From a virus: a stretch of DNA of 64,000 nt. The notes beneath the pieces are model-generated. The model was not told the DNA's origin. It worked only from the letters and a program-made list of their open reading frames with translations, and did not search any database. This document shows positions 1 to 64,000 of this stretch, in pieces; position 1 is the stretch's first letter; the number at the start of each line of letters is the position of its first letter. Location: IMG/VR virus record IMGVR_UViG_3300046387_001332. One strand, 5' to 3'. Made by a program: the position numbers and the translations under genes.

Positions 1-1
1 T

Positions 2-1354
2 GTACAATCCGGAGTAGGTCAAACTGAAGATGACTCTGATTTACTCGGATTAAATGCAGATGAACTGGCAACACAAAATTTTGTAAGTGATCCTGATTAC
101 TCTACATTTAATTCAAAGTTTTTAATACAGGGTTATTCACCAAGTGTTGATGTAACTAACAATTACCATGACTCACACTGGACAACGGTACAATTTGGTG
201 ATTATTATGCAAATGTATACAACGAAGAAACTCAAATTGGTGAACTAGAAAACGAAAATGCAGAGGTTCAATTTACTATAACATACGGAAACAAATTTGG
301 ATATGGAAGTCGTGTTGGAACAAAATCTGCATCGGTCACAAAAGCAATATATTCCCAATACAAAAATTTGTTATTGGGTCCTGGTGATGATAGTTTCACA
401 TTTACATCTGATAATGCTAGTTTATCCGGTAAAGACCGAGATTCTATATTTGTAATGAATATGTCCGCGACTGCATTAAAAGAAAAAATTGATGAAGGTA
501 ATCTAGAGTTTACTCTTAGTTTGACTGCAAGATTTACGTATAATGAAAATAATAATGAAGAATTTATAGAAAAAACATTTTCACAAACATTCAAAGATGA
601 TTCAAGATACGAGGGGAATATTTTATCGGCAACGGGTGAGAAGAAGGTAGAAAAGTCTTTTAATATAATAAAAGGAACTCTTGCTGATGGAAATCCAATA
701 GAAACTGATAAATATGCCGTGGGAACGGGTGAAGGGGCAGGAGAAGGTTTTGGTTTAGTTTATCCAGACTTGGGAATTATAATTTTAAATCCATATGCAC
801 TTGCGTGTGAGTTTGGTACTAAAATAGAAACTTGGTATGACGAATGGTACTCACCCACAAAAACTGATATATTTCCACCAAGAGATGAAAATTGCGGAAG
901 AGTTCTTGCTTGGTATGGTTCAATTGATCAAACCGCAACAACAGAACAAGCAGATGATGTAAAATACGGAATTGAAAGAAATCACCAAAACTTTTTAAAA
1001 CTATTTTATATGTTAAAACTTGGTGGTGACATTAAATGTCGTAGTAGTGAATTAATTCCATCTAAGCACTACTTTATCAGAGTTAGGAATTCTGATTTTA
1101 ATTATTCAAATAATCCTACTTTTATCTATCAAAATAAAGAAGCAAGGCAACTTTCTCAGTCAGAAGGTCTCCCACTTGAGTATTTTTCAGGACGATTGAG
1201 ATTTGATTCATTTTCCAATGACCCTAAAACTTACATTACAACAATTGGTTTGTATACAGAAAACAATGAACTTGTGGCAGTTGCGAAATTGAGTGTACCT
1301 GTTCTTAAAAGTTTTGATACAGAAACATTAATTAAAGTAAAATTAGATTTCTAA
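2..1354 (+). CDS. Tail/baseplate-associated structural protein, 5'-truncated
   Basis: The frame is open from position 2, so the track's start at 368 is internal. The C-terminus YITTIGLYTENNELVAVAKLSVPV..IKVKLDF is paralogous to the C-terminus of the next ORF. Confidence 0.6.
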   Translation, partial: VQSGVGQTEDDSDLLGLNADELATQNFVSDPDYSTFNSKFLIQGYSPSVDVTNNYHDSHWTTVQFGDYYANVYNEETQIGELENENAEVQFTITYGNKFGYGSRVGTKSASVTKAIYSQYKNLLLGPGDDSFTFTSDNASLSGKDRDSIFVMNMSATALKEKIDEGNLEFTLSLTARFTYNENNNEEFIEKTFSQTFKDDSRYEGNILSATGEKKVEKSFNIIKGTLADGNPIETDKYAVGTGEGAGEGFGLVYPDLGIIILNPYALACEFGTKIETWYDEWYSPTKTDIFPPRDENCGRVLAWYGSIDQTATTEQADDVKYGIERNHQNFLKLFYMLKLGGDIKCRSSELIPSKHYFIRVRNSDFNYSNNPTFIYQNKEARQLSQSEGLPLEYFSGRLRFDSFSNDPKTYITTIGLYTENNELVAVAKLSVPVLKSFDTETLIKVKLDF

Positions 1355-1386
1355 CCTAATATTTAATCAAAAATATATTTATATTT

Positions 1387-4300
1387 ATGATTAAGAGTTT
1401 AAAGGTTTCTGATAAAACTGTAAGAAAGTTTAAATCTAGCAAGAGTTGGAAACACTCTACCATCGACTCATTGACGAATTTAGTATTAGAACAAACACAG
1501 AATAACGGTCGTCAAGTGAAAATTCAGTTGGATGATAACCTTGGACTTGCAACGGAGCAAAACAATAATACAACTGATATAAAAATAAAGTATGGAAAAA
1601 ACACAACTGGCACGTTCTATCCAGTTACTCATAAAAACTATAATTCAGAATATGAAAAAGTAAACTACGATGGTTCTTATTATAGAAATGTGTATAATTC
1701 AGTTAAGCATTTATTTTATAATGATTACGGAATTTATACAAACGATGAAGATATAAAAAACCCACTGATGGTGTTTGGTTCGGAAACTGGTCAGTATAAG
1801 ATAGAAAGTAGTGACTCAAATTCATTTGGTGATGTTCAAAATAATTACGAAAGAAGAATTATTCGTGATGAAATGTTAGTCATTGAAATTGCTAAGAAAA
1901 ACTTTGGTGAAAAAATAAAACCAAACTCTTTTAAAATACGAGATTTTTCATCACCACATGGAGTAATTGAAATAATTGATGATGGTGCAACCAATTTAAT
2001 GATAAGTGAGAACTCTTTTAATGAGATTAAAGAAGTTAAAAGATCAAAATCAAAAAAATTAAATAAAGAGGATTACGATGAAAAACTAAATTCATCAGAT
2101 ATGCTAGTTGGAAAAAAACTTGCATCTGATGGGGATTATATACTTGCTGGTGTTCCCATGAATCAAGATTCACCAAGTGATCTATTAACAGGTAGTGCAT
2201 CGTTATTCAGATACGACACAGAAACAAAAGAATTTAGAAGTGTGCGAGAATTTATGTGTCCTTTCACTCAACAAGGGTTGATAAATGAATCAAAATTAAA
2301 TTCAAATAGTTTCTTAGTAACTGAATTGGGTGAAATTCTATCGGGTAAAAACTATTCAATAAATGATAAGTTTGGAGAATCGGTTGAATTGAAAAATGGA
2401 ACTTGTGCAATCGGTTCACCTGAGTCACATATACACGGTGTATGTAACGATGCCCGACAAGGTCATGTATTTTTGTATGATGTTGACAAAGGAGGTTCTG
2501 AAAATTGGGGTTTAACCGAAATATTAGAGGGTGATCCTGGTTCTGAATTTGGTTCTTCTATTTCAATACATGGAAAATACATGGCAGTGGGTTCACCTGG
2601 TGCTTACAAGGGTAAGGGTGCTATATACATTTTTGAAAAAACTATTAGAAACAAAACGTCTCCTTGGTGGAGAATATCAGATGCACACTCTGACTTTTGC
2701 TATAATGAGATGTCAAAAACTCACCGTGGCATTCCTGTGTGTGATAAATTAAAAGAGTTAAACGAATCTGCGTATCGTTGGAAAATAAAAACTGCGTCAC
2801 CTGAGAATTATGGTTTAACTTATTTTGGTACAACGGAAGATGATGTATGTGAGCTAAATCAAATTGGTACTTTTGAAGATGATGATGAAGTTTCATCTTT
2901 TGGGTTTGAAACATCATTTCCAGTTTCACATTATCATAAATTTGATAAGGAGCGACGTACACCTGAGTATGGAGAGGGTGATATTACGTGGAATTTGGTG
3001 GCAATAGTCAAAAGTGATAAAGTAAATCGCCTCGGTGAAAATATTAAATTGTATGACGATTTGTTAGTTTCAACATCACCAACATCTGATCATAAAAAGG
3101 CAGTTGTGTTTAAGAAATATAAATCAGATGATGGTTGTTTTTTATGGAAGCATACTCATTCTTTGCATAAAAACTTTATCTATAATTATGATTTTGAAAG
3201 TGTAAATATTTCTAAATATTTTAATGATATAAGATTCAATCTTGAAGATGACACTATCACAATAGAGGTTGATGTGAAGCAAGTGGCCGAATCTACTGAT
3301 GTAGGTTTTATATATAGATTTGACAAACTATTTGGGGAAGGAAAAGATGCATTTAACAGTAGACTTTTACATGGTGGTGAGGTAGTAAAATCAAATAAAT
3401 TTAAACTTACTGATGTTCCTCCTGGAGAACATAAAATTTATATAGGTAGATATATTGATAAATATTTAGTTGGCATTCCTTCGGTCATATCATTTTCAAT
3501 AAATCCTCATGTACAGGAAGTGGAGGAACGACCACCTCAAGTTAAATACCCATATCAATATTTTTCAAATAAATATACAAACTATGGAGTATCACTTGAA
3601 ACAAATGGCAAATATATTCTCATAGGTGATGACAATGACAGAGTATATGTTGATACAGATTTAGAATTGACAAAGGGAGTATCATATTCATCGGGATCGG
3701 TATGGGTTTATGAAATTGAAAAAAATAGTATTTCCTACTTACAAAAATTATATGAAATAGAAGATGAAGAACGAAGATTCAATAACAGATTTGGATGTTC
3801 TGTGTCAATGATTGGTAACGACTTTATTGTAGGATCGCCTTGTACAGATGAAAGTAAAATAATATTAGAAAATAAAGGGTTAGATGTTAAAATACCAGAT
3901 TATGAACTTGGGGTAGAAAACTATGAAGAAGATTTTTATAATGTTCATCAATCATTGTTTACTTCATTTACATATGAATTTATAGGAGACGGTGACATTG
4001 ATATGTTAATTTATATTGATGTAAAGGATTTAGTTGATATTAATTTGGAAAATATAACTGACTTTGAATTAAATGCTTCTTTCATATTTTCCGACAAAAA
4101 TTATATAGATACTAACAATGGTGAACTTACCCGTGGTATTTACAAAAATAAAAACTACTTAACTGATAACAAAGTTTGCTTTGCAGTAAAAACAATTTCA
4201 CACTTATTTGATCCAAATGAAAAAATTGAATTTTCATATTCAATAAAACGCAATAGTATACAAGGTACAACCACTTATTTTAGAATTGGTGAAAATAACA

Positions 4301-5499
4301 AAATAGAATCCCTTAAAAATATAAAAAGTGTAAAACAAAAGAATAAAGTAAAAACAAGTTATGGAATTGATGTATCATTAAGTTCTACAAGAATTTATGT
4401 AGGGAATTCAATAATAGGTGATTGGCCGGTGGATCAAATAACTGGATTTGATAACACAGAGATTGTATCATTTGATGATTGCTCTCACATTTATTCAAAC
4501 CGAGGAGACATAATTTGGGGTAACTTGGAAAAGAATGACTTGATTCTAGAAGGTTCAATACTTGCGTATGATGTCAAAACAATACGGGATGGTGGTAGGG
4601 TTTACGTGGGCAATGTGTTTTACAAAAACGGCATTGCTGTAATATCAGAATTATCTGAGTATTATGAAAATCTTCTAAAATTTGGTGGTCGCACAGGATA
4701 TGAAATTACATTTGATAGTATTAATAGCATTTATGAAAATGAAATTTTGTGTAAAGTAAATCCACACGAATTTAACGCAAGTACAAATCCAACTTCCATC
4801 ATTGAGTCAAATATTGCATTTGATGTAAATGGAGATGGAAAGTTTGACATAATTGATTTATCGTTTATTTATCGTTACATACTCGGTTCTTTCAGAAGAG
4901 CACAGGTTGATGATTCAGAAACAGGTGAATTATCAAATACTCTTGTACTAGAGCAAAACTCTAACTGGCCAAATGAAGATGTATTGATGAGTGAGTCGGA
5001 AGATGCATTATTTATAAATGTATTACAAAATCTTACAAGTGACATGAATTTAAGTAAGTCGGAGGAACTTAGAATTTTGGATAAACTAGATCAATTAAAC
5101 TCACTAAAAGAAAATGGATTGGATATAGATGGTGATGGTGTTGTATCGGCTAATGATGCAAAACTACTAGCAAGATACTTTGTAGGAAGGCAAGGCAAAG
5201 CACTTACAAGTGGCATAATAAATCCATTAAACTCTACCGCAATTCGTAAGAACGCATTTGAAATTGTACAATATCTAGACGAAAAAACTGGAAAATACAG
5301 TGGCAGGGAAATTATAAAAGACTTTTTAGATTATGAAAAAAATGATCTTAATGATAAAAAAGGTAGTTATCTCGCACCATACGCAACAACGATTGGTTTA
5401 TATGATGGAAACGATTTGGTAATGGTTGCTAAATTAGCAAAACCAGTAAAAATCATACCAAACTACCCAATAAATTTTTTGATAAAATACGATGTTTAA
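1387..5499 (+). CDS. Large virion structural protein with FG-GAP-like beta-propeller repeats and two dockerin/EF-hand-like Ca-binding loops
   Basis: Repeats FGESVEL..AIGSP, FGSSISI..AVGSPG, FGCSVSM..IVGSP; loops DVNGDGKFDIID and DIDGDGVVSANDA; C-terminal PYATTIGLYD..VAKLAKPVK; upstream TATTTAT. Confidence 0.65.
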   Translation: MIKSLKVSDKTVRKFKSSKSWKHSTIDSLTNLVLEQTQNNGRQVKIQLDDNLGLATEQNNNTTDIKIKYGKNTTGTFYPVTHKNYNSEYEKVNYDGSYYRNVYNSVKHLFYNDYGIYTNDEDIKNPLMVFGSETGQYKIESSDSNSFGDVQNNYERRIIRDEMLVIEIAKKNFGEKIKPNSFKIRDFSSPHGVIEIIDDGATNLMISENSFNEIKEVKRSKSKKLNKEDYDEKLNSSDMLVGKKLASDGDYILAGVPMNQDSPSDLLTGSASLFRYDTETKEFRSVREFMCPFTQQGLINESKLNSNSFLVTELGEILSGKNYSINDKFGESVELKNGTCAIGSPESHIHGVCNDARQGHVFLYDVDKGGSENWGLTEILEGDPGSEFGSSISIHGKYMAVGSPGAYKGKGAIYIFEKTIRNKTSPWWRISDAHSDFCYNEMSKTHRGIPVCDKLKELNESAYRWKIKTASPENYGLTYFGTTEDDVCELNQIGTFEDDDEVSSFGFETSFPVSHYHKFDKERRTPEYGEGDITWNLVAIVKSDKVNRLGENIKLYDDLLVSTSPTSDHKKAVVFKKYKSDDGCFLWKHTHSLHKNFIYNYDFESVNISKYFNDIRFNLEDDTITIEVDVKQVAESTDVGFIYRFDKLFGEGKDAFNSRLLHGGEVVKSNKFKLTDVPPGEHKIYIGRYIDKYLVGIPSVISFSINPHVQEVEERPPQVKYPYQYFSNKYTNYGVSLETNGKYILIGDDNDRVYVDTDLELTKGVSYSSGSVWVYEIEKNSISYLQKLYEIEDEERRFNNRFGCSVSMIGNDFIVGSPCTDESKIILENKGLDVKIPDYELGVENYEEDFYNVHQSLFTSFTYEFIGDGDIDMLIYIDVKDLVDINLENITDFELNASFIFSDKNYIDTNNGELTRGIYKNKNYLTDNKVCFAVKTISHLFDPNEKIEFSYSIKRNSIQGTTTYFRIGENNKIESLKNIKSVKQKNKVKTSYGIDVSLSSTRIYVGNSIIGDWPVDQITGFDNTEIVSFDDCSHIYSNRGDIIWGNLEKNDLILEGSILAYDVKTIRDGGRVYVGNVFYKNGIAVISELSEYYENLLKFGGRTGYEITFDSINSIYENEILCKVNPHEFNASTNPTSIIESNIAFDVNGDGKFDIIDLSFIYRYILGSFRRAQVDDSETGELSNTLVLEQNSNWPNEDVLMSESEDALFINVLQNLTSDMNLSKSEELRILDKLDQLNSLKENGLDIDGDGVVSANDAKLLARYFVGRQGKALTSGIINPLNSTAIRKNAFEIVQYLDEKTGKYSGREIIKDFLDYEKNDLNDKKGSYLAPYATTIGLYDGNDLVMVAKLAKPVKIIPNYPINFLIKYDV

Positions 5500-5547
5500 C
5501 ATTTCAATCTAATATTTATATTAAAACTTCAACAAGGAGACAAAAAA

Positions 5548-6141
5548 ATGGCAGGAGACGCAGACTTACATACAAGTAAAAATTCAAGTTTAAAAAACGG
5601 AGCAAGTTTTTCCGACTTTAGAACTGGGCAAGATAGAAGAAGAACCGGCATAATTGGTCGGTTTGAATCAGACGGAGCAGGAACATTTTACAGAAATTCG
5701 ATGCCCGCACCAATTGCAGGATCTGCTCCTGGTGTAAATACATTCGCAAGAACCGGTGGTCGTGGCCAAGGTGTTAATTTCTTTACATACGGTCAAAATG
5801 TAAAGAAAGGTGATCAATCTTTTTTAAGTGGGGTTTCCCGTGCCGATGTGGGTGGTGTAGAAGCAGGAGCACAAAACGACACATTTAGTGGTGGTTCTAC
5901 AATTGCAGGATTCACAACTCACATTGCAAAGGGTATGTCTCAGTATAGTGACTATGGTGCTGATACCGGAGCAGTAGGAGATACTGCCGATGCAAGTTAT
6001 TATCGTTCTGGTGGTGGAGCAAAGTTCGATACAGAACGATATGCTAACTATATGGCAAATATGGTTGGAACTCAAAGTGCAGAAGGTCTTGCATCTGCCG
6101 GAAAAGGAGTTCTTAGTAACTCACGTACCGGTGTTGAATAA
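5548..6141 (+). CDS. Gly-rich hypothetical protein, paralogous to the N-terminus of the 47168-49558 product
   Basis: AAGGAG SD and TATTTATA upstream; shares MPAPIAGSAPG and GQGVNFF.YG with ORF 47168. Confidence 0.7.
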   Translation: MAGDADLHTSKNSSLKNGASFSDFRTGQDRRRTGIIGRFESDGAGTFYRNSMPAPIAGSAPGVNTFARTGGRGQGVNFFTYGQNVKKGDQSFLSGVSRADVGGVEAGAQNDTFSGGSTIAGFTTHIAKGMSQYSDYGADTGAVGDTADASYYRSGGGAKFDTERYANYMANMVGTQSAEGLASAGKGVLSNSRTGVE

Positions 6142-6151
6142 ATTTAAATAA

Positions 6152-6180
6152 TTGACTTTTTAGTTAATTTGGCATATTTT
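6152..6180 (+). promoter_or_regulatory. Putative sigma70-type promoter for the RuvC-primase-nuclease cluster
   Basis: TTGACT-N17-TATTTT directly upstream of the ATG at 6186. Confidence 0.45.
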
Positions 6181-6185
6181 AATTT

Positions 6186-6713
6186 ATGCCAAAAAACAAA
6201 TTATGTCTCGGACTGGATTTAAGTTCTACTACGGTTGGTTATTGTTTTTCATCATCTTCAACTGATATTTTAAAAGCAGGATTCATTCCAGTTCATAAAG
6301 AAATCTCCATTAGAAGTAAAGCACATAAGGTTGCAGAGGAATTGAAAAATATTCAACTGCAACCTTTTGTTGTTATTGTAGAAGATTCGTTAAGTGGATT
6401 TGGTGGTGGGAGAACAAGTCAGCAGACTATTGTAAAATTAGCAAAGTGTAATGCCATAATAAGTTATGTTGTAGAAGAGTTGTATAATATAGAAGTACAA
6501 CATATAAATGTATCTACCATGCGTAAAGCAGTATTTGGAAAAAGCAGAGAAAAAGGATTAGATAGTAAAACATTTGTAAAGTGCAATCTTGAAAATATGC
6601 TTGATTTATCCGACTTTATTCACTATAATTCTAAGAATAATTATGATAAAAAAAACTATGATATGCTTGATGCCGTAGTCGCATCTTTGTATTATTGGTA
6701 TTCTTTAAAATAG
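6186..6713 (+). CDS. RuvC-like Holliday junction resolvase
   Basis: LGLDLSSTTVG (catalytic D), VIVED (E) and DMLDA (DxxD) in RNase H-fold order. Confidence 0.8.
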   Translation: MPKNKLCLGLDLSSTTVGYCFSSSSTDILKAGFIPVHKEISIRSKAHKVAEELKNIQLQPFVVIVEDSLSGFGGGRTSQQTIVKLAKCNAIISYVVEELYNIEVQHINVSTMRKAVFGKSREKGLDSKTFVKCNLENMLDLSDFIHYNSKNNYDKKNYDMLDAVVASLYYWYSLK

Positions 6714-7642
6714 TGGGCATCTCTGAACAAAAACTTCTCAATCTTCTGCAAAAAGTATTAGGAGCTGGAAAAATCGTCTCTAAAGACGAGGCTATGTTTT
6801 TGTGTCCATTTTCCCATCATAGAAAACCCAAACTTGCGATTAATTTATCCACACAAAGATGGCAAAGTTGGATTGATACAAATGCAAAGGGAAGATCAAT
6901 CTATGGTTTATTCAAAAAGATGAATGTTGCTCCGCAATATCTTACAGAACTTTCAAGAATTGTAAAGATACCCAAAAGTACGCAACAAAGTGAAGAAGAA
7001 CAAATTAAAATTCATCTTCCATACGAATTTACCTCATTGCGGTATGATACTGAAAAAACGAGATCATCAAAGGCTGCGTTTAATTATCTAAGACAAAGAA
7101 ACATATTTTCTTATGATATAGAAAGATATAATATTGGATATTGCGAAAGTGGTGATTATGCGAATAGAATCATAGTACCATCATATGATTGCGACAATAA
7201 TTTAAATTATTTTATAGCAAGAGATTTTACCGGAACTGCGTATTTACGATACAAAAATCCACCAGTCAGTAAAGATGTTGTGGTGTTTGAGAATCAAATT
7301 GATTTCTCCGAACCACTTATTTTTTGTGAAGGTGTATTTGATGCTATGGCAATTCGTCGAAATGCAATTCCACTATTGGGGAAGAATATTCCAAGTAAAC
7401 TAAAAACAAAATTAGTTGAACATGGAGTTTCTGAAATATGCATTGTTCTTGATAACGATGCATTTAAAAACGCATTACAAATTTCCGAAACATTGATGAA
7501 CGAGAATGTTCGTGTCAAATTAGTAAAAATGGGAAATGACGATGCGGCGGACATTGGGTTTAATAAAATAATTCATAAAATTAGAAATGCAGAACTTCTT
7601 GATTTTAGTGAATTGATGAAGCAAAAGTTATGCATGAACTAA
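6713..7642 (+). CDS. DNA primase (T4 gp61/DnaG-like, TOPRIM)
   Basis: N-terminal CPFSHH zinc-ribbon remnant, YLRQR, RIIVP, YFIAR, CEGVFDA, VLDND, DAAD. Likely GTG start at 6713 overlapping the upstream stop. Confidence 0.85.
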   Translation: MGISEQKLLNLLQKVLGAGKIVSKDEAMFLCPFSHHRKPKLAINLSTQRWQSWIDTNAKGRSIYGLFKKMNVAPQYLTELSRIVKIPKSTQQSEEEQIKIHLPYEFTSLRYDTEKTRSSKAAFNYLRQRNIFSYDIERYNIGYCESGDYANRIIVPSYDCDNNLNYFIARDFTGTAYLRYKNPPVSKDVVVFENQIDFSEPLIFCEGVFDAMAIRRNAIPLLGKNIPSKLKTKLVEHGVSEICIVLDNDAFKNALQISETLMNENVRVKLVKMGNDDAADIGFNKIIHKIRNAELLDFSELMKQKLCMN

Positions 7643-8334
7643 AAACAAATTTAAAGAACGTTGAAAAAGTATATCATCTCGCAGACATTCATATAAGAAA
7701 CGTAAAAAGACACAACGAATATTCATTGGTATTTGAAAACTTTTACAAACAAGTAAAAGAAGATAATCTTGATAACGCAATTATTTTTATTGGTGGAGAC
7801 ATTGCTCATGCCAAAACAGAAATGAGTCCAGAGTTGATTCATCAAATATCTTCATTTTTAAGAGAGTGTTCTAAACTTCATCCAACGATTGTTATTGCTG
7901 GTAACCACGATTGTAATTTAAACAATCCTGATCGTCTTGATGTATTGTCTCCTATTATGGACATGATGGATGATGACAATTTATTTTATTTAAAAGATAG
8001 TGGTGCATATAAAATAGGTGATGTCGCAATTGGTGTATTTGGTATTTTTGATGATCCCAACGAATATGTACGTGGAACTGATATAACAGATAAATCTATT
8101 AATACAAAGATTGCAGTTTATCATGGTGCAGTAAAAAGAAGCAGAACTGATGTTGGTTATGTTGTTATGGGAGGTGACATTGAGTTGCCTATGTTCAATG
8201 GATATGATATAGTCATGTTGGGTGATATCCACAAATATCAAACACTACAAGAATACCAAACAGAGCATAGATTTATACCCGAATCTAAAGTTGATGAATA
8301 TAAACTAGAAGGATGGGAACTTGCAGATGTCTAA
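7630..8334 (+). CDS. Mre11/SbcD/gp47-like metallophosphoesterase, N-terminal portion only
   Basis: Motifs ADIH, GGDIAH, AGNHD, YHG and LGDIHK are present; the downstream YxGS motif is missing and appears in ORF 9249. Confidence 0.85.
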   Translation: MHELKTNLKNVEKVYHLADIHIRNVKRHNEYSLVFENFYKQVKEDNLDNAIIFIGGDIAHAKTEMSPELIHQISSFLRECSKLHPTIVIAGNHDCNLNNPDRLDVLSPIMDMMDDDNLFYLKDSGAYKIGDVAIGVFGIFDDPNEYVRGTDITDKSINTKIAVYHGAVKRSRTDVGYVVMGGDIELPMFNGYDIVMLGDIHKYQTLQEYQTEHRFIPESKVDEYKLEGWELADV

Positions 8335-9259
8335 ACGATTTTTAATAAAGTGCAACCACATTCACATTGGTGATATTTTATTTGCAAGCAGTGTTGCAAA
8401 AAAATTAAATGAAGAACAAGGACCGTGTTCTGTCCATTTCTCAGTAAATTACTTGCAACCGATTGAGTTGCTCAATAATAATCCTTACATTGATAAAGTC
8501 TTTTTTAATGAAAGTTTCGGAACATACGATGAAGTTTTCAATTTAATCGGAGACACAGACACACTAAATCCATATGAATCTGCGGTATCTCAATTTCAAA
8601 GAATGTGTAATATAAAAAACTTCGATGATACCTTTGAAATTTATACAAACCCTTCTTTAGATTATTCAATTAGTGAAAGTTTTCGTGAACTTGTTAAAAT
8701 AGGAGATTGGCCAAACTCATTAATTAAAGTAGGTTATCAGTGTGACTGGGATAAAAAAAGTTTTTTATTTACCGAAGAACAATACGAACGTGCTGAACAC
8801 GGAGAAGACGGAACAGGATATGGTGATGGTTCTCGTAATGTATACGATATTATCAATTGTCTAGAAATTAATTCTAATATTATGTTATTTGCGTTGGGTC
8901 TTGATGATAAAATTTCAAAAAGATATCCTGCTATCAATTCAACTAGCAAATTTACTTTTACTGCAAGTTTAATTAAGAATTGTGATTTTGTTATAGGAGC
9001 AGAGGGGTGTCTAACAAACATATCATCTGCGTTGGGTGTGAAAACAATAATTACCACAGATTACATACACCAAATGTTTGGACCCAAAGGAATTAAATGG
9101 CAACAAGAAGGTGGTGATTTAAATAACCTAGAATGTCGTAAACCTTTTTTAGGACCTTGTAATTATTTTCCGAAAGCAGATCACATCCACCTCAATCCAT
9201 ATCTCACCGATCAACAAGTTGGAGAAGAAATTTTAAAAGTAGTTACACATGGAAGATAA
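8327..9259 (+). CDS. GT9-like (heptosyltransferase-type) glycosyltransferase
   Basis: HIGDILF, LLNNNPYIDKV and LIKNCDFVIGAEG..ISSALGVKT match the GT9 pattern. ATG at 8327 overlaps the upstream stop. Confidence 0.65.
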   Translation: MSKRFLIKCNHIHIGDILFASSVAKKLNEEQGPCSVHFSVNYLQPIELLNNNPYIDKVFFNESFGTYDEVFNLIGDTDTLNPYESAVSQFQRMCNIKNFDDTFEIYTNPSLDYSISESFRELVKIGDWPNSLIKVGYQCDWDKKSFLFTEEQYERAEHGEDGTGYGDGSRNVYDIINCLEINSNIMLFALGLDDKISKRYPAINSTSKFTFTASLIKNCDFVIGAEGCLTNISSALGVKTIITTDYIHQMFGPKGIKWQQEGGDLNNLECRKPFLGPCNYFPKADHIHLNPYLTDQQVGEEILKVVTHGR

Positions 9260-11849
9260 AGAGAGTTACGTAAAAATAAAAAGACACAACGGTCAGAAAC
9301 CAGTTGTAGTGTATTCGGGAAGCATGATTCAACAAAATCATGGTGAAAAACCATTTGGTCATGGTTATGTTTTGTGGGACCTGAAATCACGTACACATAA
9401 GCACACAGAAGTATTCAATGAATATGGATATTATACCATTGAAGTAAGAGATGGAAAGTGTGTAAGTGACTTGGATAAACTTCCCACGAAAGCAAGATTG
9501 CGGGTAAAAGTATTTAACACAACTGCAACTGAAACTAAAGAAATAATTGCAGAGATACGAAAGAAAACAAGCATAACTGACTTAAATGTCACACGGTGCG
9601 ATGCAATATCTGAAGCAAAAAAGTTTGATCGTGACAATAAGTTTGATTTTGGTGACATATCACTTGTACAAGTACAAAATGACTTAATAGAAGATTATCT
9701 TCGCAGAAATTTTGTTGTTGATGATGACCAAGTAAAAACTGCTCTTGATATTAATAAAGAAATCAACGATAAACTTGTAGTAAAAGAAGTTCTTCGTAAT
9801 TGCATCTGGAAACCAAAGAAGTTTGAATTCTCAAATATGTTTAGTTACGGTGATGGTAACATTGTAGATTTTTCAAATATGAAAAGTGTCATGGGATTGT
9901 TTGCTTCAAATGCAAGTGGAAAAAGCAGTGTAATGAGTGCATTGAGTTTTTGTTTGTTTGATAAATGTGATCGTGCTTTTAAGGCATCCCATGTTTTAAA
10001 CACACAAACTGATTCATTTTATTGTAAACTAAATTTTGAAATAGGTGGAGTAGATTATTTTATTGACCGTCAAGCAACAACAAAGAAGAACGGTGACGTA
10101 ACTGTCGTGGTAGACTTCTGGAAGCATGATATCGATGGTAACACAATATCGTTAAACGGAGAACAGAGGGCTGGGACAAATGCTATAATTCGTGATCATG
10201 TGGGTTCGTATGATGACTTTGTTTTGACTACATTAAGTTTGCAAAATAATAATGCAATTTTTATAGATAAAAGTCAAAGTGAACGAAAAGATTTACTTGC
10301 ACAATTTATGGGCATAGATACATTTGATCAATTACACTCTACTGCTTCCGAAGACATTAAAGAAATAAATGCTTTACTTAAAAGATTTAATCGTGACGAT
10401 TTTGATGAAACTCTTGCAGATGTAAAAGAAAAACTTGATAGAATAAATGAAGAGTATAATCAACAAGATAGTAAGACTAATGTAGCATTACTTGAACAGA
10501 AAAGATTAAATAAAGAATTGGCTGATAAAAATTCATTATTTAAAAATTGTTCGTTTGATGAAACCGCAGTTGATATTGATAAATTAGAATTTAATAAAAA
10601 TAATTTAAAAGAAAGACTTGAAATAGCAAAAGATAATCGTTCGGATGAATCCACAAGAAAGAAAAGTTTAACATTAGAAAAGAAAAATTGCTCACAACAA
10701 ATATCCGAACTAAAAGGTACAGAAGAAAAGTATATAAGTGTATTAAAAGTTCGTGAAGATATTACAAAAGTAGAAAAAGATTTGGCCGTACTGAGAACAT
10801 CAGTTAATGCTAAGTTAGATAAATTAAAACATTATGATAGTCATCAATATGACCCAAAGTGTAAGTTTTGTGTTAACAATTCTAAAAATCTTATTGAAAG
10901 TGCAGAGCAAACTAAAACTGAACTTGATAAAGACAAAGCAGCGGCGGACGAGTTGGTAAAACAAAAAACTATTTTTAGTGATATACTTGAAGATAATAAA
11001 GATGTAGAATCCAATTATGAATTGCTAAAAGATTTAAATAATAAATCTAATCAACTTGTGTTTGAAATAAACGAAGCAGATTCTAAAGTTCTTGCTTTGT
11101 CTAGTATGATTGAATCTCTTGAAAAAGATATTGTTTTAAATGATAAAAATATTAAAGAATATTATGAGTGCAAAGACATAATTGAGTTTAATAAAAATAT
11201 ACAAAAAGAAGTTGGTGAATTAAATTTAAAATTAAATTCTGTAAATAAAATTGCAAATGATGAAAGTGAAAAACTTCAAACACTTTTCGGTGAAGTTAAA
11301 ATTGTAGAAAAAGAGCATGATGATGTAATCTCTTCAATTGAAGAAGCAAAAAGTTATGAAAGAAAAAAACGAGGATACGAGTTGTATCTCGATGCTGTCA
11401 AACGAGATGGTATATCATACGAACTTATTTCCAAAACTATTCCAAGTATTGAAAGTGAAGTAAATAATATACTTTCTCAGATTGTTGATTTTGGTATGAA
11501 TCTTGAAATGGACGGAAAACATATTTACTCAAAAATAACCTACGAGGATCGGCATTGGCCATTAGAGATGTGTAGTGGTATGGAACGATTCATAAGCAGT
11601 ATTGCTATGCGTGTAGCACTTATTAATGTAAGTAGTCTTCCTCGTTCTAATTTCCTTGTTATTGACGAGGGGTGGGGTACATTAGACGGAGACAATATTA
11701 GTAGTGTATTTAACTTATTTACTTATCTAAAAGGTCAGTTTGAGTTTATCGTGGTCATTAGTCACTTGGATGTTATGCGAGATATGGTGGATGAAATTGT
11801 AGAAATTCAAAGAGAAGGTTCATTTAGTAAGATAAATTACGGAGCATAA
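9249..11849 (+). CDS. C-terminal part of the Mre11/SbcD nuclease fused to a Rad50/SbcC/gp46 ATPase
   Basis: N-terminal VYSGSMIQQNHGE..HGYVLWD; Walker A ASNASGKSS; coiled coil with CKFC zinc hook; signature CSGME; Walker B LVIDEG; H-loop ISH. Confidence 0.88.
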   Translation: MEDKESYVKIKRHNGQKPVVVYSGSMIQQNHGEKPFGHGYVLWDLKSRTHKHTEVFNEYGYYTIEVRDGKCVSDLDKLPTKARLRVKVFNTTATETKEIIAEIRKKTSITDLNVTRCDAISEAKKFDRDNKFDFGDISLVQVQNDLIEDYLRRNFVVDDDQVKTALDINKEINDKLVVKEVLRNCIWKPKKFEFSNMFSYGDGNIVDFSNMKSVMGLFASNASGKSSVMSALSFCLFDKCDRAFKASHVLNTQTDSFYCKLNFEIGGVDYFIDRQATTKKNGDVTVVVDFWKHDIDGNTISLNGEQRAGTNAIIRDHVGSYDDFVLTTLSLQNNNAIFIDKSQSERKDLLAQFMGIDTFDQLHSTASEDIKEINALLKRFNRDDFDETLADVKEKLDRINEEYNQQDSKTNVALLEQKRLNKELADKNSLFKNCSFDETAVDIDKLEFNKNNLKERLEIAKDNRSDESTRKKSLTLEKKNCSQQISELKGTEEKYISVLKVREDITKVEKDLAVLRTSVNAKLDKLKHYDSHQYDPKCKFCVNNSKNLIESAEQTKTELDKDKAAADELVKQKTIFSDILEDNKDVESNYELLKDLNNKSNQLVFEINEADSKVLALSSMIESLEKDIVLNDKNIKEYYECKDIIEFNKNIQKEVGELNLKLNSVNKIANDESEKLQTLFGEVKIVEKEHDDVISSIEEAKSYERKKRGYELYLDAVKRDGISYELISKTIPSIESEVNNILSQIVDFGMNLEMDGKHIYSKITYEDRHWPLEMCSGMERFISSIAMRVALINVSSLPRSNFLVIDEGWGTLDGDNISSVFNLFTYLKGQFEFIVVISHLDVMRDMVDEIVEIQREGSFSKINYGA

Positions 11850-11892
11850 AACATATTTAGATATATATTTATTATGTACCTAAATTGTATTT

Positions 11893-12936
11893 ATGGAAAA
11901 TTCCGAAAAAAATCAAAAAGTCCAAGAAACCCTGATTAAAGCAGGATTGCGTAAAGGATACTTTACACTTGTAGAGGGTGTGTATGATCCTGGTATTTTA
12001 AAAGCAGTATTTCTAGCAGGAGGTCCTGGTTCGGGTAAATCTGCTACGGTTGATACATTATTCAATTTTCCACCAGATGCGGCTAATTTATCACCAAGTG
12101 GATTGAAGATTGTTAATAGTGATCCTGCATTTGAGATATTACTTAAAAAAGCAGGATATGATCTGAATCTATCTAAAATGGATGATGAAACATTTGCCAA
12201 AGTAACAAGTGACGATCCAAATAGTATTCGTTCCCGTGCGAAGAAAATTATGCTTAAACAATTTGAGTTATTTAAAGATGGTCGTTTGGGTATTATCGTA
12301 GATGGAACTGGTGATAATTATAACAAAATATCAAAGCAAAAGAAAGAACTTGAAAAACTTGGATACGATTGTTATATGGTATTTGTAAATACAACATTAG
12401 ATGTGGCACAACAAAGAAACGCAATGCGTAAAAGAAAACTTCCACGAAAAATAGTAAAAGATATTTGGACAGATGTACAAAAAAATCTTGGTAAGTTTCA
12501 AGGTTTGTTCAAAGCAAATTTCGTTATAGTAGACAATTCAGAAGATACTCGCAGTAAAACAAAACCTGGTAGATTAGATTTAGTTCCACGGTTAATGAAA
12601 GAAGTTGCAAGATTTATATCCAAACCAATTAAAAATCCAATTGGAAAGAAATGGATTAAAATGATGATGGCACATGATAAAATGAGTAAAAGTGGTGATA
12701 AACGAAATCGTGTTACAGAAGAACTTGATTTAGTAAAGATGGAAGATGTTGTTCTTCCTATGGATTTAGAGAGACACTTAAGTCGTTCTATTCACGTAAT
12801 TAAAAAATTTAATTTAAATGAAAGAAAGAATTTAGCAGTATTAACACGATTAGTGGAGAGTTTACAACTTAGCAGAAATCAGTTAGTAAAGTATTTTCAT
12901 AAAATCCGTACCATGAAATTCAAAGGAGAAGATTGA
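11893..12936 (+). CDS. P-loop kinase (zeta-toxin/Pnk-like), probable head-internal protein
   Basis: AVFLAGGPGSGKS, IIVDGTG, QQRNAMRKR lid; domain begins right after LVE; upstream TATTTAT. Confidence 0.7.
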   Translation: MENSEKNQKVQETLIKAGLRKGYFTLVEGVYDPGILKAVFLAGGPGSGKSATVDTLFNFPPDAANLSPSGLKIVNSDPAFEILLKKAGYDLNLSKMDDETFAKVTSDDPNSIRSRAKKIMLKQFELFKDGRLGIIVDGTGDNYNKISKQKKELEKLGYDCYMVFVNTTLDVAQQRNAMRKRKLPRKIVKDIWTDVQKNLGKFQGLFKANFVIVDNSEDTRSKTKPGRLDLVPRLMKEVARFISKPIKNPIGKKWIKMMMAHDKMSKSGDKRNRVTEELDLVKMEDVVLPMDLERHLSRSIHVIKKFNLNERKNLAVLTRLVESLQLSRNQLVKYFHKIRTMKFKGED

Positions 12937-12937
12937 T

Positions 12938-13288
12938 ATGTTTGATGTTATTTTTGACGAACTAATCAAAGAAGATAAACTAGGAGAAACTTGGAGAATA
13001 GAACTTGCTCCAAATCATTCTCGTTATAGTTTTTCGTCAAAAAAGTCTGGAAATGAAAATTGGGCAAAATCACTTGCTATGAAGTTATTGAAACAAGATA
13101 AAGATGAATACAAGTTTATTGGAGTATTTAGTGAGGGTGAAACTGACGATGGACCAATTGTTGATGGTTATATTTTTCATTGTACAGAAGAGTACTTTAA
13201 AAATGTCCCTCACTTGCATCGTGATAAAAGAAAAGCAATTAAACAACATCTTAAAACAAATAAAATAATTGAATATTTTGAGGATTAA
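12938..13288 (+). CDS. Hypothetical protein
   Basis: GGAG SD, coupled to the upstream stop; N-terminal LIKE motif. Confidence 0.6.
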   Translation: MFDVIFDELIKEDKLGETWRIELAPNHSRYSFSSKKSGNENWAKSLAMKLLKQDKDEYKFIGVFSEGETDDGPIVDGYIFHCTEEYFKNVPHLHRDKRKAIKQHLKTNKIIEYFED

Positions 13289-13289
13289 T

Positions 13290-13817
13290 ATGAGCATTAA
13301 AGAATATAACAGATATAAAGATGATCCTTTTTGGATGAAATCAAAATATGATGGAGTGTCGGGTGAACAAAGATTACCTGTTCAAAGAAGATTACGCAAG
13401 GGTGGGATTAAGTTTAAAAAAGGTGATGAGATTTTATATTACCCGAGGGGTAAAGTGATTATGGTAGGAAAAGAAGCAGAGCAAGCATGGAGAGATTTCC
13501 AATCAGCTGCTTCTGATGAAGATTTTTATATGTCGCAATACGAGGAGTCAATTAATATGGAAAAAACAAATGAAATTAAATTAACAAGTCCAGAGTACAA
13601 AAAAGCAATTAACTTTATGTCTGATATGCATTCTAGTATTCTTAAAGCAAAAGATAAAGTTATAAGTTTTCTAAGAAGAAAAGGATATGACGATATGGCA
13701 GATGAACTTGACGGAATGTCTAAGATTGAGTTCAATAAATTTGTTCAACGTAAAGTGTATGAAGAAAAGTTAAGAAAAGAAATAAGAAATATTCTTACTG
13801 AGATTTTAAACAAATAG
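13290..13817 (+). CDS. Hypothetical protein
   Basis: ATG at 13290 after GAGGA; coupled to both neighbours. Confidence 0.6.
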   Translation: MSIKEYNRYKDDPFWMKSKYDGVSGEQRLPVQRRLRKGGIKFKKGDEILYYPRGKVIMVGKEAEQAWRDFQSAASDEDFYMSQYEESINMEKTNEIKLTSPEYKKAINFMSDMHSSILKAKDKVISFLRRKGYDDMADELDGMSKIEFNKFVQRKVYEEKLRKEIRNILTEILNK

Positions 13818-16336
13818 TGATCACAAAAAATACAGATATTTTAACCAAAAAACTTACTGATTATTTGGTTGAAGAAACTTTAGAGGAGGACTCTAAAGTA
13901 AAAACTATTCTTGGAATTTATCCTGGACGGTTTCAACCTGCTGGTATACACCACTATAAAACATACAAGCATTTAAAAAAGAAGTTTAGCAAATCTTTTG
14001 TTGCAACCAGTAATAAAACTAATACAACAGATAGTCCATTAAATTTCAAAGAGAAAAAAATGGTATGGTTAAAGCATGGAGTTAAAGATGTTGTTGCTGT
14101 TAAGAATCCATATGTATGCGATGAAATTACTAAACGTTACGACGAAGATACTACCGCAGTGGTTTTCATGTTTGGTGAAAAAGATGCAGGACGATTAAAA
14201 ACAACAAAGGCAGATGGTTCACCTGCTTATTACCAACCATACGAAGAAAATAAAAGAAACTTAAAAGGTTTTAAGCAACATGGTTATTTCATAGTTGCTC
14301 CTCATGTGAGTATTAAGGTGCTTGGCAAAGAAGTAAGTGGTACACGGATACGAGATTTACTTGGTTCTCCTAAACACGATGAAATGACAAAAATTCAAGC
14401 ATTTGAGGAATTGTTTGGTTGGTATGATGAAAAGATATTCAAATATTTGACAAAAAAATTCGGAACATTGTTTGAGAATAGAGAAATTTATGAAAGTTTC
14501 ATACATGAGTATCCAAACTTAGAAGGTTATATACATAATTTACCAAATGTATGTAATGAAATAAGTTCTGTGTTTGCACATGGAAAATCATTAGTAGATG
14601 ACGGACCTAGTATTTTTTATCCAGGAAAAACATACGAGAAAAATACATCCAATTATGCCGAGCAACTTGGGTACGAATTAATTGATCACATTGCTGGTAA
14701 AAACAATGAAGGAAGAAACACAAGTTACCGAGAGTGGGGAAACTACGCAGGACCAGTACCCGCAGTTAGTTTTTACACATCGGGTGTTTCAGATGAACAA
14801 ACTCCCAACAACCAAGTTGACACAGAATCTACGAGAACTGCACATGGCCAGTGGGAAAGTTTTATATCTCAGGTGGCAGAAACTGCTGGATATAAACTTG
14901 TAGACTTTATTGGTTCTGAAAAATCTATTCGTAAAAAAGATGAACAAGGTGACGAAGATTTGAAATCAGGTAATACTATTGACACCGATAAAGCAGAGGA
15001 AGGTGACAAAATAGACCAAGGTGTAAAGGGTCAAGTAGTAAACGAAAATTTATTAACAGAAGGAGGTGCGGCTGGACACATGAGTCATCCCTTTGATGAT
15101 CGTGAGTTAACATTTGGTGATTTAAAAGAAATGATTCGTAGATCACTTGCAGGTGAATTAAATGTTGAAAAAGAAGTTACTGAAAAACTTGATGGACAAA
15201 ACTTAATGTTTTCTTGGAAAGATGGTCAGTTGGTGGCCGCAAGAAATCAAGGTCATCTAAAAAACGCAGGTGCGGCTGCTCCTAATGTAAAAGAATTTTC
15301 AAGTATATTTGCTGATCGTCCTGATAATATTCGTGACGCATTTGTAGGTGCAGTTGAAGATTTAGAAACTGCTATATCTGGTCTTACAGATGCACAAAAG
15401 AATAAAGTATTTCGTGAAGGTGAACGTTTTATGAATATAGAGGTAATGACACCTGCGACACAAAATGTTATTCCTCAGAATGTAGATATGTTAGTATTCC
15501 ACGGAACACAAGCATATGATTCCGCAGGAAAAGCAGTATCAGAAGATTCCGAGGGAAACGATATAACAGGTGAACTTAAAGACTCTGCAAGAATGCTTAA
15601 AGGTATGTTGAAACAAATAAACGCAGATGTTCAAAAACGATATTCATTGAACGCACCAATTGTGGTGGAACTTCCTAAAAGTAAAACATTTGGAGATTCA
15701 TATGCAAAGTATTCTGCTAAAATAGATAAACTTAAAAACAAATTTAGATTAAAAGATAACGATAAAGTAATGAAGTATCACGATTCTTGGTGGAGAAACT
15801 TGCTTGATAAACAACAAACAAAAAATAAAGAGATATTTCCCTCGAATGTATACGAAGCACTCGTTGGTCGTTGGGCATATAATGATAAGTCTAACAAAAT
15901 CACTACAATTAAAAAAGAATTATCTGATCATCCAAAACTACTTGCTTGGGTTACTAAATTTGAAAAAGAAGATATTACAAAACAATTTGAAGAAAATATG
16001 TGGCCATTTCAATTCATCTTTTTGAAATTGGGTGCGGAAGTATTAAAAAATGTAAAAGGATTCGTTGCGGCTGGTGGAAGTGATGATATTGCAAAAGCAC
16101 TTGATTCTCACGTTAAAACACTTGAAGGCAAGAAGATAAGTTCGGTGGAATCACCTGATAAGTTTAAGAAAGACATGGAGAAACTAAATAAGAATCTTGC
16201 TCGTCTTAATTCTATTGGTGGAAGCAATGCAATTGCACCAACAGAAGGTGTAGTATTTCAATACAAAGGTGGAACATATAAACTCACAGGTACATTTGCT
16301 CCTATAAATCAAATTATGGGTATAATGAGGTTTTAA
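13817..16336 (+). CDS. Multidomain protein: HIGH-type nucleotidyltransferase domain plus a C-terminal ATP-dependent ligase-like (KxDG) domain
   Basis: GIYPGRFQPAGIHH..GEKD..VSGTRIR in the N-terminal part; LLTE|GGAAGHMSHPFD, EKLDGQNL, NIEV, EGVVF and YKLTG in the C-terminal part. Confidence 0.7.
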   Translation: MITKNTDILTKKLTDYLVEETLEEDSKVKTILGIYPGRFQPAGIHHYKTYKHLKKKFSKSFVATSNKTNTTDSPLNFKEKKMVWLKHGVKDVVAVKNPYVCDEITKRYDEDTTAVVFMFGEKDAGRLKTTKADGSPAYYQPYEENKRNLKGFKQHGYFIVAPHVSIKVLGKEVSGTRIRDLLGSPKHDEMTKIQAFEELFGWYDEKIFKYLTKKFGTLFENREIYESFIHEYPNLEGYIHNLPNVCNEISSVFAHGKSLVDDGPSIFYPGKTYEKNTSNYAEQLGYELIDHIAGKNNEGRNTSYREWGNYAGPVPAVSFYTSGVSDEQTPNNQVDTESTRTAHGQWESFISQVAETAGYKLVDFIGSEKSIRKKDEQGDEDLKSGNTIDTDKAEEGDKIDQGVKGQVVNENLLTEGGAAGHMSHPFDDRELTFGDLKEMIRRSLAGELNVEKEVTEKLDGQNLMFSWKDGQLVAARNQGHLKNAGAAAPNVKEFSSIFADRPDNIRDAFVGAVEDLETAISGLTDAQKNKVFREGERFMNIEVMTPATQNVIPQNVDMLVFHGTQAYDSAGKAVSEDSEGNDITGELKDSARMLKGMLKQINADVQKRYSLNAPIVVELPKSKTFGDSYAKYSAKIDKLKNKFRLKDNDKVMKYHDSWWRNLLDKQQTKNKEIFPSNVYEALVGRWAYNDKSNKITTIKKELSDHPKLLAWVTKFEKEDITKQFEENMWPFQFIFLKLGAEVLKNVKGFVAAGGSDDIAKALDSHVKTLEGKKISSVESPDKFKKDMEKLNKNLARLNSIGGSNAIAPTEGVVFQYKGGTYKLTGTFAPINQIMGIMRF

Positions 16337-16338
16337 TC

Positions 16339-17202
16339 ATGGAAGAGAAAAAGTTATCTAGAATTGCACGTAGAAAACTTTCACAGGCCGCAAGACGAAC
16401 TGCAAAGAAACGTGCAACTAAAAAGAAACTATTTGCAAAAAGAATGAAGTCTCCTGCCAAATTAAAAGCAACTGCTGAGAAGGCGGCAAAGAATCTAATC
16501 GTAAAAAAAATGACAGGTGGAAAATCATATAGCAATCTTTCAGTTGGCCAAAAAGAACTTATAGATAAAAAGTTATCTAATAAAAAAGGTATTGTTGCAA
16601 AGGTTGCAAGAAAGATGCTTCCTATTGTGAAGAAAAAAGAAAAAGAACGAATTAAAAAAATTCGTGCAAAAAAGGTTGAATCTGAAAGTCTTTCAAACCA
16701 AGAAACTATATCTCATGGAGTGCTAACTTTGAATATAAATGGATCGCACCTTGAAGTATCGGCAAGAAAAAAAGATGGAAAACTAATTCCTTATACTTTT
16801 AAAGAATTAAACGATGCAAAAAAACATTGCAAAAAAGTTGGTGGAAAAACTTTTCAATCACCAAAAACAAATTTATATTATGTTGAGTTTACAAAACTGG
16901 ATGGACCAATGAGTGAAGACAAAGAAAAAGAAGAAAATTTAAAAGATTTAAAAGCAATACTTGATGTTGCAAAAATGCTGAGTGACAAAAGTCCTTATTT
17001 TAAAGGTCGTGGTAGTAAAAAAGAATATATTAAAATGCTAGTGCATAAAATAAAAAAATTGTCGGAAGCAAAACAGAAAAAAATAATTTCAACAATTGAT
17101 GCATATAATAAAGTCAGAAAACCAACGATGCCTAAAAGTCGTGCAATGAAAAATAAAAAGGCATATGATAGAAAAGACTTTAAAAAAGGAAGGTATGATT
17201 AA
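16339..17202 (+). CDS. Highly basic hypothetical protein, probable head-internal nucleic-acid-binding polyprotein
   Basis: K/R-rich segments separated by xxE motifs; GAGG SD. Confidence 0.6.
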   Translation: MEEKKLSRIARRKLSQAARRTAKKRATKKKLFAKRMKSPAKLKATAEKAAKNLIVKKMTGGKSYSNLSVGQKELIDKKLSNKKGIVAKVARKMLPIVKKKEKERIKKIRAKKVESESLSNQETISHGVLTLNINGSHLEVSARKKDGKLIPYTFKELNDAKKHCKKVGGKTFQSPKTNLYYVEFTKLDGPMSEDKEKEENLKDLKAILDVAKMLSDKSPYFKGRGSKKEYIKMLVHKIKKLSEAKQKKIISTIDAYNKVRKPTMPKSRAMKNKKAYDRKDFKKGRYD

Positions 17203-17596
17203 GTTAAATGGAAATGTCTATTTAAAAACAAACGAAGTTGAAATTCAAATTGAAAAAGTAAGTAAACGATTTCGTACATCACACCGTGCTATTTTACCGC
17301 AACAAGTTACTTATCTTGATCGTGAGTTTGTAGATTGCATAAGAGACGAAGCAAAGAATTTATCTTTATCTCTTTTTTATTTGTATGGGTATAATGAAGA
17401 TCACGCATCTACCAAAAAAATAATACAAGGTGTACACGATAGAATGAGAAATGAAGAAAGTTGTGATAGTCGTTTAAGATTTATGCAGTATGATTTATCT
17501 GACTCACAACGTAAAAAGCACAGATTGAGATATGAAAACTTTTTAGTAAATGTTTTTTTAGATGAGTGCATAAAACTATTTGAAAATTTACATTAA
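17195..17596 (+). CDS. Hypothetical protein
   Basis: ATG at 17195 after AAGGAAGG, overlapping the upstream stop. Confidence 0.55.
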   Translation: MIKLNGNVYLKTNEVEIQIEKVSKRFRTSHRAILPQQVTYLDREFVDCIRDEAKNLSLSLFYLYGYNEDHASTKKIIQGVHDRMRNEESCDSRLRFMQYDLSDSQRKKHRLRYENFLVNVFLDECIKLFENLH

Positions 17597-17600
17597 TAGT

Positions 17601-17629
17601 TTGACAAACTTTATTTTAGGTGAGATAAT
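17601..17629 (+). promoter_or_regulatory. Sigma70-type promoter with extended -10
   Basis: TTGACA-N17-GATAAT, with TG at 17621-17622. Confidence 0.65.
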
Positions 17630-17635
17630 GCCAAT

Positions 17636-18262
17636 ATGGCTAAAATGGATAAAGATGATTTAAAGTACGTTATTAAACGATCAAAAAAACTATTCGCGGG
17701 TGAAGAAATACCAAAGGTACATGGATATGAAGGTGAAAAAGAAGAAGTAAAAGTTCGTGCAGTTGGAGAAATATGGACTGACAAAGACGGAAAAGAGTGG
17801 AAACAAATTGGTGCTAATACCAAAGTTAGAACCGAAACCGTGTTTGACAAGTTAAGAAAAATAGCAAGAACCGCTCCAAATTGTCCCAAAGAAGTTTGTA
17901 CCTGTGATACTACTAAATTTTTAGATAAACGAATGGTTGCTATGAAAGGATTGTGTTTTGATTGTGTTCAAGAACATGAGCAAAAGTTAAAAGACGAAGG
18001 AAAGTATGAAGACTACGAAAAAAAGACAATGCTTGAAAACGAAAAAAGTTTTTTGTTAGATGCTAAAATCAAAATGGGTGAATCTAAACATTACATTGAA
18101 AATGATCCTCAATTTCTAAATGAAGATGGTTCTCTTGAAAAGTGGAATATACCCGAAAAGTCTAAATTATTAGATGAACTTAATGCCGACATCACAGAGG
18201 TTGATGATCGTATTAAGAGTATTGAAAAAGAACTTGAAAAATTTTCACAATGTGATTTTTAA
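17636..18262 (+). CDS. Hypothetical protein upstream of terminase, Cys-containing
   Basis: GEIWTDKDGKEWKQ, CPKEVCTC and CFDC; acidic coiled-coil C-terminus. Confidence 0.7.
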   Translation: MAKMDKDDLKYVIKRSKKLFAGEEIPKVHGYEGEKEEVKVRAVGEIWTDKDGKEWKQIGANTKVRTETVFDKLRKIARTAPNCPKEVCTCDTTKFLDKRMVAMKGLCFDCVQEHEQKLKDEGKYEDYEKKTMLENEKSFLLDAKIKMGESKHYIENDPQFLNEDGSLEKWNIPEKSKLLDELNADITEVDDRIKSIEKELEKFSQCDF

Positions 18263-18289
18263 AAGATTCAACGATACCTTGAAACTTTT
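18261..18289. repeat. 29-bp inverted-repeat element, copy 1 (AAAAGATTCAA-CGATACC-TTGAAACTTTT)
   Basis: 28/29 identical to the copy at 53682-53710; 11-bp arms around a 7-bp asymmetric spacer. Confidence 0.85.
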
Positions 18290-18328
18290 TATATTATAGA
18301 AAATTAAATACATATATATTTATCCTTA

Positions 18329-19930
18329 ATGGCAGGAAACCAAAAAGTACCATTAAGGGAAATAATAAAACAAGAGTATACAGAGTGCTTAAAGTCACCT
18401 ATATACTTTATGAAAAAGTATTGTAAAATCCAACATCCAACACTTGGTACTATACCTTTTCATTTATATGAATTTCAAGAAAAAACTTTAGAGAGTTTTA
18501 AAGACGAACAATTTAATATTGTTTTGAAGGCACGTCAGATGGGAATATCCACACTTGTATCTGGATATGCTCTGTGGTTAATGACCTTCTTCACCGACAA
18601 ATCAATTCTATGTATTGCCATTAACCAAGAAACTGCAAAGAATATCGTTACTAAAGTAACTCATATGGCAGATTTTCTACCTTCGTGGTTACGAAGTGAG
18701 TGTACAGAAAAAAACAAGTTAAGTATGAGGTTTAAAAACGGAAGTAATATACGTGCGGCCTCAAGTAGTGTGGATGCTTCTCGTTCATCCTCTCTGAGTT
18801 TACTTATCGTGGACGAGTGTGCGTTTATTACAAACATGGAAGATATATGGACTGCATCGCAATCTACAATTACAACGGGTGGTCGTTCTATTCTATTATC
18901 AACTCCAAATGGTATCGGTAACTTTTTCCACAAAACTTGGGTTGGTACTATGGACGGATCAAATGACTTCAATCCAATTAATTTGCATTGGTCATTACAT
19001 CCTGATCGCGATCAAAAGTGGAGAGATTTACAAACAAAAGTTCTTGGTGAAAAAGACGCAGCCCAAGAATGTGATTGTGACTTTATTAGCAGTGGTCGTT
19101 CGGTGGTAGACGCAAGTTTAATTGAGTGGTACAAAGAAAATACAATGCGTGAACCTGTAGAAAAAAGAGGAGCAAACAAAGAATATTGGATATGGGAATA
19201 TCCAAACCACAACAAAGATTATGTAGTTGCGGCCGATGTTGCGAGAGGAGATGGACGAGATAAAAGTGCTTTTCATGTATTTGATGTGGAAGGTGTGAGA
19301 CAGGTTGCTGAGTTTAAGGGTGAAGTAGAAACAAAAGATTTTGGTAATTTATTGGTTGCAGTTGCAAGTGAGTTCAACGGAGCATTGTTGGTAGTGGAAA
19401 ATGCAAATATAGGTTGGGCGGTGTTACAACAGATTATAGATAAAGGATACAACAATTTATATTACACTCAAAGAGATTATCAATACATAGATGAGTTTTC
19501 ACAACATACAAATAAATTAAATAGAATGGAGAAGAAACAGGTTCCCGGATTCACAACATCTATTAAAACTCGTCCATTGATTATCAGTAAAATGGAACAA
19601 TATGTTCGTGAAAAAGAAGTTGAAATTGTTTCAGAAAGAACATTAGAAGAACTTTTTACATTTGTATGGAACGGACAAAAAGCAGAAGCAATGCAAGGAT
19701 ACAATGACGATTTGGTTATGAGTTTATGTATTGCACTTTGGGTTCGTGATACTGCATTACGATTTCGTTCGGAAAGTATTGAAACACAAAAAAGTTTATT
19801 TGATTATATGGGAAGTACAACTAACATGGATGTTGGTAAAAATTATCGTCAAAATGGACTTGAATCAAATCCATATGAAATGAAGAACCCACGTGGAGGA
19901 ACTGAAAGTTTAGATTGGTTGCTTCAATAA
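18329..19930 (+). CDS. Terminase large subunit (T4 gp17-like)
   Basis: LYEFQ Q-motif, KARQMGIS Walker A variant, LLIVDE Walker B, LSTPNG, QECDCDF, nuclease ADVARG..D and DDLVMS. Confidence 0.95.
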   Translation: MAGNQKVPLREIIKQEYTECLKSPIYFMKKYCKIQHPTLGTIPFHLYEFQEKTLESFKDEQFNIVLKARQMGISTLVSGYALWLMTFFTDKSILCIAINQETAKNIVTKVTHMADFLPSWLRSECTEKNKLSMRFKNGSNIRAASSSVDASRSSSLSLLIVDECAFITNMEDIWTASQSTITTGGRSILLSTPNGIGNFFHKTWVGTMDGSNDFNPINLHWSLHPDRDQKWRDLQTKVLGEKDAAQECDCDFISSGRSVVDASLIEWYKENTMREPVEKRGANKEYWIWEYPNHNKDYVVAADVARGDGRDKSAFHVFDVEGVRQVAEFKGEVETKDFGNLLVAVASEFNGALLVVENANIGWAVLQQIIDKGYNNLYYTQRDYQYIDEFSQHTNKLNRMEKKQVPGFTTSIKTRPLIISKMEQYVREKEVEIVSERTLEELFTFVWNGQKAEAMQGYNDDLVMSLCIALWVRDTALRFRSESIETQKSLFDYMGSTTNMDVGKNYRQNGLESNPYEMKNPRGGTESLDWLLQ

Positions 19931-19952
19931 CAAAACAAAACGGAGAAAACAA

Positions 19953-20561
19953 ATGAAGATAACGCAAAATATACTAATAACAATGGGATTATTATTTTTT
20001 ACTGGGGGATGTGCAACGCAATCATTATTACCAACACAAGGAGTATATACTGAATCATCATTTGAAACATATACGCAAGTTGAGGGTGTCGTTGAAAATA
20101 TAGAAATTGGAAAAACAAAGTATTCTGATTTAGTCAAACTGGGGTTAGACTTAGAAAATATTCCAAATGTAAAACGACTTACTTATCTTGATGTTATGAG
20201 TAAATTTAAATTAGATAGTCCATCAAGATATACATTGTTTAACAAAATAGAACTTCCGTCTGGTGTCTTAAAAACATTGGCAGCCAGAGAAGATGGACTT
20301 GCATATGAAATAAATTTAGAAAGAATAAAAAACCAAAGAGAAGGAAGTGTCATTTTAGATATACTAAACTTTAGAAAAAATGTACACACAACTGGATGGA
20401 AAATAAGTGTATTAATATTAATGGTAGATGATACTGTAGAGTATGTATTATACTCTGGTGAAAAAAATATTGATACTTTAAAACGAGAAAGAAATCCTCT
20501 TGGTCCATTTCAAGGATTTGATGGTGGTGACATCATCGGTGCGGCTAGTGATTTAAAGTAA
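19953..20561 (+). CDS. Predicted lipoprotein
   Basis: MKITQNILITMGLLFFTGGC: basic N-terminus, hydrophobic core and lipobox-like Cys20; GGAG SD. Confidence 0.7.
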   Translation: MKITQNILITMGLLFFTGGCATQSLLPTQGVYTESSFETYTQVEGVVENIEIGKTKYSDLVKLGLDLENIPNVKRLTYLDVMSKFKLDSPSRYTLFNKIELPSGVLKTLAAREDGLAYEINLERIKNQREGSVILDILNFRKNVHTTGWKISVLILMVDDTVEYVLYSGEKNIDTLKRERNPLGPFQGFDGGDIIGAASDLK

Positions 20562-20569
20562 TATATCTA

Positions 20570-20598
20570 TTGACATATATGTATATATTTTGTAGAAT
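20570..20598 (+). promoter_or_regulatory. Sigma70-type promoter upstream of the portal gene
   Basis: TTGACA-N17-TAGAAT. Confidence 0.6.
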
Positions 20599-20619
20599 CA
20601 ACTATTTATAAGAATTGTT

Positions 20620-22464
20620 ATGGCAGAAGAATCAAGAACAAAGAAACTTTTTGGTGGTCTTAGAAGATTATTTTCAACTGGTGTGGTTGTAAGAAATGTA
20701 GGTGGAAAAAAATTAAAAGTTGCCGATACAGATAATTTACAATACTCAAAAAGAATACGTGACAAGTATGACCGTATGCACACATTATATAGTGATTATG
20801 CAAATGGTTTTAATAATCTTGGATTTCAAAGTGCTAGATTAGAGTTATTTAGTGATTATGAAGTGATGGATACCGATCCTATTATTTCAAGTGCATTAGA
20901 TATTTACTCAGATGAATCAACCACTAGAAGTGAATTTGGTGAAATTCTTAAAATTACAAGTTCGGATTCTAATGTTAAAGGTATCCTTGAAAATTTATTT
21001 TATGATATATTAAATGTTGAATTTAATTTGTGGGGGTGGATTCGCAATATGTGCAAGTATGGAGATTTTTATTTACATTTAGAAATAGAACCTGAATATG
21101 GAGTTATGAATGTAAAACCAATTTCTACATATGAAATGACTCGCATAGAAGATTCTGATCCTGAAAACCCACAACTTGTAATTTTTAAACAAGAGGGTTC
21201 TACTAGAGCAGATTATGAAAACTATGAAATTGCACACTTTAGATTATTAGGTGATACGAATTATTTACCATACGGTAAAAGTATGGTAGAGTCAGCAAGA
21301 CGTTCGTGGAAGCAACTTCAATTGATGGAAGATGCTATGTTGATTCACAGAATAATGAGAGCACCTGAAAAAAGAATGTTTTATATTGATATTGGTAATA
21401 TTCCACCAAATGAAGTTGATAACTTTATGCAAAAAGTTATTAATAAAATGAAAAAAGTTCCGTTTGTTGATGAAAAAACAGGTGACTATAATTTAAAATT
21501 CAATATGCAAAATATGACCGAAGACTTTTTTATGCCAGTTCGTGGTGGTGATAGTGGTACTCGTATTGAAAATCTTGGTGCAATGACCTATGATGGAACG
21601 GATGATATAGAATATATTAAAAATAAAATGATGGCTGCACTTAAAGTTCCAAAAGCATTTTTAGGGTATGATGAAAGTATAACAGGTAAAGCAACTCTAG
21701 CCGCAGAAGATATAAGGTTTGCGAGAACAATTGAGAGATTGCAGAGAATTACGATAAGTGAATTAACCAAGATTGCAATAGTTCATCTTTATTCACAGGG
21801 GTATACAGATGCTAAGTTAGTAGATTTTAGTTTGAAGTTGACCAACCCTTCAACTATTTTTGAAGAAGAACGTGTAAGAATTCTTTCCGAAAAATTAAAT
21901 ACTGCACGTGATATGATTGATGCTAAGATGTTTTCAAAGAATTGGGTATATGATAAAATATTTGGATTACCTGAAAACGAAATCAATGAAATTAGAAGTG
22001 ATTTCGTGGATGATGCAAAAGAATTTTTCCGACTTGAGAGTATTCAAAATGAAGGAAACGATCCGGCCGATCCGAATCAAGCAGTAGATGCGGATGAAGA
22101 GGATAGTTGGGGTTTTGGTAAAATGGATACTCAAACCGAAAAAGATGAAGATAAAATTCATCAAAGAAAGAAAGAAGAAAAGAAACGAAAAAATGTTAAT
22201 AAAAAATACGATCATCCCGATGAAAAACCTATGGGTAGAGACCCACTTGGTGCAGATGAAAGACGTGTTAATGGAAGAGATTGGGGTGATTCCCCACTTA
22301 AACTTGAATCAGACTTAAATAAATTAGATTTATTTTTAAATAAAAAGGCAAAAAAAGAATCAGAAATGTCTAAATTAATCTGCGAAAAAACTAAAGATGA
22401 AACACAAACTACGGAAAAAAAAGAAGTAGATTATTTAGATGATAAGAATATTATTAAAAAATAA
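20620..22464 (+). CDS. Portal vertex protein (T4 gp20-like)
   Basis: LMEDAMLIHRIMRAPEKRMFYIDIGN, EDFFMPVRGG and ALKVP are hallmark gp20 motifs. Confidence 0.95.
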   Translation: MAEESRTKKLFGGLRRLFSTGVVVRNVGGKKLKVADTDNLQYSKRIRDKYDRMHTLYSDYANGFNNLGFQSARLELFSDYEVMDTDPIISSALDIYSDESTTRSEFGEILKITSSDSNVKGILENLFYDILNVEFNLWGWIRNMCKYGDFYLHLEIEPEYGVMNVKPISTYEMTRIEDSDPENPQLVIFKQEGSTRADYENYEIAHFRLLGDTNYLPYGKSMVESARRSWKQLQLMEDAMLIHRIMRAPEKRMFYIDIGNIPPNEVDNFMQKVINKMKKVPFVDEKTGDYNLKFNMQNMTEDFFMPVRGGDSGTRIENLGAMTYDGTDDIEYIKNKMMAALKVPKAFLGYDESITGKATLAAEDIRFARTIERLQRITISELTKIAIVHLYSQGYTDAKLVDFSLKLTNPSTIFEEERVRILSEKLNTARDMIDAKMFSKNWVYDKIFGLPENEINEIRSDFVDDAKEFFRLESIQNEGNDPADPNQAVDADEEDSWGFGKMDTQTEKDEDKIHQRKKEEKKRKNVNKKYDHPDEKPMGRDPLGADERRVNGRDWGDSPLKLESDLNKLDLFLNKKAKKESEMSKLICEKTKDETQTTEKKEVDYLDDKNIIKK

Positions 22465-22526
22465 TTAGTTAAAATCTAATTTATATTTATATTTATATTC
22501 AAATATATATTTTAAAGAACATTAAT

Positions 22527-23396
22527 GTGAAGAAACTCAAACATAGTAAATACAAAAATACTGGTATTTTATTCGAACTTTTGGTAAGGCAAATTACCGC
22601 TGATATACTAGATGGTAATGAAAAGTCGTCTGCTAATTCCTTATTAAAAAGACATTTCTGTGAAAATACTTGTTTGGGAAAAGAGCAAAGACTTTATCAA
22701 CTTTTAATAGAAGAATCAACGAATGATAAAGCAAAAGCAGAATCATTGTTGCACGAAGTAAAAGAAAGTCATCAAAAACTATCTAATAAAGATTTAGCAA
22801 CTGCTAGATATAATCTTGTAAAAGAAATAAAAGAAACATATCCGATTAATGACTTGTTTCGTGCCAAAATTAAAAATTACAAGACCTATGCTAGTATCTA
22901 CAAATTATTCGAGAGTCATAATCCGAATACTTATTGTGACCCGAAAGAAATTTTTGAATCAAAAAATACTATAATTGGAAATTTGGTTTCTGCTCACGAT
23001 AAATCAAACGGTAATGTTGATGTAAGTGATTACGAAAAGCAAAATGAAGATTTAAGATTAATTACCTATAAACTTTTGGTTGACAATTTTAATAAGAAAT
23101 ACAGTAAACTTGACGAATCACAACAGACTTTATTGAAAAATTATATTCACAATATTTCAAATACTAATAGTTTAAGAGAATACATAAACGAACAAGTACC
23201 TCAAATAAAGAAAAGTATTTCAAAGTATTCCAAGAATATAAATGACGAAGTTGTCAAAATAAAATTAAAAGAAGTGGTATCTCAGTTAGAAAAAACAACT
23301 GAAGGTCGTGTGGTTAGAGATTCTCAAGTGTCTACATTGCTTATGAGTTATGAGTTAATAAAGGAACTTAAGAAAAATGCCAACGACACGAAATGA
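22527..23396 (+). CDS. Head morphogenesis / prohead-core-like protein
   Basis: GTG start, double TATTTAT upstream, located between portal and protease; helical composition. Confidence 0.55.
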   Translation: MKKLKHSKYKNTGILFELLVRQITADILDGNEKSSANSLLKRHFCENTCLGKEQRLYQLLIEESTNDKAKAESLLHEVKESHQKLSNKDLATARYNLVKEIKETYPINDLFRAKIKNYKTYASIYKLFESHNPNTYCDPKEIFESKNTIIGNLVSAHDKSNGNVDVSDYEKQNEDLRLITYKLLVDNFNKKYSKLDESQQTLLKNYIHNISNTNSLREYINEQVPQIKKSISKYSKNINDEVVKIKLKEVVSQLEKTTEGRVVRDSQVSTLLMSYELIKELKKNANDTK

Positions 23397-23862
23397 ACTA
23401 AAGAATATAATTCGCAGTTTAGTATCAGAAATTTTAGAAGATGATTCTGATTTAAATGAAATGAATACCACTGCAAACGCAGATGGTTATCAAACGCCTC
23501 ATGCATTTGCGGGTACAGATGAAAAAACACACAAGAAAAAAATTAAATCACGTGCAGAAGTATTTGATTATAAGACAACAGAGGATGAAAAAAACAATAC
23601 TGTAAAAATAAACGAGGGTAAGAGTTTATATCATATAATGAGAGATCATCCGGATTATAGTCCAACTCAAAAAGTTGGGGTGATGGTTAGAGAAATTAAC
23701 AAAAATATAAATGAAATTGACAAATTAATAAATCTAGTTTCAAAATACAAATCCGAGAATAGTGTAAATTCACAAAAATACTGGAGAACAACTCGTAGGT
23801 TTCTTGAAAAAATAGACGAAAAGATTAAGACAATTTCACATAAAATGAAAGACCTAAAATAA
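23377..23862 (+). CDS. Hypothetical head-region protein
   Basis: ILE, LNE and INE motifs; overlaps the upstream gene. Confidence 0.6.
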   Translation: MPTTRNELKNIIRSLVSEILEDDSDLNEMNTTANADGYQTPHAFAGTDEKTHKKKIKSRAEVFDYKTTEDEKNNTVKINEGKSLYHIMRDHPDYSPTQKVGVMVREINKNINEIDKLINLVSKYKSENSVNSQKYWRTTRRFLEKIDEKIKTISHKMKDLK

Positions 23863-24248
23863 TGAAAAATTGTACAAGATTAGATGTAGTATCATCAAGC
23901 ACAATAAGCACCGAGCAAAAATTAAGAGAATTGGTAACAAAACAAAAGAATCCTAAAAAAGTAGTTGCTTCGTCTGAAGGAAAAGCACTTGCTTCAAAAT
24001 TAGGAAAGAATTGGAAAGCAGTTGGAAACTCTGCCGAAATAACAAACACACTTGATGAAATTTCTGGAACAATCAAAGTCACCCGTGATCAAAAAACAAA
24101 TCATTATTCGTTTAATATTAGATTTGATATGAGTGTTTTAAATAAAAAACGTGCAATAAACACAGATACAATCAAGCAAGAAATAAGTAATGGGTTACTT
24201 GCATTGGTAAAGTCTTCTGCTGATTTAGGAAATCAATTGGGAGATTAA
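23862..24248 (+). CDS. Hypothetical protein
   Basis: TAATG-coupled ORF within the head cluster. Confidence 0.55.
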   Translation: MKNCTRLDVVSSSTISTEQKLRELVTKQKNPKKVVASSEGKALASKLGKNWKAVGNSAEITNTLDEISGTIKVTRDQKTNHYSFNIRFDMSVLNKKRAINTDTIKQEISNGLLALVKSSADLGNQLGD

Positions 24249-24252
24249 ACAA

Positions 24253-25089
24253 ATGTGCGAGTGTAGTTGTAATTCTCAATTAAACGAAGAAACTGATCCT
24301 GCACTTGAACAGTACAAAAAAGTTCTTAAAGACTTAGGTGATTCTGTAAAGTCTGCTCACAAATCAACTGAGGGTAAAAAACTTTCAATTGAATATTGGA
24401 AAGATGTAGTTAAACTTTTAAAAAAAGCAAAACTAGGAATTTCTATGATGGAATTGGGAATTGATGATGAAGAAGAACTAGAAACAGACCACGATGCAAC
24501 AACTAAAAAAGTAAAATCTAAATCTGATGGTGAAGCAGATTCTGAAGAGTCAGAGTCTAGTTCTGATGAAAACGAAGACGATGATACTTCTAAAAAATTA
24601 TCTGAATTGGGATTAAAAAACGAAGAAGCAAAATCAAAATCACAACAAAGATTATTTGGTATGGTTCATGCACTTAATAACGGTGAATTAAAAAAGTCAG
24701 ATGTAAGTGATGATTTATATCAAAAAATCAAAAAGATTTCTGATGGAATGACAAAAAAAGATGCAAAGAAGATGGCAAAAACAAACCATGATGATCTTCC
24801 TGAAAAAGTTCCATCAAATGAACACTATGATATACTTAATCATTTATCTATTTTGTTAACTGAAAGTGGATGTCGTGTAGGGGAATCTGATGGTGCTGAA
24901 TTTAAAATAGATAATAATAGTCGTATTCATACTATTAAATTTGACGATAAATTTTACTTAGTTTCTGAGAGTTATAATTTTGAACTTGGCACATCAAACG
25001 ATATTCAGAATGTAGTAGATACATTTGTGAAACTTACTTCAAATTCAGAAGACTCTCTTAAACACGAATATAATACATCTTTAAATTAA
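24253..25089 (+). CDS. Hypothetical head-internal protein with an AKSKSQQRLFGMV...HDDLPEKV cassette
   Basis: GGAG SD; several LxE motifs; the cassette resembles DUF3008-like segments I recall from T4-like phages. Confidence 0.6.
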   Translation: MCECSCNSQLNEETDPALEQYKKVLKDLGDSVKSAHKSTEGKKLSIEYWKDVVKLLKKAKLGISMMELGIDDEEELETDHDATTKKVKSKSDGEADSEESESSSDENEDDDTSKKLSELGLKNEEAKSKSQQRLFGMVHALNNGELKKSDVSDDLYQKIKKISDGMTKKDAKKMAKTNHDDLPEKVPSNEHYDILNHLSILLTESGCRVGESDGAEFKIDNNSRIHTIKFDDKFYLVSESYNFELGTSNDIQNVVDTFVKLTSNSEDSLKHEYNTSLN

Positions 25090-25146
25090 ATTGTTTTTGT
25101 AAAAATAGACAATTAAATCGTAATACGTATATACTTATTTATTGAT

Positions 25147-25776
25147 ATGGCAAAAAAAATATTAGTATCCACAATGCCCTTTGAATTCTCACCTGAACAA
25201 ATAAGTGAAAGTATAGATAAGAATTCGGGAAGATTGATTGTAAGAGGTATTTTACAAAAAGCATCCGAGCAAAATCAAAATGGTAGAGTTTACTCACGAC
25301 CTTTGTTAGAACGGGAGGCAGGAAAATATCAACAATTAATTGATGATAGACGAGCACTTGGTGAATTAGACCATCCTGAAAGCAGTGTAGTGAATTTACA
25401 AAATGTAAGTCACAATGTAACTAAGATGTGGTGGGACGATAATAACCTTGTGGGCAATGTTGAAGTTCTTGGAACACCAAGTGGTAATATTTTGAAAGAG
25501 TTGTTTAAAAGTGGAATTACTTTAGGAATTAGTTCACGTGGAATGGGTACTACACGTGAACATGAAGGTAAAACAATGGTAAACGATGATTTTGAATTGG
25601 TTGCATTTGATTTTGTAAGCAACCCATCAACCCGTGGTGCATTCTTAGAACCTGTGAATCTAAATGAATCTGTTAATTCAGAAAACAAAGTTGTTACTGA
25701 AGGTCGTGTTTGCACAAAGTATTGTAAGGTAGAAGGAATTATACACGAAATTTTAGGTGAACTTGGAGAAATGTAA
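25147..25776 (+). CDS. Prohead core protease (T4 gp21-like)
   Basis: NQNGRVY, ALGELDHP (catalytic H), GISSRGMG (catalytic S), FDFVSNPS. Confidence 0.95.
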   Translation: MAKKILVSTMPFEFSPEQISESIDKNSGRLIVRGILQKASEQNQNGRVYSRPLLEREAGKYQQLIDDRRALGELDHPESSVVNLQNVSHNVTKMWWDDNNLVGNVEVLGTPSGNILKELFKSGITLGISSRGMGTTREHEGKTMVNDDFELVAFDFVSNPSTRGAFLEPVNLNESVNSENKVVTEGRVCTKYCKVEGIIHEILGELGEM

Positions 25777-25777
25777 A

Positions 25778-26239
25778 ATGAGTACTGAGATTAAAAAAGC
25801 AATTAAGTCAGCAATTCTTGAAGTATTAAAGGAAGAAAAAGCAAAGCAATTAAATGAGTTTAATCCAGACACAGGTAGATTTGAAGATGACGGGTTGTCG
25901 TCTGAGCAAAAAAAACTTACATCAGAGAAGATTTCAAAGTTTGGTAATTATCAAAAGTATATAGCACACGAAGCAAAAGATATGGATGTAGCAAAAGATA
26001 TTTGTAACATCGTTGAAAATGCTTCTAAATATATTTTGAACGAAACTGATGATTGGTTTGATGCTATGAGTGTTAAAAGAAATCTTAAAGAAATTAAAAC
26101 TATGGCAAAGGAATTCTACAAAACTGCAAAAGAACGACAAGTTTATACACAACGAATGCAGAGTTTGTATGAAGATATGGGTAATATACTAAACAGATAT
26201 TTTGAAATTAACGGAGAAATAACCGATGAACAAAAGTGA
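25778..26239 (+). CDS. Hypothetical head-region protein
   Basis: ATG at 25778 after GGAG; LKE and LNE motifs. Confidence 0.65.
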   Translation: MSTEIKKAIKSAILEVLKEEKAKQLNEFNPDTGRFEDDGLSSEQKKLTSEKISKFGNYQKYIAHEAKDMDVAKDICNIVENASKYILNETDDWFDAMSVKRNLKEIKTMAKEFYKTAKERQVYTQRMQSLYEDMGNILNRYFEINGEITDEQK

Positions 26240-26960
26240 ACTTAAAAAATTTGTAAGAAAAGTTTTACTTGAAAAACTTGATTGCAAACCAAATGTACAT
26301 GGTAAACTAATTAAGAAGACTATTAGTTTTCGTGGAATTAATAGAGAGTGCGTTGCCGAGGGAACAATTGAAGATGCTAATTTATACGCACATGAAAATA
26401 ATTTAGAATATGTAAACTCTGACGATTCATACTTTGGTGGTCACTTTATATGTGAAATGACATCGTATGAATTTCAACCTGATCCTGAGTTTTATGGTGA
26501 GATCATGGAAACAAATATGACTGCACGTGAACAACTTGCAAGAATTTGTGGATCAAATGATCAAGTACTCACAGAAGTAGATGCGTGTAATGCAGAAAAG
26601 TTGGTAGAGTTTATATGTACATCTGAAGAATTTAAAAGTAACTACACAGACATAGTATTTGAGAACATAAACGAAAGTATCAATAATAAACTTCATGACA
26701 AATCACAATTCAAAAAGTTATTTTCTTATCTAGTTGAACAATCAATAAAATGCTCAACTGAAGATGAATTTAATATGTCAGATGCTGAAGTTAATTATGC
26801 AACTGAAGTTTTATCAAAGCATTTTTTCAAAGAGCACACATCTTCCACAGAAGAAACATTAGAACCAATTGAAACAAAATGTGGAAAAAAATCTTTTAAA
26901 CAAGGAAACGCATTTGAAAATATGCAAAGAATAGTATCAAACCATAGAATATTTCTATAA
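26226..26960 (+). CDS. Hypothetical head-region protein
   Basis: GGAG SD; N-terminus MNKSELKKFVRKVLLE resembles the leader of the next ORF. Confidence 0.6.
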   Translation: MNKSELKKFVRKVLLEKLDCKPNVHGKLIKKTISFRGINRECVAEGTIEDANLYAHENNLEYVNSDDSYFGGHFICEMTSYEFQPDPEFYGEIMETNMTAREQLARICGSNDQVLTEVDACNAEKLVEFICTSEEFKSNYTDIVFENINESINNKLHDKSQFKKLFSYLVEQSIKCSTEDEFNMSDAEVNYATEVLSKHFFKEHTSSTEETLEPIETKCGKKSFKQGNAFENMQRIVSNHRIFL

Positions 26961-26972
26961 GGAAACAAAATA

Positions 26973-27743
26973 ATGAAAATAACAAAATCAGAATTAAGAG
27001 AAATAATCCAAGAAGTAGCAGACGAACTTGGTCTATTTGAAGGTCTTACGGCTGCTCAAGAAAAACTACCAGAACCATTAAAGAAAGCAATTCTTAAAAA
27101 GCAAGGAAAGTCCGATGACTCCGATGATGAAAAGAAGGATGTAGAAGAAGGTCTTACTAAAGCACAAGAAAAGTTACCCGAACCTCTCAAAAAAGCAATT
27201 CTTAAAAAGCAAGGAAAGCAAGAAGAATCTGATGAAGATTCTGAAGAAGAGAAAATTGAAGAAGGAAATGCGTTTGGTGCGGCCGTTAAGAAAGCAAGAG
27301 AAAACGGAGAAAAAGAATTTGAAGTGGGTGGAAAAAAATATAAACTCAAGGAAAAGAAAGAAATTACCGAACAAGAAGATACCGAAGAATTTGTAGGTGA
27401 TTCATCTGACGAAGAAGATGTGGAAGAAGGAAACGCATTTGGAGCAGCCGTCAAAAAAGCAAGAGAGGACGGAGAAGATGAATTCGAAGTAGATGGAAAA
27501 ACATACAAAGTAACCGAGCAATCAGATTCATCGGACATAGGAAAAAAAGATAATCATGTTGATGTAGCAGATTGTAAAGATTGTGATGATCCCGGAGAAG
27601 GTAAACTTACAAGTGAAGATGTTGACGAAAGTATTACTGAGATTGAAGTTGATGGAAAAACCTATAAAGTAGGACAAAATTGGTCAAAAATCACACTTGC
27701 TGAAAAACTAGATAGAATGCTTGGAAATCGTAAAATTTTGTAA
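26973..27743 (+). CDS. Repeat-built head-internal protein
   Basis: MKITKSELREIIQE leader; two EGLTxAQEKLPEPLKKAILKKQGK units and two EGNAFGAAVKKARE..EFEVxGKxYK units. Confidence 0.75.
   Translation: MKITKSELREIIQEVADELGLFEGLTAAQEKLPEPLKKAILKKQGKSDDSDDEKKDVEEGLTKAQEKLPEPLKKAILKKQGKQEESDEDSEEEKIEEGNAFGAAVKKARENGEKEFEVGGKKYKLKEKKEITEQEDTEEFVGDSSDEEDVEEGNAFGAAVKKAREDGEDEFEVDGKTYKVTEQSDSSDIGKKDNHVDVADCKDCDDPGEGKLTSEDVDESITEIEVDGKTYKVGQNWSKITLAEKLDRMLGNRKIL
27039..27509 (+). repeat. Intragenic direct repeats: unit A at 27039-27110 and 27147-27218; unit B at 27261-27344 and 27426-27509
   Basis: Near-identical peptide units with synonymous DNA divergence. Confidence 0.85.
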
Positions 27744-27771
27744 AATATTACACCAAAAACACTTAAAAACG

Positions 27772-27801
27772 AAAAAAGGGAAGAAAATCTTCCCTTTTTT
27801 T
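27772..27801 (+). terminator. Intrinsic terminator
   Basis: AAAAAAGGGAAGA-AAA-TCTTCCCTTTTTT. Confidence 0.8.
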
Positions 27802-27844
27802 ATATATTTTTATATATTTTTAAATATTTGTTTATGTAAGTATA

Positions 27845-27851
27845 TATTTAT
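27845..27851 (+). promoter_or_regulatory. TATTTAT putative late-promoter motif (representative copy)
   Basis: The same motif lies upstream of genes at 1376, 5513, 11866, 18317, 22484, 25136, 30891, 34343, 37130, 37873/37921, 38528, 40191, 47154, 54595 and 60700. Confidence 0.65.
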
Positions 27852-27959
27852 CTTTTCAAAATGTTCTTACTTTATTAAGAACAACTAAAAAAAGGTTTTA
27901 ATTATTTGAAGTCCTATTAAAATGACTTTATCAAACTAATCTATAAAGGATAATTAACC

Positions 27960-29300
27960 ATGAGTAAATTACTTAAAGAAGCTATTGCTGATGCGAAAGC
28001 AGTTCGTGAGACAGCCCTTGCCAACGCAAGACTTGCCCTCGAAGAAGCATTCGCACCACGTTTGCAAAGTATGCTTACCAAGAAACTCAGAGAAGAAGAA
28101 TTAGAATTAGACGACGAAGAATCAGAAGACGAAGTTTCTGATGAAGTTGAAGAAGGTTCTTACTCCGAAGATGACGAGGAAGTAGATATTGCAGATGAAG
28201 CACCAGAAGAAGAACCCGCTGAAGAAGAAGCACCTGCTGAAGAAGCACCTGCTGAAGACGAAGTAGGGGGAGACGAAGAAATTGCTGACGAAATCGAAGA
28301 TCTTGAAGGAGACGACGAAGAAGCAGTTGAAGAAGATTCATTTGACCTTGATACTATTATTAGGGAACTTGAGCAAGAAATTGAAGAAGGTTCATACTCT
28401 GAGGAAGACGACGAGGTGGAACTTGATGAAGCATCATGTTCAGAAGACGATGAAGACGAAGCAATTGAAGAATCCGAAGAATCCGAAGAATCCGAAGAAG
28501 AAGAAGCAGTTGAAGAGCAATCTAAATCATCTGAACTTGGAAAAGGTGGAGACGAACACGTAGTTGTTGCTGATAGTGACGACGAAGAACTTCCTGCTGG
28601 AACCGAGACTGTTGCTGGTGAACCAGGAACCGAAGGTGAAGAAGAAAAAGTTGCCGAAATTGACGAAGAAATTGATATTGAAATTGTTGAAGAATCCGAA
28701 GAATCCGAAGAATCTGAAGAATCTGAAGAAGAAGAAGCAGTTGAAGAATCAGTTGAAGGGTCAGACGAAGATGAAGAAGACGAAGAAATCAATCTTGAAG
28801 AAATCCTCAGAGAACTTGAGGAAGAAACCAATATTGAGGACGAAGAAGAAGAATCATCTGACGTTTCCGAACTTAAAAGTGCCAACGAAAAACTTCAAAA
28901 AGAAAATGATGAATACCGCAAAGTTTATAAATTTTTGCGAGGTAAGTTAAATGAAGTAAATCTCCTTAATGCAAAGTTACTTTACACAAATAAGTTGTTT
29001 AAGAAACACGCACTAAGTGAAGATCAAAAGTTGAAAGTCGTAGAAAGTTTTGACCTTACGAAGAATGTTCGCGAAGCAAAATTGGTATACGCAACACTTG
29101 GAGAGAGTTTTAGAACTCAAGCAACTGAAGTAGTGGAAGAATCAAAGTCTGCTCCTAAAAAGAAAAAGACAGAAAAGAATCCATTGACAGAAGGTATTGC
29201 ATCCAAGGCAATCAAATCAACAAAACCCTCCAAGAAGATTTTATCTGAAGGCAACGAACTTGCTGACAGATTCAAGAAACTTGCAGGCATTAAATCATAA
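27960..29300 (+). CDS. Prohead core scaffold protein (gp22-like)
   Basis: Directly upstream of the capsid gene; very acidic centre with many xxE sites; LNEVNLLNAKLLY and RFKKLAGI ends. Confidence 0.8.
   Translation: MSKLLKEAIADAKAVRETALANARLALEEAFAPRLQSMLTKKLREEELELDDEESEDEVSDEVEEGSYSEDDEEVDIADEAPEEEPAEEEAPAEEAPAEDEVGGDEEIADEIEDLEGDDEEAVEEDSFDLDTIIRELEQEIEEGSYSEEDDEVELDEASCSEDDEDEAIEESEESEESEEEEAVEEQSKSSELGKGGDEHVVVADSDDEELPAGTETVAGEPGTEGEEEKVAEIDEEIDIEIVEESEESEESEESEEEEAVEESVEGSDEDEEDEEINLEEILRELEEETNIEDEEEESSDVSELKSANEKLQKENDEYRKVYKFLRGKLNEVNLLNAKLLYTNKLFKKHALSEDQKLKVVESFDLTKNVREAKLVYATLGESFRTQATEVVEESKSAPKKKKTEKNPLTEGIASKAIKSTKPSKKILSEGNELADRFKKLAGIKS
28467..28747 (+). repeat. GAAGAATCC tandem arrays encoding (EES)n, duplicated at 28467-28516 and 28689-28747
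   Basis: Three versus four 9-bp units, each followed by an identical GAAGAAGAAGAAGCAGTTGAAGA. Confidence 0.8.
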
Positions 29301-29333
29301 CAAAAATTCAAATTATATTGAGGATAAATTAAA

Positions 29334-30791
29334 ATGAGTGAAATCAGTAAATTATTAAAGGAAAGTAGCAACCCTCAAGAACGTCTTATGGCAGAAACCC
29401 GTGGTTTGGTAAACAAATGGGAAAAAACAGGACTTCTTGAAGGAATTTCTACTGACACAGAAAAGAGTGGTATGTCCATTCTTTTAGAAAACCAAGCAAA
29501 GCAGTTGATCGACGAAGCAACACGCACAGGTACTTCTTCTGGATCAGAAGAGTGGAGTGGAGTAGCACTTCCACTTGTACGTCGTGTATTCGCAGAAATC
29601 GCATCAAAGGAATTCGTTTCCGTTCAACCAATGAATCTTCCATCTGGATTGATTTTCTACTTAGACTTTAAGTATGGAACAGCACAATCCCGTCAGGGTA
29701 GTGGAAGTCTCTTCGGTGGATCATCAGACGCAAAACTCGGTTCAACCGACAAAGCAGAAGGTGGTCTCTACGGAGAAGGACGTCATGGTTACTCAATCAA
29801 TGACGTAAGTGTATCATTGGCTGCAACCACCGAGAAAATCACACTTCCAAGTGATGCCGATCTTGATGGTGTTCGTGCATTCCAATTCACAGACTCTGCT
29901 GATAACGTAGTATCAGTTGACGGTGAAGGTAATGTTAAAGGAGCAGCCGACGGAAATGGTACTCTTCAGTACCACAAGAAAACAAAAGACACCACCCGTG
30001 GTGATTTCGAAGACAATGATGTAAACGGAGGAGATTCCGATACAGATACAGGTCTTAGAAAAGATATCGGTATCCCAGAAATCAACTTGGAACTCAAAAG
30101 TGAACCAATCGTTGCTAAAACACGTAAGTTGAAAGCAGTTTGGACACCTGAGTTGGCACAAGACTTGAATGCTTATCATAGTATTGACGCAGAAGCAGAA
30201 TTGACTTCTCTTCTTTCCGAGTACGTTTCAATGGAAATTGATTTGGAAATTCTTGATATGCTTCTTGTTAACGCACATAGCACATCATCATTCGACGCCG
30301 CAACAGATGAATTAACTGGTGGTGAAACGCAAGGAACATACTTCCAACGTCTTGGCACACAAATCCAAGGAATGAGCAACAAAATTCATCAGTTGACTCT
30401 CCGTGGTGGTGCTAACTTCTTGGTATGTTCTCCACAAGTTGCAACAATCATTGAAAGTATTCCAGGATACTCAGCTGACACAGACGGAAATCAGTCTCAG
30501 TTTGCTATGGGAGTTACTAAGGTTGGTGCATTGAACAATCGTTTCCAAGTTTACAAGAACCCATACATGACAAGTGGTGACGTTCTCGTAGGTTTCCGTG
30601 GAACAAACTTCCTCGAAACAGGTGCGGTTTATGCTCCATACATTCCATTGATTCAAACACCATTAGTATACGATCCGGTAAACTTCACACCACGTCGTGG
30701 AGTTATGACTCGTTATGCTAAGAAAATGGTTCGTCCTGAATTCTACGGAAAGATTTCTGTATCAAACTTTGATGGTTACAACCCATCCTAA
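29334..30791 (+). CDS. Major capsid protein (T4 gp23-like)
   Basis: PLVRR, VQPMNLPSGLIFYL, AKTRKLKAVWTPELAQDLNAYH, YAPYIPL and GVMTRY. Confidence 0.97.
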   Translation: MSEISKLLKESSNPQERLMAETRGLVNKWEKTGLLEGISTDTEKSGMSILLENQAKQLIDEATRTGTSSGSEEWSGVALPLVRRVFAEIASKEFVSVQPMNLPSGLIFYLDFKYGTAQSRQGSGSLFGGSSDAKLGSTDKAEGGLYGEGRHGYSINDVSVSLAATTEKITLPSDADLDGVRAFQFTDSADNVVSVDGEGNVKGAADGNGTLQYHKKTKDTTRGDFEDNDVNGGDSDTDTGLRKDIGIPEINLELKSEPIVAKTRKLKAVWTPELAQDLNAYHSIDAEAELTSLLSEYVSMEIDLEILDMLLVNAHSTSSFDAATDELTGGETQGTYFQRLGTQIQGMSNKIHQLTLRGGANFLVCSPQVATIIESIPGYSADTDGNQSQFAMGVTKVGALNNRFQVYKNPYMTSGDVLVGFRGTNFLETGAVYAPYIPLIQTPLVYDPVNFTPRRGVMTRYAKKMVRPEFYGKISVSNFDGYNPS

Positions 30792-30834
30792 GTTGTACAG
30801 AACTCGTCTTAGTACGAAGTATAACAAAAAATTT

Positions 30835-30866
30835 AAGAGGGGTTCTTTTGAACCCCTCTTTTATTT
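30835..30866 (+). terminator. Intrinsic terminator after the capsid gene
   Basis: AAGAGGGGTTC-TTTT-GAACCCCTCTT followed by a T-rich tract. Confidence 0.85.
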
Positions 30867-30901
30867 TATAAGATTAACTTTATTGCTTTATATTTATATT
30901 C

Positions 30902-32278
30902 ATGGAAGACGAGCAAACAAATAACGAAAAAGAAAACGACTTGGAAAATGAAAATTATGAACTAGAACGAGTTCGTTGGGAAGGAGAAGTTTCATCACCT
31001 GTGGGTAAGACTCCATTTGGTTTTTTTGATAAAGATGCTGAGTTTGTTTCGTTTGCTCCACGTGCAGCTGATTGGGCAGCCAGAAGATTGGGATACCCTA
31101 TTGTAGATGTTGAGATGATTGATATGCAATTTTATGCTTGCTTTGAAGAAGCAGTGACTGAGTATAGTGCTCAAATTAATCAGTTTTCCATAAAACAAAA
31201 TCTATATTCAATAAAAGGAACTTCAACTAGCATCAATTTAACAACAAGTGTACTGCAAACACAACCATTACCTTTTTATTTAAAATTATCCGAAGCATAT
31301 GGGGCTGAAGTGGGAGTTGGTGGTAATGTAGACTGGAGAAAAGCAAGTCTTGAAGTAAAAGAAGGTGTACAAACATACGATTTACAAGGTTTGTTTAACA
31401 ATTACTATATCGACCCAAAAACGGGTGAAAAGAAAATAGAAAAAATAGAAGTCAAAAGAATCTTTCATCACCCACCACCTGCATTAAATAAAATTTACGA
31501 TCCAATGTCGAATTCAGGAATGTCACATTCTAATATGTTAAACGAGTTTAATTGGTCGGGAATGTCACCAGTTGGTACTCAGTTTTTATTACGTCCTGTG
31601 AATGAGGATCTGATGAGATTGCAAGCAATTGAATTTAACGAGCAAGTACGAAGAAGTGCATACGGATTTGAGATTGTAAATAATAAACTTACAATTTTTC
31701 CTGTTCCCACTAAAGATTTCACATTGTGGTTTGATTATGTATTTAAACGTGAAAGAGACATCGCAGCCGTTCAAGGTTATGTAGATGCAGATGAATTTAA
31801 TGTGATACCAAAAACGCAGACAGAAGTGGTAGAAGAAACTAATCAACAAGTAGTAGTTGATAAAACTGTAAATGGATTAAATCCCGGTGATCCAATTCCA
31901 CAACCTGACAATTATCTAAATGAAACGGTTGATTCTGTAACTGATTTAAGTAATGCTCCTTATCAGTTTCATAGTTTTGGAACAATTAATGATGTAGGAA
32001 AACGATGGATAATGAAATATTATCTAGCAACTTGTAAAGAATTGCTTGGTGCAGTAAGAGCAAAATATCAAAGTATTCCAATTCCTGGTGGTGAAACTTC
32101 TTTAGACGGAGATGCTTTGAGATCAGAAGCACAAGCAGAAAAAGAACAACTTATTACAGAACTACGAGAGGATTTAGAAGTAACAAGTCGTAGCACAACA
32201 AGTGAGCAACTAAATCAAGTATCTGATAATCTTCAAGAAAATCTAAGAAAGGTCCCTAACTTTCTGTATATAGGATAA
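30902..32278 (+). CDS. Neck/head-completion protein (gp13-like)
   Basis: RRLGYPIVDVE, CFEEAVTEY and IPGGETSLDGDAL; located after the capsid gene. Confidence 0.75.
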   Translation: MEDEQTNNEKENDLENENYELERVRWEGEVSSPVGKTPFGFFDKDAEFVSFAPRAADWAARRLGYPIVDVEMIDMQFYACFEEAVTEYSAQINQFSIKQNLYSIKGTSTSINLTTSVLQTQPLPFYLKLSEAYGAEVGVGGNVDWRKASLEVKEGVQTYDLQGLFNNYYIDPKTGEKKIEKIEVKRIFHHPPPALNKIYDPMSNSGMSHSNMLNEFNWSGMSPVGTQFLLRPVNEDLMRLQAIEFNEQVRRSAYGFEIVNNKLTIFPVPTKDFTLWFDYVFKRERDIAAVQGYVDADEFNVIPKTQTEVVEETNQQVVVDKTVNGLNPGDPIPQPDNYLNETVDSVTDLSNAPYQFHSFGTINDVGKRWIMKYYLATCKELLGAVRAKYQSIPIPGGETSLDGDALRSEAQAEKEQLITELREDLEVTSRSTTSEQLNQVSDNLQENLRKVPNFLYIG

Positions 32279-32282
32279 TAAA

Positions 32283-32744
32283 ATGTCAAGAGGGAGGTAT
32301 TTTAGTAGAAGAGATGTTCGTATGATGAACAGTCTAAATGGTGAATTACTTTCAAGTATCATTGAACAAACTGTTGTTATATACAGAATAGATGCAGAAT
32401 CTACTCAGGAAAATATGTATGGTGAAAGTCTTAATAAATTTTATTTTGACGGAATTGAAATTCAATGCTTAGTTGAAAACGATCCTGAAAGTACTGTATA
32501 TGAAGGTTTTGGTCCAGATGTAAAGAAAGGCACGGTATTTAAATTTCACCAAAAATTGTGTGAAATAAAAGATATATACCCTCAAATTGGTGATATAGTA
32601 GCATGGGAAAATGCTTATTTTGAAATTGAGAACGTAGTAGAAAATCAATTTCTAGGTGGTCAACCAGAAAAGAATTATAGTTTATTGTGTAATGCACACA
32701 TAAGTAGAAATAGTAAAATAAATCTAAGGGAACGAAACATATAA
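32283..32744 (+). CDS. Neck protein (gp14-like)
   Basis: ENMYGES and PQIGDIV..YFEI; synteny. Confidence 0.65.
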   Translation: MSRGRYFSRRDVRMMNSLNGELLSSIIEQTVVIYRIDAESTQENMYGESLNKFYFDGIEIQCLVENDPESTVYEGFGPDVKKGTVFKFHQKLCEIKDIYPQIGDIVAWENAYFEIENVVENQFLGGQPEKNYSLLCNAHISRNSKINLRERNI

Positions 32745-33991
32745 TGACTGACTACGATAAAGTTAATAATCCATTTATTACTTTGAAAAAGTTATCCGGA
32801 AGTGATGAAAAGAGTTTTACTGCTAAGTTAAATTCATCACCACCTTCCGTTGATAATGATGCTTATCGTTCTAATATGAAAAAATCAAAAGATTCTTTTT
32901 ATTCTGATAATCGTGCAGAAAAAATGAGAGATGATTCAAATGATGTTGATTACGATAAATACACTGTAACTTTAATGGATATTGATAATATATTGTATGA
33001 ATATTTTATTAATGTTATTAATCCACAAGTAGAAGATGCTAATAATTCAATAATAAGTGTACCTGTTCGTCATGCTTCACCTGAAAGATGGAGTGCAATT
33101 CAACGTGATGGAGTTTATCGTGATACCAAAGGAATGGTACAAAAACCCATGATTATATTCTCAAGAACATCTGTATCTAATGATGATTCTTTTGCTCATT
33201 TTAATAGACATTTAAATGTACCATTTGTAAAGAAGTTTACAAAGAAGAATATGTACGATAAATTCTCTGCGTTAACAGGTGCAAAACCAATTCAAGAAAT
33301 ACATAACATTGCATTTCCTGATCACGTTATTTTAAATTATGATTTTACAATGACAACCGAATATGTTCAACAAATGAATACACTCGTTGAAATTGTTAAT
33401 TGGGCAAGCAATGATTATTGGGGTGATCCTGGTAGATTAAAATTTAGAGCATCTGTTGATTCATTTACAAATAATGTTGAAACTCCAACTGACGATGATC
33501 GTGTTGTTACAACAACATTTAGTTTAACTGTAAATGCTTATTTGCTACCTGAAGTATTTAACAACACAAAAACAAAACAAAAAAGTCTTACAAATAGACG
33601 TGCTATATTCGGAACTGAACTTATCTCGGATACAACAAATATTCACGGAAAACCACAATCAGTTTTAAATAGTGGATTTTCTAAGAATATAATTCTGAAC
33701 AGAAAAAATAGAGAACTATTTTTAGATGGGGATGTTGGTGATGAATACGAAGTGCGAGTGTGGAACGATGAAGAATTTTATACTTTATATATTGATGATA
33801 TTCCATATAAAATTTCATTTACAATTATAGATGAACAAGATATACTAATTTTTAATTATGAAACTGAAGAAGAAGTTCTTTTAAATAAAAACGAGTCAAT
33901 TGAAATAAACTCCGAAAGAACAAATAAAAATATATTATTAAAAACACACGAAATGTCAGTTGACATTTTAACAATACAATATATTTCTTGA
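32744..33991 (+). CDS. Tail completion/terminator protein (gp15-like)
   Basis: VPVRHASPERW, P.I.FSR and PDHVILNY; synteny between neck and sheath genes. Confidence 0.6.
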   Translation: MTDYDKVNNPFITLKKLSGSDEKSFTAKLNSSPPSVDNDAYRSNMKKSKDSFYSDNRAEKMRDDSNDVDYDKYTVTLMDIDNILYEYFINVINPQVEDANNSIISVPVRHASPERWSAIQRDGVYRDTKGMVQKPMIIFSRTSVSNDDSFAHFNRHLNVPFVKKFTKKNMYDKFSALTGAKPIQEIHNIAFPDHVILNYDFTMTTEYVQQMNTLVEIVNWASNDYWGDPGRLKFRASVDSFTNNVETPTDDDRVVTTTFSLTVNAYLLPEVFNNTKTKQKSLTNRRAIFGTELISDTTNIHGKPQSVLNSGFSKNIILNRKNRELFLDGDVGDEYEVRVWNDEEFYTLYIDDIPYKISFTIIDEQDILIFNYETEEEVLLNKNESIEINSERTNKNILLKTHEMSVDILTIQYIS

Positions 33992-34023
33992 TTTATGTGC
34001 GTAAATAACTTATTATTAAACGC

Positions 34024-34308
34024 ATGGAAAAAAATAAAAATATTAAACTAACCTCAGACGAACTATCTGAACTCGTTATGTTAAATAATGAGTATCAAGA
34101 TGTTCTAATAAAATTAGGTCAGTTGTCTCTGAGAAAGAAGCAACTTAATATTGAACAGGATTCAATTCAAAAAAATGAAGAAGAATGTTTGACACTATAT
34201 AAAGAGTTGGAAAAAACAGAATCAAACTTTAAAGAAAGAATTGTACGCAAATATGGTGAAGGAAGTCTCGATATAAATGCAGGTACTTATATTTTGTCAA
34301 AAAAATAA
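34024..34308 (+). CDS. Small coiled-coil hypothetical protein
   Basis: Heptad pattern; C-terminal KYGEGSLDINAG. Confidence 0.6.
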   Translation: MEKNKNIKLTSDELSELVMLNNEYQDVLIKLGQLSLRKKQLNIEQDSIQKNEEECLTLYKELEKTESNFKERIVRKYGEGSLDINAGTYILSKK

Positions 34309-34405
34309 TAGATAAATATATGATTTTGAAATTTTCAAAACATATTTATGAATAAATATTAAATTTCCATATTCAACCCAAAAACCATAAAGGAGACAAA
34401 GCAAG

Positions 34406-37063
34406 ATGGCAGAAAGAACAGTAAGTCCAGCAGTATTCACCAAAGAAATCGATCAAACTTTTTTGACACAAGGTATCTCACAAATTGGTGGTGCGGTTGT
34501 AGGACCCTTCTCAAGAGGACCTGCATACTCACCCACAATTGTTAGAACCATAGCAGAATTGGAAGATTTGTTTGGGATTCCCGAAGGAAAATATTATCAA
34601 CCATTCACCGCACGTGAATATTTAAAGCATCAAGGTGTTGTAACCATCGTTCGTGTTGGTGATCTAGGTGGTTATCGTCAAGAAAATGCTTTGATTATTA
34701 AAGCAGTTGTAACTGACACCACAGATTATAGTGGAACACTTAGTGGTTCACTTACAGGATCACTTGATACACCAGAAGAAGGTGACGAAATTGTTATCGG
34801 TGTATTGGCAAACACATTATGGGCAGACAATGGTCAACCAGCAGTAGACGCAATTCGTGATGGATTTGAAAATACAACGGTTGACAAAGAAACTTCCTTA
34901 ATGTTTTATGAAGGTGAAATTATTGATGACGAAGGAAACGAAGTCGTTGTTGGTAATTTTGAATCAACACTTTATCTTAGAAGAACCGTTCGTACCGTTG
35001 ACGAAGATACAGGTGAGGTTATTGAAAGTATTCAAAGTTTAAAATCAAATTATGATTCTGACTATGTTTTCAGCATTGATCCAAAAGCACCTGATAGTCT
35101 TCAAAACATTTTCGGTAGAGCACCAAAGAAAAATATTGAACCAGCATACTTCTATTCATACTTTGAAAATGCACAAGAACGAATTTTCAATAACATCATG
35201 AATGGTGTTAAGTATAAAGTTGAAGTTGAAACATCAAACGAAGCAATCGTATTTGAATACGAAGATTCAAAGACTGAAGAAATTTTAGATGATCCTTGGC
35301 AACCAGGAGCAGTTTCATTTAGTTGTCGTCCTGCGGAAACTCCCTGGATTCAATCACAAAAAATTAGTGGAAGACGTTACAACTTGTTCAAAGTTTGGAC
35401 ACGTAACATGGGTTCATCTGCTAATCGTGAAATCAAAATTGGTGTTTACAATGTAAGAACACCTGGATCAATTCAAGACTCGGACTACGGAACATTTAGT
35501 TTGATCGTTCGTGCGTTCAACGATTCTGATCGTGGTCAAAACGTTGTTGAGAATTATGATGCAGTTACTTTAGACCCACTTAGTCCTAGATACTTACCAC
35601 GTGTTATTGGTGATCGTTTCACAACCATCAATAACAAAGGTAAATTAATCGACTATGGTGATTACATCAATCTCAGTAATTGGATTCGCATTGAAATGCC
35701 ATCTGATAGTACTCCTCCACCAAATGCAATGCCATATGGTCACGGATCATACTTCACACCAATTGCTGGATACGAAACTCCACCAATCCAATACTCTCAT
35801 GCTTCTCAGTACGAAAGACAACCTGGAAGATACTTCAATGGAGCAGTGTTTAACCAAAGCAGTCCTGATGGAATTTTAGAACTTCCACGTACTGCACGTG
35901 ACACTTCTGAATTGTTTGCACCACTTCCTTATTTGTCTGACGATGCCGGAATGGGTTATTACATGGATGAACCTGGTCAAGTAGAAGAAGAAGTTGACGG
36001 AGAAACAACTTCATATGCTGTTGATTCAATTCCTGTTAATCCTCCCGCAGTTGACGAATTAGCAACTGCTAAGTTGAGAAGGTTCTTGGTAGGTTTCCAA
36101 GGTGGATTTGACGGAAAAGCACCAAATCATCCAATTTACTTAGGTAAACACATAACAGAAAATAACGTACAAGGTTTAGATTGTAGTAAACGATTCTCAA
36201 GTGGAACAAAGGGATATGTTCGTGCATTCGCTGCATTGAGCAACCAAGACGAGTTTGATATTAACTTGCTTGTAACACCTGGATTGAGTCTTGATCTTCA
36301 CAGAACTGTAATCAATCGTGGTGTTGATTTATGTGAAAGTCGTGAAGATTGTTTTTACATCCTTGACTGCGTAAGTGCTCACAACCAACCAGGTCGTGTT
36401 GACGATGCAGTTCAACAAGTATCAACAATCGATAGTAACTATTGTGCAACATATTACCCTTGGGTTAAAATCATTGATCCAGCAACTAACGTATTGCAAC
36501 CATATCCACCATCAGCACTTATGATGTCTGTTTATGCTTCAAACGATAAGTCGGCTGCTGAGTGGTTTGCACCTGCCGGTTTAAATCGTGGTGGTATCGA
36601 AGCTGCGGTTACTGTTATGGATCGTCTTAACTTTGCTGAAAGAGATCAACTTTACGAAGGTAAGGTTAATCCAATCGCTGCGTTTCCTGGTCAAGGAATT
36701 GTTGCTTTCGGTCAAAAGACTCTACAACGTCGTGCAAGTGCATTGGACAGAGTTAACGTTCGTCGTTTGCTTATCAATCTTAAGAAATTCATTGCAAGTT
36801 CTTCAAGATTCCTACTTTTCGAGCAAAATGTAGCATCTACACGCAACCGTTTCTTGAATATTGTTAATCCGTTCTTGGAAAATGTTCAACAACGTCATGG
36901 TTTGTATGCCTTCCGTGTTATCATGGACGAGTCAAACAACACACCTGACCTTATTGACAGAAATATCCTCTACGGACAGATATTCTTGCAACCTGCACGT
37001 GCAGTTGAGTTTGTTATCCTTGACTTCAACCTTACACCAACTGGTGCAAGTTTCGAAGCATAA
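34406..37063 (+). CDS. Tail sheath protein (T4 gp18-like)
   Basis: SPAVFTKEID, YYPWV, WFAPAGLNRG, GQKT, RVNVRRL and P.RAVEFV; AAGGAG SD. Confidence 0.95.
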   Translation: MAERTVSPAVFTKEIDQTFLTQGISQIGGAVVGPFSRGPAYSPTIVRTIAELEDLFGIPEGKYYQPFTAREYLKHQGVVTIVRVGDLGGYRQENALIIKAVVTDTTDYSGTLSGSLTGSLDTPEEGDEIVIGVLANTLWADNGQPAVDAIRDGFENTTVDKETSLMFYEGEIIDDEGNEVVVGNFESTLYLRRTVRTVDEDTGEVIESIQSLKSNYDSDYVFSIDPKAPDSLQNIFGRAPKKNIEPAYFYSYFENAQERIFNNIMNGVKYKVEVETSNEAIVFEYEDSKTEEILDDPWQPGAVSFSCRPAETPWIQSQKISGRRYNLFKVWTRNMGSSANREIKIGVYNVRTPGSIQDSDYGTFSLIVRAFNDSDRGQNVVENYDAVTLDPLSPRYLPRVIGDRFTTINNKGKLIDYGDYINLSNWIRIEMPSDSTPPPNAMPYGHGSYFTPIAGYETPPIQYSHASQYERQPGRYFNGAVFNQSSPDGILELPRTARDTSELFAPLPYLSDDAGMGYYMDEPGQVEEEVDGETTSYAVDSIPVNPPAVDELATAKLRRFLVGFQGGFDGKAPNHPIYLGKHITENNVQGLDCSKRFSSGTKGYVRAFAALSNQDEFDINLLVTPGLSLDLHRTVINRGVDLCESREDCFYILDCVSAHNQPGRVDDAVQQVSTIDSNYCATYYPWVKIIDPATNVLQPYPPSALMMSVYASNDKSAAEWFAPAGLNRGGIEAAVTVMDRLNFAERDQLYEGKVNPIAAFPGQGIVAFGQKTLQRRASALDRVNVRRLLINLKKFIASSSRFLLFEQNVASTRNRFLNIVNPFLENVQQRHGLYAFRVIMDESNNTPDLIDRNILYGQIFLQPARAVEFVILDFNLTPTGASFEA

Positions 37064-37085
37064 GAATAATAAAATTCTAAAATTT

Positions 37086-37118
37086 AAAAACCCCTCTGTT
37101 CGCAGAGGGGTTTTTTTT
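37086..37118 (+). terminator. Intrinsic terminator after the sheath gene
   Basis: CCCCTCTG-TTCG-CAGAGGGG followed by T8. Confidence 0.9.
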
Positions 37119-37141
37119 GTGTAGATATATATTTATTAGAA

Positions 37142-37846
37142 ATGGATATGTCATTAACAGAAATTCTTCACGAACTTCAATACAAAGAGTTTTGTAAATT
37201 TGTAAAAGAAAATAAACTCGATGCAGATGAAAACCAACTGAATGAATTTGCTATTCCAGGAAAACTTAAAAAGATTTGGTCTTTTTTGACGGAACTAAAA
37301 GATATAATAAAAGTCAAATTGAAAGACTTAGTAAAATTGTTTTTAAACAAAGTTGTATTTAAGTTTTTCGCAAAAATTAAATTCAGTTTAAGTTACTTAT
37401 TTAATCTTGTTAAAAAAGGATTTAAAGCATACAAACAAGTAATAAAGGCAATAGGTGAGTATATAGCAAGCACCAAGGTTGGTCGTTGGACTGAGGATAA
37501 ACTAAAAGACTTAGATGCGTTTCTAGCAAAGCATCCTAAAACAAAAAGAATTGCAGGATTGGCAGTTGCGGGTATTTTGATTTACATTTGGTTAAATATG
37601 ACATTTACGGGTAATGCAGATTACGACTTTGATATGGGAGATATGATTATGGCACTTGGTGGGGGTTTTACATTATCAACATTATTTGCAGGACCAGAGG
37701 GCATGGCTTTGTTGACATTATTTGCAACTGGTGTCATTGGACTATCATTTCCTTGGCCCGGACCACAACACCTACAATTTATTGGTGCAGTTGTATATGG
37801 TTCTGCAAAATTAGTGGGACAAAAACTAACAAAGGACAAAACATAA
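37142..37846 (+). CDS. Predicted membrane protein between the sheath and tube genes
   Basis: LxE-containing leader, basic amphipathic middle, hydrophobic C-terminal segments; own TATTTAT. Confidence 0.65.
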   Translation: MDMSLTEILHELQYKEFCKFVKENKLDADENQLNEFAIPGKLKKIWSFLTELKDIIKVKLKDLVKLFLNKVVFKFFAKIKFSLSYLFNLVKKGFKAYKQVIKAIGEYIASTKVGRWTEDKLKDLDAFLAKHPKTKRIAGLAVAGILIYIWLNMTFTGNADYDFDMGDMIMALGGGFTLSTLFAGPEGMALLTLFATGVIGLSFPWPGPQHLQFIGAVVYGSAKLVGQKLTKDKT

Positions 37847-37963
37847 ATAAATATATTTTTTAATTTACACACTATTTATATTAGTTGGTTGAAAAAATGA
37901 ATTTTCAGATTTTTGATCAATATTTATACTAAAAGTTAATCATTAAACTGGAGAACAAAAAAA

Positions 37964-38455
37964 ATGGCACAAGTTATTTCAACCGAAGAAATGTTTTTTA
38001 CGGCATTTGAACCGAAAACAGCAAATCGTTTTATCATGTATATGGACGGAGTTCCTGCTTATCTTATTAAGAGTGTTACTCGTCCCAACCTTACTATTGA
38101 TGTACAAACAATGGACCACATCAATATCAAAAGAAAGTTAAGAGCTGGTAAGGCAGAATGGCAAGACATCACAATGACACTTTATGATCCAGTAGTTCCT
38201 AGTGCGGCTCAGACTGCAATGGAATGGATTCGTCTTTCTCACGAATCTGTAACCGGAAGAAATGGTTATGCCGACTTCTATAAAAAAGACCTTGTTATTA
38301 ACACTTTGGGTCCTGTGGGTGACCTTGTTGAAGAATGGACAATCAAAGGTGCATTCTGTAACTCAACAAACTTTGGTACACTTGATTGGGAAACCGGTGA
38401 CAAATTGACCGTTGAATTGACAATATCTTACGATTACGCAATTCTTCAATTCTAA
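37964..38455 (+). CDS. Tail tube protein (T4 gp19-like)
   Basis: FEPKTANRF, W.DITMTLYDP and YKKD..LGPVG..VEEW.IKGAF; 163 aa. Confidence 0.9.
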   Translation: MAQVISTEEMFFTAFEPKTANRFIMYMDGVPAYLIKSVTRPNLTIDVQTMDHINIKRKLRAGKAEWQDITMTLYDPVVPSAAQTAMEWIRLSHESVTGRNGYADFYKKDLVINTLGPVGDLVEEWTIKGAFCNSTNFGTLDWETGDKLTVELTISYDYAILQF

Positions 38456-38485
38456 TTGTATAACCAAAACATTCAGTTTAATGTT

Positions 38486-38518
38486 AAAAAAAACTTCCGA
38501 AAGGAAGTTTTTTTTTTT
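38486..38518 (+). terminator. Intrinsic terminator after the tube gene
   Basis: AACTTCC-GAAA-GGAAGTT followed by a long T run. Confidence 0.85.
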
Positions 38519-38540
38519 GCTTATATATATTTATTCTTAC

Positions 38541-38882
38541 ATGAAGTCTGATAAATTAAAAACACAAATTCTTTCCATCTTTGAGGAAATAAAACAAGAA
38601 ACCCAATCTGAACTACAATTAGAAGGATTGTCCGCTGCGTATGCAAAACTTGCAAAATATTTAATGCAACAAGTAAAAGCAGGTAAGTTCCTAAGAAATT
38701 ATGATATTGATACAAATGCAGGAAGAATGGTGTTTCAGACGGGTAGTGGTAAAAAAATAGTATTCAATGATATGAAATTGGGTGTTACTGCTAATAAAAC
38801 CTGGAAAGGAAAAAAAGATGCTGGATTCTTTGACTATAAAGATCACAAGGGAATTTTAAAATTTTCTCTTGCGGATATCTAA
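38541..38882 (+). CDS. Hypothetical protein
   Basis: ATG at 38541 after TATTTAT; the track's upstream start runs through the terminator; LQLE motif. Confidence 0.6.
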   Translation: MKSDKLKTQILSIFEEIKQETQSELQLEGLSAAYAKLAKYLMQQVKAGKFLRNYDIDTNAGRMVFQTGSGKKIVFNDMKLGVTANKTWKGKKDAGFFDYKDHKGILKFSLADI

Positions 38883-38961
38883 TAAAAAAAGTCAAAAAAT
38901 TTAATTCTTGTATATGTATATATATCAGTTTATACTGATGTAATTAAATAAAGGTTATAAT

Positions 38962-39879
38962 ATGGAAGAAGACAACAAATCAATAGATATGCCCGATGAG
39001 GTCAAGCAGGCTCTCAAACGGGATGCAGATAAAAAGACTGCAACACAAACAACGCAAGAAACTGCTATACCTAGACAATCGGGTCCTGTGTTTACTCAGC
39101 AATCTGACCAAGCACAAAAGTTTGAATACCCAAGTGAAGTAGTTGATTTACCAAGTCAAGGTCACTTCTATGATCCGACATCTCCACTTGCATCTGGTAA
39201 GATAGACATCAAATACATGACTGCAAAAGAGGAAGATATTTTAACAAGTCAGAATTTGATTAAAAAGGGTGTAGTTTTGGATAAGTTGCTTGAAGCACTT
39301 ATCATAACACCTGGTGTTAAACTGGATGAAATCTTAGTCGGAGATAAAAATGCGATATTTGTGGCTTCACGGATTCTTGCTTATGGAAAAGATTATAAGA
39401 TTAAGTTTAAAGACCCATCAAATAACGAAGATGTTGAGGACACAATAGATTTATCACAAGTTGAACCAAAAGAATTTGACTTTGATAAATACGAAAGAGG
39501 TAGTAATTTATTTAGTTTTGAACTTCCGTTTAGCAAGAAGAATATCCATTGGAGTCTTCTCACTCATCAAGATGAGCAAAACATTGATGCAGAACTAAAA
39601 AGTCTTAAGAAATTTACCAAGAATAAAAATGAAACTGCCGAGGTCACTACTCGTTTAAAGTATGTCATAAAAGCAATTGATGGAGAAGAAGACAGAGCAA
39701 AAATTAAAAGTTTTGTTGATCGTCAACTCCTTGCACGTGATAGTTTGGCATTTCGTGAGCATATCAAGGAAAACACTCCGGACTTAGATATGACATTTAA
39801 TTTTGAATCTGAAGATACTGGATATACTGAAAGGATGACGATCCCACTTGGGGTCGACTTTTTTTACCCTTCCAACTGA
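38962..39879 (+). CDS. Baseplate-hub/tail assembly chaperone (T4 gp26-like)
   Basis: VDLPSQG..Y, YMTAKEEDIL, GDKNAI..RILAYG; C-terminal GVDFFYP. Confidence 0.75.
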   Translation: MEEDNKSIDMPDEVKQALKRDADKKTATQTTQETAIPRQSGPVFTQQSDQAQKFEYPSEVVDLPSQGHFYDPTSPLASGKIDIKYMTAKEEDILTSQNLIKKGVVLDKLLEALIITPGVKLDEILVGDKNAIFVASRILAYGKDYKIKFKDPSNNEDVEDTIDLSQVEPKEFDFDKYERGSNLFSFELPFSKKNIHWSLLTHQDEQNIDAELKSLKKFTKNKNETAEVTTRLKYVIKAIDGEEDRAKIKSFVDRQLLARDSLAFREHIKENTPDLDMTFNFESEDTGYTERMTIPLGVDFFYPSN

Positions 39880-40129
39880 TTACAAAATTCAACTACACGA
39901 AGAAATTTTTAACCTTGCATATTATAGTCAAGGTGGTTTTACCCAAGATATTGCGTACAACCTTCCTGTCTACTTGAGAAGATTCTACTTACGAAAACTT
40001 GTTGACGTTCGTAAGAAAGAAAACGAAGAAGCAGAAAAAGCACAGGCAAAGGCAAAATCTGGAGCAAAAACTCCATCAAGACCCACCGTTTCAAAACCAA
40101 GTATGCCAAGTAAAAGAACTTATAGATAG
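39860..40129 (+). CDS. Probable frameshift extension of the chaperone (G-T-like)
   Basis: No good start codon or SD; the frame overlaps the T7 run at 39859-39865; LHEEIFNL..YNLPVYLRRFYL. Confidence 0.6.
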   Translation, partial: FFTLPTDYKIQLHEEIFNLAYYSQGGFTQDIAYNLPVYLRRFYLRKLVDVRKKENEEAEKAQAKAKSGAKTPSRPTVSKPSMPSKRTYR

Positions 40130-40216
40130 TCTTCCATAAACTAACTTAAATTACAGAAGTCGTATATTTATCAATATATACGACTTTTTGTATTTATAAC
40201 CTACATTTAAATTATT

Positions 40217-40519
40217 ATGAAAAAGAAACACCTGATAGAAGAGCAACAATTAAATGAATTTGTTGGAAAAATTGCAGCCGCAATGTTTACCAAGAAAGCA
40301 GAAAAAATTGTAAAAGCAACAAAAAACAATCCAAAAATTTATAATGCCTTATCACAATATAAAAAAGACCTTGAAGATTTCCGTGCGAGAATGAAAAAAT
40401 TAGGAGTAAGTAGTTCAGAGGATTTGATAGCTGCCGTTAATAAAGATCCAAATATTCAAAATATAGAAGACCCAAGAGATGCACGAAAAAGAATAAGACG
40501 AGAACTTGGTCTTGACTAA
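40217..40519 (+). CDS. Hypothetical protein
   Basis: Upstream TATTTAT; LIE and LNE motifs. Confidence 0.6.
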   Translation: MKKKHLIEEQQLNEFVGKIAAAMFTKKAEKIVKATKNNPKIYNALSQYKKDLEDFRARMKKLGVSSSEDLIAAVNKDPNIQNIEDPRDARKRIRRELGLD

Positions 40520-40536
40520 TTTAAAGTAATTAAGTT

Positions 40537-43500
40537 GTGGCAGATTTAGATGACATCAAGGATGATTTAAAGGATGTAGTAGATATATCCAAAATGATTT
40601 CTGGTGTCATGGCAGGTGACGTAGAAACTTCCTTGGGTGGAGTCGATGACAAAGTAAGAGAAATTCAAGGTGCGTTATCCGATGCCTACGAAACAGGTCA
40701 AACATTTACTGTTGAAAATACTACATTTGATACAATGCAAAGAATGCTTGGGAATTCACAAACAATACTTGCGAATACAATTCCACTAGCAACTGAATTT
40801 ACAGAAAATCTAATGAATGCTTCTGATACAGCAGAAATGCTTACAAGTATTCAGGATGCAGGAAATCAGTTTCAACAACAAAAAGTTGATTTACAAAATG
40901 AATTAACTACAAATACAGGACTTACGGCAAATAAAGTCGATGAAATACAAGCAAAACTTGCTCAATTTAGTGAAGTTGAAAAATTTCTTAAATCGTTAGA
41001 ATCATCGGTATCTGCGACAAGTAATTTAGATGATGCTATAAATGTTGCGTATGGTTCTATGATAGACTTTATAGATACTCAATCTACATCACTTGAAAAA
41101 GTAAATGCATTACACGAAGAATTGAGTCGCATAGAATCAGCTGTAAATGATATGAGTTCAAAAACAATTTCATTTAATCCAGTGGTAGATACAAGTTCAT
41201 TGGCCAATGCTTCGGAAAAAATAAAAGAAATTGAGGGCAATGTGGCGGGTGGTAATATTATGGCAAACCTGGAAATAACAGGTGATAATGAAATTGCAAA
41301 ATTAAAAGGAGATTTAGCAGCCGCACAAAATGGAGCAACTGCACTTTCAGACGCCGCACAAGATTTTCGTAAAAGTTTAATAGGAGTATCAACAGAAAGT
41401 GAGGCACTTTCTAAAATTGAAGATGCTAGAAAAATTGCAAACCAAAGAATAAGTGAAATTACCGCTGCTATGCCAACACAAAAGGCCAATGTAGATACTG
41501 CAAGCAAAGCACTTGAAATTGAAAAAGCAAGACTTGATGCTTTACCCGCAGGAACATTAGCATACGAAACACAAAAAGCACGAATGGAAGAGGTGGAATC
41601 AACCCACATCCGTGCAGTTAATGCGGTAAAATCCCAACAAGCAGAATTAGCAGAGGTTACACGTTTCGGAGAAGAGTATCTTAATCAACAATTCATGTCT
41701 TTGGCAAATGCAGATGATATTGCATCTGGTATTGAAGAAATAAAAGGAAATACATCTGATTTAATTTCTGAGACGAGTAATTATCAAAACGAACTACAAC
41801 AATCTCAAGATAAACTAGATCAATATGGAGAGCAATATCGTAAACTTGTTAAAGAACTAGGTCCTACATTTGATTCAGCTGCAAAAGGAATAGATTCCGC
41901 AAAAGAAAGCATATTAGGTATTGCTGGTAGTATTCCAATATTTGGTGGACTTATAGAAAACAATTTAAGAGGACCATTTGAAGCTGCATCTAAAGAAATA
42001 ACACTTGGATTGGGAGAAGGATTTAAGGCATTTACACAAGTTATAGCAGACAAAGGTACGGTGACAGATGCAATGACTGCCGGTTTTGGTCATATGGGTA
42101 AAGCAATCAAAGACGCAGGTGCGGCTTTGAAAGCTGCTTTCTCTGGTCCTGTGTTGTTAATTGGTAGTATATTGTTATTAATTGGAATGGCAGTAAAACG
42201 ATTCATGGATTTGGAAGCAAAATCTCTTGAATTTCGTCAAGAACTTGGATTGGCTGCATCGTCCACGAAAGATATAGAATCAGCAGCTGCTGATGTAAAC
42301 CGAGAATTGGCAGGATTTGGTGTAACTCTTGATCACGCATACGAAGCTGCAAATGCGTTAACAAGTGAACTTGGTTCTACAATGCTTGTCACTCAAGAGC
42401 AAATAAAGATGGTTTCAATGATGAATGCTGGACTTGGAATATCTGCCGAAAGTGCAGTTGGAGTTTATGAGGTATTTAAAAATCTAAGTGGTGGTTCATC
42501 TGAGGTTGCAAAGAATTTAAGTTTAACAACTGTTGCATTAAGTACGGCTGCGGGAGTACCATTGGATCAGGTAATGGGTGACATTGCAAATGCTTCCGAG
42601 ACTGTATATTCTATGTCTCGTGGAACTGGTGTTGAAATGGCAGTTGCGGCCATCGAGGCACGTCGTTTGGGAACTAACATTGAAAGCATTTCAAGTGCAA
42701 TGGAACAACAACTTGATTTTGAAAGCAGTATTACCAACGAAATGAAAATGGCAAGTATGTTGGGTAGGCATATAAATATGAATGCTATGAGGGAAGCAGC
42801 TTTTGCAGGAGACCAAACAAGATATCTGGCAGAACAACAAAAAGTCATGGCAGATATTGGTGATCTGTCGGAGATGAATATGTATCAAAGAAAATCAATC
42901 GCAGCTGCTATGGGCATGGAAGTTGGTGAATTGATGAAAATGCAAACTCAAACCAAAGCATTGGCTGCATTAGAAAACGGAACTGCGGAACAAAGAAAAG
43001 CACTTGCGGAATACCAAAAACAAAGAAATGCGGCCTTGGCAGGAGAAACAAAAAGTCTTGCAGAGCAAGGCATGGAAATTTTAAAACAACAACAAGCAGA
43101 AAATGTTCGTACAAGAATGGCAGCCGCATTCAATGAATTGGTAACAGAACTTGGAAGTGTATTGTTACCGGTGGTTGAATCTGCAATGAATATTCTCGTT
43201 CCAATTGTTTCTACATTGATTTCTGGATTCGCAAAATTATTGAAGGTAGTTGAATTTTTAATGCAACCATTTATTTTTATAGGGAATATTATAAGTGCAA
43301 TTACAGGTGACACAGAGGGACTGAAAAAACAATTTGATGGTGTAGGTGCTTCGTTATTCGCAATCGGTGGAATTATATTAGGAACACTTGCAATTTTTAA
43401 TCAAGGTTTGATCTCGGGTGTTCTTGGGAAGATACCTTTAATTGGAGGGGGTCTTAAAAAAGTTTTTGAAAGTTCAACTGGTTTTATGAAAAAACATTTA

Positions 43501-46500
43501 TTTGATCCTTTTAAAGATGGAATAAGTGGTATGTTCGGAGATGCGGAGGGTGCATCTGACGGATTTTTCGGTAAAATGAAAGACAAAGTAAAAGGTATGT
43601 TTGGTGGAGCAAAACCGGATGTACCAGGACCTTTAAAGAAAGATGGCACACCTGATATGCGTTTCAAAGCAAATAAAGAAGCATTGAAACCTGGAGTACC
43701 AGATATATCAGACGATGTTGTACCTGATGTTGATCCTAAAAAGGGTGATAAATTCAAGGACTTTATAGAAAAATTTAATCAAATAGATATGACACAAGTT
43801 ATTAAAGCAGCCGCAGCTTTAGTAATATTATCAGCCGCACTTTATGTAACCGCAAAGGCATTAAATGAATTTAATACGGTAGAGTGGAGTTCACTGGTAA
43901 AAGGAACTCTTGCATTGGGAATATTAATAGGTGGATTATATGCATTGTCACAAGTTTTGGATAAAGCAAAAAGTTCGTTAATTAAAGGAGCAGCTGCGTT
44001 GCTAATTATGGGTGCGGCCTTGATACCAGCTGCATATGCGTTTAATTTAATGGGGTCAATTGATTTTGTTTCTGTTTTACTAGCAGGTATTGCGATTGCT
44101 GGTTTTGCAGTAATGGCTGCGGTACTTGGTTATGTTGCACCTTATATAATAGCAGGTTCCGTTGCATTAGCAGTTTTAGGAGTGGCATTAATACCTGCGG
44201 CTATTGCATTTAATTTATTCGGTGCAGTTAATTGGGGAAGTGTGTTCCTTGGAATTCTTGCAATCGGTGTTTTAGCAGTTGCGGCTGCTTTCATGGGAAG
44301 TGTAGCACCTTTAATTATCGCAGGTGCTATTGCAATCGGTGCATTGGGTCTTTCATTAATTCCATTTGGGATTGCGGCCATACTTGCAGGTGCAGGAATG
44401 GCATTAATAGGATTTGGAATACAATTGATGGTTACGGGTCTTGATCAATTAACTATGGGTCATATATTAATGCTATATGGACTGGCAGGTGCTATATTAG
44501 CATTTGCTTTATTGTCACCTGTTGTGTTAGTGGCAGGATTCAGTATGCTTGTATTCTCCGCAGCCTTGGCATTGGCAGGTGTCGGTGTTATGATTTTTGG
44601 ATTTGCATTAAGTTTAGTAAACGAAACATTAAAAGAATTACCAGCCGCTGCTGGAGGTTTATTTGTATTTGCGATGGCAATTGCAATGCTTGCACCACTT
44701 ACACCATTAATTTTATTAACTGCTGGTGCATTGTTATTTTTGGGAGTGGCAATGCTTCCACTTGCGGTGAGTATGGTAATTTTAGGAGCAGGTATTGCTT
44801 TACTTGGACTTGGATTTCAGATGCTTAGAGACTCAAATGCAGCCGGAATGTTAATTGAGTTAGGATTTGCAATGTCATTTATTGCAATGATGGCACCGTT
44901 CATTACAATAGGTGCAGCTGTACTGGCAGTCCTCACGGCTGTATTAATACCATTCAGTATTGCAGTTGCGGTTGCTGGAATTGGAATGATGTTATTTGGT
45001 ATTGGCTTGAATTTGACTGCAAGTGCTTTGGAAAAACTTGGAGCAAATTCAGTTTATTTAATTGGGTTTGCGATAGCAGTAAGCATGGTAGGTGCAATGC
45101 TTCCATTAATTATATTAGGTGCAATTGCTATGGTAATATTGGCAACTGCTTTAATACCACTTGGAGTGGCTGCCATGATTGCAGGTGTAGGTCTTATGGC
45201 AGTGGGTGTAGGTATGAATTTGATGGCATCGGCACTTGAAAAAATGGATGTAGGAAAATTACTAGGACTTGTGTTTACATTTGCAATTGTTGGTGCTATG
45301 ATTCCACTGATAATACTTGGTGCAATTGCAATGGGTATAATGGCATCTGCAATGATACCACTTGCAGTAGCTGCGGCGGTTGCCGGAGTCGGTTTATATA
45401 TGTTTGCATCGGCATTTGAAATACTTGCAAATTCACTAACTAAAATAACCGCAGAGTCTGTATTATCTTTACTAGGTATTGGGGTAGCAATGATGTTCTT
45501 GGGAGCAATGGCACCGTTTGCAATACTTGCTTCGTTGGCACTTGCGGTATTTGCAATAGGTTTGGGTGCGTTTGGAATTGCAGCCGCAATTGTTGCTCCA
45601 TCTATAGATATTTTAGCAAAGGGTATGGTTATTTTGGCATTATCACTTGAACATATAGCAAAAACTGCGATGCCTGCAATAGCAGGATTAACTTTACTTG
45701 GTTTGATAAGTCCATTATTATTCGTAGCCGCTGCGGGTATGGCTGCATTGGCAATTCCAACTTTATTATTTGGAATGGCAGCTGGCATAGCTGCCCCTGG
45801 AGTTGTAATGTTATCGGGAGCATTTAGTTTACTTGCAACTGCATTATCTTCTATGGGAGAAACTGCAATGGCAACTATAATAGCACTTGGCGTACTTGCC
45901 GTTTTTTCACCAATGTTGTTTGTTGCGGCTGCTGGTATATTAGCATTATCTGCATCAATGTTAGCATTGGGGATTGGAATGTTGTTTATAAGTGATAAAT
46001 CAGCATCAATACTAATAGGAATTGCAGGTGCAATAGAAGCAATAGGAAAATCAACATCTAAAGTTGATTTAGTTGGATTTGTTGGTCAATTATTATTACT
46101 TGCGGCTTCTGCACCTTTACTTGTAGCTGCCGGAATCGGTTTATTAGCAATAACAGGACCTCTGGTTCTATTCGGAATGGCATCATTGGTAGCAAGTGTA
46201 GGTGTAGGTGCGTTGGCTGTGTCGTTTAATTTATTGTCTGTTGCAATTACCGCGATTGGTGAACAAGGAGCAGCCGTAATTGCTTCGTTAATGGGTCTTG
46301 CGTTAGTAGCACCATTATTATTAGGAGCGGCTGCTGGTATAATGGCAGTGGGTGCATCATTGGCTGCACTTGCAGTTGGGTTATTTTTCTTGGACGAGGA
46401 TGATGTTTCTATCCTGGCAACACTCGGAGAGGCAATGGCAAATATAGGTAAAGGTGCTAAGGATTTGGATATAGGAACATTTTCAGAAGCATTGACCTCT

Positions 46501-47130
46501 TTAGTTGATGATTCATTTTTATCAGGTATTTATTTACTCGGTGATGCAATAATATATTTAGCATCTGCGTTGGGTCAGTTACCGACTGCACCTATGCAAT
46601 TATTAGTAGATTTGAGTTCATCTGGTGGAATTGGTGGTGGGGCAGAATCCGGAGGGGGGTCAGTTGGTTCATCTGTAACACCTCCTGCAAGTGGACTTGG
46701 TGCTAATTCAGTTGGTACATCGGTTTCACCAACAACGGATGGTGCTGGTGGTGGAGGTGGGGGTTTTCTTGGAGGTCTATTTGATGGGATTTTTGGTGCA
46801 GAAGACAAAACCTCCGAGGCATCAACCGTAATTCAAACTCAGAAGGCAATAGTGATGTCAGAAGGTGGTGGGGGTGAATCTCCACAGGAACAACTTGATA
46901 TGCCAGGTGGAGTGGAAGGTGGGGGTGGTGATTCTGCACTAGCAGAGATTATTGCACAAATAGTAAATGCACCTACCCAAAACAATGCAGCTGGTGATAG
47001 TGGGGGTGGTGATAATTCAGGAGTCGAAGCAAAACTTGATGAACTCATTGGTCTAATGAAGTCAGGTAAAATCGGTGTATACATGGATGGAAGAAAAGTT
47101 GAACAACAACTTGCAAGAGTAGCACCATAA
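40537..47130 (+). CDS. Tape measure protein with a very long hydrophobic repeat region
   Basis: 2197 aa, Ala/Gly-rich helical; located after tube and chaperone; C-terminal VYMDGRKV. Confidence 0.85.
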   Translation: MADLDDIKDDLKDVVDISKMISGVMAGDVETSLGGVDDKVREIQGALSDAYETGQTFTVENTTFDTMQRMLGNSQTILANTIPLATEFTENLMNASDTAEMLTSIQDAGNQFQQQKVDLQNELTTNTGLTANKVDEIQAKLAQFSEVEKFLKSLESSVSATSNLDDAINVAYGSMIDFIDTQSTSLEKVNALHEELSRIESAVNDMSSKTISFNPVVDTSSLANASEKIKEIEGNVAGGNIMANLEITGDNEIAKLKGDLAAAQNGATALSDAAQDFRKSLIGVSTESEALSKIEDARKIANQRISEITAAMPTQKANVDTASKALEIEKARLDALPAGTLAYETQKARMEEVESTHIRAVNAVKSQQAELAEVTRFGEEYLNQQFMSLANADDIASGIEEIKGNTSDLISETSNYQNELQQSQDKLDQYGEQYRKLVKELGPTFDSAAKGIDSAKESILGIAGSIPIFGGLIENNLRGPFEAASKEITLGLGEGFKAFTQVIADKGTVTDAMTAGFGHMGKAIKDAGAALKAAFSGPVLLIGSILLLIGMAVKRFMDLEAKSLEFRQELGLAASSTKDIESAAADVNRELAGFGVTLDHAYEAANALTSELGSTMLVTQEQIKMVSMMNAGLGISAESAVGVYEVFKNLSGGSSEVAKNLSLTTVALSTAAGVPLDQVMGDIANASETVYSMSRGTGVEMAVAAIEARRLGTNIESISSAMEQQLDFESSITNEMKMASMLGRHINMNAMREAAFAGDQTRYLAEQQKVMADIGDLSEMNMYQRKSIAAAMGMEVGELMKMQTQTKALAALENGTAEQRKALAEYQKQRNAALAGETKSLAEQGMEILKQQQAENVRTRMAAAFNELVTELGSVLLPVVESAMNILVPIVSTLISGFAKLLKVVEFLMQPFIFIGNIISAITGDTEGLKKQFDGVGASLFAIGGIILGTLAIFNQGLISGVLGKIPLIGGGLKKVFESSTGFMKKHLFDPFKDGISGMFGDAEGASDGFFGKMKDKVKGMFGGAKPDVPGPLKKDGTPDMRFKANKEALKPGVPDISDDVVPDVDPKKGDKFKDFIEKFNQIDMTQVIKAAAALVILSAALYVTAKALNEFNTVEWSSLVKGTLALGILIGGLYALSQVLDKAKSSLIKGAAALLIMGAALIPAAYAFNLMGSIDFVSVLLAGIAIAGFAVMAAVLGYVAPYIIAGSVALAVLGVALIPAAIAFNLFGAVNWGSVFLGILAIGVLAVAAAFMGSVAPLIIAGAIAIGALGLSLIPFGIAAILAGAGMALIGFGIQLMVTGLDQLTMGHILMLYGLAGAILAFALLSPVVLVAGFSMLVFSAALALAGVGVMIFGFALSLVNETLKELPAAAGGLFVFAMAIAMLAPLTPLILLTAGALLFLGVAMLPLAVSMVILGAGIALLGLGFQMLRDSNAAGMLIELGFAMSFIAMMAPFITIGAAVLAVLTAVLIPFSIAVAVAGIGMMLFGIGLNLTASALEKLGANSVYLIGFAIAVSMVGAMLPLIILGAIAMVILATALIPLGVAAMIAGVGLMAVGVGMNLMASALEKMDVGKLLGLVFTFAIVGAMIPLIILGAIAMGIMASAMIPLAVAAAVAGVGLYMFASAFEILANSLTKITAESVLSLLGIGVAMMFLGAMAPFAILASLALAVFAIGLGAFGIAAAIVAPSIDILAKGMVILALSLEHIAKTAMPAIAGLTLLGLISPLLFVAAAGMAALAIPTLLFGMAAGIAAPGVVMLSGAFSLLATALSSMGETAMATIIALGVLAVFSPMLFVAAAGILALSASMLALGIGMLFISDKSASILIGIAGAIEAIGKSTSKVDLVGFVGQLLLLAASAPLLVAAGIGLLAITGPLVLFGMASLVASVGVGALAVSFNLLSVAITAIGEQGAAVIASLMGLALVAPLLLGAAAGIMAVGASLAALAVGLFFLDEDDVSILATLGEAMANIGKGAKDLDIGTFSEALTSLVDDSFLSGIYLLGDAIIYLASALGQLPTAPMQLLVDLSSSGGIGGGAESGGGSVGSSVTPPASGLGANSVGTSVSPTTDGAGGGGGGFLGGLFDGIFGAEDKTSEASTVIQTQKAIVMSEGGGGESPQEQLDMPGGVEGGGGDSALAEIIAQIVNAPTQNNAAGDSGGGDNSGVEAKLDELIGLMKSGKIGVYMDGRKVEQQLARVAP

Positions 47131-47167
47131 TCTTCAAAAAAAATATATTTGTATATTTATATTTTGC

Positions 47168-57173: not shown

Positions 57174-58331
57174 ATGCCATCACGCAGAATAAGAGAAGAT
57201 CACGGTGAGTATAGGGATATCGTCAAGGGAAATGTTGATGATAAACTTAAAAAACACATTAAGAGTGGTCAAAGAATATCACGACGTGGGAAAGATTTCG
57301 TTGTGGTGCGAGTTCCTCATGTAGAACTTCCAAGTTTTCGTTACGGACAACCTGCCGATGGAAGTGGAATCGGCAACGGAGAAGCCGGTGTTGGTGACGA
57401 AGTCGGTGAAGGACCCCAACAACAAGGTAGTGGTCAAGGTGGTCAACCTGGTGAAGGGGGTGAGGGTGAAGGAGATGGTCACGAAATTGATGTCGGAATT
57501 AGCATGGATGCTTATTTTGATATGATAGGAGAAGAACTTCAATTACCAAATCTAAAACCAAAGGATAATGGAGAAATGGTAAAAGAAAAAATCAAATGGA
57601 ATCGTATTGCAAAAGTTGGAAACAATAGTTTGCTTCACAAACGCAAAACTCTGAAAAATGCGTTTAAACGTTTGATTTCTTCCGAAGACTACAATCCTGA
57701 AGATTTATCTAATTTTTATCCTATTAAAGACGACAAAGAATTCAGAAGTTGGAGTTCAGTTGAAGTACCTGATACTAATGCGGCCATATTTTTCGTGTCC
57801 GACATTTCTGCGAGTATGGACGACGAAAAACGAGGTTTGGTTCGTGAGTTGTGTTGGTACTTAGACAATTGGGTTCGTAGATTTTATCAAGAAACTCAAG
57901 TTAAGTATATTGTTCATGATCACCACGCACAAGAAGTAGATCAAGAAAAGTTCTATAAATATAAAAGTGGTGGTGGTACTCAAATAAGTAGTGCGTTTCA
58001 TTTAGTCAATGATGTAGTAGAAAAAGCATTTCCATTAAACGAGTGGAACATTTATGTATTTTATCTAAGTGACGGAGAAAACTTTGGTTCTGATAATGAT
58101 TTATGTGTTGAGTATTTGAAAAAAATGCAAACATATGCAAATTTAATAGGAATTACAGAGGTTAAAGCAATCAGAAGTTGGGCAACATTTATACCAGCAA
58201 TTCAAGCACAATTATCAACTGGTGATCTTGATCCAAAAACAATTGTTACTGCATCAATGGATTCAGCATCCGATGTATTTAAAACACTTCAAAAATTATT
58301 AACACCTGCTGAAGAGGAGGTACCGTTCTAA
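57174..58331 (+). CDS. yeaH: YeaH/YhbH (DUF444) vWA-like protein
   Basis: Gly-rich linker, EELQLPNLKPK, MIDAS-like DISASM, SGGGT and LSDGEN; follows prkA. Confidence 0.9.
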   Translation: MPSRRIREDHGEYRDIVKGNVDDKLKKHIKSGQRISRRGKDFVVVRVPHVELPSFRYGQPADGSGIGNGEAGVGDEVGEGPQQQGSGQGGQPGEGGEGEGDGHEIDVGISMDAYFDMIGEELQLPNLKPKDNGEMVKEKIKWNRIAKVGNNSLLHKRKTLKNAFKRLISSEDYNPEDLSNFYPIKDDKEFRSWSSVEVPDTNAAIFFVSDISASMDDEKRGLVRELCWYLDNWVRRFYQETQVKYIVHDHHAQEVDQEKFYKYKSGGGTQISSAFHLVNDVVEKAFPLNEWNIYVFYLSDGENFGSDNDLCVEYLKKMQTYANLIGITEVKAIRSWATFIPAIQAQLSTGDLDPKTIVTASMDSASDVFKTLQKLLTPAEEEVPF

Positions 58332-59896
58332 TGGGAATTGCATGGGAAAGTCATAGTTTAAATGAAGGAGTTTGTCCAGAGTTGGCTGCTCTTATACCTG
58401 AGTGTTTACAGGCTTGTTACGATAATGGACTCGATCCATACCCTTTGTGTATTGAAGAATTTGATGCAGATGAAATAGTTGAGATTGCGGCGTATGGTGG
58501 ATTTCCAGTTCGTTATCCTCATTTTAATTTCGGGCAACAATTTGAACAACTTCATTATCAGTATCATCATGGTATGGGTAAGATTTATGAAATGGTTGTA
58601 AATACTGATCCAACATATATGTACCTACAACGAAACAATCCTATCGTTGATAATCTAACTGTTGTTGCACACGCAACTGCACATAGTGATTTCTTTAAGA
58701 ACAATATTATGTTCAAGCATACTAATCGTAACATGATGAATGTTATGGCAAATCATAGTGATAAGATTCGTATGTACATGGATAGATTTGGTCGTAAAAA
58801 AGTAAAAGACTTTTTGAATGCGGCTCTTGCTATTGATGATTTAATTGATCCATCACTTTGTTATCGTGAAAGTAATTTAAAGAAAGCAACTAAATTCAAC
58901 TTTGAAGATCGTCAACCACGTGAACACGTAACTCGTCTTGATACAAAAGAATATATGGACAAGTATGTGAATCCTTCTCATTATATTGAAAAGCAAAGAA
59001 GGGAACGTGAAGAACGACAAAAGTTAGCAGAAAATAAATTTCCATTGCAACCTGAACGTGATATTATGTTAATGATCATAAATCATTGTCGGTTAGAACC
59101 TTGGCAACAAAACATACTAAGTATGATCCGTGACGAAGCAATTTATTATCGTCCACAGGGAATGACAAAGGTTCTTAACGAAGGTTGGGCAAGTTATTGG
59201 GATTCTTATATTATGGCAACTTGTAATTTTGCAGGAGACGATGGGATATTTGATTATGCAAAACACCATGCAGGAGTTTTAGGTGGAAAATACAATATGA
59301 ACAATCCATATAAACTCGGAAATACATTGTTGCGTGATATTGAAGACCGTTGGAACAAAGGAAGATTCGGTAAAGAATATGAAATGTGTGACAATGGTGA
59401 TGAAAAAAGATATTGGAATAAGAACTTAAATCTTGGTCGTGAAAAACTTTATGAAGTTCGTGAGAACTATAATGATGTTACATTTCTCAATGAGTTTTTT
59501 ACAAAAGATTTTTGCGAAAAACATGAATACTTTGAATATGCATTAGATAAATCAAAAAACAAGTATGTTGTTGTTAGCAAAGATTACAAAAAGATAAAAG
59601 AAAAACTTATCAATCGTCATATCAATATGGGAAGACCTGTAATTTATATGGAAAATATGAAATATAAGAACACAGAGATTTTATTAAGACACGACTTCGA
59701 AGGCAGACCCTTAGATATTAAGTATGCAACTGGTACAATGGCCTATTTACATGAAATAATGAAGAGACCCATAAATCTGTTAACATACGATGTTGAAGAA
59801 GAAGGATATGGTTCTTCAAAAGAAATTGTTGAAGTTGAAGTCCGTTATCGATACAATAACGGAGAAATGAAAAGATTTGAAGGCAGTAAGATTTAA
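58331..59896 (+). CDS. spoVR: SpoVR/YcgB family protein
   Basis: GFPVRYPH..FG, KIYEMVVN, AHATAHSDFFKNN, TKVLNEGWASYW and NPYKLG. Confidence 0.92.
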   Translation: MGIAWESHSLNEGVCPELAALIPECLQACYDNGLDPYPLCIEEFDADEIVEIAAYGGFPVRYPHFNFGQQFEQLHYQYHHGMGKIYEMVVNTDPTYMYLQRNNPIVDNLTVVAHATAHSDFFKNNIMFKHTNRNMMNVMANHSDKIRMYMDRFGRKKVKDFLNAALAIDDLIDPSLCYRESNLKKATKFNFEDRQPREHVTRLDTKEYMDKYVNPSHYIEKQRREREERQKLAENKFPLQPERDIMLMIINHCRLEPWQQNILSMIRDEAIYYRPQGMTKVLNEGWASYWDSYIMATCNFAGDDGIFDYAKHHAGVLGGKYNMNNPYKLGNTLLRDIEDRWNKGRFGKEYEMCDNGDEKRYWNKNLNLGREKLYEVRENYNDVTFLNEFFTKDFCEKHEYFEYALDKSKNKYVVVSKDYKKIKEKLINRHINMGRPVIYMENMKYKNTEILLRHDFEGRPLDIKYATGTMAYLHEIMKRPINLLTYDVEEEGYGSSKEIVEVEVRYRYNNGEMKRFEGSKI

Positions 59897-59900
59897 GTAA

Positions 59901-60659
59901 GTGAAACCTTCGGGTAACCAAATTTATCATTGTGATAATTTATCACTTCTAAAAAAATTAGATTCAGAGTCAATCAATTTAATATATTGCGATATATTAT
60001 ACGGAACTGGAAAAAAATTTAAGGATTATGACGATCTACAACCAGTTCGTTCCGAAATAGATTCTCATTATATTCCTCGTTTGTACGAAATGAAACGAGT
60101 ACTCTCAAAAACTGGAACAATCTATCTACAAATGGATTTGCGAATTGTGCATTGGATACGGATATTGATGGACAATATATTTGGTTATGAAAATTTTAGA
60201 AATCAAATTGTAATAAAATTCAATATAGGTGGTCGTGGTAAACGTGAGTTTGCAAAAAAACATGACTATATAATTGTCTATACAAAAACAGATGATTTCG
60301 TATTTAATGATAAAGATATCCGTGTGCCATATAAATCAGTAGTAAGTAAAAAGCAAGATAGACCTAACATTACACCAGAAAAACTTGCCCTTGGTACAAT
60401 CCCAACTAATATATGGGATGACATTCCATCTGGACTTAAAGTAAAAAAGCAAACAGATTATTATTCAGAAAAACATCCAAAGATACTTGAACGAATTATT
60501 AAAGCAAGTAGTAATGAAGGTGATTTGGTTGCTGATTTCTACTGCGGAAGTGGTACAACATTAGATGTTGCTAAGAGTCTAAATCGGTGTTACTTAGGAT
60601 GTGACATTAACCCAAATGCAGTCAAAATTTCCAAACAAAGATTGAGCAAAAAAAGTTAA
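59901..60659 (+). CDS. DNA N6-adenine/N4-cytosine methyltransferase (beta class)
   Basis: LIYCDILY in place of DPPY, FRNQI, and SAM-binding DFYCGSGTT; GTG start. Confidence 0.8.
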   Translation: MKPSGNQIYHCDNLSLLKKLDSESINLIYCDILYGTGKKFKDYDDLQPVRSEIDSHYIPRLYEMKRVLSKTGTIYLQMDLRIVHWIRILMDNIFGYENFRNQIVIKFNIGGRGKREFAKKHDYIIVYTKTDDFVFNDKDIRVPYKSVVSKKQDRPNITPEKLALGTIPTNIWDDIPSGLKVKKQTDYYSEKHPKILERIIKASSNEGDLVADFYCGSGTTLDVAKSLNRCYLGCDINPNAVKISKQRLSKKS

Positions 60660-60669
60660 TTTTTTTACC

Positions 60670-60698
60670 TTGAAATGTGCTTAAAATTCAAGTAAAAT
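60670..60698 (+). promoter_or_regulatory. Sigma70-type promoter, followed by TATTTAT at 60700
   Basis: TTGAAA-N17-TAAAAT. Confidence 0.5.
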
Positions 60699-60743
60699 AT
60701 ATTTATATATAGTAAATAAAACTGATTAAATAATAATTGAAAA

Positions 60744-60974
60744 ATGGATAATGAAAATGAAAAATACGATGCCTACGGCATTCGATTGCAAGTATTAAAA
60801 AGTGCAAAAGAGATGGTATGGGAAGCATGGCACATGGAAAAAGAAGAGTTGGAAAGTCGTGCCACTTTTGAAAATACTCCCCTGGAAATACCACCAATTC
60901 CAACCACACGTGAAGTATTAGAAATTGCTTCTGACTTTTACAATTTCGTTGAAAATGGCGGAAAATCTTCTTAA
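60744..60974 (+). CDS. Small phage hypothetical protein
   Basis: AYGIRLQVLKSAKEM..PTTREVLEIA..FYNFV resembles a small family I recall from T4-like phages. Confidence 0.65.
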   Translation: MDNENEKYDAYGIRLQVLKSAKEMVWEAWHMEKEELESRATFENTPLEIPPIPTTREVLEIASDFYNFVENGGKSS

Positions 60975-60989
60975 TTAATATCATTCTGA

Positions 60990-61018
60990 TTGACGAAATT
61001 CAAATTGAGTTGTATTAT
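60990..61018 (+). promoter_or_regulatory. Sigma70-type promoter for the SSB gene
   Basis: TTGACG-N17-TATTAT. Confidence 0.65.
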
Positions 61019-61060
61019 ATTAAGAATAATAATAACAAATACTAAATTAAGGAATAAAAA

Positions 61061-61897
61061 ATGGCAATTGACCTAGATAAAATCAAAGCAAAATTAAATA
61101 ATTTGTCACAGACAAATAATCGTAAGAATTATCAATGGAAACCTCAACCTGGTAAGCAACAGGTTCGCATCGTACCTTACAAGCATCAACCGGATAATCC
61201 TTTTATCGAGTTGTTTTTCCACTACGGAATCAACAATCGGACTTATCTTTCTCCCAAGTCTTTTGGTCGTCCTGATCCAATTGTGGAGTTTGCAGAAAAG
61301 TTGACTCGCAGTGGAGATAAAGATGATTATCGTATGGGGCGTTCTTTGATGCCAAAGATGAGAACTTTTGTTCCTGTTATCGTTCGTGGTGAAGAAGCAG
61401 AAGGAGTTCGGTTTTGGGGTTTTGGTAAAGAAGTTTATCAAGAACTTCTCGGTGTAATCGCAGACCCCGATTATGGAGACATTACCGATGCAACTAATGG
61501 AAGAGACATTACAATAGAATTTCTTTCAGCAGAAGAAGCCGGAAGATCATTTCCAAAAACAAACATCCGTGTTAAACCCAACACATCCCCAATATCCGAA
61601 AACAAAAATATTGTTGACGGAGTTGCTAATAATCAAGCAGAAATCACAGAGATTTATCAAGAACTTAGTTACGATGAATTGAAAGATGCTCTTGAAAAAT
61701 GGGTTAGTGGTGAATCAGAAGAAGATGCACCTCCACCTGAATCGGTAGATGACCAATCTTCCAATTCCAATAAGCAAGTTGTTGTTGAAGAAACACAAAC
61801 AGAAGTCAAGGCAAGTCCGACTTCTGAAAAGAGTAAACCAAATGCAACATCTACTGAAGATGTAGAGGCTGCGTTTGAAGAGTTATTCAAGCAGTAA
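61061..61897 (+). CDS. Single-stranded DNA-binding protein (T4 gp32-like)
   Basis: WKP..G..VRIVP, PF..FHY, FWGFGK, GRDI and an acidic tail ending AFEELF; AAGGA SD. Confidence 0.85.
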   Translation: MAIDLDKIKAKLNNLSQTNNRKNYQWKPQPGKQQVRIVPYKHQPDNPFIELFFHYGINNRTYLSPKSFGRPDPIVEFAEKLTRSGDKDDYRMGRSLMPKMRTFVPVIVRGEEAEGVRFWGFGKEVYQELLGVIADPDYGDITDATNGRDITIEFLSAEEAGRSFPKTNIRVKPNTSPISENKNIVDGVANNQAEITEIYQELSYDELKDALEKWVSGESEEDAPPPESVDDQSSNSNKQVVVEETQTEVKASPTSEKSKPNATSTEDVEAAFEELFKQ

Positions 61898-61901
61898 TAA
61901 T

Positions 61902-61933
61902 AAAGGGTGAGGGGCAAAATCCCTCACCCTTTT
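61902..61933 (+). terminator. Hairpin/terminator between the SSB and recA genes
   Basis: AAAGGGTGAGGG-GCAAAAT-CCCTCACCCTTT. Confidence 0.7.
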
Positions 61934-61948
61934 AAACATTTAATTTTT

Positions 61949-63103
61949 ATGGCAAGAAAAAAAGAAGAAAAAACAAAATCAGAAGATTTAGCATCTGTAC
62001 TTGCAGAAAGTCTAAACTCTGCGTATAAGGATGAAGGTAAAGTAGCATTCTTTTTAAATGAAGGAGATGATCCTTCTTTAATTTCCGATTGGATTCCAAC
62101 AGGTAGTAGTTTACTTGATTTGGCAATTTCAAATCGTCCGAATGGTGGAATTCCAACAGGAAGAATCACAGAACTAACTGGACTTGAACAAAGTGGAAAA
62201 AGTTTAGTATCTGGACACATTCTTGCGGAAACTCAAAAGAAAGGGGGTGTTGCGGTATTAATAGATACCGAGACAAGTGTGTCCGTTGAGTATCTAAAAG
62301 CAATTGGTGTTGATACCGAAAAGTTATTGTATGTCCATGTTGACACGGTAGAAGACATTTTTGCAACGATTGACAACATCATCGCAACTATTCGTAAAAG
62401 CAACAAAGATAAACTTGTAACGATTGTAACAGATAGTGTATCAGCTGCGTCAACTAAAATTGAAATGGCGGCAGATTACGCAAAAGATGGATATGCAACG
62501 ACCAAGGCAATTTTAATTAGTAAGGCAATGCGTAAGTTAACTTCAACAATTGGAAGGCAAAAAATTGCATTGGTATTCACTAACCAACTCCGTCAAAAGA
62601 TGGGAGTTATGTTTGGTGATCCGTGGACAACGAGTGGTGGTAAAGCAATTGCGTTTCACGCAAGTGTTCGTATTCGTTTGAAAAGTATGGGTCAAATTAA
62701 AAAAGGTGCAACCACAGAAGTCATCGGTGGAAAGTGTGAAGCAACTATTGTAAAAAATAGAATGGGTCCTCCACAACGAAAAGCATCGTTTGAAATTTAT
62801 TTTAATCGTGGTGTTGATGATGTCGGAAGTTGGATAACAACATTGAAAACATACAAAGTTTTAAAACAAGGTGGTGCGTATTATTCATTTACAGATTCCA
62901 ACGGAAAAGACTATAAGTTTATGGCAAAAGAATTTCCAGAAATGCTAAAGGATGAAAATCTCAAAAAAGAGTTATATCAACATATATGCGATAACATCAT
63001 AATGGAATATGAATCAGCAAACAGTGTAGTAGATGAAGATGTTGAATTCACGGATAATGCAGAAATCGAAGACGCAGAATTAGCATCTGTTTCAAATGAG
63101 TGA
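61949..63103 (+). CDS. recA: RecA/UvsX recombinase
   Basis: PTGSSLLDLAI, GRITE, GLEQSGKS, DSV, NQLR, TTSGGKA..FHASVR and KNR. ATG at 61949. Confidence 0.93.
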   Translation: MARKKEEKTKSEDLASVLAESLNSAYKDEGKVAFFLNEGDDPSLISDWIPTGSSLLDLAISNRPNGGIPTGRITELTGLEQSGKSLVSGHILAETQKKGGVAVLIDTETSVSVEYLKAIGVDTEKLLYVHVDTVEDIFATIDNIIATIRKSNKDKLVTIVTDSVSAASTKIEMAADYAKDGYATTKAILISKAMRKLTSTIGRQKIALVFTNQLRQKMGVMFGDPWTTSGGKAIAFHASVRIRLKSMGQIKKGATTEVIGGKCEATIVKNRMGPPQRKASFEIYFNRGVDDVGSWITTLKTYKVLKQGGAYYSFTDSNGKDYKFMAKEFPEMLKDENLKKELYQHICDNIIMEYESANSVVDEDVEFTDNAEIEDAELASVSNE

Positions 63104-64000
63104 TAAAAAAAAGATATTTAGTTTATTTCAAGAATTCTCTCAGGAACAAAAAGAAGAACTGGATGTAGACCGGAATATAAATTCTGATACCCTTTTAATT
63201 GATGGTATGAATACATTTATGCGTGTTTGGAGTATGTATCCAACCACTAACGACAATGGTGATCACATAGGTGGTTACACTGGTTTCCTCAAAAGCATAG
63301 GACACGCAATTCGTTTACGTAAACCCACACGATGTATTGTTATATTTGATGGAAAGGGTGGAAGTGCAAGAAGACGCAAAATTTTTTCCGACTATAAAAT
63401 GAAAAAGAATGTTCGGTTTCGGGTAAATCGTGCATTGAGTTTAGACTTGGATCAAACCGAAGAATCAAGTTCAATGAAGTTTCAGATAGTTAAATTGATA
63501 CAATACTTGAATATGCTTCCTGTTACTACTATATGCATGGATAATGTAGAAGCAGATGACGTTATAGCATTACTTGCTCGTTCTTATTTTAGTGGACTTG
63601 GCAAACAGTGTACTATAATGAGTACCGATAAGGATTTCCTCCAACTTGTAGACGAAGACGTAACGGTTTATAGTCCTACTAAAAGAACGGTTTACACTCC
63701 CGAAAAAGTATCACTTGAATACGGAATACATCCTAATAACTTTTTATTGTACAGAACAATAGATGGAGACCGGGGTGATAATATAGAGGGAATGAAAGGT
63801 GTCGGTGAGAAAAAACTAAAAACTGCATTTCCTGAATTATCAACAGAAGCAAAATTATCAGTTGATGATTTACTAAAAATTTCCGAAGAAAAGAAAAAAG
63901 AAATGCCATTGTATAAAAATTTTCTTAAAGAAGAAAATCAAAGTTTGTTGAAACGAAATTATGATTTGATGCAATTGGTAGATTCTATTCTTCCTGCGAG
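63096..64000 (+). CDS. 5'-3' exonuclease/flap endonuclease (T4 RNase H/PolI N-terminal-like), 3'-truncated; absent from the ORF track
   Basis: Manual translation gives LLIDGMNTFMR, FDGKGGS, YK, EADDVIA, STDKDFLQL and GDRGDNIEG.KGVGEK. Confidence 0.9.
   Translation, partial: MSDKKKIFSLFQEFSQEQKEELDVDRNINSDTLLIDGMNTFMRVWSMYPTTNDNGDHIGGYTGFLKSIGHAIRLRKPTRCIVIFDGKGGSARRRKIFSDYKMKKNVRFRVNRALSLDLDQTEESSSMKFQIVKLIQYLNMLPVTTICMDNVEADDVIALLARSYFSGLGKQCTIMSTDKDFLQLVDEDVTVYSPTKRTVYTPEKVSLEYGIHPNNFLLYRTIDGDRGDNIEGMKGVGEKKLKTAFPELSTEAKLSVDDLLKISEEKKKEMPLYKNFLKEENQSLLKRNYDLMQLVDSILPA

What the first reader, a model, noticed from the sequence alone, without database searches (positions are those of the whole stretch)
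7630..11849. Mre11 nuclease domain split in two by an inserted glycosyltransferase gene, with the second half fused to Rad50
Seen: ORF 7630-8334 has phosphoesterase motifs I-V (..LGDIHK) and stops about 35 aa later. The remaining strands (VVYSGSMIQQNHGE..HGYVLWD) start ORF 9249, which continues into a complete Rad50/SbcC. A GT9-like gene fills the gap and overlaps both neighbours, suggesting translational coupling. Known: in Mre11/SbcD the YxGS motif follows motif V within one domain. Inference: an ancestral SbcD-SbcC fusion was cut in a surface loop (..EGWELAD / EDKESYVKIKR..) and now reassembles from two chains. This locks a cargo gene inside a probably important recombination gene, with no intron, intein or homing nuclease in sight.
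Basis: partly seen in the sequence, partly recalled or inferred. Interest (0 to 1): 0.8.

Follow-up and report, generated by a model that had tools for sequence, protein, structure and literature searches.

The report
Split phage Mre11-Rad50 gene hosting glycosyltransferase
In a group of marine T4-like phages the DNA-repair nuclease Mre11, normally fused to Rad50 in one protein, is encoded in two pieces with a sugar-transferase gene between them, and it most likely reassembles from two chains through a small zipper-like module at the break.

Summary
ORF 7630-8334 carries Mre11 motifs I-V. ORF 9249-11849 begins with the missing core strands and capping domain and continues into a complete Rad50. 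A 310-aa gene (ATG 8327) fills the gap in a third frame and overlaps both neighbours.

Thirty-five independent marine contigs share this layout, so it is not a misassembly. Forty-six more distant loci, and most of the 150 listed database clusters, encode one contiguous ~1050-aa Mre11-Rad50 protein.

The break lies in the hairpin turn of a ~40-aa strand-helix-strand-strand mini-module, not in a bare loop. The module sits between motif V and the next core strand. Some relatives carry it in frame and uninterrupted.

In other lineages the same break is empty, or holds related zinc-finger/PD-(D/E)xK endonuclease-like genes. The glycosyltransferase is therefore one occupant of a recurrent intercistronic site and is not shown to be the cause of the split.

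The insert folds as a GT9-like GT-B enzyme and is under purifying selection. A complex prediction supports reassembly of the two chains (0.89 against 0.45 for the best control).

This is a genes-in-pieces case like Aeh1 nrdA/mobE: a new variant of a known kind. Other first-stage readers noted the same stretch of this genome.

The parts
6695..7642 (+). DNA primase gene directly upstream; its end overlaps the start of the Mre11 N fragment by 13 nt. This is context: same operon-like block, and synteny is conserved in relatives.
   Evidence: PHROG 47 E 7e-34; primase is found just upstream of the Mre11 part in nearly all loci.
7630..8334 (+). Mre11 N fragment (234 aa): phosphoesterase motifs I-V of the nuclease core, plus a 25-aa tail.
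   Evidence: All 34 marine loci measured have exactly 702 nt. dN/dS is 0.08 for the core.
8257..8331 (+). Tail of the N fragment (aa 210-234): first strand, helix and second strand (GW motif) of the mini-module. It is absent from relatives with a short loop.
   Evidence: In the AF2 model of a relative with the module in frame, the equivalent residues form a strand, a helix and a strand. dN/dS is 0.11. The tail touches the head of the C fragment in the complex model.
8327..8334 (+). Junction 1: the ATG of the inserted gene overlaps the stop codon of the N fragment (8 nt).
   Evidence: The pattern ATG-n-n-TAA/TAG is conserved in all marine split loci.
8327..9259 (+). Inserted gene (310 aa): GT9-like GT-B fold glycosyltransferase. 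Acceptor and donor are unknown.
   Evidence: AF2 pLDDT 91.7. Best Foldseek matches are GT9 3tov (E 2e-8), WaaF, WaaC and TibC. 226 homologues were found, with no Pfam family. A 41%-identical homologue lies in a sugar-pathway cluster. dN/dS is about 0.1.
9249..9259 (+). Junction 2: the ATG of the C fragment overlaps the end of the inserted gene (11 nt). No clear Shine-Dalgarno sequence lies upstream.
9249..9287 (+). Head of the C fragment (aa 1-13): last strand of the mini-module.
9288..9803 (+). Remainder of Mre11 on the C fragment (aa 14-185; the boundary to Rad50 is approximate): the two core strands after motif V (aa 18-25 and 39-44), the capping domain and the linker.
   Evidence: Profile alignment to Thermotoga and Pyrococcus Mre11. 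In the complex model C 19-22 pairs with N 193-197 and C 40-45 pairs with N 13-16. The fold of the fused relative matches Mre11/SbcD including the capping domain.
9804..11849 (+). Rad50/SbcC part of the C fragment: Walker A, coiled coil with CxxC hook, signature motif, Walker B and H-loop.

Best explanation
This is a genes-in-pieces Mre11-Rad50.

What is there. The phage lineage inherited a single fused Mre11-Rad50 gene, the T4 gp47/gp46 equivalents in one chain. In this marine clade it is encoded as two cistrons. The N chain carries the five metal-binding motifs. The C chain carries the last two core strands, the capping domain and all of Rad50.

How it works (inferred). The nuclease is rebuilt non-covalently. 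The two C-chain strands slot back into both sheets of the phosphoesterase sandwich. A ~40-aa strand-helix-strand-strand mini-module, cut at its hairpin turn, re-pairs its second strand (N tail) with its third strand (C head) as an extra zipper. N, insert and C are read from one transcript, and overlapping stop/start codons couple their translation.

Origin (inferred). The gene between the halves is a functional GT9-like glycosyltransferase. It occupies an intercistronic site that is empty in some lineages and holds homing-type endonuclease genes in others. Most likely the break came first, made or exploited by a mobile endonuclease gene, and the glycosyltransferase gene later settled in the landing site.

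Shown: the gene anatomy, the conservation, the position of the break in the fold, the module, the alternative site states, the insert's fold and selection.
For: Anatomy and relatives:
- ORFs and domains are as described.
- 35 marine contigs share the layout, against 46 fused loci.
- Of the 122 sequences scored (112 of the 150 listed clusters plus the window and nine loci), 104 have fused forms with a short loop, before one truncated fused protein was removed from the split class.
- The marine split clade is monophyletic with support 100.

Position of the break:
- It maps between motif V and the next strand of Thermotoga Mre11.
- An AF2 model of a fused relative with the module in frame (pLDDT 91.8) places the break in a hairpin turn. 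That model matches Mre11/SbcD at E 2e-13.

Reassembly:
- Complex prediction scores 0.89 against 0.45 for the best of 3 controls. That mark was reached by 58 of 80 solved complexes and 2 of 110 mismatched pairs.
- The three runs share at least 93% of contacts, and partner pLDDT is at least 73.
- Solved Mre11 structures may explain the pass, so it shows likeness rather than binding.

Constraint on the halves:
- Catalytic residues are invariant.
- dN/dS is 0.08 for N and 0.11 for the tail, and N is 702 nt in 34 of 34 loci.
- N is the only Metallophos match in three relatives that are 65-84% complete.

Other states of the site:
- Empty (L089, L093, L094) or a 173-nt spacer (L087).
- Homologous endonuclease-like genes in L001, L091 and L095.
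- A split-empty form and a fused-with-module form are sisters with support 98.

Insert:
- GT9-like fold, dN/dS about 0.1, and a homologue in a glycan gene cluster.

No splicing route:
- No intron model matches, and no + strand terminator-like site lies inside the block.

Precedent:
- Aeh1 NrdA reassembles through tails that arose with the mobE insertion (PMC3045599).
Against: - No experiment or read data. Reassembly, nuclease activity, co-transcription and coupling are all inferred.
- The order of events is not resolved. Deep nodes of the full-length tree are open.
- The N-domain tree rejects a single clade of module or split bearers (AU p 0.007). The glycosyltransferase insertion could therefore be an independent event that cut a contiguous, module-bearing gene.
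- Recombination within the locus weakens any tree-based reading.
- Motif V reads G-D-I-H rather than the canonical G-H-x-H. This holds for the whole family and is not special to split forms.
- One marine contig (L097) has an in-frame TGA in N.
Confidence: 0.8

Rival explanations
1. The glycosyltransferase gene itself fractured a contiguous, module-bearing Mre11-Rad50 gene in the ancestor of the marine clade. On this view the event was independent of the endonuclease-occupied and empty splits seen elsewhere.
For: - All 35 marine loci carry the insert and none is empty.
- The module and split states are scattered on the N-domain tree, and one clade is rejected (AU p 0.007), so repeated events at this site are plausible.
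- Contiguous genes with the module in frame exist.
Against: - A glycosyltransferase gene has no known means of inserting itself.
- The identical break point in the hairpin turn is shared with lineages that lack it.
- Tail and head sequences are recognisably homologous between the window and L001.
- Three lineages carry homologous endonuclease-like genes at exactly this site, which offers a mechanism for making the break.
Confidence: 0.25
2. The N fragment is a decaying remnant. Only the Rad50-containing chain works, or the complex has lost its nuclease.
For: - One contig (L097) has an in-frame TGA at an invariant Arg codon.
- The N chain lacks two core strands, so it cannot fold completely alone.
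Against: - N has exactly the same length in 34 loci, with dN/dS 0.08. All metal-binding residues are invariant.
- The C chain retains the complementary Mre11 strands and the capping domain, which are also conserved.
- No other Metallophos gene is found in long relatives.
Confidence: 0.04
3. The halves are rejoined by RNA splicing, protein splicing, ribosomal bypass or frameshifting, so that a single-chain protein is made.
For: - T4-like phages are known for introns, inteins and the gene 60 bypass (review PMC2988022).
- A relative (L095) has a LAGLIDADG intein elsewhere in the N fragment.
Against: - No Rfam intron match at E up to 1.
- The 914-nt gap is entirely filled by a conserved protein-coding gene under purifying selection, in a different frame.
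- The three genes use three frames, so no in-frame intein is possible.
- Tail plus head total about 38 aa, too small for an intein fold, and there is no conserved nucleophile at the junctions.
- Empty-split relatives simply have a stop followed by a start.
Confidence: 0.03
4. Assembly artefact or chimeric contig.
For: None found.
Against: The same layout, frames and junction overlaps occur in 35 contigs from different metagenomes, at 69-97% identity. Composition is even across the region.
Confidence: 0.01

Closest known systems
Aeromonas phage Aeh1 nrdA-a / mobE / nrdA-b (genes in pieces; Crona et al. 2010, PMC3045599)
   Same: - A contiguous essential enzyme gene of a T4-like phage is broken inside a catalytic domain into two cistrons with a gene between them.
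- Extra C- and N-terminal tails sit at the break.
- Function is restored by non-covalent assembly, without splicing.
   Different: - The target here is a fused Mre11-Rad50.
- The occupant in this window is a glycosyltransferase-like gene, not a homing endonuclease.
- The tails are the two halves of a small folded module that also exists uninterrupted in relatives.
- The same site is seen empty, endonuclease-occupied or glycosyltransferase-occupied.
- Assembly and activity are untested here.
T4 gene 39/60 with mobA, and gene 43A/43B of Aeromonas phages 25 and 44RR (review PMC2988022)
   Same: - These are split replication and recombination genes in T4-related phages.
- In phage 25 and 44RR the same break holds either a seg endonuclease gene or only an untranslated spacer. 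This parallels the endonuclease-occupied, spacer and empty states found here.
   Different: - A different enzyme is involved.
- No case with a non-nuclease cargo gene is described in that review.
- No pre-existing mini-domain at the break is described there.
Canonical Mre11-Rad50 / SbcCD (T4 gp47/gp46; Thermotoga 3qg5, Pyrococcus 1ii7, E. coli 6s6v)
   Same: - Phosphoesterase motifs, the core strands after motif V and the capping domain.
- Rad50 Walker motifs, signature motif, coiled coil and CxxC hook.
- The fold of a fused relative matches at E 2e-13.
   Different: - In known systems Mre11 is one chain and Rad50 another.
- In this phage family they are fused, and here the chain boundary has moved into the Mre11 core.
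- Motif V has Asp in place of the first His.
GT9 heptosyltransferases (3tov, WaaC, WaaF, TibC)
   Same: - Two-domain GT-B fold.
- An N-terminal G-D motif aligns to the 3tov G-D motif.
   Different: - About 10% identity, no Pfam hit above threshold, and profile E only 0.22.
- Donor and acceptor are unknown.
- It is a phage gene placed inside a DNA-repair operon.

Membership tests
Mre11/SbcD nuclease | Five calcineurin-like phosphoesterase motifs with metal-binding residues | tested here: met
   Pfam Metallophos E 2e-8. Motif residues are invariant in 20 relatives, with positions. Motif V has Asp-x-His instead of His-x-His throughout the family.
Mre11/SbcD nuclease | Complete core sandwich (strands after motif V) plus capping domain | tested here: met
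   Present, but on the second chain. Evidence is the alignment to Thermotoga Mre11 across the break, strand pairing in the complex model, and the fold of a fused relative matching Mre11/SbcD including the capping domain.
Mre11/SbcD nuclease | Nuclease domain on one polypeptide | tested here: not met
   Stop at 8332-8334, with the next part starting at 9249 in another frame.
Mre11/SbcD nuclease | Mn-dependent exo/endonuclease activity with Rad50 | not testable with these tools
   Needs biochemistry.
Rad50/SbcC | Walker A, Walker B, signature motif, H-loop, long coiled coil with CxxC zinc hook | tested here: met
   PHROG 77 E 8e-41. Motifs at aa 221-226, 538-541, 776-779, 805-808 and 837-840.
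Genes in pieces made by mobile endonuclease insertion (Aeh1 nrdA type) | Contiguous orthologue in related phages, with the break inside a conserved domain | tested here: met
Genes in pieces made by mobile endonuclease insertion (Aeh1 nrdA type) | The intervening gene is a homing endonuclease | tested here: not met
   In the window the insert is GT9-like over its whole length. Endonuclease-like genes occupy the same site only in other lineages: L001, L091 and L095.
Genes in pieces made by mobile endonuclease insertion (Aeh1 nrdA type) | Extra tails at the break that help assembly | tested here: inconclusive
   The tails exist, are conserved (dN/dS 0.11) and touch each other in the model. Their need for assembly is untested.
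CAZy GT9 / GT-B glycosyltransferase | Two Rossmann-like domains (GT-B) closest to heptosyltransferases | tested here: met
   AF2 pLDDT 91.7. Foldseek gives 3tov E 2e-8, and 1psw, 2h1h and 4rap at E about 1e-6 to 1e-5.
CAZy GT9 / GT-B glycosyltransferase | Sequence membership (family HMM) and catalytic residues | tested here: inconclusive
   No Pfam GT9 hit; DUF354 is below threshold at E 1e-3. The profile against 3tov gives E 0.22, aligning the N-terminal G-D motif. Asp16 is invariant.
Group I/II intron or intein | Ribozyme core, or an in-frame HINT domain, between the halves | tested here: not met
   No Rfam match. There are three different frames, and the gap is filled by a conserved ORF.
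DUF4177 (proposed for the mini-module by another first-stage note) | Match to the Pfam model | tested here: not met
   No hit at E up to 10, either for the joined tail+head or for six natural in-frame modules. Only the strand-helix-strand-strand topology is shown.

The most novel reading that the evidence does not exclude
The ~40-aa mini-module may be a portable split-tolerance adaptor that travels with homing-type endonuclease genes. On this reading the mobile cassette brings the two halves of a small complementing domain, so that the essential nuclease survives being cut. The module persists in frame when the endonuclease gene is lost. The resulting intercistronic site then becomes a reusable landing pad for cargo genes such as the glycosyltransferase. 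That would be a general, transferable natural mechanism of protein-fragment complementation spread by selfish DNA.
Probability: 0.3. Interest if true: 0.75.

Novelty: new variant of a known kind. Interest (0 to 1): 0.6.

Why it matters
- It adds Mre11-Rad50, a central recombination and repair machine, to the short list of phage enzymes known to work from gene fragments.
- It offers a natural series of states at a single site: contiguous, contiguous with module, split-empty, split with endonuclease gene, split with cargo gene. That series makes the evolution of genes in pieces directly comparable.
- The mini-module is a candidate natural complementation tag for a metallophosphoesterase core. 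This could interest protein engineers and structural biologists working on Mre11.
- It shows that a break first tolerated for selfish DNA can become a stable home for an ordinary metabolic gene in an abundant marine phage clade.
- In practice, annotation pipelines will miscall these genes. The Microcystis phage orthologue is labelled only 'AAA domain containing protein', and the N fragment looks like a stray phosphoesterase.

Tried and rejected
- Intron: Rfam scan of 7000-10000 at E up to 1 found nothing.
- Intein, bypass or frameshift: rejected on frames, on the conserved ORF in the gap, and on tail and head size.
- DUF4177 identity of the module: no Pfam hit for the joined tail+head or for natural in-frame modules.
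- DNA-glycosylation link: no thymidylate-synthase/hydroxymethylase family gene in three long relatives that are 65-84% complete. This gives no support for a hydroxymethyl-base acceptor, though fragments cannot prove absence.
- Own-genome search: no genome is held for this window.
- Complex prediction failed three times for machine reasons before it ran.
- Promoter scan: counts were not above shuffles and are uninformative.
- Literature: no paper in the held library describes a split Mre11 or a natural phage Mre11-Rad50 fusion.
- A single origin of all module or split bearers was tested and rejected on the short N-domain alignment (AU p 0.007). I do not lean on this, because recombination in the locus is evident.


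Full report
**Observation.**
- ORF 7630-8334 (234 aa) is a calcineurin-like phosphoesterase (Pfam E 2e-8) and matches the SbcD-like PHROG 100 at E 3e-17.
- Its five motif positions are aa 19-21, 55-60, 91-94, 165 and 198-201. They are invariant in an alignment of 20 split and fused relatives.
- ORF 9249-11849 (866 aa) matches the SbcC-like PHROG 77 only from about aa 90. It has Walker A, a CxxC hook, the signature motif, Walker B and the H-loop.
- The three genes lie in three different frames.
- The middle gene most likely starts at ATG 8327, which overlaps the N stop by 8 nt. The C start at 9249 overlaps the middle gene's stop by 11 nt.
- The rest of the window encodes T4-type terminase, portal, prohead protease, gp23 capsid, sheath and baseplate proteins. 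This is therefore a T4-like myophage with about 30% G+C.

**Not an artefact, and derived from a fused gene.**
- In the phage collection, Microcystis phage Mel-JY01 and a 735-kb megaphage encode one contiguous Mre11-Rad50 protein of 1066 and 1202 aa. A 484-kb phage (LR756508, L001) is split at the same place.
- A scan of viral contigs gave 79 loci. Thirty-four marine loci have the window's exact layout: same three frames and same insert family at 50-98% identity. Forty-three are contiguous.
- With the window and the three phage records, that makes 35 split (L001 included) and 46 fused. One more marine contig, L097, was found later.
- The marine split clade is monophyletic with support 100, and deeper nodes are unresolved.
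- A search of 1.84 billion representatives with the N fragment found 3193 relatives. Of the 122 sequences scored (112 of the 150 listed clusters plus the window and nine loci), 104 have contiguous genes with a short loop, before one truncated fused protein was removed from the split class.

**Where the break lies.**
- A profile of contiguous relatives aligns to Thermotoga maritima Mre11 straight across the break: the motif V strand, a short loop, then the Y-P-G-S strand and the following strand.
- The N chain therefore lacks two strands of the core sandwich plus the capping domain, and these open the C chain.
- A complex prediction of N (234 aa) with C 1-190, each supplied as an alignment, scored 0.89 against 0.45 for the best of 3 controls. 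That mark was reached by 58 of 80 solved complexes and 2 of 110 mismatched pairs.
- The runs shared at least 93% of contacts, and partner pLDDT was at least 73.
- The tightest contacts are C 19-22 with N 193-197 and C 40-45 with N 13-16. These are the expected sheet neighbours.
- Mre11 structures are solved, so this pass may reflect likeness rather than proof of binding.

**The mini-module.**
- Split forms carry about 25 extra residues on the N chain and about 13 on the C chain, compared with short-loop relatives.
- Another first-stage note (e1-5685297) suggested a small module cut in two, and this led me to look for uninterrupted versions.
- Such versions exist. Several contiguous ~1085-1100-aa proteins (P0126, P0180, P0205, P0203, P0179, P0140) have a homologous ~40-aa insertion in frame in this loop.
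- An AF2 model of P0180 residues 1-400 has pLDDT 91.8, with the module region at 89-96. It folds the insertion as strand 211-218, helix 219-226, strand 231-236 and strand 239-246, followed at once by the core strand.
- The whole model matches Mre11/SbcD at E 2e-13.
- The break of the window, and of all other split forms, maps to the hairpin turn between the second and third strands.
- In the complex model the N tail (aa 207-234) touches the C head (aa 5-17).
- Pfam does not recognise the module, so the DUF4177 label is not supported.

**Other states of the same site**:
- L089 has the N stop and C start overlapping (TAATG).
- L094 has an 11-nt overlap and L093 a 16-nt spacer.
- L087 has a 173-nt AT-rich spacer with its own ribosome-binding site. 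None of these four has an inserted gene.
- L001, L091 and L095 carry zinc-finger plus PD-(D/E)xK endonuclease-like genes: Pfam TnsA-like E 6e-6, PvuRts1I-like (weak), and PHROG 1271 'HNH endonuclease' E 4e-15.
- These three genes are homologous to each other, at 43% identity (E 5e-42) and 26% identity (E 2e-5).
- L095 also has a LAGLIDADG intein right after motif III.
- On an N-domain tree the module and split states are scattered, and one clade is rejected (AU p 0.007). A split-empty form and a contiguous module-bearing form are sisters with support 98.
- Recombination inside the locus is evident. Pairwise identities of N and C correlate at r 0.76, but insert against C only at 0.23. The window's nearest relatives differ for N, insert and C. 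I therefore treat the order of events as open.

**The inserted gene.**
- It has 226 homologues and no Pfam family.
- An AF2 model (pLDDT 91.7) matches GT9 enzymes best: 3tov at E 2e-8, then WaaF, WaaC and the protein heptosyltransferase TibC.
- A profile search reaches 3tov only at E 0.22, aligning the N-terminal G-D motif.
- A 41%-identical homologue lies among glycosyltransferase, aminotransferase, epimerase and acyltransferase genes.
- dN/dS is about 0.1, yet the protein diverges faster than its neighbours: median identity 63% against 82-83%.
- No thymidylate-synthase-family gene was found in three long relatives, so nothing points to DNA as the acceptor.
- Unchecked first-stage notes report a sugar-pathway island and Ser/Thr-rich virion proteins in this genome (e1-5685290, e1-5685291). 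Virion or glycan modification is a reasonable guess and nothing more.

**Function of the halves.**
- The N fragment is exactly 702 nt in all 34 loci measured, with dN/dS 0.08 for the core and 0.11 for the tail.
- It is the only Metallophos match in three relatives that are 65-84% complete.
- No intron model matches, and no + strand terminator-like site lies inside the block.
- No clear Shine-Dalgarno sequence precedes the C start. This fits translational coupling through the overlapping stop and start codons, which are conserved in the whole clade.

**Comparison and novelty.**
- The closest precedent is Aeh1 nrdA split by mobE. There, tails that arose with the insertion are essential for assembling the enzyme (PMC3045599).
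- The T4 review lists nrdA, gene 39/60 and gene 43 as split genes. It notes that in phages 25 and 44RR the same break holds either an endonuclease gene or only a spacer (PMC2988022).
- I found no report of a split Mre11 or of these natural fusions.
- New here are the target enzyme, a non-nuclease occupant fixed in an abundant marine clade, and a break point inside a small folded module that also exists uninterrupted.
- This is a new variant of a known kind.

**Limits.** Everything about assembly, activity and expression is inferred.

Noticed in passing
L095:4501-6156 (and L096): The N fragment of a split relative (551 aa) also carries an intein with a LAGLIDADG domain, inserted directly after the G-N-H-D motif. 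This one Mre11 gene therefore holds both an intein and an endonuclease-like gene at the split site. A SegE-type GIY-YIG gene lies just upstream of the primase.
   Followed up: partly
L097:4168-4872: One marine clade member has an in-frame TGA in place of the invariant Arg102 codon of the N fragment, and gene callers split it into 101 + 123 aa. It could be a sequencing error, a nonsense allele or a recoded stop. It was seen in one contig only.
   Followed up: partly
window 7630-11849 compared with L004-L038: There is mosaicism inside the locus. The window's C fragment is closest to L005/L006 (88-89%), its N fragment to L012/L014/L035 (91%), and its insert to L026/L038/L020 (69-70%). The insert comes in shorter (291-299 aa) and longer (304-315 aa) forms.
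   Followed up: partly
L083-L086:5001-5861: A 286-aa homologue of the insert (41% identity) sits in a cluster with GT1, GT2 and GT7-like genes, KAS III, hexapeptide transferase, PhyH, DegT aminotransferase and epimerase genes. Whether these contigs are viral or cellular was not determined.
   Followed up: no
window 11893-12936 and 13817-16336: A zeta-toxin/AAA_33-like P-loop kinase (Pfam E 3e-11) lies directly downstream of Rad50 and is syntenic in all marine relatives. It is followed by an 839-aa protein with no Pfam match.
   Followed up: no
L002:4244-4756 (Microcystis phage Mel-JY01) and L098:899-1360: GIY-YIG (SegE-like) genes sit next to the primase/Mre11-Rad50 block in several relatives. 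L098 also has NUMOD3 and TnsA-like genes nearby. This neighbourhood is rich in homing-type endonuclease genes.
   Followed up: no
window 6186-6713 / 6695-7642 / 7630: The RuvC-like resolvase, primase and Mre11 N fragment genes overlap end to start (by 19 and 13 nt), forming one tightly packed block with the split gene. The order RuvC-primase-Mre11 is conserved even in the 484-kb phage L001.
   Followed up: partly
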